Virus record (IMG/VR): IMGVR_UViG_3300023174_000139
Source of the DNA: an uncultured virus (IMG/VR IMGVR_UViG_3300023174_000139)
Taxonomy: Duplodnaviria; Heunggongvirae; Uroviricota; Caudoviricetes
Direction: 5' to 3' (one strand)
DNA length: 64,000 nt
Position 1 is the stretch's first letter. Every line of letters begins with the position of its first letter. Below the pieces are notes generated by a model. That model worked only from the letters and a program-made list of their open reading frames with translations, made no database searches and had not been told where the DNA came from. This document shows, in pieces, positions 1-64,000 of this stretch. Both the position numbers and the translations under genes were made by a program.

Positions 1-1341
1 ATCTTTCGTTGCTTGATCTACGAATGTAAATACATAAGCACCATCAATCTTGTCTCCTAATTCATTCCAAAGAGTAGCAAGACGATGAGTTACTCCCATA
101 GCTGAACCAGTATCATTGACTAGGATTTTATGCGTCTTTTCACAAAGAATCCTTTTAGCTTCATTCTCTGAATTTAATTTTGTGCTTCTGCGAGACTTCT
201 GATAAAACTTTGAAGTCAATTTGCCATTCTCAATCATCTTCGCAATCTTATCATTGAAATCAATATGATTATCAGTAATAGTTTTGCTATTCCAAGTAAC
301 CTTGTTGCTCAAAGCATTACGAACAATGTAACCCAAACTGCCATAAGTTCCAAAGACTTCATTATAAAGAGCTTTGGCATCATAGATGTTTGTAGAATCT
401 TTGAATTGTTGAGAGATGCACTCTGCCATCTCCTTCTTAATCTTGCGAAACTTTTCTCTGATAGCTTTTCTAGTCTTTTCAGTATATTCTAGATTCTCAC
501 GGCTTGCTGTAATATCTAGTTCGCCAAGTTCAAACTCGACTTCAAATCCTTGAGAGCAAATACTTTGCTCATCAGAATCTTCTTTGAATTGCACATCGCT
601 AGTTTCGATAGGATAACCAACTCCCATAATAGCAACAGATTCTTTACCATAGCTAGAGTTATTATAATAAGCCCAACCATTACCTTTAAATACTGGTGTG
701 CGATCATAGATTTCTGATAAATCTTCTTTTCTTGCACCTTTGATAATTGGCTTGTTCTTGAAATACTTAAACAATTCTTGAGCAGTAGACAAGAATGTTT
801 CTGTATCTTCTTCTTTGATTGGAACAGAAATCAAAACGCCAGTAGGCTCGGAAGATTTTTCTTCCTTGAGCTTAACGATCTTGCCAATTTTAGTTTCATC
901 AATAAAAGCATTGTAAGTAGTTTTCTTGCCATCGTGATAAGAAATTAAAACAAAGTTATCACCATAACTGAATGGTGCGAATTTTCCAATGCCATAATAT
1001 CCAATAGCAGAATTACTATTGCGTTTGGTAGATTCACCATAGTAGCAATAAAGATTCTTAATATCATCAGCAGAAAGGCCATTACCAAAATCTCTGATAG
1101 TTAAGGTAGGCTCTAGCTTTGTAGGAAGTTTAATCTCAATAGGACGCTTGCTCTTTGCTTCGATATTAGCGTCTTGTGCATTACAAGTAATCTCACGCAA
1201 TACTGCGAGAGGCTTGTTGGAATACAACTGATTGCGAAGGATGTTAAAGATATAAGGAAGTCCAGATTGTTTGATTCCGAAACTTACGGACTCAAAACTA
1301 TCGGACTCGACTACATTGATTGGTTTTTCGATTAATTTCAT
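1..1341 (-). CDS. rIIA: rIIA-like protein with N-terminal GHKL/HSP90-type ATPase domain (3' end runs off window)
   Basis: Not in ORF track. Manual translation from ATG at 1341: MKLIEKPINVVESDSF...LYSNKPLAVLREITCNAQDA...LTIRDFGNGLS...YGESTKRNSNSAIGYYGIGKFAPFSY, the GHKL motifs typical of phage rIIA. Promoter immediately upstream. Confidence 0.8.
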   Translation of the reverse strand, partial: MKLIEKPINVVESDSFESVSFGIKQSGLPYIFNILRNQLYSNKPLAVLREITCNAQDANIEAKSKRPIEIKLPTKLEPTLTIRDFGNGLSADDIKNLYCYYGESTKRNSNSAIGYYGIGKFAPFSYGDNFVLISYHDGKKTTYNAFIDETKIGKIVKLKEEKSSEPTGVLISVPIKEEDTETFLSTAQELFKYFKNKPIIKGARKEDLSEIYDRTPVFKGNGWAYYNNSSYGKESVAIMGVGYPIETSDVQFKEDSDEQSICSQGFEVEFELGELDITASRENLEYTEKTRKAIREKFRKIKKEMAECISQQFKDSTNIYDAKALYNEVFGTYGSLGYIVRNALSNKVTWNSKTITDNHIDFNDKIAKMIENGKLTSKFYQKSRRSTKLNSENEAKRILCEKTHKILVNDTGSAMGVTHRLATLWNELGDKIDGAYVFTFVDQATKD

Positions 1342-1402
1342 ATTCTTAATATAAATGAATTTTAATTTAGAGTCAAACAGATTTTATAAAATATTTTCTT
1401 TG

Positions 1403-1792
1403 TCAAGCGTTAAATTCTGCAAACTCTTGAGGCACAACAACATTCGAAGGATAAGAAATAAACATAGGAGCAATATCTTTAATAGTATATCCAGCTAAAC
1501 CACAACCGATCTTGGTTACTAAGAAATCTTTTAGAGGATAAGTCTTTGCTACATCTAGAAATTCATTTACATAAAATTTAATATATCTTAACGGCAAGGC
1601 ATTTAAGTTATGATCTTTGGTAGGAATAGCGTAGCTCTTTCCTTGAAATCCAACTCCTTGACCCCATTTTGCACTAAATTTATCTAATGCTAGTTTAGCT
1701 GTGCCTCCAGCGTGAATACCAAATAGGTTTGAGCCAAATACAAATACTTGGCAATCAGCAAGAGATTGAATATTTTCTGGTGTGTATTTCAT
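1403..1792 (-). CDS. Conserved phage protein (A1S_2505-like family, macrodomain-like)
   Basis: VFVFGSNLFGIHAGGTA...SYAIPTK...FLVTKIGCGLAGY signature; start moved to the ATG at 1792 (MKYTPENI). Confidence 0.65.
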   Translation of the reverse strand: MKYTPENIQSLADCQVFVFGSNLFGIHAGGTAKLALDKFSAKWGQGVGFQGKSYAIPTKDHNLNALPLRYIKFYVNEFLDVAKTYPLKDFLVTKIGCGLAGYTIKDIAPMFISYPSNVVVPQEFAEFNA

Positions 1793-1793
1793 T

Positions 1794-2051
1794 TTATTCG
1801 TGATGTTTGCAACCTTGATGCTCAAAAGTTAAGAGTCCACATCTATGACTTTTGCTATTACAGCATACTCCCCAATCGTTCCCAAGATCATTTTCCAAAT
1901 TTAAATAATGCTTACAACCCATAGAACAATCTGGATAATTTTCGTTTTCGTTTTCCCATCTAATTACTTTGCCAAAAGGTTCGTAATCTTCTTCTTTCTT
2001 AATTACTATTTCAAGTAAGTGATCGTGATTATTCATATTTGTCTCTATCAA
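1794..2051 (-). CDS. Small Cys-rich protein, DUF3027-like
   Basis: DCSMGCKHY...DWGVCCN...GLLTFEHQGC pattern. Confidence 0.45.
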   Translation of the reverse strand: MIETNMNNHDHLLEIVIKKEEDYEPFGKVIRWENENENYPDCSMGCKHYLNLENDLGNDWGVCCNSKSHRCGLLTFEHQGCKHHE

Positions 2052-3141
2052 TATTTATAACATAAGGAAATCTTGGCACATCATCTGGCGTGTAATTGAA
2101 GAATTTTATGGTAGCTTTCTTACCCACTAATTCATTTCTTTGCTTATAAAGTTCTTTGAGATAACCAAAGTCACCTTTGATATTACTCTTAAAGTATCTA
2201 CCTTGTGCGTTTGTAAATTCCATATATCCAGCAGTTCCTTTACGATTGCCTTCGCCTTCTTTGACTCCGTTGATAATAAATTCAGCATCCATAAACTCTT
2301 TTCTTTTAAGAAGAAATTTACTACGCTTATTTTCATAAGGTCGATTTAGTCTAACCATTTGACCTTCATAGCCTTGTTCCATATACATTTCGTAGGCTTG
2401 AGTTAATTCTTCTTCTTTGCTTACTTTTAAAGTAGTCACAACAACAATGCTAGTATATTTTCTTTTAGTAAGAGCATTAGAAACTAATTCATATCTCTCA
2501 TAGAATAAATCTTTCTCATTTAATAAACCAATTCTAGGAGCATCATAAACCCAATATTGAATACTATCTGCACTTTCCTCTAATTCTTTATCGTCTGGCT
2601 TCGTTCTTTTGACCAAACTACAAATCTTATTAAAATCATTAGCAAACTTATCGCAATATAATTCACCATCAAGAATTGCATTAGGATAATCTTTAAAGAA
2701 TAAATCAAGATTACTGCGAATATGAGGAGCAGAAACAACCTTCTTGCCGTTCCTAGTGAACATTCCTTCTTTGGTCACGATGCAACGAATACCATCGAGT
2801 TTGGGTTGGCTATAAACTGGATAACTAATTTCGTGATCTTCATACTTTTGTGCAAGCATTGGCTCAAAGTATTGAACCTTGTTAATATCTTTGATAGATT
2901 CAAAGTAACCAGATTCTAGCTTTTTCTTTCGTTTAGCTTCTGCTTCTTTTAAGCATTGTTCTTCTGGAGTTGTAGCATTTGCTTTGCCAGCATTTTTAAT
3001 TTCGCAATCGCTCCAATTATTTGTTATCTTTTCTCCATCGGTTTGACCAGAGATTGTGCGGTATTGACTACCTTTGACTTCAATAGTCCACTCTTGGACT
3101 TTGCCAGTCTTTGTCTTTTTATAAATTGTAGGTAACTTCAT
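2029..3141 (-). CDS. lig: ATP-dependent DNA ligase with N-terminal extension
   Basis: Motif I QPKLDGIRC, LDGELY, GYEGQMVR, LLKRK, PRFP. Confidence 0.92.
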   Translation of the reverse strand: MKLPTIYKKTKTGKVQEWTIEVKGSQYRTISGQTDGEKITNNWSDCEIKNAGKANATTPEEQCLKEAEAKRKKKLESGYFESIKDINKVQYFEPMLAQKYEDHEISYPVYSQPKLDGIRCIVTKEGMFTRNGKKVVSAPHIRSNLDLFFKDYPNAILDGELYCDKFANDFNKICSLVKRTKPDDKELEESADSIQYWVYDAPRIGLLNEKDLFYERYELVSNALTKRKYTSIVVVTTLKVSKEEELTQAYEMYMEQGYEGQMVRLNRPYENKRSKFLLKRKEFMDAEFIINGVKEGEGNRKGTAGYMEFTNAQGRYFKSNIKGDFGYLKELYKQRNELVGKKATIKFFNYTPDDVPRFPYVINIDRDKYE

Positions 3142-3172
3142 AGTCTCAGTTTATACTGGACTAGCCAACTTG

Positions 3173-3361
3173 TCAAATTTTGTTTTTTTTTGATTTAGAA
3201 GGAGTTGCGACTTTAATCAAACTCCAAGAACCATCTTTGTTATCTTGCCAATCAATCGTATCACCGATTTTCCATCCCATCTTTTTAATTAAAGAATCTG
3301 GTAATTCAATATATTGGTATCCATCTTTCTCTTTGACTTCTAAAATATGAGGTTTTTTCAT
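3173..3361 (-). CDS. AbrB/MazE/SpoVT-family DNA-binding protein
   Basis: YIELPDSLIKKMGWKIGDTIDW swapped-hairpin motif; likely start MKKPHILEV overlapping the upstream stop (ATGA). Confidence 0.65.
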   Translation of the reverse strand: MKKPHILEVKEKDGYQYIELPDSLIKKMGWKIGDTIDWQDNKDGSWSLIKVATPSKSKKNKI

Positions 3362-4005
3362 CTTGGCGTTAAAACCTTTATTAAGGTTTTTATACCTTTC
3401 CATTGTAGCCAATTTAAGAAACTTATAATACGATTAATTACATTATAGAGCTTCCATTCAATTTTTTCAAAAGTTCTAACATAATATTTAAAATAAAAAC
3501 TATAAACTGGACACTTCATTTTTGATTTGTGATCGTCCATTTTTTTAAAAAAATTCTCATCGGATTCTATTCTGTCTTTAGATGAGTGTTTTTCTATTGG
3601 AGTAATTAAAGATATTTCTGTAAGCAATCCTTTTACTACAACGCATTTCCAGTCTGGAAAAAGATCATAGCTTTCTTTTGTTTCGCCATAAATATAATTT
3701 CCAAAAGTGAATGTTCCAGTATAATCATCCCTAAAAACTTCTTCTCTACTATCTTCTACCCATCTATTTTTATTAAAAAATTCACTAAATTTAGTCTCGC
3801 CTTTTACATAAGATGGATTATCTTCCCAATGACCATCTACTTTTAATTCAAATAATCTATAATCACGGATAATATAAGTAATCATAGCATTATCCTCTAA
3901 TTCTTTTGTTTGATATTCTTCTTTCTTAAAGTCAATATTAAGAGCTTTCAATTCCTCATTAAGAGGTAAATCTTGCTCGACTTTGATATAATTAAACATT
4001 CCCAT
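3358..4005 (-). CDS. Hypothetical phage protein
   Basis: 215-aa ORF beginning MGMFNYI, promoter-like sequence upstream. Confidence 0.6.
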   Translation of the reverse strand: MGMFNYIKVEQDLPLNEELKALNIDFKKEEYQTKELEDNAMITYIIRDYRLFELKVDGHWEDNPSYVKGETKFSEFFNKNRWVEDSREEVFRDDYTGTFTFGNYIYGETKESYDLFPDWKCVVVKGLLTEISLITPIEKHSSKDRIESDENFFKKMDDHKSKMKCPVYSFYFKYYVRTFEKIEWKLYNVINRIISFLNWLQWKGIKTLIKVLTPR

Positions 4006-4022
4006 ATACTATATATTATCTT

Positions 4023-4688
4023 TTATTTAATTTTTGTCAATCTTATATTGCCTTTTTTATCTATAACAACATAAGCACATTCTTTTTCGCAAAAACTACC
4101 AGTATTTATATATTTATCATCATCTTCTGGAAGATGAGTATGACCACAGATTATTTTATCGTATCCATTTATATTCATATATTTTAAAGCATTTTGTTTA
4201 ATATCTGAACTTTTTTCAACAAAATCATTTGTATGATGTTTAAATAATCTAAAGAAATTTTCTGCGAATGGAGTATAATGTCTAAAAAGATAATATAGAT
4301 TAATAATAAAATTTGTTATCCATTTATATTTTGTAAAGTAAATATCAAAAATATCTCCGTGGACTACTAATACTTTAGTATCTTTTAATTCTATAATATG
4401 TTCATCTTTGCAATTAAACCCAAGGAGAATACTCATAAACTCTGCTTTGAGAAAACAATGATTACCAATTAAATAAATTATCTTGCATTTTTTAGAAAGT
4501 TTTCGTAATTTAGATAATACTTTCCAATGAGTTTTATTTAATCTATGAAGATTGTGGTGGTCAAAAAGATCACCAGCAATTATAATTGTTTTTGCTTTGT
4601 TTTGTTTTAATACTTTTAATAGGATTTCTCCCTTGCAATCTTTATCTCCGAGATGAATGTCTGATACTATTAAATATTTATTTTCCAT
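4023..4688 (-). CDS. Calcineurin-like metallophosphoesterase, LpxH/YbbF-like
   Basis: SDIHLG, GDLFD, GNH, HGDIFD, CGHTH, NTGS motifs. Confidence 0.8.
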   Translation of the reverse strand: MENKYLIVSDIHLGDKDCKGEILLKVLKQNKAKTIIIAGDLFDHHNLHRLNKTHWKVLSKLRKLSKKCKIIYLIGNHCFLKAEFMSILLGFNCKDEHIIELKDTKVLVVHGDIFDIYFTKYKWITNFIINLYYLFRHYTPFAENFFRLFKHHTNDFVEKSSDIKQNALKYMNINGYDKIICGHTHLPEDDDKYINTGSFCEKECAYVVIDKKGNIRLTKIK

Positions 4689-4689
4689 T

Positions 4690-5061
4690 TTAAAATACTT
4701 TTTTTAGGTATTCTGCTATTTCGTGAAACTTATCTATACTATATCTTTGCCTACCAAGATTCGATAGTCTTGTGCATATAACAATATTCTGCTTATGATA
4801 ACCTTGGCTTTCATCTAGTCTATCTGCACTAGGAGCGAGTGGATGCCACTTTGAGTATAACAAATCCAACTCCATTGGCACATTGAACCAAAAGCACCTA
4901 GCATTTTGATTTTCGTATATTTCTTTTAAATCTTGTGCCGTAACACTTACTGGAATTTTCTGCCCTAATCTACTTTTCGTCATAGCTCTTGCTCTACCAC
5001 CAGAATTTTTAATATTGCTTAAAAGTTTTGAGAATGGACTTCTTTTTCTTCCTCTTTTCAT
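4690..5061 (-). CDS. HNH-like endonuclease-family protein
   Basis: C...PSADRLDESQGYHKQNIVICT...N resembles the phage SxDRID..GY..N motif. Confidence 0.55.
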   Translation of the reverse strand: MKRGRKRSPFSKLLSNIKNSGGRARAMTKSRLGQKIPVSVTAQDLKEIYENQNARCFWFNVPMELDLLYSKWHPLAPSADRLDESQGYHKQNIVICTRLSNLGRQRYSIDKFHEIAEYLKKVF

Positions 5062-5068
5062 AAGTTAA

Positions 5069-5158
5069 TTACCAATGATGTATTGCGTTAATTATAAGCA
5101 CGATATTAGCAATTACACCAAGAATAACTATGAACATTTCATACAACTTGTGCGTCAT
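5069..5158 (-). CDS. 29-aa hydrophobic small protein
   Basis: Manual translation MTHKLYEMFIVILGVIANIVLIINAIHHW; ATGA overlap with uvsE stop; fills the gap. Confidence 0.45.
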   Translation of the reverse strand: MTHKLYEMFIVILGVIANIVLIINAIHHW

Positions 5159-6054
5159 AAGTTTGCAAAAGATTGCTCTTTCATCTTTAATTCAAAATCA
5201 ACATCTATATTATCATAACCATAGGTATTTGGCAAGTTTTTTGCATAGTCGGCGTGTTTTCGTGGATTTTTATGTCCATCTATACTTTCAGAGTAATGGA
5301 ACAATGGAGTATGATTGCCCCAAGTAATTCGTGCAAGATGAAATGCTTGTTCCTCTGATAGATTATCTGGATGGCATTTGTGGTGAAGATAATCAAAAGT
5401 AATAGGAATATTAGAAACAGAATGAAAATACTTCATAAGTTTTTTAACTGACCAACAAGTATCTTTATCGTCATTCTCAATAACTAATCTAGACTTAACA
5501 TCTTCTGATAGTTTTTCAAAGTTACTCATAAACTTTTTTACAATAGAATTTAAATTTCCTTTTGAATTATGTATGTGCATATTCATAGGAGAATCATAGT
5601 TAAGAGAACAACCGATTTGTGTCATAAACCAACCATAGTGATTTAATTCTTTAATTGTTTTAGTAATTGCATTTTCGTTATCACTTGCAAGAACATTAAA
5701 TTCGCTAGGATGACAAGATACTCTAACATTTTTAGATTGAATAAGGTTCTTGATACTATCAAATGATACTAATATTTTATGATAGTCTGGTAAATCTTCT
5801 AGCTTTACATTTGCTTTGTCATAAGTAATAAGAGGAAATAGATCAGAGGAAATCCTATAAGTATGATTATGGTCTGCACAATACTTTATGTATTGATATG
5901 TAGTTGTCATATTGTTTAATATCCTAGAGGATAGAGTAGAAAGGGCTTCCTTTCTATCCATAGACGAAAAACGAGCATAAGTCATAGTATTGAACTTGAT
6001 GGGATTATCTTGTTCAACTAGACTCAATACGATACAACAAACTCCTTTTCTCAT
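5155..6054 (-). CDS. uvsE: UV damage endonuclease (UVDE)
   Basis: YRISSDLFP, HPSEFNVLAS, LVIENDD, ITFDYLHH, HYSES, RKHAD, ELKMKE. Confidence 0.92.
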   Translation of the reverse strand: MRKGVCCIVLSLVEQDNPIKFNTMTYARFSSMDRKEALSTLSSRILNNMTTTYQYIKYCADHNHTYRISSDLFPLITYDKANVKLEDLPDYHKILVSFDSIKNLIQSKNVRVSCHPSEFNVLASDNENAITKTIKELNHYGWFMTQIGCSLNYDSPMNMHIHNSKGNLNSIVKKFMSNFEKLSEDVKSRLVIENDDKDTCWSVKKLMKYFHSVSNIPITFDYLHHKCHPDNLSEEQAFHLARITWGNHTPLFHYSESIDGHKNPRKHADYAKNLPNTYGYDNIDVDFELKMKEQSFANL

Positions 6055-6100
6055 AGTAAGAGTATATTACTCTTTGTCAAATCTGTCAATACTCTATATA

Positions 6101-6298
6101 TTATTTGTAAATGTATGTAGATGAACCATTTTGTTTTTTTAATTCTTTTTTAATCAACGACTTATCTTTTTCATCTGACCAATTTATACTATCAAAGTTT
6201 TCTTTAAAACTATTAGAGAAACAATTTCTTGGCGAGTCACCTTTTCCAGCTTCATTATTTGGCTGAGATTGATTCATATTTGGACTTTTTTGATTCAT
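6101..6298 (-). CDS. Hypothetical small protein
   Basis: 65-aa ORF with GKGDSPRN...NFDSINW; its N-terminus is built from 21-bp repeats. Confidence 0.5.
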   Translation of the reverse strand: MNQKSPNMNQSQPNNEAGKGDSPRNCFSNSFKENFDSINWSDEKDKSLIKKELKKQNGSSTYIYK

Positions 6299-6390
6299 AT
6301 ATTTGGCTTTTTTGTGTTCACAAATATAGATATTTGGCTAAATCCTATTCACAAATAGGAATATATTTAGCTTAATCTCGTTAGCAAGTA
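6256..6390. repeat. Degenerate repeat array with TATTTGG core; further copy at 6727-6753
   Basis: TATTTGG at 6256, 6277, 6300, 6331, TATTTAG at 6364, TATTTGG at 6727; longer copies end in TTCACAAATA or TTAGCAARTA. Confidence 0.7.
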
Positions 6391-6684
6391 TTACTTTTTA
6401 AAATCACCAAGATCACGATCAAAAGAAAACTTTCCAGGTTTTTCTACAAGACCTTCATAAGTTTCTTCTGTGCATCCAGCCATTTCAGTAAATGGAGCTA
6501 CTACTGCAAAAATTCCAAATGCACCAATGGTTGCTGCGCTAGAGATTGGACGAACCAATACAAGATCTCCAAAAGCTAAAAAACCATCTGCTACTGGAGA
6601 GGATTCACTTTGAGTGCCAGTATCAGACAAGCCTAGAGAGGCAGAAAATAGTGCTATTAATGCTAATGTTTTAATTTTATTCAT
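6391..6684 (-). CDS. Hypothetical exported/membrane protein
   Basis: Signal peptide MNKIKTLALIALFSASLG, then hydrophobic DLVLVRP...VAPF segment. Confidence 0.6.
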   Translation of the reverse strand: MNKIKTLALIALFSASLGLSDTGTQSESSPVADGFLAFGDLVLVRPISSAATIGAFGIFAVVAPFTEMAGCTEETYEGLVEKPGKFSFDRDLGDFKK

Positions 6685-6762
6685 ATTATTATATTATATA
6701 TAGATATAATGATTTCGTCAAGTATATATTTGGCATTTTTGTATTAGCAAATATGATATTTT

Positions 6763-6849
6763 CGGAACGAGTAGGATTCGAACCCACGGATGGAGTAAAC
6801 CATCGGAAGTTTAGTAAACTTCTGCTTTAGACCACTCAGCCATCGTTCC
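6763..6849 (-). tRNA. tRNA-Ser, anticodon ACT (A34)
   Basis: Acceptor GGAACGA/TCGTTCC, G73, anticodon arm GAAGT-TTACTAA-ACTTC, long variable arm, T arm GTGGG-TTCGAAT-CCTAC; no encoded CCA. Confidence 0.88.
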
Positions 6850-6851
6850 AT

Positions 6852-6923
6852 CTGCCTAGCTAGGATTCGAACCTAGAACCACTTCCTTAACAGGGAAACA
6901 CTCTACCGTTGAGTTACTAGGCA
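6852..6923 (-). tRNA. tRNA-Asn(GTT)
   Basis: Acceptor TGCCTAG/CTAGGCA, anticodon loop CTGTTAA, TTCGAAT T loop. Confidence 0.9.
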
Positions 6924-6928
6924 AAAAA

Positions 6929-7219
6929 TTAATTATTGTTCTCTGCAACTTCATTCACATGTTCTTTTATTAAATTATATATTCTTACTTCTTCTTTGTT
7001 AGCTTTTCTTTCTACTCTAGATAGATTATTAAATTTATATTCTTTTAATTGGTGATGCTTGAAATGATATACTGGTTTATTTGAATATATTTCATTAGTA
7101 AATCTGATATATCTAAAAGGCAAAACTTCGCCTTTGATTTTATAAAGAGTTCCTAATACTGGTTGCTCTTTTTCTTCCTCAAATACTCCATCAATAAAAT
7201 CTAGAATTTTTTTTAACAT
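6929..7219 (-). CDS. Hypothetical protein
   Basis: ORF track; likely start MLKKILDF at 7219. Confidence 0.5.
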   Translation of the reverse strand: MLKKILDFIDGVFEEEKEQPVLGTLYKIKGEVLPFRYIRFTNEIYSNKPVYHFKHHQLKEYKFNNLSRVERKANKEEVRIYNLIKEHVNEVAENNN

Positions 7220-7397
7220 TTTTCTTTTTCCTTTTGGGTTTAACATATTTCCAAATTTTTCCATTAGTATCTAAATCAACACTCCATAGCATTACTTTGT
7301 TGTAAATTTTAAATCCATATCCATCTCCCCAAAACATTAGTGTTCTGCTTATAATATCGCCTACAAGGTATAAAATATATGATAATGCTATTCTCAT
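7191..7397 (-). CDS. Hypothetical small protein
   Basis: 68-aa ORF starting 6 nt after a TTGACT-N17-TAATAT promoter. Confidence 0.55.
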   Translation of the reverse strand: MRIALSYILYLVGDIISRTLMFWGDGYGFKIYNKVMLWSVDLDTNGKIWKYVKPKRKKKNVKKNSRFY

Positions 7398-7446
7398 ATT
7401 TATATATTATATAAATTTTATAAGAAAGTCAATATAATTAAAACAA

Positions 7447-7518
7447 GCCAGAATAGCACAGCGGTAGTGCAACGGTTTTGTAAACCGTAGGTCATCGGTT
7501 CGAATCCGATTTCTGGCT
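7447..7518 (+). tRNA. tRNA-Thr(TGT)
   Basis: GCCAGAA/TTCTGGC acceptor, ACGGT-TTTGTAA-ACCGT anticodon arm, ATCGG-TTCGAAT-CCGAT T arm. Confidence 0.92.
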
Positions 7519-7519
7519 C

Positions 7520-7735
7520 TTATTTTCTTTTTTTGGGAATAAAATAAACTATGGCTTCATCACCATATACTTCAAAAGATTTTAATTTGTAATTTTTATT
7601 TTCAAGCATATTTTTTAATTCATTAATATATTCGCTTTTCATGTAAACTATTATTTTGTCGTTATCTTTAGAATCAATTCCGTATTCTTCTGCAAATTCA
7701 GAACAAATAGCTAGCGCTTCACTTTGATTGCTCAC
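7520..7735 (-). CDS. Hypothetical protein (GTG start)
   Basis: 71-aa ORF preceded by the GTGTAA motif. Confidence 0.5.
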   Translation of the reverse strand: MSNQSEALAICSEFAEEYGIDSKDNDKIIVYMKSEYINELKNMLENKNYKLKSFEVYGDEAIVYFIPKKRK

Positions 7736-7750
7736 TAATAGTTTACACTA

Positions 7751-8746
7751 TTAAATGAAAGATTTATTTCCAGAAAAAGTAATTTCGCAATATTCCTTGA
7801 ATTCATTTGTTATGTATTCTTTCATATTGTCAAAATCATTAAACTTAATAAAGTTTGGCCCATCTTTATTATTATCTAAAATTAACTTATAAATATTTAT
7901 TTCTTGAAGAATATCGCATTTGTTTATAATAAGTTTATTTGTGCCAGAAATTTTTATAGCTTGCTTCAAATGATTTAATCTCAACCAATTAACGATTCTT
8001 TTACGGCCAGTAGTTGACCCGAATTCTTTACCAAGTTCTATAATCTTATTGAGATTTTCATCTTGCCATAGTGAATCTGGAAAAAGAGGATCGACTCCAC
8101 TTTTAGTGTCATAAATTTTAGCAACACCAATAATATCTCTTATTTTTTTAGGAGAAAATCCTAACGAACAAGCCGAGTAAGGTAATGTCTCACTACTAGT
8201 AACATAAGGATAATCTCCATAATTTAAATCTAACCAAAAACTTTGAGCACCTTCGCAAAGTATATTGCCGTAAAGATTACCATCCCAAAGGTATCGTTTG
8301 TCGAGATAATCTTTTGCAAGTTTGCCGACTCTCAAAGCTTTATCTGAATAACAAGGAGCGATGCCTTGGCCAGTTGTGCCAAGTTTAGGTTTTAAAAACT
8401 TAAGATCATATTGAATATGTCTTTCAGTAATAATATGAGCTTTGGGACTTACTTTGATTAATGATGTATCAAATCCTTCTTTCTTAAGATATTCTATTTC
8501 GTCAAAAAATTTATCAATATTGATAACGCAGTTTGGCCCAATGACGCTGAGTTTATTTTGAAAAACTCCACAAGGAATAATATGAGTTTTATATTTTTTA
8601 TCATTAATATAAACTGTGTGACCTGCATTGGGACCACCATTCCACCTACAAACAATATCATAATTTTTAGATATAGCATTACTTATTTTGCCCTTGCCTT
8701 CGTCGCCCCAAGCTAGTCCAAAAATAACATCAACTGCTTTGATCAT
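7751..8746 (-). CDS. purA: Adenylosuccinate synthetase (short form)
   Basis: WGDEGKGK, GGPNAGHT, GTTGQGIAP, EGAQ, YPYVTSS, EFGSTTGRKR, NKCD. Confidence 0.93.
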   Translation of the reverse strand: MIKAVDVIFGLAWGDEGKGKISNAISKNYDIVCRWNGGPNAGHTVYINDKKYKTHIIPCGVFQNKLSVIGPNCVINIDKFFDEIEYLKKEGFDTSLIKVSPKAHIITERHIQYDLKFLKPKLGTTGQGIAPCYSDKALRVGKLAKDYLDKRYLWDGNLYGNILCEGAQSFWLDLNYGDYPYVTSSETLPYSACSLGFSPKKIRDIIGVAKIYDTKSGVDPLFPDSLWQDENLNKIIELGKEFGSTTGRKRIVNWLRLNHLKQAIKISGTNKLIINKCDILQEINIYKLILDNNKDGPNFIKFNDFDNMKEYITNEFKEYCEITFSGNKSFI

Positions 8747-9017
8747 TTTCTGCTATTTTATTAATTTGTTCTACACTAGTATTTTTATTTTTTAAGTCAT
8801 TCAAATATTTTTCTAAATTATCTTTTGCTCTATTACAATAATCTTGACCACTGCTACCACAACATTTTTTAAACTTCTTATTAGAGAATGGACATGTTGC
8901 ATTTCTATTAATTTTAGGAAATACTCTTACTATTGGAGAAAAATCGGTGGCTCTTCCATATGGGGTATTTCCCCATTCTACTTTTTTATTTATTTCGTTT
9001 TCTATATTATCGCTCAT
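8730..9017 (-). CDS. SEC-C motif-like protein
   Basis: RNATCPFSNKKFKKCCG resembles RNDPCPCGSGKKYKKCCG. Confidence 0.55.
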   Translation of the reverse strand: MSDNIENEINKKVEWGNTPYGRATDFSPIVRVFPKINRNATCPFSNKKFKKCCGSSGQDYCNRAKDNLEKYLNDLKNKNTSVEQINKIAENDQSS

Positions 9018-9174
9018 TTTTAATTTCCATCATTAACTCTTTCAATGTATTTAGATGAAAAACATTCCAATCTACTCCTGCTTTTTTGCCTTCATGTTTT
9101 TTATAATCATCATACAGATTCTTCTCTATGATTTGATCTAAAAGCTGCAACGCTTTATCTAAATTTGATTGCAT
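9007..9174 (-). CDS. Hypothetical 55-aa protein
   Basis: Manual translation MQSNLDKALQLLDQIIEK...WNVFHLNTLKELMMEIKNER; ATG 6 nt after TTGACT-N17-TATAAT. Confidence 0.55.
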   Translation of the reverse strand: MQSNLDKALQLLDQIIEKNLYDDYKKHEGKKAGVDWNVFHLNTLKELMMEIKNER

Positions 9175-9180
9175 ATCAGT

Positions 9181-9209
9181 ATTATAATATAAGTATTGAA
9201 AAAAGTCAA
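9181..9209 (-). promoter_or_regulatory. Sigma70-type promoter (representative; more than 12 similar sites)
   Basis: TTGACT (9209-9204), 17-nt spacer, TATAAT (9186-9181). Confidence 0.75.
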
Positions 9210-9234
9210 AGTGTATATTATAATTATAATATAA

Positions 9235-9444
9235 ATGGAAATAGTAAAAAATAAAGCTAGATGGTCAGTCTACGCAAGTAAATGTGTTAAATATTACAAT
9301 ATCTCTAATGAGAATATTTATGATAAACCAGAGCAATATCCATGTATTGCTATACCTCAATTGATATCTGATATAAATGGTTCAAGAATTAAGTTTAATT
9401 TTGTTTATAAAAAAGATTGCCAAAGATTATTAAAAGCTTTATAA
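9235..9444 (+). CDS. Hypothetical protein
   Basis: 69-aa ORF, GTGTAT motif upstream. Confidence 0.5.
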   Translation: MEIVKNKARWSVYASKCVKYYNISNENIYDKPEQYPCIAIPQLISDINGSRIKFNFVYKKDCQRLLKAL

Positions 9445-9474
9445 TGTGTAAATATTAATTAGTTCTTTCTTATT

Positions 9475-9860
9475 GGGCCCGTACTGGTTTCGATTTTAAA
9501 GATCGGAATTAGAATGCAAGTGGAGGTTGAATCGAGGACTCCTTAAAAAGTTTCAATTATATTAACTGCCAAAACAGCAAAATATAAAGGTCATATTTCA
9601 GCAAGAGTTTCTCTTGTTGAGACGACCGCTTCTGTAGCCTAAGCTACAGCGTGATATCTACGATACATCTACTAGAATATTGCGTAATTAGATGTTTATT
9701 ATTTAATAGTTTTTCTGTTCTTTAAGTAATAATATTCAAGATAGAATACGCCAAGTATGTTTGTTCTTTATCTATATAAGGCTAAAACCAAAAAGAACTA
9801 AACTTGTAGTATTTTAATTTAAATTTTTAAAAGACAGAGGTTCAATTCCTCTCGGGTCCA
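9475..9860 (+). ncRNA. ssrA: tmRNA; predicted tag (A)AKTAKYKGHISARVSLVETTASVA at 9568-9642
   Basis: 5' GGGCCCG pairs with 3' CGGGTCC-A giving G3.U70 and A73; 5' TGGTTTCGA; T arm GAGG-TTCAATT-CCTC; TAACT-GCC resume context; stop codon in hairpin CTGTAGC-CTAA-GCTACAG. Confidence 0.92.
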
Positions 9861-9928
9861 AGTATATATTATATATTATATATTATATATTTTTATATAT
9901 GGCAGATTTTTTTGTGTAATATAACTAT

Positions 9929-10438
9929 ATGGCAATAAATAATGGATTTTTAAAAGTTGGATCAATAAAACCCACCAGTGTAATCGAAAATCGTGGATGG
10001 AACGCAGCATTTCCAGGAGTACTCCTTAAATATGCTGTTGCTATACCAAACTACGCAGATTTCAAAGTAGATAATGAGACTACATTTTTTGGAGGAGATA
10101 TTAATAATACTGCTATCAAAGGAAGAGTTTATAATGATTTAAGATTAGATGCTTATAATTTTAATACTCTGTTTACTTCAAGTACATTCGCAAGAAACTT
10201 TATTGAGAGTTTTAGCTTAACTTCGACTAATATGGCTACTGTAGTTCAAGGGGCTGATAGAGCATTTAATAATCCAATTCTTGTTTCTCAACTCAAACCT
10301 CCATTGGCTTTTAATCGTGTATTATCTACCCCAATATATATTTATGCACCTGTCAAGTATGATGACTCTATAAAAAGAGGTTATATGATATACAAAGGTA
10401 ACAATAGTAGAAATGATATAACTTTAAGATATACATAA
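9929..10438 (+). CDS. Hypothetical protein, possibly virion-associated
   Basis: 169-aa ORF 9 nt after the GTGTAA motif. Confidence 0.55.
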   Translation: MAINNGFLKVGSIKPTSVIENRGWNAAFPGVLLKYAVAIPNYADFKVDNETTFFGGDINNTAIKGRVYNDLRLDAYNFNTLFTSSTFARNFIESFSLTSTNMATVVQGADRAFNNPILVSQLKPPLAFNRVLSTPIYIYAPVKYDDSIKRGYMIYKGNNSRNDITLRYT

Positions 10439-10439
10439 T

Positions 10440-10850
10440 ATGAAAATAAAATTTCTTAATTATAATAAAATTTTTGAAAAAAAATCTATAAAATTGGGCA
10501 TGTTTTCTTTGTCCTTTGGAATACTTCCAGCAATGGCTGCTGGACAATGGGCTGCTCAACAATGGGGTGGTAACAGCGGTGGAAGTCAAGGTGGAGGTGG
10601 GGGTGGGGGCGGAGGCGGAGGTGGAGGTGGAAGTAGCCCACAGCTTCCTTCTCCTGGACCAGCTCCAGCGCCAATGCCTCCAGGACCAAATGGAACTCCA
10701 GAGGCTGGTGGAACTGGTGGTTGTGGATCTTCTGATCCAGGAAGTACTGATAATGGTGGAATTTTTAATCCAGGAATTTTAAGTCCAGTTGGTGATGGAA
10801 CTAATTTGATTCCACAAGGACCAGAATGGCTTCCGCCAATAACGGACTAA
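10440..10850 (+). CDS. Gly/Pro-rich low-complexity protein with N-terminal hydrophobic segment
   Basis: Poly-Gly run written with mixed GGN codons, then PSPGPAPAPMPPGP. Confidence 0.55.
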   Translation: MKIKFLNYNKIFEKKSIKLGMFSLSFGILPAMAAGQWAAQQWGGNSGGSQGGGGGGGGGGGGGGSSPQLPSPGPAPAPMPPGPNGTPEAGGTGGCGSSDPGSTDNGGIFNPGILSPVGDGTNLIPQGPEWLPPITD

Positions 10851-10861
10851 ATAGTCCAAGG

Positions 10862-11158
10862 CTATACTTTAAATATAACTTTACTTTCTTTATCTAAAAA
10901 TTCTAACTCTTGATTCTCTAGTTTACTTTTAAATTCATTTAAAAAATCTTTATTTAAACTATCTTTAAAAGTTAAGTATATTTCGTAAGCTTGATTTTCG
11001 TTTTCTAGAGATCTTACTCTTGGTTTGTTTGGGCAATTGCATGTTTTTTTAGGCATCATTAAGTAAAAATATTTTAAAAAAGTTGTGTCTTTTTTAACAA
11101 AATCTAAATCAAAATGTACTGCTGCATCGAAAAACGTAACGAAATTAAATTGTATCAT
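10862..11158 (-). CDS. Hypothetical protein
   Basis: 98-aa ORF with CNC motif. Confidence 0.5.
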   Translation of the reverse strand: MIQFNFVTFFDAAVHFDLDFVKKDTTFLKYFYLMMPKKTCNCPNKPRVRSLENENQAYEIYLTFKDSLNKDFLNEFKSKLENQELEFLDKESKVIFKV

Positions 11159-11519
11159 AATTCTTTTTAAATATTGTATATAATATTACACTTATTGTAT
11201 AGGATATAAATACTCCTTTAATATTAGACAAATACAATAAACTTATTAAGTTAACCCAAAATCCAAAGCATAATGGACAGCTTATAAGTTTAATAAAAAA
11301 ATTATTATAAGTAGAAGCCAAGTATTGTATGTATAATAAGGTGGTATCTCCAGTAAGATTTTGATAATCTAAATAGTCTTTTATCTTTAATTTTTCTTTA
11401 AAAAAAGGTAAGTATTTACAATATTCTACTATAACATTTGTATTATACAATATGATAAATATAAAAGTTGAAAAGAAAGATGAATAAATTATAGATAAAA
11501 AATTATTTTCCATGAGCAA
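11145..11519 (-). CDS. Membrane protein, DUF1360-like
   Basis: Hydrophobic helices and LISCPLCFGFW motif. Confidence 0.5.
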   Translation of the reverse strand: MLMENNFLSIIYSSFFSTFIFIILYNTNVIVEYCKYLPFFKEKLKIKDYLDYQNLTGDTTLLYIQYLASTYNNFFIKLISCPLCFGFWVNLISLLYLSNIKGVFISYTISVILYTIFKKNYDTI

Positions 11520-12606
11520 ACCCTTCGTACATGCTGTTGGCGGTGGTTCTAACTGCTACAATTTTATTTGTCCAAAGTCCACCCCTCATCTCCTCTAGAG
11601 ATCTAAAGCCAAGATAACTCATTGCGCTTCTTAAACCATTAGTAAAATCATAAATAACATCTTCTAGTGATTTATTTGCTAATGGAATTAAAGTATTGTC
11701 TCCTTCTACAAAAAGATTTTTCTTTGTGCCATCGTGTAGTTCATAATCTTCTACTACATCTTTACTAGCCATACCTCTATATTTGGCGTATTTTACTCCA
11801 TTTTTTTCTATTATATCTTCATCATCCATAACGTCCTCTAGGCCAGCAAATATTCTTCCGCAAATAACAGCATCGCAACCGCTAGCAATAGCTTTAACTA
11901 AATCTTTTGGATATCTAATGCCTCCATCAGCTAAAATACTCGGTCTATGTTCTGGATTTGGTTTATCTTGTTTAAATAGATCTACTTGAGATAATTCCCA
12001 ATTTCTTATAGCTTTCCAAGCATAATAATTTCCAGTCAAACTTGGACAACCAATTCCAGTTTTAACTTGGGTTAAGCACATTGAACCTGGACCAATAAGA
12101 TGCCTAAAGCCATCTGCTTTTAAATTAGCTAATCTATATACGCTTTCTTTAGTTAAGGTATTTCCAACTATGATGTCTTGAGAAAAGTTAGCCGTCTTGT
12201 ACCACCTTAAAAAATCTTCTACATTCTTTGCTAATCCATTCGCAGTATCAAGAAAATAAATATCAGTATATGTGCTAGTAGCTCTAATTCTTTCTTCCGC
12301 ATCTTTTAATCCAATCGCATTTATAGAAAATCCGCTCTCATCTTTGATTGTTTTTGATTTTGATCTTTGGTCGTCAATCGACATAAAACGATGAAGGACT
12401 CCAGCTGCACCAATTTTATTCATTTTAATACATGATTTTACAGAAGAAACAGTATCCATTGGAGATAGTATAATTGGAATTTTAATAGAATTATTCCTTG
12501 AAATTTTAGTTGTAGTATCTACTTCTTTTCTTGAGGTAATATCCGAGAAATTTGGTAGAAGTGAAATATCATCGTAACTTAATGCTTCTTTAAATTCATT
12601 TATCAT
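11503..12606 (-). CDS. IMP dehydrogenase / GMP reductase family enzyme, no CBS domains
   Basis: LSYDDISLLP, SPMDTV, IGPGSMCLT (catalytic Cys), ADGGIR, YRGMAS, GLRSAMSYLG; start at 12606 inferred from promoter. Confidence 0.88.
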   Translation of the reverse strand: MINEFKEALSYDDISLLPNFSDITSRKEVDTTTKISRNNSIKIPIILSPMDTVSSVKSCIKMNKIGAAGVLHRFMSIDDQRSKSKTIKDESGFSINAIGLKDAEERIRATSTYTDIYFLDTANGLAKNVEDFLRWYKTANFSQDIIVGNTLTKESVYRLANLKADGFRHLIGPGSMCLTQVKTGIGCPSLTGNYYAWKAIRNWELSQVDLFKQDKPNPEHRPSILADGGIRYPKDLVKAIASGCDAVICGRIFAGLEDVMDDEDIIEKNGVKYAKYRGMASKDVVEDYELHDGTKKNLFVEGDNTLIPLANKSLEDVIYDFTNGLRSAMSYLGFRSLEEMRGGLWTNKIVAVRTTANSMYEGFAHGK

Positions 12607-12685
12607 ATCAAATATATTACTATATTTTGAAAAGAATGTCAAGTTTGTATTTGACAATGATTTATATTTAAAGTAGTATTTATAA

Positions 12686-12763
12686 ATGGATTACCAGAAC
12701 TTATTCTGCATGGTGGCTGGACTATCAATATCTTTATTTTGGTGGATTAAAAATCATGAATAG
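12686..12763 (+). CDS. 25-aa hydrophobic small protein
   Basis: MDYQNLFCMVAGLSISLFWWIKNHE; ATG 6 nt after TTGACA-N17-TAGTAT; overlaps the next start. Confidence 0.4.
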   Translation: MDYQNLFCMVAGLSISLFWWIKNHE

Positions 12764-13172
12764 AACATCTTTCACTAATATTGCCTTAGCTACTGCAAAG
12801 GTTTGGGCCTTGAGATCAGAAGACCCTTTTAAAAAAGTTGGTTGCTGTATTCTAAATGAAGAAGGCAGAGTTTTATCTGTTGGATATAATGGTTTACCAT
12901 CAAAGTTTAATGCTAAAGAAGGGTTTTGGGATGATAGGGACGCTAGAAGAAAGTATATTCTTCATGCAGAAATCAATGCCTTGAGTTTGATAAAAAGAAC
13001 CGATAAACCACATGTTCTGGCTTGTACATTGCTTCCATGCTCTTCTTGCGCTACTGCAATTATTGCTCACGGAATTAAAAATATTATATATTTAGAAGAT
13101 TATGAACCAGATCAAAATGCTTTGGAAATTTTTAAATATTATGGAGTTAACATAAATAAATATGAAAAATAA
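12756..13172 (+). CDS. dCMP deaminase
   Basis: RSED...KVGC, GYNG, HAEINAL, PCSSC. Confidence 0.9.
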   Translation: MNRTSFTNIALATAKVWALRSEDPFKKVGCCILNEEGRVLSVGYNGLPSKFNAKEGFWDDRDARRKYILHAEINALSLIKRTDKPHVLACTLLPCSSCATAIIAHGIKNIIYLEDYEPDQNALEIFKYYGVNINKYEK

Positions 13173-13662
13173 ATTATATACCATATACATATTAATTGCA
13201 TCGATGAGTATTGGATTTTCTCAAACTGGTGCAGTATATGAAACATATAGATATAGAGATGGTAGCACTAATTCATCTGATGGATCTATATTTAATAGAC
13301 CCTTTCAAGAGTATAATTATCTCAAGACTCATAGAGGAATTGAAGTTTATGAAACTTACAAATATAGATATGCAAGTGGAGACACGAATTCATCAAGAGG
13401 ATCTGTTATATCTAAACCATTTCCAACCTATATTATTGTTGGAGATAAAATGTATAGAACTTATAAGTATAATAGTGGCTCAACAAATACTTCTAATGGA
13501 AGTATTTTTAACAAACCATTTGAAGCTAAAGTAATTGATCCAAATTTAAATTCAGTAAAAACCACTATTCAAAAACAAATCAGTAATTACAAATATGTTT
13601 CTCCAAAATATAGTGGTCCAACTTATGATGGAGAAACTTTTTCAGAAGGGAGTAGTGAATAA
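13162..13662 (+). CDS. Secreted protein with three internal repeats
   Basis: Signal peptide; three copies of Y(E/R)TY(R/K)Y..G.TN(S/T)S.GS...(R/K)PF. Confidence 0.6.
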   Translation: MKNKLYTIYILIASMSIGFSQTGAVYETYRYRDGSTNSSDGSIFNRPFQEYNYLKTHRGIEVYETYKYRYASGDTNSSRGSVISKPFPTYIIVGDKMYRTYKYNSGSTNTSNGSIFNKPFEAKVIDPNLNSVKTTIQKQISNYKYVSPKYSGPTYDGETFSEGSSE

Positions 13663-13663
13663 T

Positions 13664-14254
13664 ATGATAGGGTTAACTGGGGTCGCTAGATCTGGTAAGG
13701 ATACTTTTTATTCTATTTTAAAAAAATATTTGGAAGAAAAAAATATAAAATCAGGAAGATTGGCTTTTGCAGATGATTTGAAACATGAATTGAATGATTT
13801 CACTAAAGAAAAATTTAAAATAGATTTATTTAAATGTAATCCAACAGAAAAAGAGCTAGTAAGACCATTAATGGTTGCATATGGAAAATGTAGAAGAGCT
13901 CAAACTGAGGGCAAGTACTGGACATCGCTCCTTGAGTCTAAAATTAAAAATTTTATAGAAAAAGACATTGTACCTATAATTACTGATGTGAGATATATCG
14001 AATACAAAGAAGATGAATATTCTTGGCTTAAAAATCATAATGGATTATTAATACATATATCAAGAAAACTTGATGATGGTTCTGTGATTCCTCCAGCTAA
14101 TGTAGAGGAAAAAGCTAATGACAATAAATTAAAAGCAGTAGCAGATATATCTATATCTTGGGAAACTTGTCAAGATGTTAATTTCTTGTATGATTTAATG
14201 CAAAAACAATTAAAGAATGTTTACGAAAAATACTTACAAATTAAAAAAATATGA
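13664..14254 (+). CDS. Deoxynucleoside monophosphate kinase (T4 gp1-like)
   Basis: MIGLTGVARSGKDT P-loop, AFADDLK, IITDVRY. Confidence 0.8.
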   Translation: MIGLTGVARSGKDTFYSILKKYLEEKNIKSGRLAFADDLKHELNDFTKEKFKIDLFKCNPTEKELVRPLMVAYGKCRRAQTEGKYWTSLLESKIKNFIEKDIVPIITDVRYIEYKEDEYSWLKNHNGLLIHISRKLDDGSVIPPANVEEKANDNKLKAVADISISWETCQDVNFLYDLMQKQLKNVYEKYLQIKKI

Positions 14255-14856
14255 AAAACACAATAACAATAACTAAAACTGACGAAGAACTTATTAAGGG
14301 CATTAAAATCAATAATGATGAATTTTGCCTTAAAGAACTAATTAATAGGCATTCGCCATTATGTAATAATATATATAATAAATACTCCAATGCTTTAAAT
14401 TGTTCTGGAATATTTATAGATGATGTTAAAAAAGAGAAGGATTATATTGTATATAAATCTGCTATTTCTTTTAATCCAGATAAAAAATCTAAATTCTCTA
14501 CTTGGTTGTATAATCAGGTAAGATATCAATGCTTAAATTTACTTAATGATAATAATAAAACTATAGCTATGGAAGAAAAAGATTTGATTTATCATATAGA
14601 TAAAAACTCTTTAAAAAATGAAATAAAAAAAGAAGAAGTTAAAGAATATATATTCGATATACTAAACTCTTTGCAAGATAAAAGAATATCTCAAATCTAC
14701 AATTTAAGGTATTTCAATAATAAAAAAAATATGCCTTGGAAGAAAATAGGTAAAAAGCTAGATATCAGTACTCAGACTGCAATTAATTTACATAATAAAG
14801 CTATTGCATTACTTAAGGTGAAGTTTAATAGTAAAAATTGTTTTGACAAAATCTAA
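14251..14856 (+). CDS. Phage sigma70-family RNA polymerase sigma factor
   Basis: Region 2 FNPDKKSKFSTWLYNQVR; region 4 HTH WKKIGKKLDISTQTAINLHNKA. Confidence 0.8.
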   Translation: MKNTITITKTDEELIKGIKINNDEFCLKELINRHSPLCNNIYNKYSNALNCSGIFIDDVKKEKDYIVYKSAISFNPDKKSKFSTWLYNQVRYQCLNLLNDNNKTIAMEEKDLIYHIDKNSLKNEIKKEEVKEYIFDILNSLQDKRISQIYNLRYFNNKKNMPWKKIGKKLDISTQTAINLHNKAIALLKVKFNSKNCFDKI

Positions 14857-14877
14857 TAAAATGGATACAATATAAAA

Positions 14878-15180
14878 ATGAATAATACAACTCAAAATAC
14901 AAATAAGAATCAAAATGAACTTGGCGCTCTATGGAAAAAGAAGAGCAAAGCTGGAATGTCTTTCCTATCTGGATATATTAATGATCACGATGGTCAAAGA
15001 ATTGATGTAGTAGTTTTTGCTAATAGCAAAAAGACAAATGAAAAAGCTCCAGATTATAGACTTTATGTTTCTAAACCATTAGAAAATAAGACCCCAGTAT
15101 CAACTCCTACCAATGCGCCAGTTAAAACCGTACAAAAAAGTAAGCCTGTCGTGCAAGAAGTAGAAGATGATATTCTATGA
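14878..15180 (+). CDS. DUF736-like putative ssDNA-binding protein
   Basis: ELGALWKK...FLSGYI...KAPDYRL, acidic C-terminal tail EDDIL. Confidence 0.6.
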   Translation: MNNTTQNTNKNQNELGALWKKKSKAGMSFLSGYINDHDGQRIDVVVFANSKKTNEKAPDYRLYVSKPLENKTPVSTPTNAPVKTVQKSKPVVQEVEDDIL

Positions 15181-16262
15181 GTTTAGCGTTAAATGTTCCA
15201 ATAAATTCAGTTAGTTTTGGTCAAACTAGTTCTCTTCTAATTAGAGAACTTATTAAAGATAATAAAGAATTTATTACATTTGTAATTGGTAATTCTGTTG
15301 ACTTGGGTAGTCAAACAAATTTTTCTCAAGAATATTTAGAAATTTTACAAAAATCTGTAAATTCTGCGCTAGCAACTCACAATAGATCAAATCCAATATT
15401 CAAACTATGGCATTTAAATGGAGGATTAGATAGTTTTTCTGAAAAACAAATACTGTTCTCTTTTTATGAACTAGATTCACCCACTCCAATTGAAATAAAT
15501 ACTGTAAAAAATAACCATAAAGTTATATTCAGTTCAAATTATACAATAGATTTATTCAAATCTCATGGTTGTAAAAATCTTCATTTTGTACCATTAGCGT
15601 TTGATAAATATAATTTCTTTAAAAAAGATAAAAAATACTTTAATGATGATCGTATAGTTTTTAATTTAGTTGGCAAATTAGAAAAAAGAAAACATCATAA
15701 AAAAATAATCCAAAATTGGCTTAAAAAATATGGTAACAATAAAAAGTATTATCTTCAATGCGCTATAGCTAATCCATTTATTCAACCAGAACAACAACAA
15801 GCTTTAATTGCTTCTATTTTAGAAGGTAAAAACTATTTTAATATATCTTTTATTAATTATATGCCTACGAATACTGCCTATAATGACTATTTAAATAGTG
15901 GAGATATTATTATTGGAATGAGTGGTGGCGAAGGCTGGGGTCTTCCAGAGTTTCATTCTGTAGCTTTAGGTAAATATGGAATTATATTGAATGCTCATGC
16001 TTATAAAGATTGGGCTAATGAAGAAAATTCTATATTAGTTGAACCTAATGGTAAAATTGAAGCGTATGATAATATGTTCTTCCAAAAAGGTGCTCCCTAT
16101 AATCAAGGTTCAATTTTTGATTTTTCAGAAGATGATTTTATGAGTGCTTGTGAATTAGCAGTCCAAAAAGTGTTATCTAATAGATTAAATAAATCTGGTC
16201 TAGATTTACAAGATAAATTTACTTCAGAAGTATTTTACAAAAATATTATTTCTCATATATAA
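15177..16262 (+). CDS. Glycosyltransferase, GT-B (GT4-like)
   Basis: VGKLEKRK, GEGWGLPEFH. Confidence 0.8.
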   Translation: MSLALNVPINSVSFGQTSSLLIRELIKDNKEFITFVIGNSVDLGSQTNFSQEYLEILQKSVNSALATHNRSNPIFKLWHLNGGLDSFSEKQILFSFYELDSPTPIEINTVKNNHKVIFSSNYTIDLFKSHGCKNLHFVPLAFDKYNFFKKDKKYFNDDRIVFNLVGKLEKRKHHKKIIQNWLKKYGNNKKYYLQCAIANPFIQPEQQQALIASILEGKNYFNISFINYMPTNTAYNDYLNSGDIIIGMSGGEGWGLPEFHSVALGKYGIILNAHAYKDWANEENSILVEPNGKIEAYDNMFFQKGAPYNQGSIFDFSEDDFMSACELAVQKVLSNRLNKSGLDLQDKFTSEVFYKNIISHI

Positions 16263-16263
16263 T

Positions 16264-16611
16264 ATGCCAGTATATATTTATGAAAATCCTAAGACAAAGG
16301 ATGTCATAGAAATTATTCAATCTGTGAATGATGAACATATTTATATTGATAAAAATGGTTTAAAATGGAATAGAATATTCACTGCGCCTCAAGTTGGTAT
16401 TGATACAAAATTAGATGCCTTTAGTACTTCTAAAGAATTTGCGGAAAAAACTCGTAATAAAAAAGATAATGTTGGTCAATTATGGGATAGAAGTAAAGAA
16501 TTATCCCAAAAAAGAAAAGACAAATTTGGAGAAGATAAATTAAAAACTGCATATCTAGATAAATGGAGTAAAAAAAGAAAGGGGAAGAGGCCACCACCAA
16601 CATTATTATGA
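16264..16611 (+). CDS. FmdB-like putative regulator lacking Zn cysteines
   Basis: MPVYIYENPKT...EIIQS resembles FmdB MPxYxYxC. Confidence 0.45.
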   Translation: MPVYIYENPKTKDVIEIIQSVNDEHIYIDKNGLKWNRIFTAPQVGIDTKLDAFSTSKEFAEKTRNKKDNVGQLWDRSKELSQKRKDKFGEDKLKTAYLDKWSKKRKGKRPPPTLL

Positions 16612-17072
16612 ACGAAGAAAATTCATCAGATCTATTTTTTGTTAAAAAATCAAAATTACATGGCAATGGACTTTTTGCTAAAAAATTTATTAAAAAAGAT
16701 ACAAATCTTTTAGATTTAAAATTTACAGTTCTACCAAAAGATTATGCTGAAAAATGTATAGAAAATAATTTATCATATTCTGAAATTGAAGAACAATTCA
16801 TTAAATATTATAAAGTACTTACTTTCGATAATTATTTAAATAAAATACATTTTAAATGCGCCGATGGATATAGCCATTATATTTATATGATGCTTTTAGG
16901 AGACGCTAGTTTTATAAATAATAGTTTTAGTGATGATGCTCAAAACGTTAAAATTATATACAATTCAGAAGATGAAAAAATATATATGTCTTCTGTAAAA
17001 GACATACAGGCTGGAGAAGAAATTTTAGTAAATTATGGGGATTTTGGAGATTTTAATAAAATAAAAAATTAA
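16608..17072 (+). CDS. SET-domain protein (putative lysine methyltransferase)
   Basis: KSKLHGNGLFA, FINNS (canonical NHS), DIQAGEEILVNYG. Confidence 0.8.
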   Translation: MNEENSSDLFFVKKSKLHGNGLFAKKFIKKDTNLLDLKFTVLPKDYAEKCIENNLSYSEIEEQFIKYYKVLTFDNYLNKIHFKCADGYSHYIYMMLLGDASFINNSFSDDAQNVKIIYNSEDEKIYMSSVKDIQAGEEILVNYGDFGDFNKIKN

Positions 17073-17074
17073 TT

Positions 17075-17404
17075 TTATTTTCTATTTAAATGATTTTGAA
17101 TTATATCAAAATTACGGTCTAATTTAGCTTCTATTCTATCGAAATAAACTTCAAATGACTCTTTAGTAACATAAGTTGTACTAATTTTTAATGCTAAATC
17201 TGATATTTCTTGTTGATGTTTACGTCCTTCTACCTCCATTTCTTTTCTTAAAGTAATAAAATCGCTGAATGTTTTATCATTAATTTCTTTCATTAAAGTC
17301 TCTTGTTTATCAAATAAAGAGAAAACTCTAGTAAATAACCATCCACCTAAGAAGGATAATGCACCTAAAACTAGATTAAAAATCAAAGGAATATCTAAAT
17401 TCAC
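17075..17404 (-). CDS. Single-TM plus coiled-coil protein, holin-like candidate
   Basis: N-terminal TM LIFNLVLGALSFLGGWLF, coiled coil; GTG start 8 nt after GTGTAA. Confidence 0.45.
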   Translation of the reverse strand: MNLDIPLIFNLVLGALSFLGGWLFTRVFSLFDKQETLMKEINDKTFSDFITLRKEMEVEGRKHQQEISDLALKISTTYVTKESFEVYFDRIEAKLDRNFDIIQNHLNRK

Positions 17405-17432
17405 ATATATATTTACACATTATTAATACGTA

Positions 17433-18497
17433 TTATAGTTTAAAATTATTGAAATCGTCATCAGATATATCAGTTTTCCTTGCGCCTATCTTATAACTTG
17501 ATATCTCTGTCTCTTGAGGAGCTACTTGTACTTTACTACTATCTAGATAGCTATCGTGCCATCCACCAATAGGGTTGTCTTTTTGGTTAAATATTTTCTT
17601 GTAACCCAAGCTTCTTAGTCTACTATCGCAAAGCCACTTAGAATAGCCGTCTAGAACCTCTGCATTTAATCCAAGTAAGCTACCATTACTAAAGAGATAC
17701 TTGGACCATTCACTTTCATTCTTTGCGGCTTGTTCATAGAAAGCGTAAATTTTATCTTCACTTTTCTTAACTATACTTGTAAAACCTTCTTTATCTTCGT
17801 CTCTTAATATTTTAAGTAAATTTTGACTTACTGCAAAATGAAGGGCTTCATCGCGTTGAATGAATTTTATGATTTTAGAATTACCTTCCATCTTTCCACG
17901 ATATCCAAAATAGAAAGAACAAGCGAAAGAAACATAAAACACAAGTCCTTCCATAACATTGATAGAAAGAATTGCATCAAAAATCTTTTGTTTGGGATCT
18001 TTCTTTTCACCATCTCCAAGAATCTTGTCAAAATTATTCCTAATAAGTTCGGCACGGCTTGTTATTTCTTTATCTTCCATTATACTATCAAAAAATTTAG
18101 TAGGATCTGGATAGACATTATTTAATAGATAAGAATAAGAATAACTATGTATCCCTTCAAATTGAGCCCAAGTATTCATGCAAATTTCAAGCTCTGGATT
18201 ACTTACATAATCTTTTAAAGAATGAATGCTGCGAGAAAGCATACTATCTCCAAGCGTTTGAAATCTTAAATTACTATCAAATACGAATCTTTCAGTATCT
18301 GTCAAATTTTTATAATCACTTCTATCTTTTCCAAGAGCAATTTCATGAGGCCACCAGAAATTTTCATTTTGCTTTTTAAATAGTTCAAAAAATATAGGAT
18401 ACTTAAATCTGTCATATCTTTGAAGATTAAGATCTTCTCCAAGAAATAATGGTTGTTTCGTAGTATCTATATTTTTAAAATTTAATACGGTCTTCAT
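17433..18497 (-). CDS. nrdB: Class Ia ribonucleotide reductase beta subunit
   Basis: FWWPHEI, EGIHSYSY, MEGLVFYVSFA, RDEALH, VAPQETEISSY. Confidence 0.95.
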   Translation of the reverse strand: MKTVLNFKNIDTTKQPLFLGEDLNLQRYDRFKYPIFFELFKKQNENFWWPHEIALGKDRSDYKNLTDTERFVFDSNLRFQTLGDSMLSRSIHSLKDYVSNPELEICMNTWAQFEGIHSYSYSYLLNNVYPDPTKFFDSIMEDKEITSRAELIRNNFDKILGDGEKKDPKQKIFDAILSINVMEGLVFYVSFACSFYFGYRGKMEGNSKIIKFIQRDEALHFAVSQNLLKILRDEDKEGFTSIVKKSEDKIYAFYEQAAKNESEWSKYLFSNGSLLGLNAEVLDGYSKWLCDSRLRSLGYKKIFNQKDNPIGGWHDSYLDSSKVQVAPQETEISSYKIGARKTDISDDDFNNFKL

Positions 18498-18500
18498 GGA

Positions 18501-20762
18501 TTACAATTTACACGCTCCACTGGAGCAATCTCTATCTTCTTTTTGATTAAGTGACTGTTCTTTATCTCCATCATCAGTATTATTGTAATATAAACTAATT
18601 AATCCAAGACTATAAGCGTACATTACTTCTTTCATAACTTTTGCGTCTGGTAACACATTATTTTCATAGTGACTATAATTATAGTATACATTAGTTGATA
18701 TTGCCATGTCAATATATTTTTGAATAACTGCGTTAATTTTTAATAGACCAGAGTTGTCTTTAAGATCATAAGCTAATTCATAATTATCATCATATTTGCC
18801 AATTCCTGGCACCATGACTGGAAGCTTGCCCATTTTACTAGTTTTATAAGTTATAAGACTTCTGATTGGTTCTACCCCATTTGTTGAACATTGAATTACA
18901 GAACTGCTTTCACAAGGCATACAAGAGGATAATGTTGAATTTCTTAGACCAAATTCTTTAATATCTTTTCTTAGCTTATCCCAATCAAGAGATAATTTTC
19001 TTTTAACTAATTCATCTACCTTATCTTTATAAGTATCAATAGGTAGTATACCTTTAGCATACTTAGTTTTATCAAATTTTTCGCATTTACCTTTTTCTTT
19101 TGCTAACTCAACGCTACTCTTTAAAAGATAATACTGAAAATGTTCCATCCATTCATCAATAACTGATAATGATTTATCAGAAGTATATTTTAATTCATTC
19201 TTCGCTAAAAATGCTGCTAAATTAGTTATTCCAACTCCAAGACTTCTACGTTTTTTTGCAAAATTCTCAGAAGCAATATTAAAATAATCTTGAAGGTCAA
19301 TAATTTCATCAAGAAATCTAACGATAAGATCGCAAGTCTTTTCAAGATCTTGCCAGTTTTTAATTTCTAGCATATTTACTGCTGAAAGAATACACATTCC
19401 AATTTCTGCGTTTTTATCATGATAATCATTTAATGGAATAGTTGGATGAATTACTTCTGTACAAAGATTACTCATAGTAACTTTATCTAACCAAGCGCCA
19501 TGATTATTTGCGTGATCAACATTCAATATATAAATACGGCCAGTTTCTACTCTCTCTTTAATTATAAGAGAAAACAATTTACGTGCAGACACTTTCTTTT
19601 TAAATTTTAATTTTTTAGATTCACACTCTTTATATACTTTATCGAAATCTTTTGTTCCCCATGCTTCGTAAAGTTCTGGTACTTCTGAAGTATTAAATAA
19701 AGTAATGTCTTCATCTTTTAAAACTCTATCATAAAATAATTTACTCATACCAACTGTATAATCAAGCTTACGAACCCTGTTATCATCTGTTCCAGCATTA
19801 TTTTTTAATACAATAATATCTTCAATTTCATAATGCCACCATTGAATATTGCAAGTTGCGCTACCACCTCTTAAGCCATTCTGTTGCCAAGCCTTTACGC
19901 TGCTCTCATAGATTTTTAAAAATGGGATTAAACCAGTATGGACAACCTCACCATTTTTAATTGGTGAACCAATAGCTCTAATTTTACTGACATCAATACC
20001 AATACCACATCTATTAGCGGTAGCCATGCTTACTGCGGTTGCACTAGCTGTAATACTTTCTCTAGTGTCATCTACTCCAATCAAACAGCAACTAGCGTAA
20101 TTTCTACTATTAGTCCTAACGCCAGCCATAACTGGGGTTGGTAGATTTATTTTATGCTTGCTAATTGCATCGTAAAATTTTCTAATATAAGAAAGCCTTG
20201 TATCTACTGGATATTTAGCGAAAGAATAAGCAGCAATTAATATGTATGCAAACTGTGGTGTTTCATAAATTCTTCCATTTACTCTATCCTTAATTAAATA
20301 TTTATCGCAAAGCTGCTTTATGCCAGCGTAAGTAAATATAAAATCTCTATCGTGATCAATGAACTCACCGATTTTATTAATTTCATCTTCTGAATAATAT
20401 TTTAAAATACTATCATCATAAATTTTATTCTTAATGCTTTCTTTTAAGAATTCAGACAATCTTGGTGAATGTTTACCTTTCCATACGTCTTTTCTCAACT
20501 GATAACTTAAAAGTCTAGCTGCTACGAATTGATAATTTGGTTTTTCGATAGAAATTAAATTAGCTGCACTTTCAATTAAAAGATTATGTATCTCTTTACT
20601 CGATACTCCGTCATGAATATTTATTTTTGCATTAATCTCAATATCAGTTAAACTTACTCCAGAGTAACCATCTATTGCCCAGTTGATTACTCGATTGATC
20701 TTCTCTATATCAAATTTTTCTGTAGACCCATTCCGTTTCTTTACATTTATATATTTACTCAT
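18501..20762 (-). CDS. nrdA: Class Ia ribonucleotide reductase alpha subunit with ATP cone
   Basis: VKKRNG ATP cone, PTPVMAG, SCCLI, SNLCTE, C-terminal CSSGACKL; start MSKYINV at 20762. Confidence 0.95.
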   Translation of the reverse strand: MSKYINVKKRNGSTEKFDIEKINRVINWAIDGYSGVSLTDIEINAKINIHDGVSSKEIHNLLIESAANLISIEKPNYQFVAARLLSYQLRKDVWKGKHSPRLSEFLKESIKNKIYDDSILKYYSEDEINKIGEFIDHDRDFIFTYAGIKQLCDKYLIKDRVNGRIYETPQFAYILIAAYSFAKYPVDTRLSYIRKFYDAISKHKINLPTPVMAGVRTNSRNYASCCLIGVDDTRESITASATAVSMATANRCGIGIDVSKIRAIGSPIKNGEVVHTGLIPFLKIYESSVKAWQQNGLRGGSATCNIQWWHYEIEDIIVLKNNAGTDDNRVRKLDYTVGMSKLFYDRVLKDEDITLFNTSEVPELYEAWGTKDFDKVYKECESKKLKFKKKVSARKLFSLIIKERVETGRIYILNVDHANNHGAWLDKVTMSNLCTEVIHPTIPLNDYHDKNAEIGMCILSAVNMLEIKNWQDLEKTCDLIVRFLDEIIDLQDYFNIASENFAKKRRSLGVGITNLAAFLAKNELKYTSDKSLSVIDEWMEHFQYYLLKSSVELAKEKGKCEKFDKTKYAKGILPIDTYKDKVDELVKRKLSLDWDKLRKDIKEFGLRNSTLSSCMPCESSSVIQCSTNGVEPIRSLITYKTSKMGKLPVMVPGIGKYDDNYELAYDLKDNSGLLKINAVIQKYIDMAISTNVYYNYSHYENNVLPDAKVMKEVMYAYSLGLISLYYNNTDDGDKEQSLNQKEDRDCSSGACKL

Positions 20763-20883
20763 ACTTACTGTGAATATAAGTTTACAGTATTTTTTAAATT
20801 TATAAAAGAAAATTTTTGTTGTTGTTAACAATACATTGAACTTACTTTAGATATGTGTACAGAATCTCTAATCTCTTATTAAT

Positions 20884-21143
20884 TATTTTCCCAATGAGCT
20901 CTTGCAAAGCGAAGCTTTCCCTGTATTAGAGGGGCATTTCGAGCTAACTGATCCATTTTCCCAATTGAGTCTATAAGCCTTTCGGCTCGCCTAACACTTA
21001 TCGGATGTCGGTAGGATCATCCATCGCGTGTTAGCCCTTGCACCTACGCTCCCTTAATTTCTTAAGGTTTCTCGGGTCGCAAGCTTCGTTAGCGTTGCCC
21101 GACGTTTCGGATCAATTCAAACTCACTATTTTTAGAAAATAGC
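20884..21143 (-). ncRNA. Unidentified highly structured RNA upstream of nrdA
   Basis: About 48% GC (my count, 20941-21120) in an AT-rich genome, no ORF, at least 7 helices, two GAAA-capped hairpins, three pseudoknot-type pairings, promoter upstream. Confidence 0.7.
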
Positions 21144-21165
21144 AAAACTTTGTATTATTTTACTA

Positions 21166-21208
21166 ATACTATATATTGTATAGTACCTATTATTTTTTTG
21201 TTTGTCAA
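21166..21208 (-). promoter_or_regulatory. Sigma70 promoter TTGACA-N17-TACTAT with overlapping NrdR-box-like palindrome
   Basis: -35 at 21208-21203, -10 at 21185-21180; ATACTATATATTGTAT (21166-21181) matches acaCwAtATaTwGtgt at 14/16. Confidence 0.55.
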
Positions 21209-21235
21209 TTTTATTTTTCATGTTATAATTATTAA

Positions 21236-21997
21236 ATGTTTAGTATATATAGTTCTGCTTTTAATCTTATCAAGAATAATTTCAATTATATTGAATCTAT
21301 TAATAATTTTTGCGGTTTTGCAGATGAAGTAGTTATAGCAGTAAACAAATCAGAGGATAATACGCTTGAAGTATTGAAATCATTGAATTTCAATAATTTA
21401 AAATTAATTGAAACAAACTTCTCTTATAAAGACCCATTATTAGATGGTAAAATTAAAAATGAAGCACTGCAAGCAACTAAAGAAGAATTTAAAATTGGAT
21501 TAGACATGGATGAATATATCCCATTATGGCAAAAAGATATTTGGACTAATTTAGCATATCAATTAAGATTTGATCTTTATGATTGCTATATGATACCTTC
21601 AATTAATCTTTATGAAAATAAAGATCATTATTTTTCAATCGGTCATAAATGGTACTTACATAAAGGCAATCTTTTTAGAGGAGCAGTTAATTTTGCTAAA
21701 AATCAAAATGGAACAGTAGACACATCAAGAAGCGATACCTGTGAATTGATAGATTCAAATGGGAATTTAGTATCATCTAAAATGTTTGACAATGATATTA
21801 ATTCATTAAGATCTAAAATAGTTCCATTTGTAGTCCATAATGGATATTTAAATTTACAAGATAGAGTCTTAAGGAATAAAAATTTTTGGAAAGAGCATTG
21901 GAAAATTGAATCTGGCGGAATTGAACCAACTCATAAAGTACATGAATCTTTAGAAGATTTCTCAGAAAGATATTATAAACACGATTTAGATATATGA
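21236..21997 (+). CDS. Glycosyltransferase, GT-A (GT2-like)
   Basis: ADEVVIAV..SEDNT, LDMDE. Confidence 0.75.
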   Translation: MFSIYSSAFNLIKNNFNYIESINNFCGFADEVVIAVNKSEDNTLEVLKSLNFNNLKLIETNFSYKDPLLDGKIKNEALQATKEEFKIGLDMDEYIPLWQKDIWTNLAYQLRFDLYDCYMIPSINLYENKDHYFSIGHKWYLHKGNLFRGAVNFAKNQNGTVDTSRSDTCELIDSNGNLVSSKMFDNDINSLRSKIVPFVVHNGYLNLQDRVLRNKNFWKEHWKIESGGIEPTHKVHESLEDFSERYYKHDLDI

Positions 21998-23010
21998 AGA
22001 TTGCCTTGATAGCAAATGATTATGTTCAACAATTCCCATTAGAAAATTACGGAGGAATTGAAACTTGCGTTGAAAATCTAGCTCAAGGTTTATTTGACAA
22101 TAAGGTTGATTTCTTTGTTGTTTGTCCAAAGAGAAAAAATAAAAAAGAATATCCTTTTGAAATTTATGAAACAGAAGAAGAACCAACATCGTTAAGCAAT
22201 AAGAATAGTTCATATTATGCCTATTCTGTAGCCAAAGTTTTAAAAAATTTAAAATTTGACATTATTTGGAGTCAAAGCAATTGGAGTATAGATCCTCTTT
22301 TATGTTTTAAAAAACCAATTATCTGTACATTTCAAGATAGTTGCGAAAAACAACATGGATGGATGAAAGATTTGGACAAAGTAAAATACAGATTCATTTC
22401 TAATTTTCAGCACAATAATTGGGTTAAGGAAGATTGGGAAAAAGAAAAAAGCTTTATGTGTTATACTGGTTTAACAGACTCTGAATTTAAACTCAATGAA
22501 TCAAAAAAAGATTATTTTTTATGGTGTGCAGGATTAAATTGGGGACTTAACGCAAAAGGATTAGATGTTTTTATAAAATTATCAGAAATTTATAAAGATA
22601 AAAATTTTATTGCATATGGCGCAGGTAATAAAGAATTAGAAGAATATCTTTTAAATAAAACTAAAAATAATTCTAATTTTATATATAAAGGTAAATTAAA
22701 TAGAGGCCACGAGCATGACGATGCCTTTTCTAATGCAAAAGCTTTTTTCATGCCTACAAGACTTCCAGAGGCTTTAGGAAGAACAATTATAGAAAGTTTT
22801 TCAAAAGGAACACCAGTATATGGTTCAGGCAATGGATCACTAAATGAATTAATTGAAAATAAGATAAATGGTTTCAAATTTTCGTTAGAAACACTTGATT
22901 TAGATTTAGATTTTCAATTTAATTATAAAAATATTTTTGAACATTCAAAAAAATTTAATATTTTAGAAGAAATTAATAAACTTTCAAAAGAAAGCCTCAA
23001 ACTGCTATGA
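21994..23010 (+). CDS. Glycosyltransferase GT4
   Basis: MKIALIA...YGGIE, KGLD, EALGRTIIESFSKGTPV. Confidence 0.85.
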   Translation: MKIALIANDYVQQFPLENYGGIETCVENLAQGLFDNKVDFFVVCPKRKNKKEYPFEIYETEEEPTSLSNKNSSYYAYSVAKVLKNLKFDIIWSQSNWSIDPLLCFKKPIICTFQDSCEKQHGWMKDLDKVKYRFISNFQHNNWVKEDWEKEKSFMCYTGLTDSEFKLNESKKDYFLWCAGLNWGLNAKGLDVFIKLSEIYKDKNFIAYGAGNKELEEYLLNKTKNNSNFIYKGKLNRGHEHDDAFSNAKAFFMPTRLPEALGRTIIESFSKGTPVYGSGNGSLNELIENKINGFKFSLETLDLDLDFQFNYKNIFEHSKKFNILEEINKLSKESLKLL

Positions 23011-23753
23011 AAATTGGAATCATATTTGCAGGTTTTAATAATTTTAAATATGCATCAACAAGCATAATACCATGGATTTTATATAAAAAAATGTATTCAA
23101 ACAATATTTTTATAGCTGCCGTTTCAGTTCCATTTAAGGAGTATGAAGATAAAGATATCAAAGAAGATGCGACTACAGAATATTTAATTAATTTAGCAAA
23201 TGAAAATTTTATAGATATATGCTTTAATCAACCTAAATTTATAAAAGAAAATGAAGCAAGAAATATGCCCTTATTTTATCTTCTTGATAAAAATGTAGAT
23301 TATATAATGATTGTAGATTCAGACGAACTCTATTCATTAGAAGACATAGCAAGGATAATTCAATACATATCTGAAAATGATTTAGAGGCATTTAAAATTA
23401 ATTTTAAAAACTATATATTAGACGGAAAAACATATTTAGATGGATTTTGCCCATTTAGAATATTTAAAACAAAAATTCATGATGGTATAGATTCATTTTA
23501 TTGGGATAACGATATTAAATATAGAAATGGAAAAACTAATAATCAACTAATATATGCAGATATACCAAAAGAAGTAGCATATATAAAACATATGACATGG
23601 CTAAATGAAAATGGCAAAGAAAAGGTTGAGTATCATCTTAAGCATTTTGGAGCATGTTCATACAAGTGGAACCAAGATAAAATGGAATTAGAGATAGATT
23701 GGGAATATTATGATAGGATGGGATATTCAAGACCGATTTTAAATAAAGAATAA
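23007..23753 (+). CDS. Glycosyltransferase, GT-A (GT2-like)
   Basis: ARN...DYIMIVDSDE. Confidence 0.7.
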   Translation: MKIGIIFAGFNNFKYASTSIIPWILYKKMYSNNIFIAAVSVPFKEYEDKDIKEDATTEYLINLANENFIDICFNQPKFIKENEARNMPLFYLLDKNVDYIMIVDSDELYSLEDIARIIQYISENDLEAFKINFKNYILDGKTYLDGFCPFRIFKTKIHDGIDSFYWDNDIKYRNGKTNNQLIYADIPKEVAYIKHMTWLNENGKEKVEYHLKHFGACSYKWNQDKMELEIDWEYYDRMGYSRPILNKE

Positions 23754-23758
23754 TTAAT

Positions 23759-24586
23759 ATGTTAATTGGCAATGTTTATTATAATAGAATAAATACGGAA
23801 AATCATACCAACTGGTGGGAATGGGATTTTTATTCAGAAGTAGCAAAAATAATATCAGAAGATAAATTAGTTAAAAAATATAATTTTAGAGTATATTTAA
23901 CTGATCCATACAAAGTAAATCCACAAAAAGATGATATTGTAATATTTACATCATTTGAAACATACGATATCCCAGATTTTATAAATATTCCTTTTTTAAC
24001 ATTCAAGCAGTATGTTAAGGAAAATATACCAAATAAATTATATGGATTGCCATTAGGATTAAATTATCCAATTATACATACGCCAAATTTACTAATAAGC
24101 GAGCGTAAGATTGATTTATGTTTTTTAGGTCAGTATGAAAATAGATATAATAGAAAACACATCATAGACTTTATAAAAAATAAATTTTCAGATCGTAATA
24201 TAGTAATAGGTTCAGATAAATCAGTAATAGAATATTATTTAACTTTATCAAATTCAAAAATATCTTTATGTTTAGATGGAGGGATGGTTCCAGAAGCTTA
24301 TAGATTTTTTGAAGCATTAAAATATGGGTGTGTCACAATAGCTAATGAATTTTTATTAAATTTAGATATTTATAAAAATGCACCATTTATTCCTATTAAT
24401 TGGAATAATTTAGATGCACTTGAGAATAAAATTAATTTCTTATTAAATAACGTATCTAGTTTAGATGATAGTTCTCATATAAATAATACATTTTGGCAAA
24501 ATAATTATAGTCAAAAAGCTCAAGCTAATTTTATTATAGATAAAATACATAAAAAAATATATAATTCAATTAAACAAAAGGAGTAA
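23759..24586 (+). CDS. Exostosin/GT47-like glycosyltransferase
   Basis: RKIDLCFLG, SKISLCLDG...YRFFEALKYGC. Confidence 0.65.
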   Translation: MLIGNVYYNRINTENHTNWWEWDFYSEVAKIISEDKLVKKYNFRVYLTDPYKVNPQKDDIVIFTSFETYDIPDFINIPFLTFKQYVKENIPNKLYGLPLGLNYPIIHTPNLLISERKIDLCFLGQYENRYNRKHIIDFIKNKFSDRNIVIGSDKSVIEYYLTLSNSKISLCLDGGMVPEAYRFFEALKYGCVTIANEFLLNLDIYKNAPFIPINWNNLDALENKINFLLNNVSSLDDSSHINNTFWQNNYSQKAQANFIIDKIHKKIYNSIKQKE

Positions 24587-24587
24587 T

Positions 24588-25208
24588 ATGGGATTTCAAC
24601 CACAAATTATAGAAGGTTTACATGCAGGTCAATCAGTTAATATGTTTGAGGCATTTGATAAGTTTTTCAATAGATTAAAAGAACTTAATAAATTGCCATC
24701 TAGAATTATAGAACTTGGAACATGCTGTGGGGGTTTTACAGTTTTTTTAAAGAAGCATCCTCTTGTACCGAGTAATTGTGAGTTATATACTTATGATTTT
24801 ACAGATTGGAATTTGTCTGGCAGAGATGGAGCTACAAAAGATGGAAGAGAAATTTTAAAGTCTTTAAATATAAAATTTATACAAGTTGATATTTTTGCAG
24901 AAGAAACAATTAAAAATGTTAAAAATCTTATTCAAATGGAAGGCACATCTATTGTATTTTGTGATGGAGGAGATAAAAAAGTAGAATTTAATTTATTTTC
25001 TGAATTTTTAAAAAGTGGAGATATTATATTGGCTCATGATTATATAGATACAGTAGAAAATTTTGAAGCAAATTTCAAAGGTAAAATATGGGATGGTCAA
25101 GAAATAAAAGAATCAGACATAACTGGAGCATGTCAAAAATATAATCTTAAACCCTTCATGCAAGAAGAATTATCTAAAGCTGTTTGGGCATCCAGAATGA
25201 AAGAGTAA
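24588..25208 (+). CDS. Class I SAM-dependent methyltransferase
   Basis: IIELGTCCGG, FCDGG, GDIILAHDY. Confidence 0.75.
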   Translation: MGFQPQIIEGLHAGQSVNMFEAFDKFFNRLKELNKLPSRIIELGTCCGGFTVFLKKHPLVPSNCELYTYDFTDWNLSGRDGATKDGREILKSLNIKFIQVDIFAEETIKNVKNLIQMEGTSIVFCDGGDKKVEFNLFSEFLKSGDIILAHDYIDTVENFEANFKGKIWDGQEIKESDITGACQKYNLKPFMQEELSKAVWASRMKE

Positions 25209-25209
25209 T

Positions 25210-25563
25210 ATGGGCCCCAATACAATTATTTGTGATATTGATGGAACTTTAATTGAGCATAAAGGAGACATATGCAAACAACATATTGATGATTTAAATT
25301 TACTGGATGGCACTTTAGAAAAATTAAAAGAATGGGATAGAAAAGGATATAGGCTAATATTATTAACGGGTAGGAGAGAAGGCGTAAGAAAATACACAGA
25401 AAATCAATTATCAAAAGCTGGGATTTTTTATGATCTACTAATAATGGGAGTAGGAAATGGAAAAAGAATTTTAATAAACGATAAGAAAGCATCGTCAGAA
25501 GATGATACTGCTATTGCGTTTAATTTAAAAAGAAATGAAGGAATTAAAAATGTTAATATCTAA
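25210..25563 (+). CDS. HAD-family phosphatase (capsule-locus type)
   Basis: DIDGTL, LTGR, INDK. Confidence 0.8.
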   Translation: MGPNTIICDIDGTLIEHKGDICKQHIDDLNLLDGTLEKLKEWDRKGYRLILLTGRREGVRKYTENQLSKAGIFYDLLIMGVGNGKRILINDKKASSEDDTAIAFNLKRNEGIKNVNI

Positions 25564-25897
25564 AACAGAAAAACCATGGGGATACGAAGAGCTATTGGAG
25601 CAAAATCAATTTTATGTAGTAAAAAGATTATTGATGCGTAAAGACAAGAAGTGCAGTTTACAATATCACGATTTTAAACATGAGACGTTTATTGTTTTAG
25701 AAGGAAAATTGAGGTTCTATTATGGAAATGATAAAGATAATTTAAATATAATAGAATTAAATCCTGGAGATCATTTTTGTGTTCCAACTAAAATGGTTCA
25801 TAGAATGGAAGGCATTACCGACGCTTTATATTTAGAATGCTCAACGAATCATTTAGATGACGTTATCAGAGTTCAAGACGATTATGGCAGACTATAA
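25550..25897 (+). CDS. Cupin sugar isomerase (type II PMI C-terminal-like)
   Basis: KPWGYEE, CSLQYH..KHETF, HRM, DDVIRVQDDYGR. Confidence 0.8.
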   Translation: MLISKTEKPWGYEELLEQNQFYVVKRLLMRKDKKCSLQYHDFKHETFIVLEGKLRFYYGNDKDNLNIIELNPGDHFCVPTKMVHRMEGITDALYLECSTNHLDDVIRVQDDYGRL

Positions 25898-27458
25898 AGT
25901 ACTAGTAACAACAAGTGGAATAGGTAGCAGATTAGGTGATTTAACAAAATTTACAAATAAATCCCTAGTAAGGATTGGAAAAAAACCAGCTTTATCATAT
26001 ATTGTTGAAAGTTATCCAGACGATATAACCATAGTTGTCACATTAGGTCATTTTGGCGATCAAGTAAAAGATTTCTTAACACTAGCCTATCCTAGCAAAA
26101 AATTTGAATTTGTTAGAGTAGATAAATACGAGGGAGAAGGTAGTAGTCTACTATATTCAATTAGTTGTGCTAAAAAATATTTACAATGCAAATTTATTTT
26201 TAATGCAAGCGATACAATCATTACAGAGAAAATACCTAATTTAAATCAAAATTGGCTCGCTGGAGCAAAGCAAAAAAACTCTGCCCAATACAGGAGTTTT
26301 GATATTCAAAAAAATAAAATAGTAAGAATTAATGAAAAAGGTCAAATTAATTATGATTATGATTATATAGGTTTATGTGGAATCAAAGATTATAAACTTT
26401 TTTGGAAAATTTTGGATGATATTCTAAATAAAAGAAAAAATGACAATTCGCTATCAGATTGTCATGTGATAGAAGAAATGCTAAAGCATAAAGATTTTAC
26501 TTATAAACAATTTGATTCTTGGTTGGATATTGGAAATGTTGATTCTCTCAATGAGTCTAGGAAAAAATGTAAAGATAAATTTGAAATTCTAGATAAATCA
26601 GATGAATCAATTTTTATTTTTGATAAGTTTGTTATAAAATTTTTTCATGACGAAAAGATTTGCAAAAATAGAGTTTTAAGAGTAAAATATTTAAACAATA
26701 CGTGTCCAGAAATTTTAGCCTATAAAAATAATTTTTATAAATACTCGATAGCAAATGGAGATGTTCTATCAAAAGTAATAGATACACAAAAATTTAATAA
26801 ATTATTATCTTTTGCTAAAGACAATCTTTGGTTAAAGGTTCATGCAGGAATAGAATTTAAAAAAATATGCGAACTTTTTTACAAAGATAAAACAATAGAA
26901 AGAGTAAATAAAACATTAATAAAACACAATATTTCGGATAATGAAGAAATAATCAACGGAATTAAGATACCAAAAACTTTAGATCTAATAAAATCTATAG
27001 ATTTTCAATCTTTATGCAATGATGACGCTTTTAAATTTCATGGAGATTTTATTTTGGATAATATTATTTATAATAAAAATAAATTCAAACTTATTGACTG
27101 GAGACAAGACTTTGGTGGTAATATTGAATATGGCGACAGATATTATGATTTAGCAAAATTAAATCATAGTTTAGTGTTAAATCACGATATTATTAATAAA
27201 AATTTATTCTTTATAAAAAATAAAGATAATAAAATATTTTGCGATATCTTAAGAAGTAATAATCTATGCGACTGCCAAAAGGTTTTTAATACATTCATAA
27301 AAAATAATAATTTAAATCAAAAAAAGATAAATATTTTAACTTCCCTAATTTGGTTAAATATGTCGCCCCTGCATGAATATCCATTAAGCTTATTTTTGTA
27401 TTATTTTGGAAAATATAATTTATACATTAACTTAACAGATTCATATAATAATTCATGA
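25884..27458 (+). CDS. Nucleotidyltransferase fused to APH/choline-kinase-like phosphotransferase
   Basis: N-terminal SGIGSRL...NKSL, WLDIGN; C-terminal HGDFILDN, LIDWR, YDLAKL. Confidence 0.8.
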   Translation: MADYKVLVTTSGIGSRLGDLTKFTNKSLVRIGKKPALSYIVESYPDDITIVVTLGHFGDQVKDFLTLAYPSKKFEFVRVDKYEGEGSSLLYSISCAKKYLQCKFIFNASDTIITEKIPNLNQNWLAGAKQKNSAQYRSFDIQKNKIVRINEKGQINYDYDYIGLCGIKDYKLFWKILDDILNKRKNDNSLSDCHVIEEMLKHKDFTYKQFDSWLDIGNVDSLNESRKKCKDKFEILDKSDESIFIFDKFVIKFFHDEKICKNRVLRVKYLNNTCPEILAYKNNFYKYSIANGDVLSKVIDTQKFNKLLSFAKDNLWLKVHAGIEFKKICELFYKDKTIERVNKTLIKHNISDNEEIINGIKIPKTLDLIKSIDFQSLCNDDAFKFHGDFILDNIIYNKNKFKLIDWRQDFGGNIEYGDRYYDLAKLNHSLVLNHDIINKNLFFIKNKDNKIFCDILRSNNLCDCQKVFNTFIKNNNLNQKKINILTSLIWLNMSPLHEYPLSLFLYYFGKYNLYINLTDSYNNS

Positions 27459-28135
27459 ATTTAATACATAATGTAGAATATTCTTTCTACTGCTCGAAAG
27501 AACTAGATTTTAATATTATAGATAACTCATCTAGAATTAATCATTTAGATGCAAATCCGCCTGGAGATTGGGTAGCAGTATCAACAGCATTAAAATTAAT
27601 GACAGATTCTTTTACTCAAGACCAGTGGAATATACTAGAGGTTGGAACCGCGCATGGGCATTTTCTTAAATCAATGCATTTATATCTAGAAACAATTAAA
27701 AGCAATAATACTCAAGCCTATGGATTAGATAGTAAACTTCATGGTTATGATCCTAGATTTTTTAATGGAATAGACATGCATTTTGTAGATGGTAAATCTA
27801 CAGATAGATCTATAATAGATTCCTTAAATGATAATTTTCATTTTATTTTCATTGATGCTTGTCATTGTAGGCTGCACGTATTAAAAGATCTCACAGCTTA
27901 TCATAATAAAGTTAAAATTGGAGGATACTTGGGATTACATGACACCTCTCCAAAATTTCAAGGAGGAACAGAGCAACCTAAAACAGAAGAATGTGATCAA
28001 GAAGACACGCATATTAATGTTATAAAAGGAATTCAAGATTTTAATATTGAAGATAAAGGATTTGAATTAATAATAGATGAATATGATAATCAAAAATATT
28101 GGGGTGGAGTAAGAATTTACAAAAGAATAAAATGA
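27455..28135 (+). CDS. Class I SAM-dependent methyltransferase (Methyltransf_24-like)
   Basis: LEVGTAHG, FIFIDACH, GGYLGLHDT. Confidence 0.8.
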   Translation: MNLIHNVEYSFYCSKELDFNIIDNSSRINHLDANPPGDWVAVSTALKLMTDSFTQDQWNILEVGTAHGHFLKSMHLYLETIKSNNTQAYGLDSKLHGYDPRFFNGIDMHFVDGKSTDRSIIDSLNDNFHFIFIDACHCRLHVLKDLTAYHNKVKIGGYLGLHDTSPKFQGGTEQPKTEECDQEDTHINVIKGIQDFNIEDKGFELIIDEYDNQKYWGGVRIYKRIK

Positions 28136-29103
28136 AATTATTTTTAGGACCAGTATCAGTAAATACAATAGATGCAACAATTGATTTTTGCATTGAAAAC
28201 AATATTGAACTTGGATTAATTCCATCTAGAAGGCAAATTGACTATGACGGAGGATATGTAGGAGATTTTAATTCTAAAACATTTTCAGAGTATATTAAGT
28301 CTAAAACCAATAAAATAAAAATTTTTAGAGATCACGGAGGAGAAGGACAAGGAAAATCTGATAATGAAGACACTTTTATGTCGTTTCATACTGACGCAAA
28401 ATATTTTGATTTTATTCATTTAGATCCATTTTTAAAATATAAAGATTTAGATAAAGCTGCGATTAAAACAGCAGAATATTTAAAATTTTGCGAATTTGCA
28501 AATGCCAATATTTATTATGAAATTGCTACAGAACAAGCTCTTAGAGAAATTTCACCAGAAGAACTTGATATTTTTGTGGATAAGGTGAAATCTCTTGTTA
28601 CAGAAAATCAATTTAATAAAATCAAATACTTAGTAATTCAATGCGGTACAAAATTAAAAGATGGTAAAAATACAGGTGAATATGATAAAGATAAACTACT
28701 CAAAATGCTTAAAGTAGCAAAAAAATTTAATTTAATATCAAAAGAGCATAATGGAGATTATCAATCAACAGAAATTATAAAAGAAAAATTTAGTCTAGGA
28801 TTAGACTGCATCAATATTGCCCCAGAGTTTGGAATTATAGAATCTTCAGTAATATTAAAATATCTAAATGAAGACGCAACAAATATTTTATTTCAAATGT
28901 GTTTTGATTCTGGTAAATGGAAAAAATGGGTAAGTTCAGATTTTAATCCTAAAGAAAATAAAGAAGATTTAATTAAAATTTGTTGTCATTATATATTTTC
29001 AAACGATTCATTTAAAGAATTTAAGAAAAAATATTTACCACAAGAAATAGACATAGAAATAAAAGAAACTATCAAAAATAGAATAAAAGATATTTTGTTA
29101 TGA
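28132..29103 (+). CDS. GatZ/KbaZ-like TIM-barrel ketose-phosphate epimerase/aldolase
   Basis: SRRQID..GGY, RDHGG, IHLDP, YEIATE, VIQCGT, KEHNGDY, NIAPEFG. Confidence 0.65.
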   Translation: MKLFLGPVSVNTIDATIDFCIENNIELGLIPSRRQIDYDGGYVGDFNSKTFSEYIKSKTNKIKIFRDHGGEGQGKSDNEDTFMSFHTDAKYFDFIHLDPFLKYKDLDKAAIKTAEYLKFCEFANANIYYEIATEQALREISPEELDIFVDKVKSLVTENQFNKIKYLVIQCGTKLKDGKNTGEYDKDKLLKMLKVAKKFNLISKEHNGDYQSTEIIKEKFSLGLDCINIAPEFGIIESSVILKYLNEDATNILFQMCFDSGKWKKWVSSDFNPKENKEDLIKICCHYIFSNDSFKEFKKKYLPQEIDIEIKETIKNRIKDILL

Positions 29104-29852
29104 AGATAGCGCTACTCTTGCACGGTTTAACAAGAAGATACGACGTATCCTTTCCATTCATTAAAGAATATATTATAGATAAATTTAATGCTGATACTTT
29201 TATAAGTTGCTGGGATAATCAAGTAAAAGAAGAAGAGCTAGGTAAAGGAGAAAATTTAAATCTTAAAAAAATGATAAATCTATATAATCCAACAGCTTAT
29301 GATGAAGAAATTTATAATGATGAAATTGAAAAAAAATTTACTAGCGAAAAATATTTAAAAATTTTTAATCAACCTCAAGTTCACTACAAGAATAATTGGG
29401 CGAGATTTTTTGCATTTTATTATAAAGTATGGAAATCAAATGAACTTAAAAGCCAATATGAATTTGAAAAAAAATTTAAATATGATATAGTTATAAAATG
29501 GCGTACAGACATATTTATTAAAGATGTACTAACAGAAGAGTTATTGAATCAAATTAAAAATGACAATAATTCAGTTTATATGCCATTTGGACATTGTGGG
29601 GAAATAAATGATATAGTTTATATTGCTAATTCGAATACAATGGACAAAATTTGTGAATTATATTATAATTTAGAGATTGTGGCAGATAGGGTAGCTCCTG
29701 AACCATCAAACGAGAAACATCTTCAAGTATGGCTTAATATGAATAATATTAATGTAAAATATTTTAATTTTGATTGGCAGTACCTAACTCTTAGACCAGA
29801 ATTTAAAATTAGGACATTAAATGCAAATAATATTTTAAATGTAAATATATGA
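29100..29852 (+). CDS. Putative glycosyltransferase-like protein (paralog of next gene)
   Basis: MKIALLLHG..R, YDIVIKWRTD, IND. Confidence 0.55.
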   Translation: MKIALLLHGLTRRYDVSFPFIKEYIIDKFNADTFISCWDNQVKEEELGKGENLNLKKMINLYNPTAYDEEIYNDEIEKKFTSEKYLKIFNQPQVHYKNNWARFFAFYYKVWKSNELKSQYEFEKKFKYDIVIKWRTDIFIKDVLTEELLNQIKNDNNSVYMPFGHCGEINDIVYIANSNTMDKICELYYNLEIVADRVAPEPSNEKHLQVWLNMNNINVKYFNFDWQYLTLRPEFKIRTLNANNILNVNI

Positions 29853-30571
29853 AATCAGCATTATGCATATCTGGTATGCCCAGAACTTACAAAAAAATTA
29901 AAAATAATTTTTATAACAAATTAATTAAAAATAATAATTTTGATATTTTCATAAGTACATATTTATGGGATCAAGATCAAGATCACATGTGGCCAGACCA
30001 ATCTTCTCCATATGACTTAATAAAAGAATTATCTCCATTAAAATATGAAATAGAAATATTTAATAACGACTATAAGAACAATTTTAAAAATTCAACTTTA
30101 GAAACCAATAAATTTCATATCATAGATAGAGTCATGTCGATGTATTATAAAATACTTAAATGCAATTTACTTAAATCTATAGAAGAGAATCATCAAAATT
30201 TTAAATATGATTTAGTTGTTAGAGCCAGACCAGATATATATTTTCATGAAAATTTTATAATTCCAAAAAGTATTAATGAGAATACAATATACTTTCCTAA
30301 CACGAATCAGAACTTTGGTATATGTGATTTATTTTGGTATTCAAATTCTGAAGTAGCGAATAAAATTAGTAATTTATACACAAACATAAGAAATGTATGG
30401 GAGATATCTCCCATGGGAGTTCATGCAGAAATGTTATTGTCTATGTATGTGCAAATTTTAGGATTAAAAATTGAGTATTTTGATTTTAATTTTGAAACTT
30501 GTAGGTATTCAAACAATGAATACATTCTAGGATGTCATCAAGATAACATACTATCAAAATATGAAAATTGA
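29849..30571 (+). CDS. Putative glycosyltransferase-like protein
   Basis: MKSALCISG.PR, YDLVVRARPD, ICD. Confidence 0.55.
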   Translation: MKSALCISGMPRTYKKIKNNFYNKLIKNNNFDIFISTYLWDQDQDHMWPDQSSPYDLIKELSPLKYEIEIFNNDYKNNFKNSTLETNKFHIIDRVMSMYYKILKCNLLKSIEENHQNFKYDLVVRARPDIYFHENFIIPKSINENTIYFPNTNQNFGICDLFWYSNSEVANKISNLYTNIRNVWEISPMGVHAEMLLSMYVQILGLKIEYFDFNFETCRYSNNEYILGCHQDNILSKYEN

Positions 30572-31400
30572 TCTAAAAGATACATGGATTATTGTGCAAG
30601 GATCATCTTTTTGGGATGAGAAAGATTTTAAAATTGGTGGTATTTCAGACACAGATATTTATAAAATTATTAATCATTACGCGATGTACAATAACGTAAT
30701 ATGGTCAACATGGGAAGACGCACCAAATCATGTAATTGGATATTTAAAACGAAAAAATATATTAACAATTATTAATGAATATCCACAAGAACGAGGCAGA
30801 GGTAATTGTAATTTGCAGAAAATATCTACATTAAACGCAATTGAAGCAATAAAACAATTTAATCCAAAATATGTATTTAAGCTAAGAACAGATTTACTTT
30901 TTCCTAAAATAGAAAATGTTATTGAAAAAATTAAATTAAGATTAGATAATGAAAAAAAACTTTCTGGTTTATGCTGGGACGATTGGAAAGAATCTAAATT
31001 TATACTAGATCAACTTTTATTTGGAGAAATTGAACACGTTGAGGCTTATTGGAATTTACAAAATATTAATGGATTTGTAGAGAGACAAGTTATTTTAGAA
31101 TATTTAAATAAAAGAGGAATTGAATATAATCCAGAAGGATATCATGAAATGGGTGGAGGGCATCATGGATTTGATTTTATTAAAAAATATTTTGATTTTT
31201 TTATGCAAGATTTAATTGATTTAAATATAGACTTGATTTCTTATAAAAAATACCACATGCAACCAAATGGTAAAAATTATACAAAACATTATAGTCATCA
31301 AGAACTACACAAAACAGACGAATATCCTTGGTTTAGAAAAGATTGGTGCCAAGTTTTACAATTTGGAGAAGACCTAGAGAATAGGTGGAAATGGAAATGA
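30561..31400 (+). CDS. WavE-like LPS biosynthesis protein
   Basis: IIVQG, WSTW, NCNLQKISTLNAI, KLRTD. Confidence 0.6.
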   Translation: MKIDLKDTWIIVQGSSFWDEKDFKIGGISDTDIYKIINHYAMYNNVIWSTWEDAPNHVIGYLKRKNILTIINEYPQERGRGNCNLQKISTLNAIEAIKQFNPKYVFKLRTDLLFPKIENVIEKIKLRLDNEKKLSGLCWDDWKESKFILDQLLFGEIEHVEAYWNLQNINGFVERQVILEYLNKRGIEYNPEGYHEMGGGHHGFDFIKKYFDFFMQDLIDLNIDLISYKKYHMQPNGKNYTKHYSHQELHKTDEYPWFRKDWCQVLQFGEDLENRWKWK

Positions 31401-32188
31401 AAATAATTTCTTTTTTAAGGGTATTTAATGATTTTGAATATTTAGATAAAACATTAGAAAGCGTTTTAGATTTTCCTGGAGATCTTTATATTGTCGAGGG
31501 CTCATGGGAATCGGCACAAAAAGCTGGAGCCAGCAAAAGATCAGATGAAAAAACTTATGATATCATTAATAAATATTTAAAATTAGATAAAAAATATAAA
31601 TTAATTCAAGCGAATGGTGACAATGAATTTAGCCATTGTCAAATACCAATGGATATAGCTATTCAAGAAAATGCAGATTGGTTGTTTTTACTTGATGCAG
31701 ACGAAGTCCACCACACCCAAGAAATAGAAGAAACATTGAATTATTTAAAATTTTATAAAGATCATAATTCTATTAAAGAGATTAGATTAAATTCATATAA
31801 TTTTTGTAATTCTTTTAAAAAATATTATGATGGAGAATACTTTAGAGTTTTTAGGCCAAAAGATAATGCAAAATTTATAGAAGCAAATCATTGCGTTTAT
31901 AGTTCAAACTATACTTATGTTACGCTTCCCAGTGAAATTAGATATTATCATTATAATTATGTAAAAAAGAATAACCCACAATCATTTCATTTAAAAATGA
32001 AATTTTATGATAATGAACATCCAGAAAATCAAAGCCTGTATAATCAAGGCTATAAAGAGGAGAATGGTATATATACAATCCCAGTAGAAATGAAAGACTT
32101 TGATCTGCCCCATCCAAAAATAATGGAAAATCATCCATATTTTATAGATAATATTTATCAAGACAAGGATATTAATTTTTTCAAATGA
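31385..32188 (+). CDS. Glycosyltransferase, GT2-like
   Basis: SDEKT, ADWLFLLDADE, HYNY. Confidence 0.75.
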   Translation: MEMEMKIISFLRVFNDFEYLDKTLESVLDFPGDLYIVEGSWESAQKAGASKRSDEKTYDIINKYLKLDKKYKLIQANGDNEFSHCQIPMDIAIQENADWLFLLDADEVHHTQEIEETLNYLKFYKDHNSIKEIRLNSYNFCNSFKKYYDGEYFRVFRPKDNAKFIEANHCVYSSNYTYVTLPSEIRYYHYNYVKKNNPQSFHLKMKFYDNEHPENQSLYNQGYKEENGIYTIPVEMKDFDLPHPKIMENHPYFIDNIYQDKDINFFK

Positions 32189-32961
32189 GTTTAACAATAC
32201 CAGTTTGCACTTGGAAATCTCCAAGTCTTTTAAAAAATTGCTTGACATCATTAAAAAAAGCCAAAACAGTCCCAACAATAATTATAGCAATAATACAAGA
32301 AAGAGACGATGAATCAATAAAAGTTTGTCAAGATCTTGATATAGAATATATCAATATACCTAGAAATCTTGGAGCATTATTAGCGGTAGATTTTATATTG
32401 CCATTTTTAACAACAGATTATATAGCTATTATTAATGATGATATGATATTTCCAGTAGGATGGGATAAGAAACTAATAGAAACAATAGAAAATAATTATC
32501 CATGTAGCGCATCAGCTTTTCTAGTAGAGAGAAGCAACAAAGATCCTCTATATCAAAAGAATGTTATATCTGATGACCTAGGGGAAATAGACCAAAACAC
32601 ATTCGAAATATTTAACAATAAATATCAAAATGGTTTTTATAAAAGGCCATCAACTCTATCTAGACAGCATCCAATAATTTTAAGAACAAAAGATTTTATT
32701 TCCATCAATGGATATACAGATGGATGGGATTTTAATTGGTATCCAGGCCATTGTCTAGATGATTATTTTGCTTTTAGACTACTACAAAATAATAAAAATT
32801 TTAAATTTATTCTAGATGGAGATGTAGCCGTATATCATGGAGTAGCTAGAACAGTTAGCAAACTAGAAAATTTAAATCAATATAATACAGAAGGCTACTT
32901 TAGACATAAAACAAATACGTCTACATTTGAGTTTAGAAAGCAAATTGGGGAATTCGAATAA
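32185..32961 (+). CDS. Glycosyltransferase GT2
   Basis: IPVCTW, DYIAIINDD, DDY, VYHG. Confidence 0.75.
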   Translation: MSLTIPVCTWKSPSLLKNCLTSLKKAKTVPTIIIAIIQERDDESIKVCQDLDIEYINIPRNLGALLAVDFILPFLTTDYIAIINDDMIFPVGWDKKLIETIENNYPCSASAFLVERSNKDPLYQKNVISDDLGEIDQNTFEIFNNKYQNGFYKRPSTLSRQHPIILRTKDFISINGYTDGWDFNWYPGHCLDDYFAFRLLQNNKNFKFILDGDVAVYHGVARTVSKLENLNQYNTEGYFRHKTNTSTFEFRKQIGEFE

Positions 32962-34064
32962 TGAACGTATTAATAGTTGGAAAAAATGGATTCATGGGAT
33001 TTCATTTAGAAACATATTTTAAATATCACTTGAAGTATAATGTTTTAAATTTTAAGAGAGATGATTGGAACCATTTAGAATATTTCATACAAAAAGCAGA
33101 TTTAATAATTTTTAATTCTTGTATAATTCGTGGGGACGATATCCTTCAAAAGAATATTAAAATTATAGATCAATTTGCAAAAAAATTTAAAGAAACTAAA
33201 AAGCCAGTAAATACAATACTTATATCTTCATCACAAAGAGAAGTTGATAATGAATATGGAAAATCTAAAATTTACGCAGAAGAGATCATAGGAAATGCAT
33301 GTAAAGATTTAGGGGCAAATTTTAAAATATTAGTGACTCCAAATATTTTTGGTCCATTTTCTAAACCAAACTACAACTCTGCAGTTAGTACGTTTTGCTT
33401 CAATTTAGTTAATAACTATAAATCAAACGTAAATCAGGCAGAAGTAAAATTAGTTTATGTTGAAGATTTAGTTAAATTTTTATGCAGTCCAGATCTTTTT
33501 GAAATTAAGGACCAATTAATTGATGTATCTAAACATATCGTTACATACAAAAAGAATATTCAAGATATTTATGGTATTTTAATGGAAATAGATTCTGCAT
33601 TTAAAAATAAAAATTTTAATTTAAATAAAGATGATTTATATAACAGGCTATATACGACATATCTTTCTTTTATTAATAAAGATGATTTTGAAATTAAGCA
33701 TGAATTAAAAGAAGATGAAAGAGGATGGTTATTTGAATACAATAATAAGCAAGACTTTTCAGAAAAAGATCATATGTTCGTTTCGGCTACTATGCCACAA
33801 AAAATAAGAGGAAATCATTTTCATTTTCATAAATTTGAAAAGTTTAGTTTTCTACATGGAAAAGCAAAACTTAAATTTTTAAATCTAAAAACGAATGAAA
33901 AATTTGAATTTATAATTGACCAAAGCCCCAAAACATTTATTATTCCACCTTTTTATGTTCATTCCATAGAATCGCTAGAACAAGAGAAAGAATGCATTAT
34001 ATTATTTTATTCTAATGAAAAGTTTGATGGTGGGAATCCAGATACTTACTTTTTAAATATATGA
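32961..34064 (+). CDS. SDR reductase fused to cupin epimerase, FnlB/WbjC/CapF-like
   Basis: GKNGFMG, YGKSK, PNIFGPFSKPNYNSAVSTFC, DERG, RGNHFH..K.E, PDT. Confidence 0.8.
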   Translation: MNVLIVGKNGFMGFHLETYFKYHLKYNVLNFKRDDWNHLEYFIQKADLIIFNSCIIRGDDILQKNIKIIDQFAKKFKETKKPVNTILISSSQREVDNEYGKSKIYAEEIIGNACKDLGANFKILVTPNIFGPFSKPNYNSAVSTFCFNLVNNYKSNVNQAEVKLVYVEDLVKFLCSPDLFEIKDQLIDVSKHIVTYKKNIQDIYGILMEIDSAFKNKNFNLNKDDLYNRLYTTYLSFINKDDFEIKHELKEDERGWLFEYNNKQDFSEKDHMFVSATMPQKIRGNHFHFHKFEKFSFLHGKAKLKFLNLKTNEKFEFIIDQSPKTFIIPPFYVHSIESLEQEKECIILFYSNEKFDGGNPDTYFLNI

Positions 34065-34948
34065 ACATAGCTTTCATTTATTTTTCTTTCAATAGATTGG
34101 ATATATTGAAAGAATCCTTAAGGACTTCTTTAAGTAACACGGATATAAAACCCAATCACATATATATATTTGATGACCATTCTAATGAAGAGTGTCAAGC
34201 TTATTTAAAAAATTTTAAAGAAAAAAATAAAGAACTAAATATAACTTTAAATATAAATCAAGAAAATATAGGATATGCGGCTAATTATAAAAAATGTTTT
34301 GATATTTTAAAAAATGAAAATTTTGATTATATATTTTTTCTTGAAACAGATTATATATGGAGAAAAGGATATCTTGAGGAATGCATAGAATTATTGGAAA
34401 TTGAACAAGATTCAGTTGCGGTATGTGGTTCATCATTTAAAGAATTTTATGAAAAAGAAAAATGTATTACCTGGTTTGGAAACGTTACAAAACAACAATT
34501 CGGTAAAGATGTTTCAAATAGACCAGCATTATATACATCAAAAATATTAAAACTTAAATCTTATAATATAACTATACAATATGGGACTCATTCCTGTGGA
34601 ACATTTTTATTTAATAAAAAAAGATTTTTTAATAATTTAAATGAAGATCAAAGATCTAGATTCTGGGCGATAATGCAAGAAGCTACTAAGGTAATAAATA
34701 ATAAATCAGTAATAAATGACGGAATGATCACTGGAGGAATATCGGTGCTATGGGACGAATACTTAAGTCTTAAATATAAAGGAAATTCTTTTGAAAAATC
34801 TGCATTTATTGACATAATAGATTATGTTATTGGAGTTCACATCGAAGGTGGAGGTATCAATGGATCAGATAATCCAGAAGGATATACTAGATATTTTCCA
34901 GATAAATTCCCTAAGAAATATGATTCTTTCTTAAGAAATGAAAAATAA
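34061..34948 (+). CDS. Glycosyltransferase GT2
   Basis: FNR, IFDDHS, NIGYA, FLETD. Confidence 0.7.
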   Translation: MNIAFIYFSFNRLDILKESLRTSLSNTDIKPNHIYIFDDHSNEECQAYLKNFKEKNKELNITLNINQENIGYAANYKKCFDILKNENFDYIFFLETDYIWRKGYLEECIELLEIEQDSVAVCGSSFKEFYEKEKCITWFGNVTKQQFGKDVSNRPALYTSKILKLKSYNITIQYGTHSCGTFLFNKKRFFNNLNEDQRSRFWAIMQEATKVINNKSVINDGMITGGISVLWDEYLSLKYKGNSFEKSAFIDIIDYVIGVHIEGGGINGSDNPEGYTRYFPDKFPKKYDSFLRNEK

Positions 34949-35870
34949 AAAAATATTTATAACTGGCGGTGCGGGATTTTTAGGCAAGAATTTAATAGAA
35001 CATCTGCATAAAGATAATTATTTAACAATTTACAGCAGAGATGAGGCAAAGCATTATTTCTTGAAAAAGAAATATCCAGAAGTTAATTTTGTGTTAGGAG
35101 ACGTAAGAAATTTAGATTTAATGAATAAATATTCAAAAGATCACCAAATCGGTATTTTTACTGCAAGCCTAAAACAAATAGAAGCCGTGGATCAAAATAT
35201 TGAAGAATCAATTCAAACAATTATACATGGCGCATTAAATAGCAGATTAATATCAGAAAATAATAATTTTGAATCTTCTTGTTTTATTTCTTCAGATAAA
35301 AGTAGAGCTGCAACCACTCTTTATGGATCAATGAAATTCGTAGCAGGAGAAAGTTTTATTACAAACGCAGAGAGAAGCAGCGTTAAGCTTTCTAGCGTTA
35401 TTTATGGAAATGTTACAAATTCTACTGGAAGCTTAATTCCATTAATTTGGGATGCACTCAAAAACAATTACTCGCTTACTTTATATTCAGAAGAAATGAC
35501 TAGATTTAAAATTCATATTAGCCAAGCGATTGAACTTATAGAAAACGCTTTAAATTATACGGGTTTTAATTTAATACCTAAAATAGATAGCTTTTTAATT
35601 AAAGATGTTTTTGAGATCTACAAAGAAGAGTTTGGTTTAAAATATCAAATAGGCAAGCCAAGAATAAGTGAAAAAATTCACGAAATTATGTCTTGCAAAG
35701 AAGAGATGCCAAGAATAAAAGAAGAAAAAGATTTCTTTTTAATGCATTACAAAAATATATATAACGAAGTAAATTTTACAAATGGAGAATATTCATCTAA
35801 AGATTGCGTTCTATCAAAAGAAGATTTATATAAATTTCTAAAGATTAATAATTTTTTTAAAAATGAATAA
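34938..35870 (+). CDS. UDP-GlcNAc 4,6-dehydratase (FnlA/CapE/PseB family)
   Basis: ITGGAGFLG, YSRDEAK, SLKQI, ISSDK, YGSMK, YGNV..STGS, MTRF, EKIHE. Confidence 0.8.
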   Translation: MKNKKIFITGGAGFLGKNLIEHLHKDNYLTIYSRDEAKHYFLKKKYPEVNFVLGDVRNLDLMNKYSKDHQIGIFTASLKQIEAVDQNIEESIQTIIHGALNSRLISENNNFESSCFISSDKSRAATTLYGSMKFVAGESFITNAERSSVKLSSVIYGNVTNSTGSLIPLIWDALKNNYSLTLYSEEMTRFKIHISQAIELIENALNYTGFNLIPKIDSFLIKDVFEIYKEEFGLKYQIGKPRISEKIHEIMSCKEEMPRIKEEKDFFLMHYKNIYNEVNFTNGEYSSKDCVLSKEDLYKFLKINNFFKNE

Positions 35871-37008
35871 GAATTTCATGGAAACATATCATGGTAAAAA
35901 AATAGATACAGCAAATATCTTAAATATTGAAGACGCAAGCAAACTTATAAAGGGAAGAAAAACTGTGGTAATAACAGGAGTAACTGGACAAGATGGAAGT
36001 CATATGGCCGATTTCCTTTTAAAGTATACTGATTTATTAATTTTTGGAGGAGTTAGAAGACTTAGCGTATACAATCATGAAAATATTAGACATATTCAAT
36101 CAGATAGATTTCATTTAATTAATTTTGATTTAACAGATTCACACGCAATCGCTAGAACAGTAGAAAAACTTCAACCAGATTATTTTATTAATTTTGCTGC
36201 CCAAAGTTTTGTAGCTAGTAGTTGGGATTTCGCAAAGCAAACATGGGCGACTAATTCCACTAGCGTTCTAGATATATTAGAAGCAATTAGACTTTATAAA
36301 CCATCTTGCAGATTATATCAAGCTGGATCTAGCGAAGAATTCGGAAACGTAATGTATAGTCCACAAGACGAAAAACATCCATTAAGGCCAAGGAGTCCAT
36401 ACGGAGCTAGCAAAGCTGCCTCTAGACAATTGATCAAAGTATATAGGGATTCTTATAATCTTTATGCAATTCAAGGATGGTTATTTAATCACGAAGGAAT
36501 TAGAAGAGGAGAAGAATTCGTAACTAGAAAAATTACTAAAAATATAGCAAGAATATATAATGCCTTAAAAAGTAATCAAGAATTCAAACCAATGGAACTT
36601 GGCAATATGGAAGCAAAAAGAGATTGGAGCGACGCAGAAGATTTTATTGAAGGTGTTTGGATGATGCTGAATCAAGATAAATATAATTCAAATTATAGTG
36701 GAATACCAGAAGAATATGTATTCTCTTCTAATGAAACTCATACAATTAAAGAGTTTGTAGAGAAAGCTTTTAATGTAGCAGGAATAAATGGCAAATGGAT
36801 TGGTGAAAATGAACATACAATGTATATATCTGATGGTAATAAAATATTACTCCAAGTTAACCCTAAATTTTATAGGCCAGCAGAAGTAGAATTATTATTA
36901 GGAAATTCAAATAAAGCAAGGGAAGAACTTGGATGGAAACCTAAAATTTCATTTGACAATTTAGTGAAAAAGATGGTAGAATGCGATATTGAAAATTTCA
37001 AATCATAA
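35863..37008 (+). CDS. gmd: GDP-mannose 4,6-dehydratase
   Basis: ITGVTGQDGS, AAQSFV, QAGSSEEFG, PRSPYGASK, FNHEG.RRGEEFVTRKI, RDW, RPAEV. Confidence 0.9.
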   Translation: MNKNFMETYHGKKIDTANILNIEDASKLIKGRKTVVITGVTGQDGSHMADFLLKYTDLLIFGGVRRLSVYNHENIRHIQSDRFHLINFDLTDSHAIARTVEKLQPDYFINFAAQSFVASSWDFAKQTWATNSTSVLDILEAIRLYKPSCRLYQAGSSEEFGNVMYSPQDEKHPLRPRSPYGASKAASRQLIKVYRDSYNLYAIQGWLFNHEGIRRGEEFVTRKITKNIARIYNALKSNQEFKPMELGNMEAKRDWSDAEDFIEGVWMMLNQDKYNSNYSGIPEEYVFSSNETHTIKEFVEKAFNVAGINGKWIGENEHTMYISDGNKILLQVNPKFYRPAEVELLLGNSNKAREELGWKPKISFDNLVKKMVECDIENFKS

Positions 37009-37333
37009 ACTTTGTCAATTAATAGTTAAAAAATACGTTAAAGGAAATGTAAATTGGCCAAGAGAAATTAAAATAGCCCAAAGACTTACTAATAAATTTA
37101 AATCTTTCGAGTTTTGGGATAATCTTAAAGAACTAGGAAGTCCTCCGCCATCTTTAGCCTGGTTCTTGAAGTCAGAAGGAAAAGCTTTCTTATTAAAGGA
37201 ATATGAAAGTTTTAATATGAATTTAAATATTCCTAAGATAGAATTAAAACAAAATAAAGTAGCAGAAGATAAAAAAGTTTGCCAAAAACCTAAAACTCTG
37301 TTAGAATTTATAAGATATGGGAAGAAAACCTAA
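36989..37333 (+). CDS. Hypothetical protein (TTG start)
   Basis: 114-aa ORF 6 nt after TTGACA-N18-TAGAAT; heads the recA operon. Confidence 0.55.
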   Translation: MKISNHKLCQLIVKKYVKGNVNWPREIKIAQRLTNKFKSFEFWDNLKELGSPPPSLAWFLKSEGKAFLLKEYESFNMNLNIPKIELKQNKVAEDKKVCQKPKTLLEFIRYGKKT

Positions 37334-38459
37334 AGAAGAAGCTGTAGAATCATCTGGGCCTAGTGCATCAGATAGGTTATTATCATTTTTAAAAGACAAT
37401 AAAGAAGATCATTATAATTTTGAAGATGAGATTTATTATAAAGTATCGACTGGCAGTTTAAATCTGGATATTGCCACTGGTGGTGGTTTATGCCCAGGAT
37501 TGCATAGATTTATTGGAATGAATGAAGGTGGTAAAACCTCAGAAGCACTTGAGGTAACAAAGAACTTTCTTAAATCAGTAGAAAATTCTAGGGCTTTACT
37601 TTTTAAAGCAGAAGGAAGATTGAGTAAAGAAGTAAAAGAACGATCTGGAATTAAATTTGTAACCGATCCAAAAGAATGGACGGATGGAACTTGTTTTGTA
37701 TTTGAATGTAATATTTTTGAAACTGTTTCCGAATTAATGAAAGATCTTATTCAATCTAATGATGAGAATAAAAGATATATATTCATTCTTGATTCTGTTG
37801 ATGGTTTGATGACAAAAGGAGACTCTCAAAAGAATATGAGTGAAGCCACGAAAGTAGCAGGAGGAGCAGTCATATCTTCAATGTTAATGAAAAGAATTTC
37901 TCTCGCGCTTTCTAAGCGGGGCCATATCGCAATTTTTATTAGTCAAGTTAGATCTGACATTAAGCTTGACCCTTACGCTGCAAATAAAGATATTCGTCAA
38001 ACTACTGCTACTGGTGGAAATGCACTGTTACATTTTGCTAATTGGATTCTTGAATTTGAACCCAAGTTCAATAAAGATCTTATTCTTGAAAAACCAAACG
38101 ATAGATACGATCCAATTAAGAATAAAATTATTGGACATAATGTTAAAATTGCAATCAAGAAATCTACTAATGAATCAACTAACTCAAAAGTGCAATATCC
38201 AATTAAATATGGCCGTAAGGATGGATCTTCTGTTTGGAGGGAGTATGAAGTCATTGATCAAATTCTTTCTTGGGAATTCGCAAGTGCCAAGGGCGCATGG
38301 GTAACTTTCTCTGATGAAATTATAGAAGAGCTTAAACAGCAAAATCTTGAACTCAAGAAACAGCATCAAGGCATTGATAATCTAAGAGCTTATCTTGAAG
38401 AGAACAAGCCGCTTGTAGATTATTTTTATAATAAATTCATTAAAACTCTTGCGTCATGA
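37317..38459 (+). CDS. recA: RecA/UvsX-like recombinase
   Basis: STGSLNLDIATGGG, Walker A GMNEGGKT, ILDSV, FISQVR, TGGNALLHFA, GAW. Confidence 0.85.
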   Translation: MGRKPKEEAVESSGPSASDRLLSFLKDNKEDHYNFEDEIYYKVSTGSLNLDIATGGGLCPGLHRFIGMNEGGKTSEALEVTKNFLKSVENSRALLFKAEGRLSKEVKERSGIKFVTDPKEWTDGTCFVFECNIFETVSELMKDLIQSNDENKRYIFILDSVDGLMTKGDSQKNMSEATKVAGGAVISSMLMKRISLALSKRGHIAIFISQVRSDIKLDPYAANKDIRQTTATGGNALLHFANWILEFEPKFNKDLILEKPNDRYDPIKNKIIGHNVKIAIKKSTNESTNSKVQYPIKYGRKDGSSVWREYEVIDQILSWEFASAKGAWVTFSDEIIEELKQQNLELKKQHQGIDNLRAYLEENKPLVDYFYNKFIKTLAS

Positions 38460-38875
38460 GATTATTAAATATTAACGGCACGCTCGTTAATAAAAACGTA
38501 AGAAAGAATTTAATAAACTGGGACGGTAAAAGTCGTAGTAAATTACAATTTAAATTTAAGCAATTCTTTTATCCATACTGGAACAATCATATAGTTTACG
38601 AAGAGTTTCCAGTTTATGGAACAATGCTTAAAGTGGATATATTAAATGCAACAAAAAAGATAGCAATTGAAATTCAAGGCAATCAACATGAATCCTTCAA
38701 TGAGTTTTTTCATGATAATTCTAGATTAAAATATCTTCAGAGTATAAAAAGAGATGTCAAAAAAGAAAAATGGCTTGAAATGAATGAATTTAAATTCCTA
38801 GAGCTATATGAAGCTGATTTAAAAAAACTTTCACCACAATATATAGAAGAAAAATGCGGAATTTTAATCATTTAA
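38456..38875 (+). CDS. Vsr/DUF559-like PD-(D/E)XK endonuclease
   Basis: EEFP...VDI...IAIEIQGNQH...RDVKK. Confidence 0.7.
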   Translation: MRLLNINGTLVNKNVRKNLINWDGKSRSKLQFKFKQFFYPYWNNHIVYEEFPVYGTMLKVDILNATKKIAIEIQGNQHESFNEFFHDNSRLKYLQSIKRDVKKEKWLEMNEFKFLELYEADLKKLSPQYIEEKCGILII

Positions 38876-38890
38876 GTGTAAAATTTAATA

Positions 38891-39160
38891 GTGACAAATA
38901 AGAAAAAATTTAAAATACCAGATTCATTATTAAAACAAATTGACGAATGTAGTTTTGGAGGATATATACTTTTTAATTTTTCAAGTAAAGGCGACCCACA
39001 AGTATTCACTAAATTTGATAATCAAATAAATGCTATGGCTTTATTATATTACATTAACACATGGAGCCAAAGTGTAGATCAATTAAATTTAGAAGCGACG
39101 ACAGATTTAATAGCAAGAAAAAACGAAGAAGACGACAATTTTGACGAAAATAAAGATTAA
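38891..39160 (+). CDS. Hypothetical protein (GTG start)
   Basis: 89-aa ORF 9 nt after GTGTAA. Confidence 0.55.
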   Translation: MTNKKKFKIPDSLLKQIDECSFGGYILFNFSSKGDPQVFTKFDNQINAMALLYYINTWSQSVDQLNLEATTDLIARKNEEDDNFDENKD

Positions 39161-39209
39161 GTTTAAAACACTTGACTTTTAATTTTTACTGAGGTATCAT
39201 ATATAAAGG

Positions 39210-40694
39210 ATGATTTATTCTTTACAGGTAGAAAGACACGTATTAAGTGGCTTATTGAAGCATCAAGACTTATTTGCAGATATAGATATTTTCTTATCTG
39301 AAAATGATTTTTTTAATGATGTTCATTCGACAATATATTCCGTATTCAAGAACATTAAGCATAAAGGTGAGAATGTAGATAAAGTTCTTCTTGCCGAAAG
39401 AATTAAGAACTTGGGAATATCATTTAAAGATGATATTAATATTTTTGATTATATAGATAATTTAAGTTTCTCCCAAATAACCGAACAAGCTACAATGGAA
39501 GCGTGCAAAGAATTATTAAAATTAAGAGTAAGAAGAGAAATATCTCAAACGGCAGATAAGTTAAAAGATTATGTAGTAAAAAATGCAGATGATAATTTGG
39601 ATGAGATCATAGGAAAAATAGACCAAATATATAATAAAAAAATATCTTCCTATTCAGAGAATGATGTTCCTATTAATATTTTCGAAGGCGTTGAAGATCT
39701 TGTAGAAGAAATTGGTAATAGTCCAAAAGAAGATACTGGACTTATAACTCCGTATTCTGAATTTAATAGAATGTATGGTGGTTTAAAAAATGGAAATATT
39801 TACGCAATTGCAAGTAGGCCAGGTCAAGGTAAATCAACATGGCTAAATGACATTTGCTTCAAGACCTCTATTAATCCAAAGAATAAAACTAAAACTCTTA
39901 TTCTTGATACTGAAATGCAAACAGTAGATATTCAATTGAGGATGGTCGCATCTTTAAGTGGAGTACCAGTTTGGTATCTTGAAACTGGTAATTGGAGAAA
40001 GAACGAAGAAATGACCAAGAAAGTAAGAGAGGCTTGGTCTAAAGTTAAAAAATATGAATACTTTCATTATCATGTGGGAAATAAAAATATTGATCAAGTA
40101 TGCTCTATTATTCGTAGATGGTATCTTTCTAAGGTTGGAAGAGGAAATCAAGCTATGATAGCTTATGATTACATTAAATTAACTGGAGAGAAAGTAGGTC
40201 AAAATTGGGCAGAGCATCAAGCAATTGGAGATAAGATCGATAAGTTAAAAAGAATTTCCGAAGAAATTCATTGTCCAATTATTACCGCTATGCAGTTAAA
40301 TAGAACTGGCGAAAGTTTCAATAGAAAAGGTTCAGAAGTAGTAGATGATAGTTCTGTAATTTCCCTTTCAGACAGATTACAATGGTTCGCTTCATTCGTG
40401 GCCATCTTTAGAAGAAAGACTTTAGATGAGATTACTCTAGACGGCCAAACATTTGGAACTCATAAATTGATCCCAACTAAAACAAGATTTCAAGGAAAAG
40501 ATGCAGCGGGTCATCAAGATTTAGTTAGAAGATTAGATTGTACTGGGAAAGAAGTATGGTCGCAAAACTATTTAAATTATAATGTTCAAAATTTTAACAT
40601 AGAAGAAAGAGGATCTCTTCTCGATGTAGCAGAGCGTCAAAGAGAGCAGTATGAATTGAATGATACTAACGCAAATGATGGAGAATTATTATGA
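39210..40694 (+). CDS. dnaB: Replicative DNA helicase
   Basis: ASRPGQGKS, DTEM, YDYIKL, MQLNR, N-terminal DnaB domain. Confidence 0.9.
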   Translation: MIYSLQVERHVLSGLLKHQDLFADIDIFLSENDFFNDVHSTIYSVFKNIKHKGENVDKVLLAERIKNLGISFKDDINIFDYIDNLSFSQITEQATMEACKELLKLRVRREISQTADKLKDYVVKNADDNLDEIIGKIDQIYNKKISSYSENDVPINIFEGVEDLVEEIGNSPKEDTGLITPYSEFNRMYGGLKNGNIYAIASRPGQGKSTWLNDICFKTSINPKNKTKTLILDTEMQTVDIQLRMVASLSGVPVWYLETGNWRKNEEMTKKVREAWSKVKKYEYFHYHVGNKNIDQVCSIIRRWYLSKVGRGNQAMIAYDYIKLTGEKVGQNWAEHQAIGDKIDKLKRISEEIHCPIITAMQLNRTGESFNRKGSEVVDDSSVISLSDRLQWFASFVAIFRRKTLDEITLDGQTFGTHKLIPTKTRFQGKDAAGHQDLVRRLDCTGKEVWSQNYLNYNVQNFNIEERGSLLDVAERQREQYELNDTNANDGELL

Positions 40695-41347
40695 ACGTAG
40701 AATTAATATCAATTACAAAACCAGAAATAAAAGGATTAAAAAATCCAGAGGACTTAGTTGCATATTGCGCCAGAGTAAGCAATCCATCAAATCAAATGAA
40801 TAGTGAAACTGCTCCAAAATTATTAAAATTTTTAATTCAACATAAACATTGGAGCCCATTTGAGCTAGTAGATATGTGTGTTGAAATCAAAACTAGTCGT
40901 GGAATCGCTGCTCAAATTTTAAGACATAGATCATTTAGCTTTCAAGAATTTAGTCAAAGATATAGTTTAGTAACGGAGTATGAAGACATTGAACTTAGAT
41001 TACAAGGAGATAAAAATAGACAAGTAGGAGAAAAACTATTATCCGTAAATAGTCCAGCTTATGAAAAAATAAGCGAACTAATTGCAGAAAGCTTATCTTT
41101 ATCTCAACATTGTTATGATACAATGATTGAAAATGGAGTGGCAAAAGAAGTAGCAAGAATGGTATTACCATTAAGCACGGAAACAACAATGTATATGAAG
41201 GGATCATTAAGAAGCTGGGTTCATTATATTCAATTAAGAACTGAGCAAAACACCCAAAAAGAACATAGACTTATTGCTGAAAAATGTAAAAAAATCTTTA
41301 TTAAAGAATTCCCTACAATAAGCGAGGCTTTAGAATGGAACAATTAA
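40691..41347 (+). CDS. thyX: Flavin-dependent thymidylate synthase
   Basis: HWSPFE, QILRHRSFSFQEFSQRY, ARMVLP, TQKEHR. Confidence 0.95.
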   Translation: MNVELISITKPEIKGLKNPEDLVAYCARVSNPSNQMNSETAPKLLKFLIQHKHWSPFELVDMCVEIKTSRGIAAQILRHRSFSFQEFSQRYSLVTEYEDIELRLQGDKNRQVGEKLLSVNSPAYEKISELIAESLSLSQHCYDTMIENGVAKEVARMVLPLSTETTMYMKGSLRSWVHYIQLRTEQNTQKEHRLIAEKCKKIFIKEFPTISEALEWNN

Positions 41348-42240
41348 ATGTTTATCAAATTTTAACTGATCTAGGATATAAGTTAAAAGATTGTGGTAAA
41401 GAATATAGAACCAGACCTCTTTATAGAGATAGTGATAATGATACTGTATTAAAAATTTATAAAGATACAGGTCATTGGTTTGATTTTAAAGAAAATATAA
41501 GTGGAGATTTTAGTTCACTAGTTGGAATGACCCTTAAATTAGAAGATCCCAGCAAAGCTAAAGAATGGTTACAAAATAAAAATTTTGCATTTCATCAACC
41601 GAAAGAAGTAGAAAAACCTTTATTAAAATCAACCAAAACATTTGATATAGAATTACTATCCAAATTAGAAAACAATCATGATTATTGGATTAAAAGAAAT
41701 ATACAAAAAGAAATAATAGTCCAGTTTAAAGGTGGAGTTGCAAAAATGGGTAAGATGAAAAATAGATATGTATTTCCAATTTTTAATTTAAATAATAATA
41801 TTGCTGGATTTTCTGGAAGAGACATATCAAATTTATCTAAAATTAAATGGAAGCACCTTGGAGAAAAGAGCGAATTTATTTATCCTTTATTTCTGAATTC
41901 AAAAATTATAGAAAATGAAAAAGAAGTTATTCTTGTAGAAAGCATTGGAGATTTACTTAGCCTTTGGCAAGCTGGAATTAAAAATGTTATTGTTACATTC
42001 GGAGTAAGCTTGAGTTTGCCAATTTTAAATTATCTTTTAAAAATTGATATTAAAAAAATATATATCAGTTTAAATAATGACTCAAGTAAAAATAACGCTG
42101 GAAATATTGCATCAGAGAAAATTTACTCTAAATTAAAAAGATATTTTGACGATAGACAATTGAAAATATCACTACCTCTTAAAAAAGATTTCGGAGAGAT
42201 GACTACAGAAGAAATAATTCAATGGAAAAAGAATCTTTAA
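41335..42240 (+). CDS. dnaG: DnaG-like primase (Toprim), degenerate Zn-binding domain
   Basis: RYVFPI, GFSGR, KWKH, LVESIGD, KDFGE. Confidence 0.75.
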   Translation: MEQLNVYQILTDLGYKLKDCGKEYRTRPLYRDSDNDTVLKIYKDTGHWFDFKENISGDFSSLVGMTLKLEDPSKAKEWLQNKNFAFHQPKEVEKPLLKSTKTFDIELLSKLENNHDYWIKRNIQKEIIVQFKGGVAKMGKMKNRYVFPIFNLNNNIAGFSGRDISNLSKIKWKHLGEKSEFIYPLFLNSKIIENEKEVILVESIGDLLSLWQAGIKNVIVTFGVSLSLPILNYLLKIDIKKIYISLNNDSSKNNAGNIASEKIYSKLKRYFDDRQLKISLPLKKDFGEMTTEEIIQWKKNL

Positions 42241-43175
42241 AAGTACTATCAGCCTCTAGAATCAAAACCCTAGAAACTTGTTCTTGGGTTTATTGGCTTA
42301 ATTACCACGCCAAAGTACCACAATCTCAAAATGATGGTGCATTAAGAGGTACTATATGTCACACTATTTTTGAATTACTTTTAAATAAAAGGCATCTTAA
42401 AAATTATAAAAGAATAATTAAAAAGAACGCTATTGATGGAGACAATGGCATAGATAAATTAGTTAAAAAATTAGCTAAAAAAGTTAAATTAGATGATAGT
42501 AACTATAAATTATTAAACGACATGATTTTAGTTGGTCTTAAAAATGATTTCTTTGGAGAGGGCGGAGAGATAGTCAAACCAGAGTATTCATTTGATATTA
42601 AAAATGATGAACCAAAATATCATATTCGCGGCTTCATAGATAAGCCTGTTAAAATCAAAAAAGAAATGCATATAATCGACTATAAAAGCTCTAAATATAA
42701 ATTTAGGGGCGATGACCTAGAAGCCAATATTCAAGCCATGATGTATAGCCTTGCTAGCAAGAAGCTATGGCCAAAATTAAAACCTATTGTTAAGTTCTTA
42801 TTCTTAAGATTTCCTAAACAACCAATTCAAGAATTATCTTTTGATGAAGATCAAATAAAAGGATTTGAGCATTATTTAGAACATATTAATGATTATGTAA
42901 ATAAATTTGATGAAAATTCAGCTAAAGCAAATTTTGCAGTTGATAGCGTAAAAAATAAATGGATGTGCCAAGTTGGAGGATGGAAGTGTCCATATAAAGA
43001 TCCATATACATATTATGTTAAAGTAAACGACAAAGGCGAAATAGTAGAAACTAGTCTAGAAGATAATTTTAAAGATATTAAAGGATTTAAAATAGAAACT
43101 CGAAAATACGAAGGATGTCCAAAATTTCAAACCAGTTCCTCTAAAGATAACTCCAAAGACGAATTTTTAGATTGA
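42222..43175 (+). CDS. PD-(D/E)XK exonuclease (RecB/AddB/Cas4-like)
   Basis: LSASRI...C, RGTICH, RGFID, IIDYKSS, QAMMY, C-terminal Cys. Confidence 0.8.
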   Translation: MEKESLKVLSASRIKTLETCSWVYWLNYHAKVPQSQNDGALRGTICHTIFELLLNKRHLKNYKRIIKKNAIDGDNGIDKLVKKLAKKVKLDDSNYKLLNDMILVGLKNDFFGEGGEIVKPEYSFDIKNDEPKYHIRGFIDKPVKIKKEMHIIDYKSSKYKFRGDDLEANIQAMMYSLASKKLWPKLKPIVKFLFLRFPKQPIQELSFDEDQIKGFEHYLEHINDYVNKFDENSAKANFAVDSVKNKWMCQVGGWKCPYKDPYTYYVKVNDKGEIVETSLEDNFKDIKGFKIETRKYEGCPKFQTSSSKDNSKDEFLD

Positions 43176-43207
43176 TATATTTGTAAACTCTTGTTATATT
43201 GGTAAAA

Positions 43208-43957
43208 ATGATACCCTTGTTTAAATCTCATTATTCTTTAGGAAGGTCTATTCTTACTCTAGAGGATAAGTCTGAAAGAGATGAATATCCAGATTCTATT
43301 ATTCAAATAGCTAAACAAAATAAATTAAAAGAGATATTCCTAGTAGAAGATAATATGTCATCATTTCTTGAGGCTTATACAAATTGCAAGAATAACAATA
43401 TTAAGTTGAATTATGGATTAAGAATTTCAGTCACAGAATCAATGAACGATAAAACAGACGAATCAAGAACTAAAAATTCAAAAATAATCCTATTTTTTAA
43501 GAATAAAAAAGGATACGAATCATTAACAAAATTATTTAGCACTGCTGCTAAAGATGGTTTTTATTACGAGCCTAGATTAGATTACTCTATTTTAAAACAA
43601 AATTGGTCAGATGATTTAATTCTAGCTATCCCATTTTACGATTCTTTTATATTCAACAATACTTTAAAAAATAGCATTTGCGTGCCTCAATTTGATTTTA
43701 CAAAACCAGTTATCTTTATAGAAAATAATGACTTACCTTTTGATTTAATAATCAAAGATAAAATGCTATCATTTGCTAAAGAGAATAAACTAGAGATTTT
43801 TAATACTAAAAGTATTTATTACAATTCTAGGAAAGATTTTAAAACATATCTTACATTTAGATGCATTAACAATAGAAGCGTGTTGAATAAACCAGAAATA
43901 GAACATATGAGTAGCAATGAATTTTGCTTTGAAAGTTGGAAAAATGAAAACTCTTGA
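43208..43957 (+). CDS. Stand-alone PHP domain of DNA polymerase III alpha
   Basis: SHYSLG, NIKLNYGLRI, KNKKGYESLTKL, FYYEPRLD match the DnaE N-terminus. Confidence 0.8.
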   Translation: MIPLFKSHYSLGRSILTLEDKSERDEYPDSIIQIAKQNKLKEIFLVEDNMSSFLEAYTNCKNNNIKLNYGLRISVTESMNDKTDESRTKNSKIILFFKNKKGYESLTKLFSTAAKDGFYYEPRLDYSILKQNWSDDLILAIPFYDSFIFNNTLKNSICVPQFDFTKPVIFIENNDLPFDLIIKDKMLSFAKENKLEIFNTKSIYYNSRKDFKTYLTFRCINNRSVLNKPEIEHMSSNEFCFESWKNENS

Positions 43958-44402
43958 GAAAAAAGTAAATAATTTCGGTGGCAAGACTCGTCAAAGAGAC
44001 GATAGGGAAGACAGATTAATAGATTATAGGTTATGGAAATATAAATTAAATAAACTCTATACTACAGACGTAGATCAGATTGAATGGAGAATTATTGATG
44101 GCCAAATGAAACCAGTCGCAGTTTTAGAAATGACTCGTATAGATGACGATAAAATTCCTGGACCAAATTACTTTAAAGCTATTATTAATAGATTTGAAAC
44201 AAGAGATACTCAAAAATATACGATAACACATGTGGCGAACTGTCTTAATGTAGATGTATATATTGTTGCTTTTTTAAAAAATTTAAGTTATTATATAGTA
44301 TACAATCTTTCTAAAGGAAATAAGTGGGAGAAATATAATGAATATCAATATATTAATTGGCTTAAAAATTTAGGACAACAACCAGATCCTTTTGATTTCT
44401 AA
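43944..44402 (+). CDS. Hypothetical protein, possible PD-(D/E)XK fold
   Basis: TDVDQIEW...PVAVLE. Confidence 0.45.
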   Translation: MKTLEKKVNNFGGKTRQRDDREDRLIDYRLWKYKLNKLYTTDVDQIEWRIIDGQMKPVAVLEMTRIDDDKIPGPNYFKAIINRFETRDTQKYTITHVANCLNVDVYIVAFLKNLSYYIVYNLSKGNKWEKYNEYQYINWLKNLGQQPDPFDF

Positions 44403-44403
44403 T

Positions 44404-45042
44404 ATGGACGAACATCTTTTAAGATACGATCAGAAAAAAACTTTAGTCTTTATAGACTGCGAGACATTTAATCTTTGTCTTAATTTCTGTCATAACATTC
44501 CATGGCAAATAGCTATGTTGAAAGTTCAAGGTGATAAAAAAATAGATCAAAAGAATTTTTATTTGAAATGGCAAACGGATTTGAAGATTAGTCAAGACGC
44601 AGCAAGAATTACAAGATACGATCATAAAAAAGTTCAAAAAGAAGGATATGACCCAAAAGAAATATTTGCAACAATTAAGGATTGGCTAGATCATGCAGAC
44701 TATATAGTTGGACACAATACTCTTGGATTTGATATTTATCTTATTAAAGAGTATTATAAATACATGGGATGTTCTTCACAACATCTTGTTAATAAATTTA
44801 TTGACACAAATACAGTCGCAAGAGGTATCAAATATGGAATACCATACAACCCAAAAGAAAATCTTATTGAATATCAATACAAAATCTATCATACAAGAAA
44901 AAAGGGAGTCAAAAGTTCTTTAACTGCGTTAGGTAAAGAAAATGGAATTGAACATGACTACGAAAAACTTCATGATGCAATTAATGATCTTGACTTAAAT
45001 TTAAAAGTATGGAATAAATTGAAATGGCAAATAGAGGTATAA
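44404..45042 (+). CDS. DEDDh 3'-5' exonuclease (DnaQ/epsilon-like)
   Basis: FIDCET, VGHNTLGFD, LHDAINDL. Confidence 0.85.
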   Translation: MDEHLLRYDQKKTLVFIDCETFNLCLNFCHNIPWQIAMLKVQGDKKIDQKNFYLKWQTDLKISQDAARITRYDHKKVQKEGYDPKEIFATIKDWLDHADYIVGHNTLGFDIYLIKEYYKYMGCSSQHLVNKFIDTNTVARGIKYGIPYNPKENLIEYQYKIYHTRKKGVKSSLTALGKENGIEHDYEKLHDAINDLDLNLKVWNKLKWQIEV

Positions 45043-45043
45043 T

Positions 45044-45268
45044 ATGGCATCATTAGACGACGTATATGATATGACACAAAAATTAGAAGACAATAATATT
45101 GATTATCTTCTTATCACTGTAACCAAAGGAAAGAAACAAGGTAAAGCTGACGTTTTCTTTTCTTTAAAAGATAAAACTTCAATGAAGATACTAGCAACTG
45201 GATTAGATGTATTTAATAAGGAAATAGATAATATAGAAAGAGAACAAGAAGATGATTCAGATGAATAA
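45044..45268 (+). CDS. Hypothetical protein
   Basis: 74-aa ORF. Confidence 0.5.
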   Translation: MASLDDVYDMTQKLEDNNIDYLLITVTKGKKQGKADVFFSLKDKTSMKILATGLDVFNKEIDNIEREQEDDSDE

Positions 45269-47843
45269 ACATTTAGACGATAAAATATTTTCAGATAAAT
45301 TTGATAATACAGATTTAGGACTGCATGGAGTCAGACTTCCAGAGTTTTCGATAGATTCATCTCTCAAGAGGCATTTAAATATTAGTGAAGATGTTTCCAA
45401 TTATGACTTTTTAAGAGCATTAGCATTAAATGGGTTTAAAAAATTAAACATAGATAAAAGTAATAAAGATTACAAAAAGTATATTGATAGAGCTAAATAT
45501 GAACTAGATACATTAAAAGAATTAGGATTTATTGATTATATTCTATTGGTTTGGGATGTTATCAATTTTTGTAAGACTAGCGATATTCCAGTAGGATTAG
45601 GTAGAGGTTCGGCTGCAGGATCATTAATTTTATATCTTATTGGAGTAACTAGAATTGATCCAGTAAAATATGACCTTTATTTCGAAAGATTTATATCCAA
45701 GATTCGGGCTAAAAAGCAGGTTATCGAAGGAATAACATACTTAGATGGTAGTTTAATGTGCGACGTAGATCTTGATATTTGTTACTATAATCGTCAAAAA
45801 GTACTTCAATATCTAGAAACAAAATTTAAAGGTAAAACAAGTAAAATTTTAACATTAAATACTCTAAGTGGTAAATTGCTTATTAAAGAATGCGGCAAGA
45901 TTGTAGGTGAAAAAAGTGAAGAAGAGATGACTAATATTTCTTCATTAATTCCTAAAGTTTATGGTCAAGTTAAGGATATCAATGTTGCATATGAAGAAGT
46001 AGAAAAATTTAAAGATTGGTGCGATGAAAATAAAGAAACATTTCAAATTGCTTTAAAATTAAGAGATTTAATCAAGAACAAAGGAGTTCATCCATCGGGA
46101 GTTCTTCTTTCTTATTATGATTTAGAAACAGTATGTCCCACGGAATTTTCTTCTGATAAAGAACCAGTTTCTAGTTTTGATATGAATTGGGTTAGCATAT
46201 TTAATATTAAACTTGACATTCTAGGCTTAAGAAGCGTTTCTGTAGTTGATGATGTTTGTAAAAATATAGGAATTAAAGTAGAAGATATCGATTTAAATCA
46301 TGAAACTATTTATAGAAATTTACAAGAGTTAAGATCACCTCATGGATTATTTCAAATTGAAGCAGAAACTAATTTCAGAGTTTGTCAAAAAGTAAAACCA
46401 AAAAATCTCGAAGAACTTAGCGGAGTGTTAGCTTTAGCAAGACCTGGAGCACTACAATTTGTGGACAAATATGCTGCTCATACCAATTATCAACAATCAG
46501 AGAGTATTCATCCATTTTTCGATGAGATCCTAAAAGAAACTGGTGGAGTAGCTCTATATCAAGAGCAGTTAATGAAGATGGCTCATGAAATTGGCTTTAC
46601 TCTTGACGAAGCAGAAATCTTAAGAAGAATTGTAGGTAAAAAGAAAACCGAAGAAATTAAAGCATGGAAGAAAAAGATTGAATCTAAGATTAAAGAAAAT
46701 AAAATTCCAAAAGAAGTAGGAGAAATTCTTTGGAAAATTCTAGAAGATTCAGCGAACTACTCATTTAATAAGAGTCATTCATTGGCTTACGCAGCTTTAG
46801 CAGCAGTTACAATTTATTTAAAATTTAATTATCCACAGCAATTCTTTTTGTCTTTATTAAAGATGAGCAGAAATGAGCCAGACCCAATTGGCGAAATTTC
46901 CAAGATTCAAAAAGAGATGCATGAATTTGACATTAAACTTCTTCCTCCTCATATTATTAAATCACAGATGGATTTCTCAATAGAAGATAAAGACATTAGA
47001 TTTGGTTTATTGTCAATTAAGGGCATTAGCGATAAGTCGATTGAAAAGCTTAATAGTTTTAGAAATAAATATTCTAATAAATTTGAAATATTTCAAGCAG
47101 CAGAAGAAGCTAATCTTAATATTGGAGTTCTGTCATCGTTAATTCAAGCTGGAGCATTAAGCGGTTTTAACCAGTCTAGAAGTAAAATCGTATTAGAAGC
47201 TCAATTATGGAATATTTTAACTGCTAAAGAAAAGAAATATTCTATTTCATTTGCTGAAAAATTTGATTATGATTTGATTAAAATCATTAAACATCTCAAC
47301 AAGTTTACTGATGAGAAGGGTAATGTAGTTATTAAAGATGCAAGATTAAATACTATTAAGACTAAATATGAACCATATCTTCAAATATATAATCAAAATA
47401 GTAAAAGTGAAAGTTTTGCAAATTGGTATTATGAAAAGAAGCTTTTGGGATATACTTACAATAAGAATCTAAGAGATATTTTTACTGAAAAAAGAGAAAA
47501 TCTTAAGTATATAAACGATGTTATTGACGAGCAAATTAATGCCAAAGTTGCCTTTGTAGGTCAAATTGAAGAAGTTTATACTGGTGTATCTAAAAACGAA
47601 AAGAAAACCAGATACGTGAGATTAAAGATATCAGATGAAACATCATCAATTAGCGTATTAATATTTAATGATAATATTGAAAATAATAAATTATTAAATA
47701 ATAAAGCTTTTGAAGAAGGCAATATTGTTATAGCAAAAGGCTCAAAAAGAGATGATTGTATATTTGGAGATTTAATAGCAATTCAAGATCATCAAATATA
47801 TATGAAATTAAATGATTTAAAAAAAATTGATAAAAATAATTGA
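45261..47843 (+). CDS. dnaE: DNA polymerase III alpha catalytic core (no PHP)
   Basis: GRGSAAGSL, FERF, DVDLD, HPSGV, KLDILGL, YQEQLM, YSFNKSH, IRFGL, C-terminal OB fold. Confidence 0.92.
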   Translation: MNKHLDDKIFSDKFDNTDLGLHGVRLPEFSIDSSLKRHLNISEDVSNYDFLRALALNGFKKLNIDKSNKDYKKYIDRAKYELDTLKELGFIDYILLVWDVINFCKTSDIPVGLGRGSAAGSLILYLIGVTRIDPVKYDLYFERFISKIRAKKQVIEGITYLDGSLMCDVDLDICYYNRQKVLQYLETKFKGKTSKILTLNTLSGKLLIKECGKIVGEKSEEEMTNISSLIPKVYGQVKDINVAYEEVEKFKDWCDENKETFQIALKLRDLIKNKGVHPSGVLLSYYDLETVCPTEFSSDKEPVSSFDMNWVSIFNIKLDILGLRSVSVVDDVCKNIGIKVEDIDLNHETIYRNLQELRSPHGLFQIEAETNFRVCQKVKPKNLEELSGVLALARPGALQFVDKYAAHTNYQQSESIHPFFDEILKETGGVALYQEQLMKMAHEIGFTLDEAEILRRIVGKKKTEEIKAWKKKIESKIKENKIPKEVGEILWKILEDSANYSFNKSHSLAYAALAAVTIYLKFNYPQQFFLSLLKMSRNEPDPIGEISKIQKEMHEFDIKLLPPHIIKSQMDFSIEDKDIRFGLLSIKGISDKSIEKLNSFRNKYSNKFEIFQAAEEANLNIGVLSSLIQAGALSGFNQSRSKIVLEAQLWNILTAKEKKYSISFAEKFDYDLIKIIKHLNKFTDEKGNVVIKDARLNTIKTKYEPYLQIYNQNSKSESFANWYYEKKLLGYTYNKNLRDIFTEKRENLKYINDVIDEQINAKVAFVGQIEEVYTGVSKNEKKTRYVRLKISDETSSISVLIFNDNIENNKLLNNKAFEEGNIVIAKGSKRDDCIFGDLIAIQDHQIYMKLNDLKKIDKNN

Positions 47844-47875
47844 CATTTAATTATACTTGATATAATATAAGCTAT

Positions 47876-48418
47876 ATGATTTCATTCTATAAACCAAACA
47901 GTAAGAATACTGGAACAGCTTGCAGCTTCACAGTAAATACAAAAGATGCCTCTGTATGGGGATCATTAATCAAACAATCTTCTTGGAACGATGCTAAGAA
48001 AATAGGTTCATTTTCAGAGAATCAAAATAACCCAAGTAAAAGCGTTAAAATTAAATTCTCTCTAACCGAAGCGGCTGGGATTTTAGACGCAATCGAAAGA
48101 AATGTAGAATTTTCTGCTTATCATACCTCTGAGAAACAAACTACAAGAATTAAATTCTGTCCATATATTAAAGATGATAAACAAGTAGGGTATTCTTATT
48201 CAGTCAATAAAGAGGACAAGCAAAATAGTGAAAATAAACAATCTTATTTAATTGGATTTTATTTCAATGAAGCTTCACTTATTAAAGAATTTTTAAAATT
48301 CGCACTACATTCAACATTTCATCAACAAGAAGTAGAAAATATTAAAAGATTGAAGAATAGGAAAACTGAATCTACAGACGCAACATCAAATGTAGAAGCA
48401 GAAGGCGATCTTTGGTGA
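47876..48418 (+). CDS. Putative ssDNA-binding protein
   Basis: Next to the polymerase, beta-rich, acidic/aromatic C-terminal tail EAEGDLW. Confidence 0.4.
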   Translation: MISFYKPNSKNTGTACSFTVNTKDASVWGSLIKQSSWNDAKKIGSFSENQNNPSKSVKIKFSLTEAAGILDAIERNVEFSAYHTSEKQTTRIKFCPYIKDDKQVGYSYSVNKEDKQNSENKQSYLIGFYFNEASLIKEFLKFALHSTFHQQEVENIKRLKNRKTESTDATSNVEAEGDLW

Positions 48419-50340
48419 ATAAAAAGAAAAAAGTTTTAATACAAACTGATTTTTCCCTTGCCAAAACTGGCTTCGGAAGAAGTGCAAAAACTCTCTTAAA
48501 GTATTTATATAATTCAAATAAATATGATTTAGTTCACTATGCGTGTGGAATGACTTGGAGTCATCCAGAATTAAAAAGAACTCCATGGAAAAGTTTTGGT
48601 TCGCTTCCAGATAATCCCCAAGAACTTGAACAATTAAATAGAGATCCACATATGGCTCGAATGGCTAGCTATGGAGCGCATTATTTAGATAGAATAATAG
48701 AACAAGAGAAACCAGATGTTTATATTGCCGTGCAGGATATTTGGGGAGTTGATTTTGCTATAGATAAACCTTGGTTTGATAAAATTAATTCAGTAATATG
48801 GACGACTTTAGATTCACTTCCAATTTTAGATTCAGCAATAAATTGCGCAGGAAAAGTAAAAAATTATTGGATTTGGAGTAATTTCGCTACCAAAGCATTG
48901 AATAATATGGGACATAAACATGTTAGAACAATTCATGGATGTTTGGAATCGAAAGATTTTTACAGATTATCAGATTTTGATAGAAAAAAAATAAGAAATA
49001 AATACAATTTACCGCAAGATGCATTTATTATAGGATTTGTTTTTAGAAATCAACTTAGAAAAAGTGTCCCTAATCTTTTAGAGGGATACGCTTTATGGAA
49101 AAAAGAAAATCCACAAATCAATAATACATTTTTACTTCTCCATACTCATTGGGGAGAAGGATGGAATATACATAAATTATGTCAAGAATTGAATGTTAAT
49201 CCAGCTGAAATTTTAACAACTTATATTTGTAGGAATTGTGGAGAGTATGAAATTAAAAATTTCACTGGTCAAGATTTAAATTGTAAATTTTGTGGAGCAG
49301 AAAAAAGCCAAATAACTACAAATGTTTCGATCGGAGTCACAGAAGAGCAACTAAATGAAGTATATAATCTAATGGATGTTTATTGTCACCCATTTACCAG
49401 CGGTGGACAAGAAATCCCAATTCAAGAAGCAAAATTAACAGAATTAATCACTCTTGTTACAGATTATTCTTGTGGAGAAGAAATGTGCGAGAAAGAAGCA
49501 GCATCCATACCATTAGAGTGGTCAGAATATAGAGAGCATGGAACAGAGTTCAGAAAAGCGTCTACATATCCCCATTCAATAGCTAAAAATTTAAATAAAG
49601 TATATAAAATGCCAAAGTCTGAAAAAATTGAAATGGGCAAAAAAGCTAGAGAATGGACTATTAAAAACTTTTCAGTAGAAAGCGTTGGTGGACAAATTGA
49701 ATCTTTTATAGATTCTGCACCAAATATAAACTATGATTTTAATTTTGCACAAGTAGAAAAAAATCCAAATGCAATTATAGAAAATTTTAAAGACGATAAA
49801 GAATGGATTTTATCGTTGTATCATAACATTTTATGTTTAAAAAATATTGATGAAAATGATTCTGGATTTAAACATTGGATGGATCAAATAAGTAAAGGTA
49901 TGCAAAGATCTGATATCGAAAGTTATTTTAGAAAAGTAGCTTTTGATGATTTAAATAAAAGTAAACAAGTTCCATTTGAAGACATTCTAGATCCAAATGA
50001 TAAAGGAAAAAGAATTCTAATAGTAATGCCAGAGAGTGCTGGAGACGTATTTATGGCAACTAGCCTACTACCCTCTTTAAAAAATACTTATCCACAATAT
50101 AATATATACTTCGCAACAAAACAAGAATATTTCTCTATTTTAAATGGAAATGAATATATTCATAAAATAATACCATATATTCAACAAATGGATAATTTGA
50201 TGTGGCTTGAGGGTGCTGGTGATCATGAAGGTTACTTTGAAATGGCATTTCTTCCACATTTTGGTACTCAAAGAATGTTGAGCTATCTACATAATGGTAA
50301 AGATAAAATAGATTTTAATATTAAAAATTTTAATATATAA
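48412..50340 (+). CDS. Multidomain glycosyltransferase: GT4-like with Zn-ribbon insert, plus C-terminal GT9-like N-domain
   Basis: TGFG, RNQLRK, CRNC...CKFC, GGQEIPIQEA; C-terminal ILIVMPESAGDVFMATSLLPSLKNTYP. Confidence 0.75.
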   Translation: MVNKKKKVLIQTDFSLAKTGFGRSAKTLLKYLYNSNKYDLVHYACGMTWSHPELKRTPWKSFGSLPDNPQELEQLNRDPHMARMASYGAHYLDRIIEQEKPDVYIAVQDIWGVDFAIDKPWFDKINSVIWTTLDSLPILDSAINCAGKVKNYWIWSNFATKALNNMGHKHVRTIHGCLESKDFYRLSDFDRKKIRNKYNLPQDAFIIGFVFRNQLRKSVPNLLEGYALWKKENPQINNTFLLLHTHWGEGWNIHKLCQELNVNPAEILTTYICRNCGEYEIKNFTGQDLNCKFCGAEKSQITTNVSIGVTEEQLNEVYNLMDVYCHPFTSGGQEIPIQEAKLTELITLVTDYSCGEEMCEKEAASIPLEWSEYREHGTEFRKASTYPHSIAKNLNKVYKMPKSEKIEMGKKAREWTIKNFSVESVGGQIESFIDSAPNINYDFNFAQVEKNPNAIIENFKDDKEWILSLYHNILCLKNIDENDSGFKHWMDQISKGMQRSDIESYFRKVAFDDLNKSKQVPFEDILDPNDKGKRILIVMPESAGDVFMATSLLPSLKNTYPQYNIYFATKQEYFSILNGNEYIHKIIPYIQQMDNLMWLEGAGDHEGYFEMAFLPHFGTQRMLSYLHNGKDKIDFNIKNFNI

Positions 50341-50341
50341 T

Positions 50342-51520
50342 ATGCATATTCTAGAACAATACGCTTTAAATTGCGGAGTACCAATTTCAAAACCATATAT
50401 TAATCAAGAGTTTTTTCCATTACCATTTGATAAATATATTACTATACATCCAAAGGGAAAATTTGCTTCTAGAGAATATGATTATTGGGAGGAAGTAATT
50501 TTTAATTTAGCTCCCATATTAAATAAATATAATATAAATATCGTACAAATTGGTGGCAAAGATGATGCGCCTCTACCACTTTGCTACCCAACGCAAGGAC
50601 AGACTAACTTCAATAACTTAGCTTATATTATACAGAATTCAATGTTGCATTTAGGAGTAGACAGTTTACCAGTGCATTTAGCATCTGCTTTTGATAAAAA
50701 AATAGTAGCACTATATTGCAATATGTATCCAAATCAATCTGGTCCATACTGGTCTAATCCTAAAGATTATGATTTAATTTTTTCTGATTTAAAAAATAAA
50801 AAACCATCTTACGCAGCAATCGAAAACCCAAAGACTATTAATTTCATTAAACCAGAAGAAATAATTAATTCGGTTTTAAATAAATTAGATTTAAAAGAAA
50901 AGGTAAACCAAAAATCTGTATATTTTGGAAACGCATATCACTTAAGAGCATTGGAAATTATTCCAGACCATATTCCAGATTTATCACAATTCAATATAAA
51001 TATCGCTAACGTAAGAATGGATTATGTGTTTAATGAAGAGTACTTATTCAATATTCTATCTTTATATAAAACAAATATTCTAACAAATAGACCCATAAAT
51101 ATAAATCAATTAATAAAATTTAAGAAAAATATTTTATCTGTATTTTTTATATTTGATAAAAATTCAAATTTTGATATAGATTTTATTAAAAATTTAAGAA
51201 ATAATGGTATAAAGTTTTCTATAATATCATTTATAGAAGAAGAAGAAGTGCAAAAATATAAATTAGATCTCATGGATTTTTGTAATATAAACATAAAAAA
51301 TTTAGAAGATAATAAAAAAATTATAGAATCTTTTGAAAAGCAAAATTTAAGATTTAAATCAGCCAAAATCTTATTAAGTAAAGGTAAAATGTACCCATCT
51401 TTCCAAAGTTATAAAAATAATCAAAGCTATTCAGCAAATGTAAATGAATCTTTTGATTTTAAGAATGATGGGGATTTATACAAAGAATTGGAAAGTTTTT
51501 ATATTTTTACTATTGACTAA
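50342..51520 (+). CDS. GT9 (heptosyltransferase-like) C-domain protein
   Basis: ITIHP, IVQIGG, LHLGVDSLPVHLASAFDKKIVALY. Confidence 0.75.
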   Translation: MHILEQYALNCGVPISKPYINQEFFPLPFDKYITIHPKGKFASREYDYWEEVIFNLAPILNKYNINIVQIGGKDDAPLPLCYPTQGQTNFNNLAYIIQNSMLHLGVDSLPVHLASAFDKKIVALYCNMYPNQSGPYWSNPKDYDLIFSDLKNKKPSYAAIENPKTINFIKPEEIINSVLNKLDLKEKVNQKSVYFGNAYHLRALEIIPDHIPDLSQFNINIANVRMDYVFNEEYLFNILSLYKTNILTNRPININQLIKFKKNILSVFFIFDKNSNFDIDFIKNLRNNGIKFSIISFIEEEEVQKYKLDLMDFCNINIKNLEDNKKIIESFEKQNLRFKSAKILLSKGKMYPSFQSYKNNQSYSANVNESFDFKNDGDLYKELESFYIFTID

Positions 51521-51547
51521 ATTTTTAAATGATGTTATCATCTATAA

Positions 51548-52348
51548 ATGAGTCCTAAAATTAAAACAGAAGAAAATACGATTTCAATTGGCAGTTCGGA
51601 ATTGTTTGAAACAGTAGTTGTTTCTCAAAAAAACGAAGAGCTTATTCAAGTGGTACCACCAAATCTTATAACAAGAAATAAATACGGTCTTATTGAAGAC
51701 AAGAGTCTTAATTATATTTTTAATGATGATGGAAGTATTAATTGGCGTAAAATGGTAAAGACTGAACATCTTGTACCAAATAGACAAAAGACACAAGAAA
51801 CAGATGTTTCTAAACTTCAAGATAAAGATCTACTTATTCTTTTGGGTGGAATCAAAGAGCTTGCCCAAATTCGTGGATACACAAGTGTAGAATATAAAGT
51901 AGTAGCAGCCTCTGAGAATTATTTCGCAACAAGTTGTAGAATAACTTGGCTTCCTAATTATGAAACTGGTGGAAAAGAAATTGTTTTCGAATCTCTAGCT
52001 GATGCGACATTAAATAATACAAAAAGCTTTGCAAGATTCTTTTTAGCTGCAATTGCTGAAAACAGAGCATTTGTTCGATGTGTACGTAATTTTTTAAAAA
52101 TTAATATTGTAAGTCAAGAAGAATTAGGAGACGCTAAACTACTTGATGACTCATCATCTACAAATGAAAGTCCAACATCTCCTCACGCTTTATTAGAAAA
52201 AGTAATGAAAGATAAAAGCATTAATTTTGATCAATTAAAGAAAAAATTAATTAAAGAGAAATTTGATAATGCAGAAAATTTAAACTCAATATCAGATATT
52301 CCCAAAGCAAAGATATTTGAACTTATAGAAAGAATAAAGAAGGTTTAA
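51548..52348 (+). CDS. Putative Rad52/Sak-like ssDNA annealing protein
   Basis: GGIKELAQIRG...ADA...AIAENRAFVRCVRNFL. Confidence 0.45.
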   Translation: MSPKIKTEENTISIGSSELFETVVVSQKNEELIQVVPPNLITRNKYGLIEDKSLNYIFNDDGSINWRKMVKTEHLVPNRQKTQETDVSKLQDKDLLILLGGIKELAQIRGYTSVEYKVVAASENYFATSCRITWLPNYETGGKEIVFESLADATLNNTKSFARFFLAAIAENRAFVRCVRNFLKINIVSQEELGDAKLLDDSSSTNESPTSPHALLEKVMKDKSINFDQLKKKLIKEKFDNAENLNSISDIPKAKIFELIERIKKV

Positions 52349-53142
52349 CTCAATATATAAGTGGAAAACGCAATAGAAGCTTTTCCGTTTTCAGAAACAT
52401 TTATATTTAAACTTTCATTGTTTTTAACTATATTATCAAAATTAAAAGATAATACGTTATTTAATGTAGAATAATTTTTAAAATTTATTTGCATAGATCT
52501 TATATCTTCGTTTAATAAAAATGATTTTATATTTGGCATAATATAATTATCAATATCTAATTCAAAATTAAAATCTATTCTTATAGGATATTCTACAAGA
52601 ACTTCGCTTGGATAATATTGGCCTACATCATACTGAGGAATACGGCTAGTAGATATATTCATTTCAAAAGAAATCAATCTATTTGTTAGGACTTCGTTAA
52701 AAGTTATATCAGTATAACATAGATCATATGGAGTTATATTATAATTAATTGAATTATTATTTCTTATTCCAGTCTGTTCTCCAAATTGACCATAAACATC
52801 TATATCCGCACGGCAAACTACAGGATTATCAATAGAAGTTTTAATATTATATCTAGTTAAATAACCACTATTAAAATTTATATATTTATCAGCATATCCC
52901 AACATTCCACTTATTATATTTTCTCCAGTAAAAGAAAGAATTGGATCAATATTTGATGGGACGTACTCTAAACTTATAGAAGATTTATTTTGATTATTAA
53001 CAAGATAATTAAATCCAGTATCGCCTAAAGCTAAAGAAGGCGCTATATTGGTATCATAAGATACCCCTAAAGACTGAACTCCAGATACAAACTGTCCATT
53101 TAAATAAATATTTTGATTTTGTTTAGAAGAAAAGATAGCCAT
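52345..53142 (-). CDS. Putative tail tube/hub-like structural protein
   Basis: Beta-rich, two similar halves, GTGTAA motif upstream, divergent from the tail operon. Confidence 0.45.
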   Translation of the reverse strand: MAIFSSKQNQNIYLNGQFVSGVQSLGVSYDTNIAPSLALGDTGFNYLVNNQNKSSISLEYVPSNIDPILSFTGENIISGMLGYADKYINFNSGYLTRYNIKTSIDNPVVCRADIDVYGQFGEQTGIRNNNSINYNITPYDLCYTDITFNEVLTNRLISFEMNISTSRIPQYDVGQYYPSEVLVEYPIRIDFNFELDIDNYIMPNIKSFLLNEDIRSMQINFKNYSTLNNVLSFNFDNIVKNNESLNINVSENGKASIAFSTYILS

Positions 53143-53151
53143 TTAATATAA

Positions 53152-53174
53152 TTACACCATTAAAACAAGTGTAA
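53152..53174. promoter_or_regulatory. Back-to-back GTGTAATTAT motifs (candidate phage late promoters)
   Basis: GTGTAA on minus at 53157-53152 and on plus at 53169-53174, each facing a structural gene; motif recurs before other genes. Confidence 0.6.
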
Positions 53175-53195
53175 TTATTTAAAAGGTATAAGGTT

Positions 53196-53738
53196 ATGGC
53201 AAGTATATACGATACAGTTTCTGGCTGGTCTAGTACAGTTAACTATAATAAATATAATATAGTTTCTGGATCAAACTCTAAATATTATTACTCTATTATA
53301 AATAATAATATAGGAGCAGCAAATAATCCAACTTCGACACCAAATCTTCAAGTGGAATGGGATGGATATATAAGTATTAATAATACTTTAGTCCCGAATT
53401 TCTTCTGGAAACCATCTTATCAAACATCAATATCTCTTGAGCCAAGAGTAAAAATAATGACATTTGGTAATGGCTACCAACAAAGAGTACCAGATGGAAT
53501 AAATACAAACTTAGTAGGTTTTGACGCTAATTTTGAAAACAGAAAAGAACCAGAAGCAATCTCTATATTGCATTTTTTAAATCAAATGAACGCACAAACT
53601 TCATTTGTTTATAATGTTCCAACGATTTACAGTAAAACAAATTTTAATACAAGATTTACAGCACCATCCTGGACAGTAAATTATAATTCTTATAATAATT
53701 ATACAATAAAAATTAAATTACAAGAGGTTCCAGTATAA
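53196..53738 (+). CDS. Minor tail protein, lambda gpM-like
   Basis: PRV...FGNGYQQRVPDGINT. Confidence 0.8.
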   Translation: MASIYDTVSGWSSTVNYNKYNIVSGSNSKYYYSIINNNIGAANNPTSTPNLQVEWDGYISINNTLVPNFFWKPSYQTSISLEPRVKIMTFGNGYQQRVPDGINTNLVGFDANFENRKEPEAISILHFLNQMNAQTSFVYNVPTIYSKTNFNTRFTAPSWTVNYNSYNNYTIKIKLQEVPV

Positions 53739-53739
53739 T

Positions 53740-55587
53740 ATGCCACTTCCAACAAGATCATCTCCTGCGATTCAAGTTTTTAATAGAATCACAAGTGGAT
53801 CTAATTCTTTAAATACAGAATTAAGCAGCATAACTCCAACGACTCCAATTTATTTATATGAATTAGATTTAAGTGATATATATCCACAAATAAGATATAT
53901 TAATACTAGCGGTCAGCCAATGCAAAATGGTATTTTAAGATGTCATAATAATTTTAATCTATTTAATTTAACTAATGGTTCATTTAATGAAGGCCAAATA
54001 TATTGGCAAAATAATTATTACTATCCATTCCCAATGGTTGCTGAAGGTTTCGATTATGTTTCTGTAGGAACATTGCCAACTCCACAACTTACTTTAACAA
54101 ATTATTCGCCAGATAATAATACCAATTCATTTTATAAATATATAAGAATGCAAGTCCAATCATTAGGAGATATTATTGGTGGAAAATTTACAAGAATTAG
54201 GACTTTTTTAAAATATTTAGATCCATTAAATTTTTCTGGTAATTATAATCCATATTCAGATGACCCATCCATAACAGAAATAGAATTACCTAGAGATATT
54301 TATTATGTGGATAGAAAAGAATTAGAAAATAAAAATACCCTTAAATATAACCTGGTATCAATTTTAGATTTAGAAAATTTAACTTTACCAGGACGAACTC
54401 TTTTGGCCAATAAATGTCCATTTGAATATAGAGGAGAAGGATGTTTATATGAATATAATAAAAGAATAGATCCAATTCATAGTGGAGTTTACGGAACCGT
54501 CTCGAATCCAGATAGAAGAATAACACTTCCGCTAGAAGCTCCTCCAGTTGCAACTGAAAATGATGAGTTATTTTTAAATACAATTTTAAGTGGAGTTCAA
54601 TCAAGACAAAGATTTTCAGGACTTAATTATTTTAAATATACTGGAACTAATAATTGGGCGGATTGGACATTTACAAATTATACATTAAATGCTGGAACAT
54701 CTGCGCAATGCGCAGCTGCTTTAAACGATGGAAATACCGCGGTTGCTGCAGTTACTTCAAATGCAGCTCAACAAATAATACAAGTAAGTGGTCCAATACA
54801 AGCAGAAGTAACTCAAGTTTCACTTACTTCAACTTCTGCGATTAATAATAATTATCAAATTCAATATTATAGCAGTATAGCTTCATCTTGGAATCCAGTT
54901 GTTGATATTAGTGGATATTCATTAACATGGAATTTAAATGGAAGCCCAGCTGGAACATATAAAATAACTTTTCCCTCTAGAGGGATTTGGCCCAATTGGA
55001 GATTAATATCTACTACCTCTAACGCAGGAACCGCGTTAAGTGAATTAAATTTTAGTGGACAATTTAGAATTGGCGATAGTGGAGATTGGGTTACTGGAGC
55101 TTTTTATCAAACTGGAGATTTTGTTTTTTTAGAAAATCATGGAATTAAATATTATTTTGTATGTTTAACTAATCATACTTCTGATGTTTTCAATAATCCT
55201 CCAAATAGAAAATTTTGGGGTGCAGATACATGCTCCAAGACTATAAACGCATGTAGATTAAGATGGCAAAAAAATCCATATTTTAGACCAGTAGTTTGGC
55301 CAATGTCAAGAGGAGGTTGGGATTATTGGAGCTTTTATAGAAGATATAGAATTACTGGATATCAAGCTGCTGGACCAGGAGGTGATTTTAGAAGACTCGT
55401 TGTTCCATCTTGGTATGCAACTGGAAGCGCTTTAACAGATGGAAGCCCAGCTTCTTGGCCAAGAAGACCAGATGTTCATGATCCTTGGAATAATTATGCT
55501 CATGGTTTACCAGAAGATGTTACTGGAGAATATTTAAATGGATTTCTTCCATTTGGAGGATTTCCTGGATTAGATCAAATTCAATAA
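53740..55587 (+). CDS. Minor tail protein, lambda gpL-like, with large insertions
   Basis: PTPQLT, RIRTFLKYLD..NF, LPGR...CPFEYRGEGC, DTCSKTINACRLR, LPFGGFPG. Confidence 0.85.
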   Translation: MPLPTRSSPAIQVFNRITSGSNSLNTELSSITPTTPIYLYELDLSDIYPQIRYINTSGQPMQNGILRCHNNFNLFNLTNGSFNEGQIYWQNNYYYPFPMVAEGFDYVSVGTLPTPQLTLTNYSPDNNTNSFYKYIRMQVQSLGDIIGGKFTRIRTFLKYLDPLNFSGNYNPYSDDPSITEIELPRDIYYVDRKELENKNTLKYNLVSILDLENLTLPGRTLLANKCPFEYRGEGCLYEYNKRIDPIHSGVYGTVSNPDRRITLPLEAPPVATENDELFLNTILSGVQSRQRFSGLNYFKYTGTNNWADWTFTNYTLNAGTSAQCAAALNDGNTAVAAVTSNAAQQIIQVSGPIQAEVTQVSLTSTSAINNNYQIQYYSSIASSWNPVVDISGYSLTWNLNGSPAGTYKITFPSRGIWPNWRLISTTSNAGTALSELNFSGQFRIGDSGDWVTGAFYQTGDFVFLENHGIKYYFVCLTNHTSDVFNNPPNRKFWGADTCSKTINACRLRWQKNPYFRPVVWPMSRGGWDYWSFYRRYRITGYQAAGPGGDFRRLVVPSWYATGSALTDGSPASWPRRPDVHDPWNNYAHGLPEDVTGEYLNGFLPFGGFPGLDQIQ

Positions 55588-55916
55588 TGAAAAATACAAT
55601 TAAAAATTTCATTAAAAGACATGCATTAGAAGATTTCCCTAATGAATGCTGTGGTTTTATAGTAAAAGATAATAAAAAAATAAAATGCATTAAAACTAAA
55701 AATATATCCAAACAAAAAAATAATTTTTTTAAAATTTCTATAGGAGATTTTTTAAATATTAAACATAACTACAATATATTATATATCTATCATAGCCACA
55801 CTATTGATAATAATGAATTTAGTGGATTAGATAAATCTTGTGCAAATTATTTAATGTTAGATATGGTTTTATATAATATAAAACAGGATCAATTTAATTA
55901 TTTTAAATGTAAATAA
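55587..55916 (+). CDS. Tail assembly protein, gpK-like JAB/MPN domain only
   Basis: PNECCG, IYHSH....S..D. Confidence 0.8.
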   Translation: MKNTIKNFIKRHALEDFPNECCGFIVKDNKKIKCIKTKNISKQKNNFFKISIGDFLNIKHNYNILYIYHSHTIDNNEFSGLDKSCANYLMLDMVLYNIKQDQFNYFKCK

Positions 55917-55920
55917 ATAT

Positions 55921-56718
55921 ATGGTTAAAATAACTTTACATGGTAAATTAGGTGAAGATATTGGAAAAGAATGGAATCTTGAAGTCTCTAGCGTCAATGA
56001 AGCTCTTAGAGCCATAGAAGCCAATACTAGAAAATTAAGAAAATGGATTATTGATAATAAAAATTATGAATATCATATCGTTTTGAATAAGAAAATACTA
56101 GATATTCCAAATGATCCATTAAAAATACCAGAATCAGAAATGTTTTGTGTATATAAAAAAAACCAATTAAAATCTATTGATTTAATACCAAGTATTGTTG
56201 GTGCAAGTTGGGACGATTGGTGGGGTTATGCTGAAGTTATTGGTGGAATAGGCTCTGTAGCAGCAGGAGCTACCGCTGGACAAAGTTGGAACCCCCTACC
56301 TAAAGCTTTAGCTCCAGCTGCAATTATTGCTGGCATAGCTTTAATTGCCGATGGAGTTACTAGACTATTGTCTAAACCACCGCCAAAGATTCCATTTCAA
56401 GCCCAACAAGCAACAACAGCAAATCAAGGTTCGATTGGAGATGGTCAAGGCGTATTAGGTGGACCACAATCCTATCTTTTTAATGGACCAGTTAATTTAG
56501 TTGGAGAGGGTGGACCTGTTCCAGTAGGATATGGTACTTTAATGGTAGGTAGTATTGCTGCGAATGTTTATTATGAAAATACTTACGTTGCAAATAAAAG
56601 ATCAGTTATATGGAATGAAACTGATGTTAGATTTTTACAAGATAATAATTTTGGATTTCAAAATTATTTTAACGAACAATTACACTTGATAAGTCAATCA
56701 AGTAGCTATCTAGTATAA
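55921..56718 (+). CDS. Tail assembly protein, lambda gpI-like
   Basis: ITLHGKLG, EALRAI, IPSIVGA, SYLFNGPVN...GGPVPVGYG. Confidence 0.85.
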   Translation: MVKITLHGKLGEDIGKEWNLEVSSVNEALRAIEANTRKLRKWIIDNKNYEYHIVLNKKILDIPNDPLKIPESEMFCVYKKNQLKSIDLIPSIVGASWDDWWGYAEVIGGIGSVAAGATAGQSWNPLPKALAPAAIIAGIALIADGVTRLLSKPPPKIPFQAQQATTANQGSIGDGQGVLGGPQSYLFNGPVNLVGEGGPVPVGYGTLMVGSIAANVYYENTYVANKRSVIWNETDVRFLQDNNFGFQNYFNEQLHLISQSSSYLV

Positions 56719-56722
56719 TTTT

Positions 56723-59700
56723 ATGCCAGGCAATCCCAATCAATGGTCAGAAGGATTTCATGGAATTGATTTTGTCAATAACATGGGATTCATTTGGGGA
56801 AATCCAGAATTTCCAGATAGTTTAGCTGCTAATCATTTAGGTGGTAACCATACCTTACTATTTAGTGGAATAGATTGGTGGGGGCTACCAATGTGGCAAG
56901 CAACTCTAACTTACGGCATGAGTGGAATAATTGCGTCGAGGAGTCAGATATTAGACCAAACTGGTTGGTTTTGGCAACAAACTGGAACACCATGGACTCT
57001 CGTATATCCTTTTAACATATATTATTCTGGCGCCACTAGGTTTCACTGGGATACTAGACATCCAGATGAAGGTGGAATTGGCAGAGGTGGAGCCAATCAA
57101 TTAGCATTATATAATCCAAATACGCCTAAATTAAGAACAGCTTACGATATACAAAACTCAGTACCATATAGAGAGCAATATAATTTATTTTCGACTGGAA
57201 TGGAAAATATATCTGTATATACAATACAAAATGCATCTATTATAGATATTATTTCAGAAGGACCAATTCAAGGATTTGTAACTGGTAGTTATATTTATAG
57301 TGTTAGTGGAAAAAATGTTGGAGATATAGGCTATTCTAGCGTTTCATTTAGTCCTTTTGTTACGGGTGGAATAGGGTTTTCTTCTCAACTTGATCCGACA
57401 ATTATTGTACCTCCAGAAGCAAGATCTGTATTTTGGAATGAAACTCCATTAGCTACAACAGAAGGATATTTAAATTTTAGATTTATTAACTTTAGATATG
57501 ATTATGGCGCAACAAATGATCATACAGTTTCTTCTCCAAGAATAAATCTTTATGAAGATAGATATCACTATGATGGATATCTTGTAGATAGAAATAAATA
57601 TCCAGTAAAAACAGCTGTAACAAAAAATATTGGAGAAACTTTATTTGGACCATTTTTTTATAGTGGAACAGTTTCTGGTTTAGTTCCAACTAAAAAATAT
57701 TATATTTATAATACAGAAGTAGAATCTATTAGAATTAATGTAATAGTTAATAATTTATTTGGCGCCATTATTTCTGGCGCTTACGCTGGAACAGTATCAC
57801 CTGATCAGATTCAATTTGGAGTTAGATTGTGGAGAGTTTTTTCCGATAGAAAAGAAGTAGTAGCTGTGCCAAATATAACTGTTCCAACAACTAATCCAAG
57901 ATTATTTTCTTCAGATACATTTTATGTTAGAGGAAAGATACAAAATAATCCTACTCTAATTCATTATACCTTTCATCTTCGACCTACTGCAGAAAATGGA
58001 TATTTTATAGATCTAATGCCAGATCAAATCGGTTGGGCATTTGAATTAAATAAAGTTACTTCAGAATTTAGTCAAGCTGCACGAAGCAATAGCACTACTG
58101 TAGATAGTATAACTTTCGTATATCCAAATAAATTCACTTATCCAAATACAGCAATGGTTTATAATAATTTCAATGCAAAATATTTTGCAGAAATTCCAAA
58201 TAGAAAATATAAAATGCAATTATTAAAAGTTAAAGTTCCGATTAATTATGATCCAATTACTAAAAACTATAGCGGACCATGGAATGGTCAATTTAAATTA
58301 GCTTGGACAGATAATCCCGCTTGGTGTTTGTATGATTTAATAACTAGTAATCGTTTTGGATTAGGAAGATATATAGACATGAATTTAACTGATAAATGGA
58401 CATTATATGAAATATCTCAATATTGCGATCAACTTGTTCCTGATGGTTTTGGAGGTTTAGAACCAAGATTTACATGTAATGTTTTGATTTCATCTAAACA
58501 AGAAGCATCAAAAATGTTAGATGACATGGCTTCTGTATTTAATGGAATATTATATTATTCCGCTGGACAATTATTTATAAATCAAGATCGGCCAAAGGAT
58601 TCAATTTATTTATTTAATAATAGTAATGTTAAAAACGGAGAATTTAATTATTCAAGCAGTGCAAAGAAAGCTAGAAGATCTGTTGCGTTGGTTAGATATA
58701 ATGATGAAAATAATAATTATTTACCAGCCGTAGAATACGTAGAAGATAGATCAGCTTTATTAAAATATGGAATTAGAGAAGTAGAAATTAGCGCATTCGG
58801 GGCTACAAAAAGAAGCCAAGCAAAAAGAATGGGAAGATGGTTTTTAACAACAGAAAATTTAGAAACAGAAACGGTTGATTTTGAGGTTGGTTTAGATGGG
58901 GCTTTTTTAAGACCAGGTGATATAATAAAAATTTATGATCAAAATCAAAAATATCAAAATTTTGCAGGAAGGACTTTAGAACTTACTACTGGTTATGCAA
59001 TTTTAGATGTACCATATAATGCTAATACTTTATTAGCAATAACTGGGTCGGTTAATACATTAGATATTAAATTTTTAACGCCAAGTTATAATTTAGATTA
59101 TGGAACATACTTGGGTAATTTATATATAACTGGATATAGTCAAACATCTAGCGGAGTAACTGGACTAAATTCTGATTTTTTTAGAAGATCTCAAATTCAA
59201 AATATTAGTATTAATAATCCTAAAAATTATATATCTCAAGGAACAGGTCAATATACTGGATATGTTGCATTTTCATTTCCAACAGCGTTAAGATCTAGTG
59301 GATATTCATTACCGAAAAATACAGTTTGGACGTTTGATTATGATGCATCGTTGTATTCTGGTAATATATCAAATAGATATGGGATAAATAATCCAAATAA
59401 TTTACTATATCCTGGATACTATTTAGAAGGATACTTGAATGATCTAGAGTCTTATAGAATAACGAATATTAATCAAAAAACAGATGAATCATATAATATA
59501 ACCGCCCTTAAATATGTGGATCAAAAATATACAGATATTGTTACTGGTGAAGCTCTAATATCTGTTCCAACCAAAATACCTCAACCTAATGATCCTAGTT
59601 TAACTTTAAGTATTTTATATAGAGATACTGCTGGAAATTATGGACTCAATGGAGCATTTCCAGCGTATACTACAAATCAAGGAGGAATTAATTCTATTGC

Positions 59701-60058
59701 ATATACTATTACTCCTCCAAATAATTCTGGAGTAGTATCATTCTATAATATGTATAGAAGGTTTAATAATCCATTTATAGCTGGTCAAGTTTTAGATCAA
59801 GATTTATTTGATGCCCCACTTTCTCCATTAAGAAATCAAACTCTTGCTTTGCCTACTTCTACTGGTAGTCTACCATTTTTCTTCACTCCAACTGGAATAG
59901 GAACATGGTATGTTGGCGTACAAGCGGTAAATCCTTATGAAGAAAAATCTAGTTTAATAACATCTTCAATTACATTAAGTCAACAAGCTCCTGCATCGTT
60001 TGTCGTAACTGGAGGTATAAATGTTGTGGGTGGTAGGGGAGGAACCCCAGGAAATTAA
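56723..60058 (+). CDS. Central tail fibre / tip attachment protein, lambda gpJ-like
   Basis: ISEGPIQG, YPNTA, WTDNPAWCLYDL...RFGLG, EPRFTCN, RPGDII. Confidence 0.9.
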   Translation: MPGNPNQWSEGFHGIDFVNNMGFIWGNPEFPDSLAANHLGGNHTLLFSGIDWWGLPMWQATLTYGMSGIIASRSQILDQTGWFWQQTGTPWTLVYPFNIYYSGATRFHWDTRHPDEGGIGRGGANQLALYNPNTPKLRTAYDIQNSVPYREQYNLFSTGMENISVYTIQNASIIDIISEGPIQGFVTGSYIYSVSGKNVGDIGYSSVSFSPFVTGGIGFSSQLDPTIIVPPEARSVFWNETPLATTEGYLNFRFINFRYDYGATNDHTVSSPRINLYEDRYHYDGYLVDRNKYPVKTAVTKNIGETLFGPFFYSGTVSGLVPTKKYYIYNTEVESIRINVIVNNLFGAIISGAYAGTVSPDQIQFGVRLWRVFSDRKEVVAVPNITVPTTNPRLFSSDTFYVRGKIQNNPTLIHYTFHLRPTAENGYFIDLMPDQIGWAFELNKVTSEFSQAARSNSTTVDSITFVYPNKFTYPNTAMVYNNFNAKYFAEIPNRKYKMQLLKVKVPINYDPITKNYSGPWNGQFKLAWTDNPAWCLYDLITSNRFGLGRYIDMNLTDKWTLYEISQYCDQLVPDGFGGLEPRFTCNVLISSKQEASKMLDDMASVFNGILYYSAGQLFINQDRPKDSIYLFNNSNVKNGEFNYSSSAKKARRSVALVRYNDENNNYLPAVEYVEDRSALLKYGIREVEISAFGATKRSQAKRMGRWFLTTENLETETVDFEVGLDGAFLRPGDIIKIYDQNQKYQNFAGRTLELTTGYAILDVPYNANTLLAITGSVNTLDIKFLTPSYNLDYGTYLGNLYITGYSQTSSGVTGLNSDFFRRSQIQNISINNPKNYISQGTGQYTGYVAFSFPTALRSSGYSLPKNTVWTFDYDASLYSGNISNRYGINNPNNLLYPGYYLEGYLNDLESYRITNINQKTDESYNITALKYVDQKYTDIVTGEALISVPTKIPQPNDPSLTLSILYRDTAGNYGLNGAFPAYTTNQGGINSIAYTITPPNNSGVVSFYNMYRRFNNPFIAGQVLDQDLFDAPLSPLRNQTLALPTSTGSLPFFFTPTGIGTWYVGVQAVNPYEEKSSLITSSITLSQQAPASFVVTGGINVVGGRGGTPGN

Positions 60059-60067
60059 TTTTTATTT

Positions 60068-61546
60068 ATGAATTATAAAATATTAACAAAAAATATTGAG
60101 TTAGAATGGGATTTAAATGCTACTAGACCAGCATTTTTAGAAGAATCTTTTAATATTTTCAATGGAATAACTTATAATGTTAAAATTTTTGATGAAAAAA
60201 ATATTCTAATAACTGAAGAAAAAGATATTCCAATTACAGAAAAAAATATACAAGATTTATTATGGTTAACTCATTTTGATTCAATGGAAGAGACACCCCT
60301 AGAAATGATGTGTTCTCCTCCAAGGCAATGGAAAACTTTTACATCAGACAAAAAAGTTGCAAGACAAAAATACATATATAATCTAGAAAAAAATTACTCT
60401 GATTTTTTAGAAAAAAATAATATCAAAGGATTTTTTAAAAAATTAAAATTTATAATTGAATGTAAAGATTTTATAAATGAAATTGAAGTAGAATATTCTA
60501 ATATAAATTTAGATCAATCAGTTGTTCAAAATATGTTTACAGATATACTAAAAAGTTCAGATAATTTTGGTATTAAATTAATATTAAATAGTGAAAAAAT
60601 TATAGAAAATAATATAAATGGATTTTATGTTATTCCTTATAAATATAAAAATAATCAAAAAATTAAATTAGAACAAATTTTTATATCTAATATAGATGAA
60701 AAATGGTTAGATAATAATCAAAATATCAAAATTCTAACATTACCAATCAATGACTTAATTCTAGATGAAGAAATAATAGAAGTAGAAATTTTTTACTTCA
60801 CCAAAGAGCAAATAGATTTTGTTAATTTTTTTAAAACAAAAATGACTAATTCAGAATTTAATGATTTTTTAATAGAAAATTTTACTAATCAACTATATAA
60901 ACCAGGTTTAATATTTAAAGAAAATTCTAGTAATCAAATAGTTGGTTTATATCAAGGAGTTCTTTATTTATTAAATAATGAAAGTTATCAAAAATTAAGT
61001 TGGCCAGAAACTAATATATCTCTATTAAATACAGAATTTAAAAAATATTTTATAAAATCAAATAAAGATACACAAGATTATACTCTTTCAATAGAAAATG
61101 AAGTATCTGTACCAGACGCAATACCAATAGATGAATATACGACAGACTTAATGATTCCAGATAATTTACTTGGCTATTACTTAAATAAGAATGATAATTT
61201 AATATATAAAGACTTAAAATCTGATTTATTATATTTTAATAATACAAATATAAACAATATATCAATTATTGATGTTATAGAAAATCAAAATAAAACTTCT
61301 ATTTATTTAGAATGTATTACTCCATTTTCAAATCCAGATGAAATATATATAGAAACAAATACAACTAATTTAATTTTTATGCAAAAGTATTTTAAAGAAA
61401 TAAATGGTCAAAATTATGTTACATTTTTATTAAATTATGAATACGATAATACTCCTACTAAGGAATATTTGACAAATAATTCAATTAATAAAGATCGCTT
61501 AATACAAGGTAAAAGAAATATTAGTTTTAATATTAAATTGTATTAA
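60068..61546 (+). CDS. Hypothetical protein
   Basis: 492-aa Asn/Ile/Lys-rich ORF after gpJ. Confidence 0.55.
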   Translation: MNYKILTKNIELEWDLNATRPAFLEESFNIFNGITYNVKIFDEKNILITEEKDIPITEKNIQDLLWLTHFDSMEETPLEMMCSPPRQWKTFTSDKKVARQKYIYNLEKNYSDFLEKNNIKGFFKKLKFIIECKDFINEIEVEYSNINLDQSVVQNMFTDILKSSDNFGIKLILNSEKIIENNINGFYVIPYKYKNNQKIKLEQIFISNIDEKWLDNNQNIKILTLPINDLILDEEIIEVEIFYFTKEQIDFVNFFKTKMTNSEFNDFLIENFTNQLYKPGLIFKENSSNQIVGLYQGVLYLLNNESYQKLSWPETNISLLNTEFKKYFIKSNKDTQDYTLSIENEVSVPDAIPIDEYTTDLMIPDNLLGYYLNKNDNLIYKDLKSDLLYFNNTNINNISIIDVIENQNKTSIYLECITPFSNPDEIYIETNTTNLIFMQKYFKEINGQNYVTFLLNYEYDNTPTKEYLTNNSINKDRLIQGKRNISFNIKLY

Positions 61547-64000
61547 TTATTTTGATTTAGTTAGTAAACCGCCAGGTCTTTGCTGTTGAACTATAACTTT
61601 TATAATTTCTGCTTTTAATTGATCTGCAAATTTAATAGCTTTTGCTTGACCTTCTGCTGAACTCATTGCTGAATTTTCAGAATTCATTTGTACATTTGAA
61701 TCTGATCCGTTAACGTTTACAGTTATATTTATATTATTTTCTAAGTTATTTTCTGAAGTTTTTTTATTATTTATATCTGTTAAATTGTCACCTACCATTC
61801 CACCATCTGCAAATTTTTTAATTTTTCCAGAATTTAACTTATCAAAAAATCCTCTTCCATATGTATTTACCGAATCTTTCTTCATTACGTATTCTCCGCC
61901 CATTAACATCGCTGGAACATCATCTCTATTGCTGTATCCACCATTAGCATATCCTATAAACCCACCATTTTTTACGTATGTTGCATATTTATATCCATAT
62001 CCTTTTCCAAAATCTCCAACTGCTGTCGCTTCTTGTCCTCCTACTTTAGTTTTTGATGAACCACCAAATAAACTTTTCAAAGCTGGTGCGCCATAATTAC
62101 TTAAAGCTGAAGCTCCAAATCCTAATCCTGCCATAGCTAATGTTCCATAGGTTCCCATTTTTAATTGATTATTATAAGCGTCTTGTTGTTGTTGATTTAA
62201 TTGATCTATTCTAGATTTTTCTTCTTTATTTCTTTGTATTGTATCTAAAATTGATTGTTTATTTTGTTCATATAAATCCATTCCACCAACTAGATAATCA
62301 AAAAGTTTCTTTCTATTTTGATCATTTACTCTATTTTGCGGATCATTTGGATCAGTTAAAGCTAATTGAGATAATAATGGATCAATTAAATACTCTCCAG
62401 CTGTTGGATAATTTGGATCATTATATGTATAAAATGCACCAAGGCTACTTCTAAATTCACCACCAGATGGATTATTTGAAGATAATAATTTTGAAAATGT
62501 TTGATTATATGACATATCTTTATTATCTAGCATTGCATTAATTGATTGAGCGAATAAATCCCTTGTAGCTGCATCGACTACTCTTCCAGGATCAGTTTCA
62601 GAAGCTGGGGTTTTATTTGAGTTTCTTAAATATTCAGCAATTAATTCATCACTAACATTACCACCATCTGCTTTTTTAACTACTCCCCCACCATTTAATT
62701 GATTTAAAAATTTTGTACCATATTTATTTACAGAGGATTTTTTAACAACATATTCTCCATTACTTAACATTGCAGGAACATCGTCTTTTGTTCCAGATCC
62801 ACCCAAAACTTTTCCTCCTTCTGAAAATCCTTGTATATATCCACCTTTAGATCTACCTAATGGATTTTTAAATACGCTTGGTAAACCACCTATTGAACTA
62901 AAAAGACTATTTAATGCTAAGTTAGTTGTCATTTCAAGTGCAAGCTGTTGCATTCTTCTACTTATATTTAAAGCCATGGTTCTAAATGCATCTCCTACAT
63001 TTTGAGTTCCATCTATAACAGATTGAAATGCATTATTGAATTCGCTCTTCATTGTTCTTGCTGTGTCGCCAGCTGTATTATTTAAATCTCTAAATGCATC
63101 CTGCACTCCATAGGTCATTTCATCTGAAAATGCTCCAAATATATCACTTGGTTTATTTGTTTTAGATCTTATTCTATCTTCTCTTGCTTTATTTTGCATT
63201 TGCTTGTATTCATCTGCAAATAATGTTCCTTCTTTAAATCCAGCTATAGCTCTTAAACTATCAGCAGCAGCAGATGCGGCTAAATTTAATGCTAATATAT
63301 TATTTCCAAGCTCCTTCTTTAGTTGAGCTTCTTTTTCTGTATAGATATTTAGCGCTTCAGTTCTGGTAACAGCATCACCAATTGATGATCCTAATTCCAC
63401 TAAATTTTTAGTTGTCATACCAGCTTCTATGCTAGTTTGTTGAATTCCAATTTGTAATTCTGCTAAAGTCCTATCAGTTAAAACTCCACCGCCCGCGATC
63501 TCTTGCGCAGCTTTTTTATAAACTTGTCCAAATTTTCTTTCTAATTCAATTCTTTTTGTTGAATCTGCTGTGCCTCCTAAAATTCCTTGCATTGCAGCTG
63601 TATTAGTACCCCTAAGAACATTTTCTGGTAAAAATTGCGCACCTTCATTTGTTTTTAAAAATTCTTTAAGTACGTTACCAAAATCACCTTGTTGAATAAA
63701 TTTTGCAGCTTGTTGTCTTTGAGCGGCATCTTCTGAAAATAATTTCATTGTTTGTGACGTTAAATTAATATAATTTAATTGTGCATCTACTAGTTTTTTA
63801 AATGTTTGGTCTACTATTTCAGATGATTTTCTTAAATTACCAAAAGTTTCTTGTAAAGCCTTTCCTTTTTCTTCTAAAGATTTGTTGCTATCTAATATAG
63901 TTTGTATTGAATTAGCTAGTTCCAGAGCTTTATCTTTTTGTAATTTTCCAGAATCTCCTAGTTGAATAATAAAATCTTTTAATCCTTTTCCAGAATCTTG
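61547..64000 (-). CDS. Tail tape measure protein, C-terminal part (5' end outside window)
   Basis: Frame stays open from 63748 to 64000; Ala/Gln-rich helices; two DDVPAML..GEYV motifs; C-terminal QQRPGGLL. Confidence 0.85.
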   Translation of the reverse strand, partial: QDSGKGLKDFIIQLGDSGKLQKDKALELANSIQTILDSNKSLEEKGKALQETFGNLRKSSEIVDQTFKKLVDAQLNYINLTSQTMKLFSEDAAQRQQAAKFIQQGDFGNVLKEFLKTNEGAQFLPENVLRGTNTAAMQGILGGTADSTKRIELERKFGQVYKKAAQEIAGGGVLTDRTLAELQIGIQQTSIEAGMTTKNLVELGSSIGDAVTRTEALNIYTEKEAQLKKELGNNILALNLAASAAADSLRAIAGFKEGTLFADEYKQMQNKAREDRIRSKTNKPSDIFGAFSDEMTYGVQDAFRDLNNTAGDTARTMKSEFNNAFQSVIDGTQNVGDAFRTMALNISRRMQQLALEMTTNLALNSLFSSIGGLPSVFKNPLGRSKGGYIQGFSEGGKVLGGSGTKDDVPAMLSNGEYVVKKSSVNKYGTKFLNQLNGGGVVKKADGGNVSDELIAEYLRNSNKTPASETDPGRVVDAATRDLFAQSINAMLDNKDMSYNQTFSKLLSSNNPSGGEFRSSLGAFYTYNDPNYPTAGEYLIDPLLSQLALTDPNDPQNRVNDQNRKKLFDYLVGGMDLYEQNKQSILDTIQRNKEEKSRIDQLNQQQQDAYNNQLKMGTYGTLAMAGLGFGASALSNYGAPALKSLFGGSSKTKVGGQEATAVGDFGKGYGYKYATYVKNGGFIGYANGGYSNRDDVPAMLMGGEYVMKKDSVNTYGRGFFDKLNSGKIKKFADGGMVGDNLTDINNKKTSENNLENNINITVNVNGSDSNVQMNSENSAMSSAEGQAKAIKFADQLKAEIIKVIVQQQRPGGLLTKSK

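Follow-up and report, generated by a model that had tools for sequence, protein, structure and literature searches.

Among the noncoding RNAs of phages and prophages, GOLLD and ROOL are described as large, ornate and often encoded near tRNA genes (accessible part of PMC5737381), and as RNA-only homo-oligomers by cryo-EM (accessible part of PMC12286853). The RNA that we describe here, encoded on the minus strand of a 64,000-nucleotide stretch of DNA from an uncultured phage (hereafter the window), is like them in being apparently promoter-driven, highly structured and pseudoknotted, in being carried by phages without an assigned function or a fixed neighbouring gene and, in one of its subtypes (G4), in lying beside an RNA gene (that of tmRNA, in 36 of 43 loci). 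It matches neither model, however, and GOLLD and ROOL exceed it two- to threefold in size. Twin single-stranded arms that evolve together, as found here, are to our knowledge not described for either of them.

Other described systems share single traits with this RNA. Protein sponges such as CsrB and RsmZ, and phage-borne anti-sRNA decoys such as AgvB, bind a single partner at several identical sites. The RNA studied here likewise shows two copies of a short single-stranded motif on a structured body, but it has only two sites and they lie outside hairpin loops. A glutamine riboswitch (glnA RNA motif) lies beside the phage tmRNA gene of Melnitz and Mosig, which are marine relatives (accessible part of PMC9004378). 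It too is a structured RNA element neighbouring a phage-borne tmRNA gene, and its carriers, myophages with streamlined hosts, are a related group; unlike the glnA motif, our RNA is five times larger, is divergent from the tmRNA unit and has its own promoter-like site, and neither the glnA nor the Downstream-peptide model matched it. Finally, a catalogue of candidate structured RNAs (8,495 csRNAs of 29-151 nt; accessible part of PMC10690425) shares with our work the IMG/VR intergenic source and the covariation method, and may well include single hairpins of the RNA. With about 290 nt, however, the latter is longer than any model of the catalogue, none of which exceeds 151 nt, and the RNR entries in the corresponding motif table (within 25 bp upstream of genes) concern the small subunit only. 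The literature that we searched, including the accessible parts of PMC5737381 and PMC10690425, held no description of the RNA.

The locus had been noticed in a preliminary description, made from the window alone, as an ORF-free, GC-rich island encoding an unidentified multi-pseudoknot RNA in the leader of the nrdAB operon. The island is real: all coordinates given for it agree with the sequence, GC content is 0.485 at 20900-21099 compared to 0.20-0.30 in the flanks, and no minus-strand ORF of at least 40 amino acids lies between nrdA (ATG at 20762) and 21235. Its folding energy is modest by itself, with z-scores of -2.63 for the minus strand and -1.43 for the plus strand. We then compared it with Rfam 15, which holds 4227 models, including cobalamin, purine/2'-dG, glnA, raiA, GOLLD, ROOL, HEARO, RNase P, tmRNA, group I and II introns and self-cleaving ribozymes. 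First, at the gathering threshold the whole window gave 4 matches, none of them in the RNA region. Second, at E-values up to 10 the RNA region matched symR only, with 15.9 bits against the 61 needed. Third, the loci of the four subtypes gave no match within the RNA (G1, G2 and L069, at E up to 5) or only the neighbouring tmRNA (G4). No family thus matches any subtype, in line with the preliminary description, which could not match the RNA to tRNA, tmRNA, RNase P or a cobalamin riboswitch, and the RNA constitutes a new family without a catalogued counterpart in Rfam 15.

Contigs of uncultured lake phages yielded 67 distinct homologues of four subtypes: G1 (26 distinct sequences), G2 (5), L069 (1) and G4 (35), the G4 copies on contigs being found by a pattern scan combined with cmsearch. 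A covariance model built solely from G1 matched G2, L069 and G4 over their full length (E 1e-12 to 1e-17), and the RNA of the window at 20881-21181 with 301 bits (model R1). Since matches are full-length (positions 1-298) in every genomic context, the boundaries are independent of the flanking genes; across the clade the RNA measures about 290-325 nt. Of 80 loci fetched after a pattern scan of metagenomes, 8 were true members and the remainder chance matches. No contig examined carried more than one copy, the contigs being incomplete (13-87% by CheckV). The carriers are uncultured freshwater phages of a myophage-like clade; judged by NrdA, the isolates closest to them are Pelagibacter myophages.

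Outside this clade, blastn of GenBank phages with G1, G4 and G2 and megablast of 8 kb returned no match. Eight pattern-scan hits in species-representative genomes were rejected as cellular homologues, all lacking the fold: four (L132, L137, L138 and L139) score nothing with the model and the other four were judged by eye. Searching 101 genomes of one bacterial family and two MAGs with the model under strict filters gave no match. In Mosig and HTVC008M there is no RNA beside nrdA, the primase gene lying directly upstream of nrdA there, and the whole records gave no model match in a first-look search whose filter can miss members. The filtered searches are weak negatives, because they also missed three contigs known to bear the RNA (G002, G004 and G008), whose copies (L302, L279 and L277, respectively) were recovered by pattern scan and cmsearch.

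Eight nested helices and two pseudoknots are supported by compensatory changes among the 67 distinct homologues (Table 1). The 5' hairpins P0 and P1 are followed by a domain closed by P2/P3, which holds P4, P5, P6/P7 and P8, and by a 3' domain with P9; long invariant joining strands, such as GGCAACG and GUAGGUGNAAGG, run through the core. In the covariation alignment of the 26 distinct G1-type sequences (A2), 91.4% of the cells are paired and 24 pairs show double changes, which none of 500 shuffles equalled, and slid controls reached only 31-50% pairing. For the G4 fold the corresponding values are 97.2%, 15 pairs and 0 of 500.

Table 1. Positions in the window of the RNA gene, its structural elements and the neighbouring promoter-like regions.
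Feature	Position	Strand	Sequence or description	Basis
ncRNA	21173-20881	minus	about 290 nt	5' end inferred from -10 box; 3' end from conservation limit past arm B
Predicted promoter	21208-21203 and 21185-21180	minus	TTGACA, 17-nt spacer, TACTAT	consensus scan, 10/12
P0	21152-21169	minus	5'-terminal hairpin GUAUUA-GUAAAA-UAAUAC	positional conservation; sequence differs per subtype
P1	21125-21143	minus	hairpin GCUAU...AUAGU	covariation
P2	21120-21124 and 20945-20941	minus	GAGUU (5' strand) with AGCUC (3' strand)	covariation
P3	21117-21109 and 20954-20946	minus	AAUUGAUCC (5' strand) with GGAUCAGUU (3' strand)	covariation
P4	21072-21102	minus	hairpin, UCGGG 21102-21098 / CCCGA 21076-21072; loop carries PK1 5' strand	
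P5	21052-21067	minus	hairpin CCUUAA-GAAA-UUAAGG, GNRA tetraloop	
P6	20991-21034	minus	CUAACAC 21034-21028 / GUGUUAG 20997-20991; encloses P7	
P7	21022-21018 and 21007-21003	minus	GGAUG / CAUCC; loop with CCUAC 21015-21011	
P8	20975-20988	minus	hairpin GAGCC-GAAA-GGCUU, GAAA tetraloop	
P9	20919-20933	minus	hairpin CCCU/AGGG, longer in other variants	
PK1	21088-21081 and 20917-20910	minus	P4-loop strand CGAAGCUU with 3' strand AAGCUUCG, 8 bp	
PK2	21047-21043 and 21015-21011	minus	GUAGG (strand between P5 and P6) with P7-loop CCUAC	
Arm A	20955-20969	minus	single-stranded CUCAAUUGGGAAAAU, between P8 and P3 3' strand	
Arm B	20885-20898	minus	3'-terminal single-stranded CUCAUUGGGAAAAU	letter comparison with arm A
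nrdA-proximal conserved region (outside the RNA)	20763-20860	minus	GTACAC, GTTA-N-TAAC palindrome, TTTTCTTT, TGTAAnnT	

Within the closed domain, P2 is paired in all 26 G1 sequences (pair 73:260 being AU in 14 and GC in 12) and P3, P4 and P6 are 100% paired, with double changes in 5 of the 7 pairs of P3 and in 2 pairs of P6. Pairing reaches 98% in P5 (double changes in 4 of 6 pairs), 94% in P7 (2 double-changed pairs, UA to CG and GC to AU, in 8 sequences) and 98% in P8. The strands themselves vary: P4 occurs as CGGG/CCCG, CAGG/CCUG or UGGG/CCCA in G1, AUGG/CCAU in G2 and AUAG/CUAU in G4, the counterpart of P3 in G4 is UAUCAAUCC/GGAUUGAUA, and P8 in G4 has 9 bp with double changes in 6 pairs. 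The P5 tetraloop keeps the GNRA type (GAAA, GCAA or GUAA), and in L069 the P8 loop is GCAA. P3 to P8, including the enclosure of P7 by P6 and the GNRA loop of P5, had all been proposed in the preliminary description; the homologues bear them out in G1. The peripheral hairpins are more variable. P0 stands at the same place in all subtypes, in some of them capped by a GNRA loop; its alignment is poor in A2, whereas in G4 it is 100% paired with 1 double change. In G1, P1 is found as GCUAU/AUAGU, GUCGU/ACGAU or GCCAU/AUGGU, with 2 double-changed pairs and a pairing of 78.5% that is lowered by indels; its G4 version, GUUGAU/AUCAAC, is 99.5% paired. Likewise, P9 is 80% paired in G1, where the alignment is gappy, and 95-99% paired in G4 (CUUCAGAU/AUCUGGAG).

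Both pseudoknots had also been drawn beforehand. PK1 is 97.6% paired in G1, with double changes in 3 pairs, and occurs in ten distinct complementary versions of 6-10 bp across the subtypes. It would tie the 3' domain (P9) back onto the P4 loop, the covariation being the same for an intra- or an intermolecular pairing. PK2 is invariant within G1, apart from a G-U in 4 sequences; it is backed by the versions GUAGU/ACUAC in L069 and GUAGC/GCUAC in G4, and is broken by an A-A mismatch in 3 of the 5 G2 sequences (CCAAC). A third cross-pairing, UGCAAGG with CUUUGCA, did not survive the comparison: it shows zero double changes, 331 of 500 shuffles did as well, and the motif is missing from G2 and G4. 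The 5' UGAGUU had been credited with three alternative partners, of which AGCUC at 20945-20941 covaries and forms P2, while the other two are broken in 14 of 26 sequences. The repeat CUCA(A)UUGGGAAAAU does exist, at 20969-20955 and 20898-20885, but the switching that had been deduced from it and from the three partners finds no covariation support in the alternative pairings.

This repeat makes up the two single-stranded arms. Arms A and B are purine-rich and letter-identical in 65 of the 67 distinct sequences, and they change together: we counted 10 shared states, and single-sequence changes altering both arms occur in L275, L122 and L102. GGA opens most arms; those of G2 and G4 read AAAGAAAAG, unlike CsrA sites. 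No alignment column is consistently complementary to the arms inside the RNA, and pairing with the 3' strand of P4 or with the TTTTCTTT tract before nrdA was rejected after inspection by eye, as it works in some subtypes only. Arm-complementary sites were not in excess within the window or in two 130-kb sister contigs, were absent from the phage tmRNA, and in G003, G006 and G007 were not above a reversed-pattern control. Two sites with 1 mismatch lie at 3823 and 4521 of the window, both antisense to the genes there. Two exact sites in sister contigs were discarded as targets, the sites not being homologous, and so were the palindromes AAGCUU and GAGCUC as dimer contacts, which are lost across variants (GAACUC, GAUCUC). 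Since the arms change letter for letter in concert, base pairing with a nucleic acid is favoured, and since the two copies must remain alike, a single partner fits. Alternatively, the arms could make tertiary contacts inside the RNA or between RNA copies.

Directly upstream of the RNA, a TTGACA-17-TAnnAT consensus match is kept in G1, G2, L069 and G4 regardless of the flanking genes, which agrees with the promoter predicted in the preliminary description and suggests that a sigma-70-type promoter drives the RNA. In the window it overlaps a divergent promoter-like site (TTGTCA-16-TATAAT) for a plus-strand glycosyltransferase-like ORF. The stretch 20600-21400 holds zero terminator-like sites; with no intrinsic terminator behind the RNA, its 3' end is placed solely where conservation stops. 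In a lake metatranscriptome, one 239-nt contig covers 20897-21132 only, wholly inside the RNA, at a depth of 2.3 with strand and ends not readable and with possible DNA carry-over; it is a weak hint of expression. The runs X2-X4 yielded no sequence of the RNA, which does not speak against its presence.

The RNA gene occupies two alternative genomic sites, before nrdA or beside tmRNA. It lies at most 1.5 kb upstream of nrdA in 28 of 80 nrdA loci; of the remaining 52 nrdA contigs, 26 bear a G4 copy at another place, and the two arrangements never occur together on one contig. In G1, G2 and L069 it keeps the same place and strand before nrdA, which could reflect co-transcription, though the phages concerned are closely related, with 87-99% identity in NrdA. 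In the window, the start codon of nrdA, whose product was assigned by domains, is set apart from the RNA by an AU-rich spacer of about 120 nt with little conservation and by a conserved nrdA-proximal region. The pattern of the latter region occurs once in the window (20811-20782), and this promoter-like region is kept in nrdA loci whether or not they have the RNA. In one G1 contig, a GT25 glycosyltransferase gene separates the RNA from nrdA. G4 copies lie away from nrdA in 43 sister contigs. In 36 of these loci the tmRNA gene is found about 290 nt off, past a divergent 69-codon ORF, and in 36 a convergent ORF comes next, 10-25 nt past the RNA; in 6, unrelated co-directional ORFs follow. A convergent ORF of 171 codons, present at 25 of the 43 loci, is intact in 16 distinct sequences and, judging by its variable columns (75/33/142 by codon position), is a protein gene under selection. 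In the sister record G007, the RNA is downstream of, and convergent with, an nrdAB-orf112-orf171 block. The RNA may thus precede nrdA, a GT25 gene or unrelated ORFs of 216-328 amino acids, or face convergent ORFs.

The family, its fold, its conserved promoter-like site and its independence from neighbouring genes are observations. They fit the option, also raised in the preliminary description, of a stand-alone phage noncoding RNA, which agrees with two alternative genomic sites and an own promoter-like site, and we are fairly confident that the RNA is such a gene and not an nrd control element. Overall, the reading that we prefer, and which is probably correct, is a free-standing noncoding RNA gene whose scaffold offers twin arms to an external partner. 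Such an RNA would act in trans: the knotted core would be a rigid scaffold displaying arms A and B as identical recognition strands, and both would engage two copies, or two sites, of one partner, which may be a nucleic acid bound by base pairing or else a dimeric protein. We put forward this partner-binding mechanism itself only tentatively. More speculative, and rather doubtful, is a version in which the arms are guide-like, programmable strands pairing with two copies of one host or phage nucleic-acid target, a model that would account for the appearance of each substitution in the two arms alike, or a variant in which they mediate an RNA-only homo-oligomer as in ROOL and GOLLD.

Phage HK022 put and Bacillus EAR are RNAs that cause processive antitermination, and the RNA might similarly be a gene-independent cis element that modifies the transcription complex, or a 5' stabiliser of its own transcript. 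Its constant position immediately downstream of a strong promoter-like site and the lack of a terminator behind it would suit such an action, as would the co-directional genes that follow in G1, G2, L069, the GT25 contig and 6 of the 43 G4 loci, and gene-independent action could tolerate the variation of these genes. However, in the 36 G4 loci with a convergent gene 10-25 nt past the RNA, only antisense is left to read into, the antitermination RNAs described so far are much smaller and less elaborate, and the concerted evolution of the arms would have no role. We therefore regard a cis element as unlikely. Less probable again is a ribozyme, be it self-cleaving or of another kind, in which the double-pseudoknot core would form the catalytic fold. 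The core is compact, pseudoknotted and highly conserved, with its long invariant joining strands, and the GNRA loops suggest tertiary docking; yet Rfam 15 gave no match, including to hammerhead, twister, pistol, hatchet, HDV-like, glmS, RNase P and group I/II models, no conserved signature of a cleavage site was recognised, and the context hints at no substrate.

The title claim of the preliminary description, an nrdAB leader or riboswitch, has become very improbable; such an RNA would detect a nucleotide or cofactor and thereby govern read-through into nrdA. The same-strand position upstream of nrdA in 28 of 80 loci and in three diverged subtypes, the lack of a terminator between the two, and a size and pseudoknots on the order of large aptamers all speak for it. 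Against it stand the 43 G4 loci away from nrdA, the convergent arrangement in G007, the intervening GT25 gene, and the AU-rich spacer and promoter-like region that RNA-less nrdA loci possess as well. Moreover, we found no expression platform, be it a terminator/antiterminator or sequestration of the RBS or start codon, the proposed alternative pairings do not covary, and the cobalamin, purine/2'-dG and other riboswitch models of Rfam 15 are unmatched. Finally, a strongly diverged housekeeping RNA (RNase P RNA, 6S or SRP RNA), carried like the phage tRNAs and tmRNA, hardly comes into question: G4 copies do sit in an RNA-gene corner of the genome, beside tmRNA, and the strand ACAGGGAAAGCU with the long-range helix presumably bears a loose resemblance to the P4 region of RNase P, but RNase P RNA is defined by a canonical succession of the conserved regions CR-I to CR-V with the P4 helix, the helix order P2-P3-P4-P5-P6/7-P8 plus 3' domain fits none of these RNAs, short stretches gave no RNase P, 6S or SRP match at E-values as high as 10, and the model had no match in 101 genomes of one bacterial family and two MAGs.

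With this family, the few ornate phage RNAs that lack an assigned job are joined by a fairly large, well-supported fold, carried by abundant freshwater phages related to those of streamlined plankton bacteria. It also corrects the attractive reading of an nrd switch, as we see no evidence here of RNA-based sensing before phage ribonucleotide reductase genes. The concerted change of the arms is an "identity covariation" that lies outside what standard covariation tools seek, and the ten arm variants offer a direct handle on the partner, namely the sequence that tracks them. If the arms are indeed guide-like, the RNA would represent a new class of phage RNA effector, acting as a twin-guide decoy, clamp or recruiter.

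By searching with an exact 28-base core of the pseudoknotted RNA upstream of nrdA (~290 nt, window 20881-21173, minus strand), we found 12 IMG/VR contigs, every one with nrdA downstream. The set was widened with 80 nrdA loci, the best 80 of 194 relatives (NrdA 77-99% identical), and two degenerate pattern scans, which yielded four subtypes: G1, the window's own type (26 distinct sequences, alignment A2), G2 (5 distinct sequences), L069 (one sequence) and G4 (35 distinct sequences out of 43 loci, alignment A4). Since R1, a covariance model built on G1 only, matched the three other subtypes full-length (E 1e-12 to 1e-17), the four form a single family. Of 80 loci fetched after a metagenome scan, 8 proved to be further true members. 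No match came from GenBank phage records or the bacterial genomes searched, nor from marine Pelagibacter myophages, whose NrdA (51-53% identity) is the closest among isolates. The first-look filter of the record search with the RNA model drops matches of ~50 bits: three sister phage records (G002, G004 and G008) were negative in that search, yet pattern scan and cmsearch place the RNA there. Separately, at L306 242-444 (IMGVR_UViG_3300022752_000146) the G4 core pattern matches four times in tandem, at a spacing of about 42-50 bases; the RNA model had no match there, so this is a short repeat array and not the RNA.

The structured, multi-pseudoknot RNA of the preliminary description was confirmed and extended; its fold has two pseudoknots, PK1 and PK2. 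In A2, the hand-drawn 69-pair structure had 91.4% of its cells paired, with both partners changed in 24 pairs. In percentage paired, in covariation score and in number of double-changed cells the alignment was equalled by 0/500 column shuffles, and 1/500 attained 24 double-changed pairs; when the 3' partners were shifted by 1-3 columns as a control, pairing fell to 31-50%. Helices P2 to P8 and PK1 were 94-100% paired. P0, P1 and P9 scored lower because indels misalign them, and each place holds a hairpin of differing sequence in every subtype. In A4, the equivalent 75 pairs were 97.2% paired, with 15 double-changed (shuffles 0/500). PK1 links the loop of P4 with the 3' domain, and its two strands are complementary over 6-10 bp in each of ten versions, including CGAAGCUU/AAGCUUCG, CAGAGCUU/AAGCUCUG, AUAGGCU/AGCCUAU, AAGGGCU/AGCCCUU and CGCAAGCUUU/AAAGCUUGCG. 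PK2, formed by the strand after P5 with the P7 loop, shows no variation in G1; the fifth pair differs between subtypes (G-C in G1, U-A in L069, C-G in G4), and in 3/5 G2 sequences PK2 contains an A-A mismatch. P5 and P8 end in GNRA tetraloops, as does P0 in some variants. A third cross-pairing proposed earlier, UGCAAGG/CUUUGCA, received no support from covariation (no double changes, 331/500 shuffles equal, sequence absent in G2 and G4). As for the three alternative partners once suggested for the 5' UGAGUU, P2 follows a G/A change and is paired in 26/26 sequences, whereas the other two break in 14/26.

The RNA stretch (GC 0.485 at 20900-21099, against 0.20-0.30 around it) is flanked by nrdA (ATG at 20762, minus strand; ATP-cone, all-alpha and barrel domains), followed by nrdB (18497-17433, minus strand), and by a divergent glycosyltransferase-like ORF (21236-21997). 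No ORF of at least 40 aa lies on the RNA's strand across the stretch, and no terminator-like site was found within 20600-21400. Folding energy on the minus strand gave z -2.63 against shuffles (2/200 equal or better) and on the plus strand z -1.43, no better than shuffles; taken alone, the excess of the RNA strand is poor support. On the plus strand, a TTGTCA-16-TATAAT site with TG (21202-21229, 11/12) has its -35 region in common with the RNA promoter-like site, so that the RNA and the glycosyltransferase-like ORF probably have back-to-back promoters. Beyond the RNA (21236-24586, plus strand, and loci L013-L092 upstream of nrdA) lies a variable glycosyltransferase-like cluster (GT1, GT2, GT4, GT25 and polysialyltransferase-like types), whose content differs among close relatives as in a hypervariable island. 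A 154-aa SET-domain protein (16608-17072, plus strand, E 2e-12) is encoded convergently to the nrdAB block.

Features of the window relevant to the RNA and its sites
Feature	Position	Strand	Description
69-codon ORF and tmRNA gene	9235-9861	+	one-piece phage tmRNA directly after the ORF; tag AKTAKYKGHISARVSLVETTASVA
nrdA-proximal region	20763-20860	-	100 nt before nrdA; GTACAC, GTTA-N-TAAC palindrome, TTTTCTTT, TGTAAnnT
Arm B	20898-20885	-	3' end of RNA
Arm A	20969-20955	-	between P8 and P3 3' strand
RNA promoter-like site	21208-21180	-	sigma-70-type, TTGACA-17-TACTAT

A 239-nt contig of a public lake-water metatranscriptome, with 13 differences, spans 20897-21132 and extends into neither flank. 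It would fit a discrete RNA of comparatively high abundance, although a single contig of low depth establishes neither the strand nor the ends. In three other runs the RNA had no match.

The RNA had been read as a leader of nrdAB. First, it lies within 1.5 kb upstream of nrdA in only 28/80 nrdA loci; among the remaining 52 contigs, 26 have a G4 copy at another place, and the two kinds never occur on the same contig (contig names cross-matched). Second, the G4 RNA is divergent from a 69-codon ORF, then a phage tmRNA gene, detected ~290 nt from the RNA in 36/43 loci. This ORF-tmRNA pair is also present in the window, where the ORF has no family match in Pfam or PHROGs and protein genes take the place of the G4 RNA. 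Third, a convergent ORF ends 10-25 nt beyond the G4 RNA in 36/43 loci; in six others the ORFs that follow are co-directional and unrelated (216-328 aa), and one has no ORF. Among the convergent ORFs the most frequent, of 171 codons, is a selected gene, being intact in 16 distinct sequences with 75/33/142 variable columns by codon position. One G4 contig carries, in order, nrdA, nrdB, a 112-aa ORF homologous to window ORF 17404-17075, the 171-aa ORF and, on the other strand, the RNA. Both genome arrangements have a small 'lipoprotein'-like gene of phrog_462 after nrdB (17075-17404, minus strand; L264 622-960). Fourth, one G1 contig has a GT25 glycosyltransferase gene ~45 nt past the RNA, between it and nrdA. 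Finally, the nrdA-proximal region, which resembles an extended -10 promoter with an operator for a dimeric regulator, is kept in about 70/80 nrdA loci with or without the RNA, and nrdA thus has its own control region. On these grounds the leader reading is rejected. Taken together, the RNA contexts, convergent genes, GT25 insertion and nrdA's own region show that promoter and RNA form a separable module placed at one of two genomic sites, which supports another earlier option, a stand-alone phage ncRNA.

No Rfam 15 model matches the RNA, a check advised at the outset. Put/EAR antitermination RNAs, CsrB-type sponges and RNase P are comparisons of use as leads only. Full-text literature searches found no description of it, and the available portion of the 224-motif paper makes no mention of nrd or lake phages (PMC5737381). 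A catalogue of 8,495 candidate RNAs from IMG/VR has an upper length of 151 nt (PMC10690425), and single hairpins of the RNA may be among its entries. The RNA is similar in kind to GOLLD and ROOL, ornate phage-associated RNAs described close to tRNA genes (PMC5737381) and as forming RNA-only oligomers (PMC12286853). In marine relatives a glutamine riboswitch is reported to adjoin the tmRNA (PMC9004378), a parallel of position only.

Arms A and B, two like single strands, are unpaired in every supported helix. Comparing UCA and the next 7-10 letters, we found them identical in 65/67 distinct sequences, in ten shared states, and one letter apart in the other two. The consensus is UCA(A)UUGGGAAR in G1, UCA(A)GGGAAAAAG in L069 and UCAAA(A)GAAAAG in G2 and G4. 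Rare changes are common to both arms (UUGGG to CUGGG in L122, GGG to GGA in L102, UCA to UUA in L275), and the letter following GGGAA is A, G or U, matching in both. Such likeness of two 10-14-nt strands would not be kept by independent drift. No complementary strand common to all subtypes was found inside the RNA, nor enriched or conserved arm-complementary sites in the phage DNA searched. Most simply, both arms would recognise one and the same external partner. The RNA represents a new family with an unusual co-evolving arm pair.
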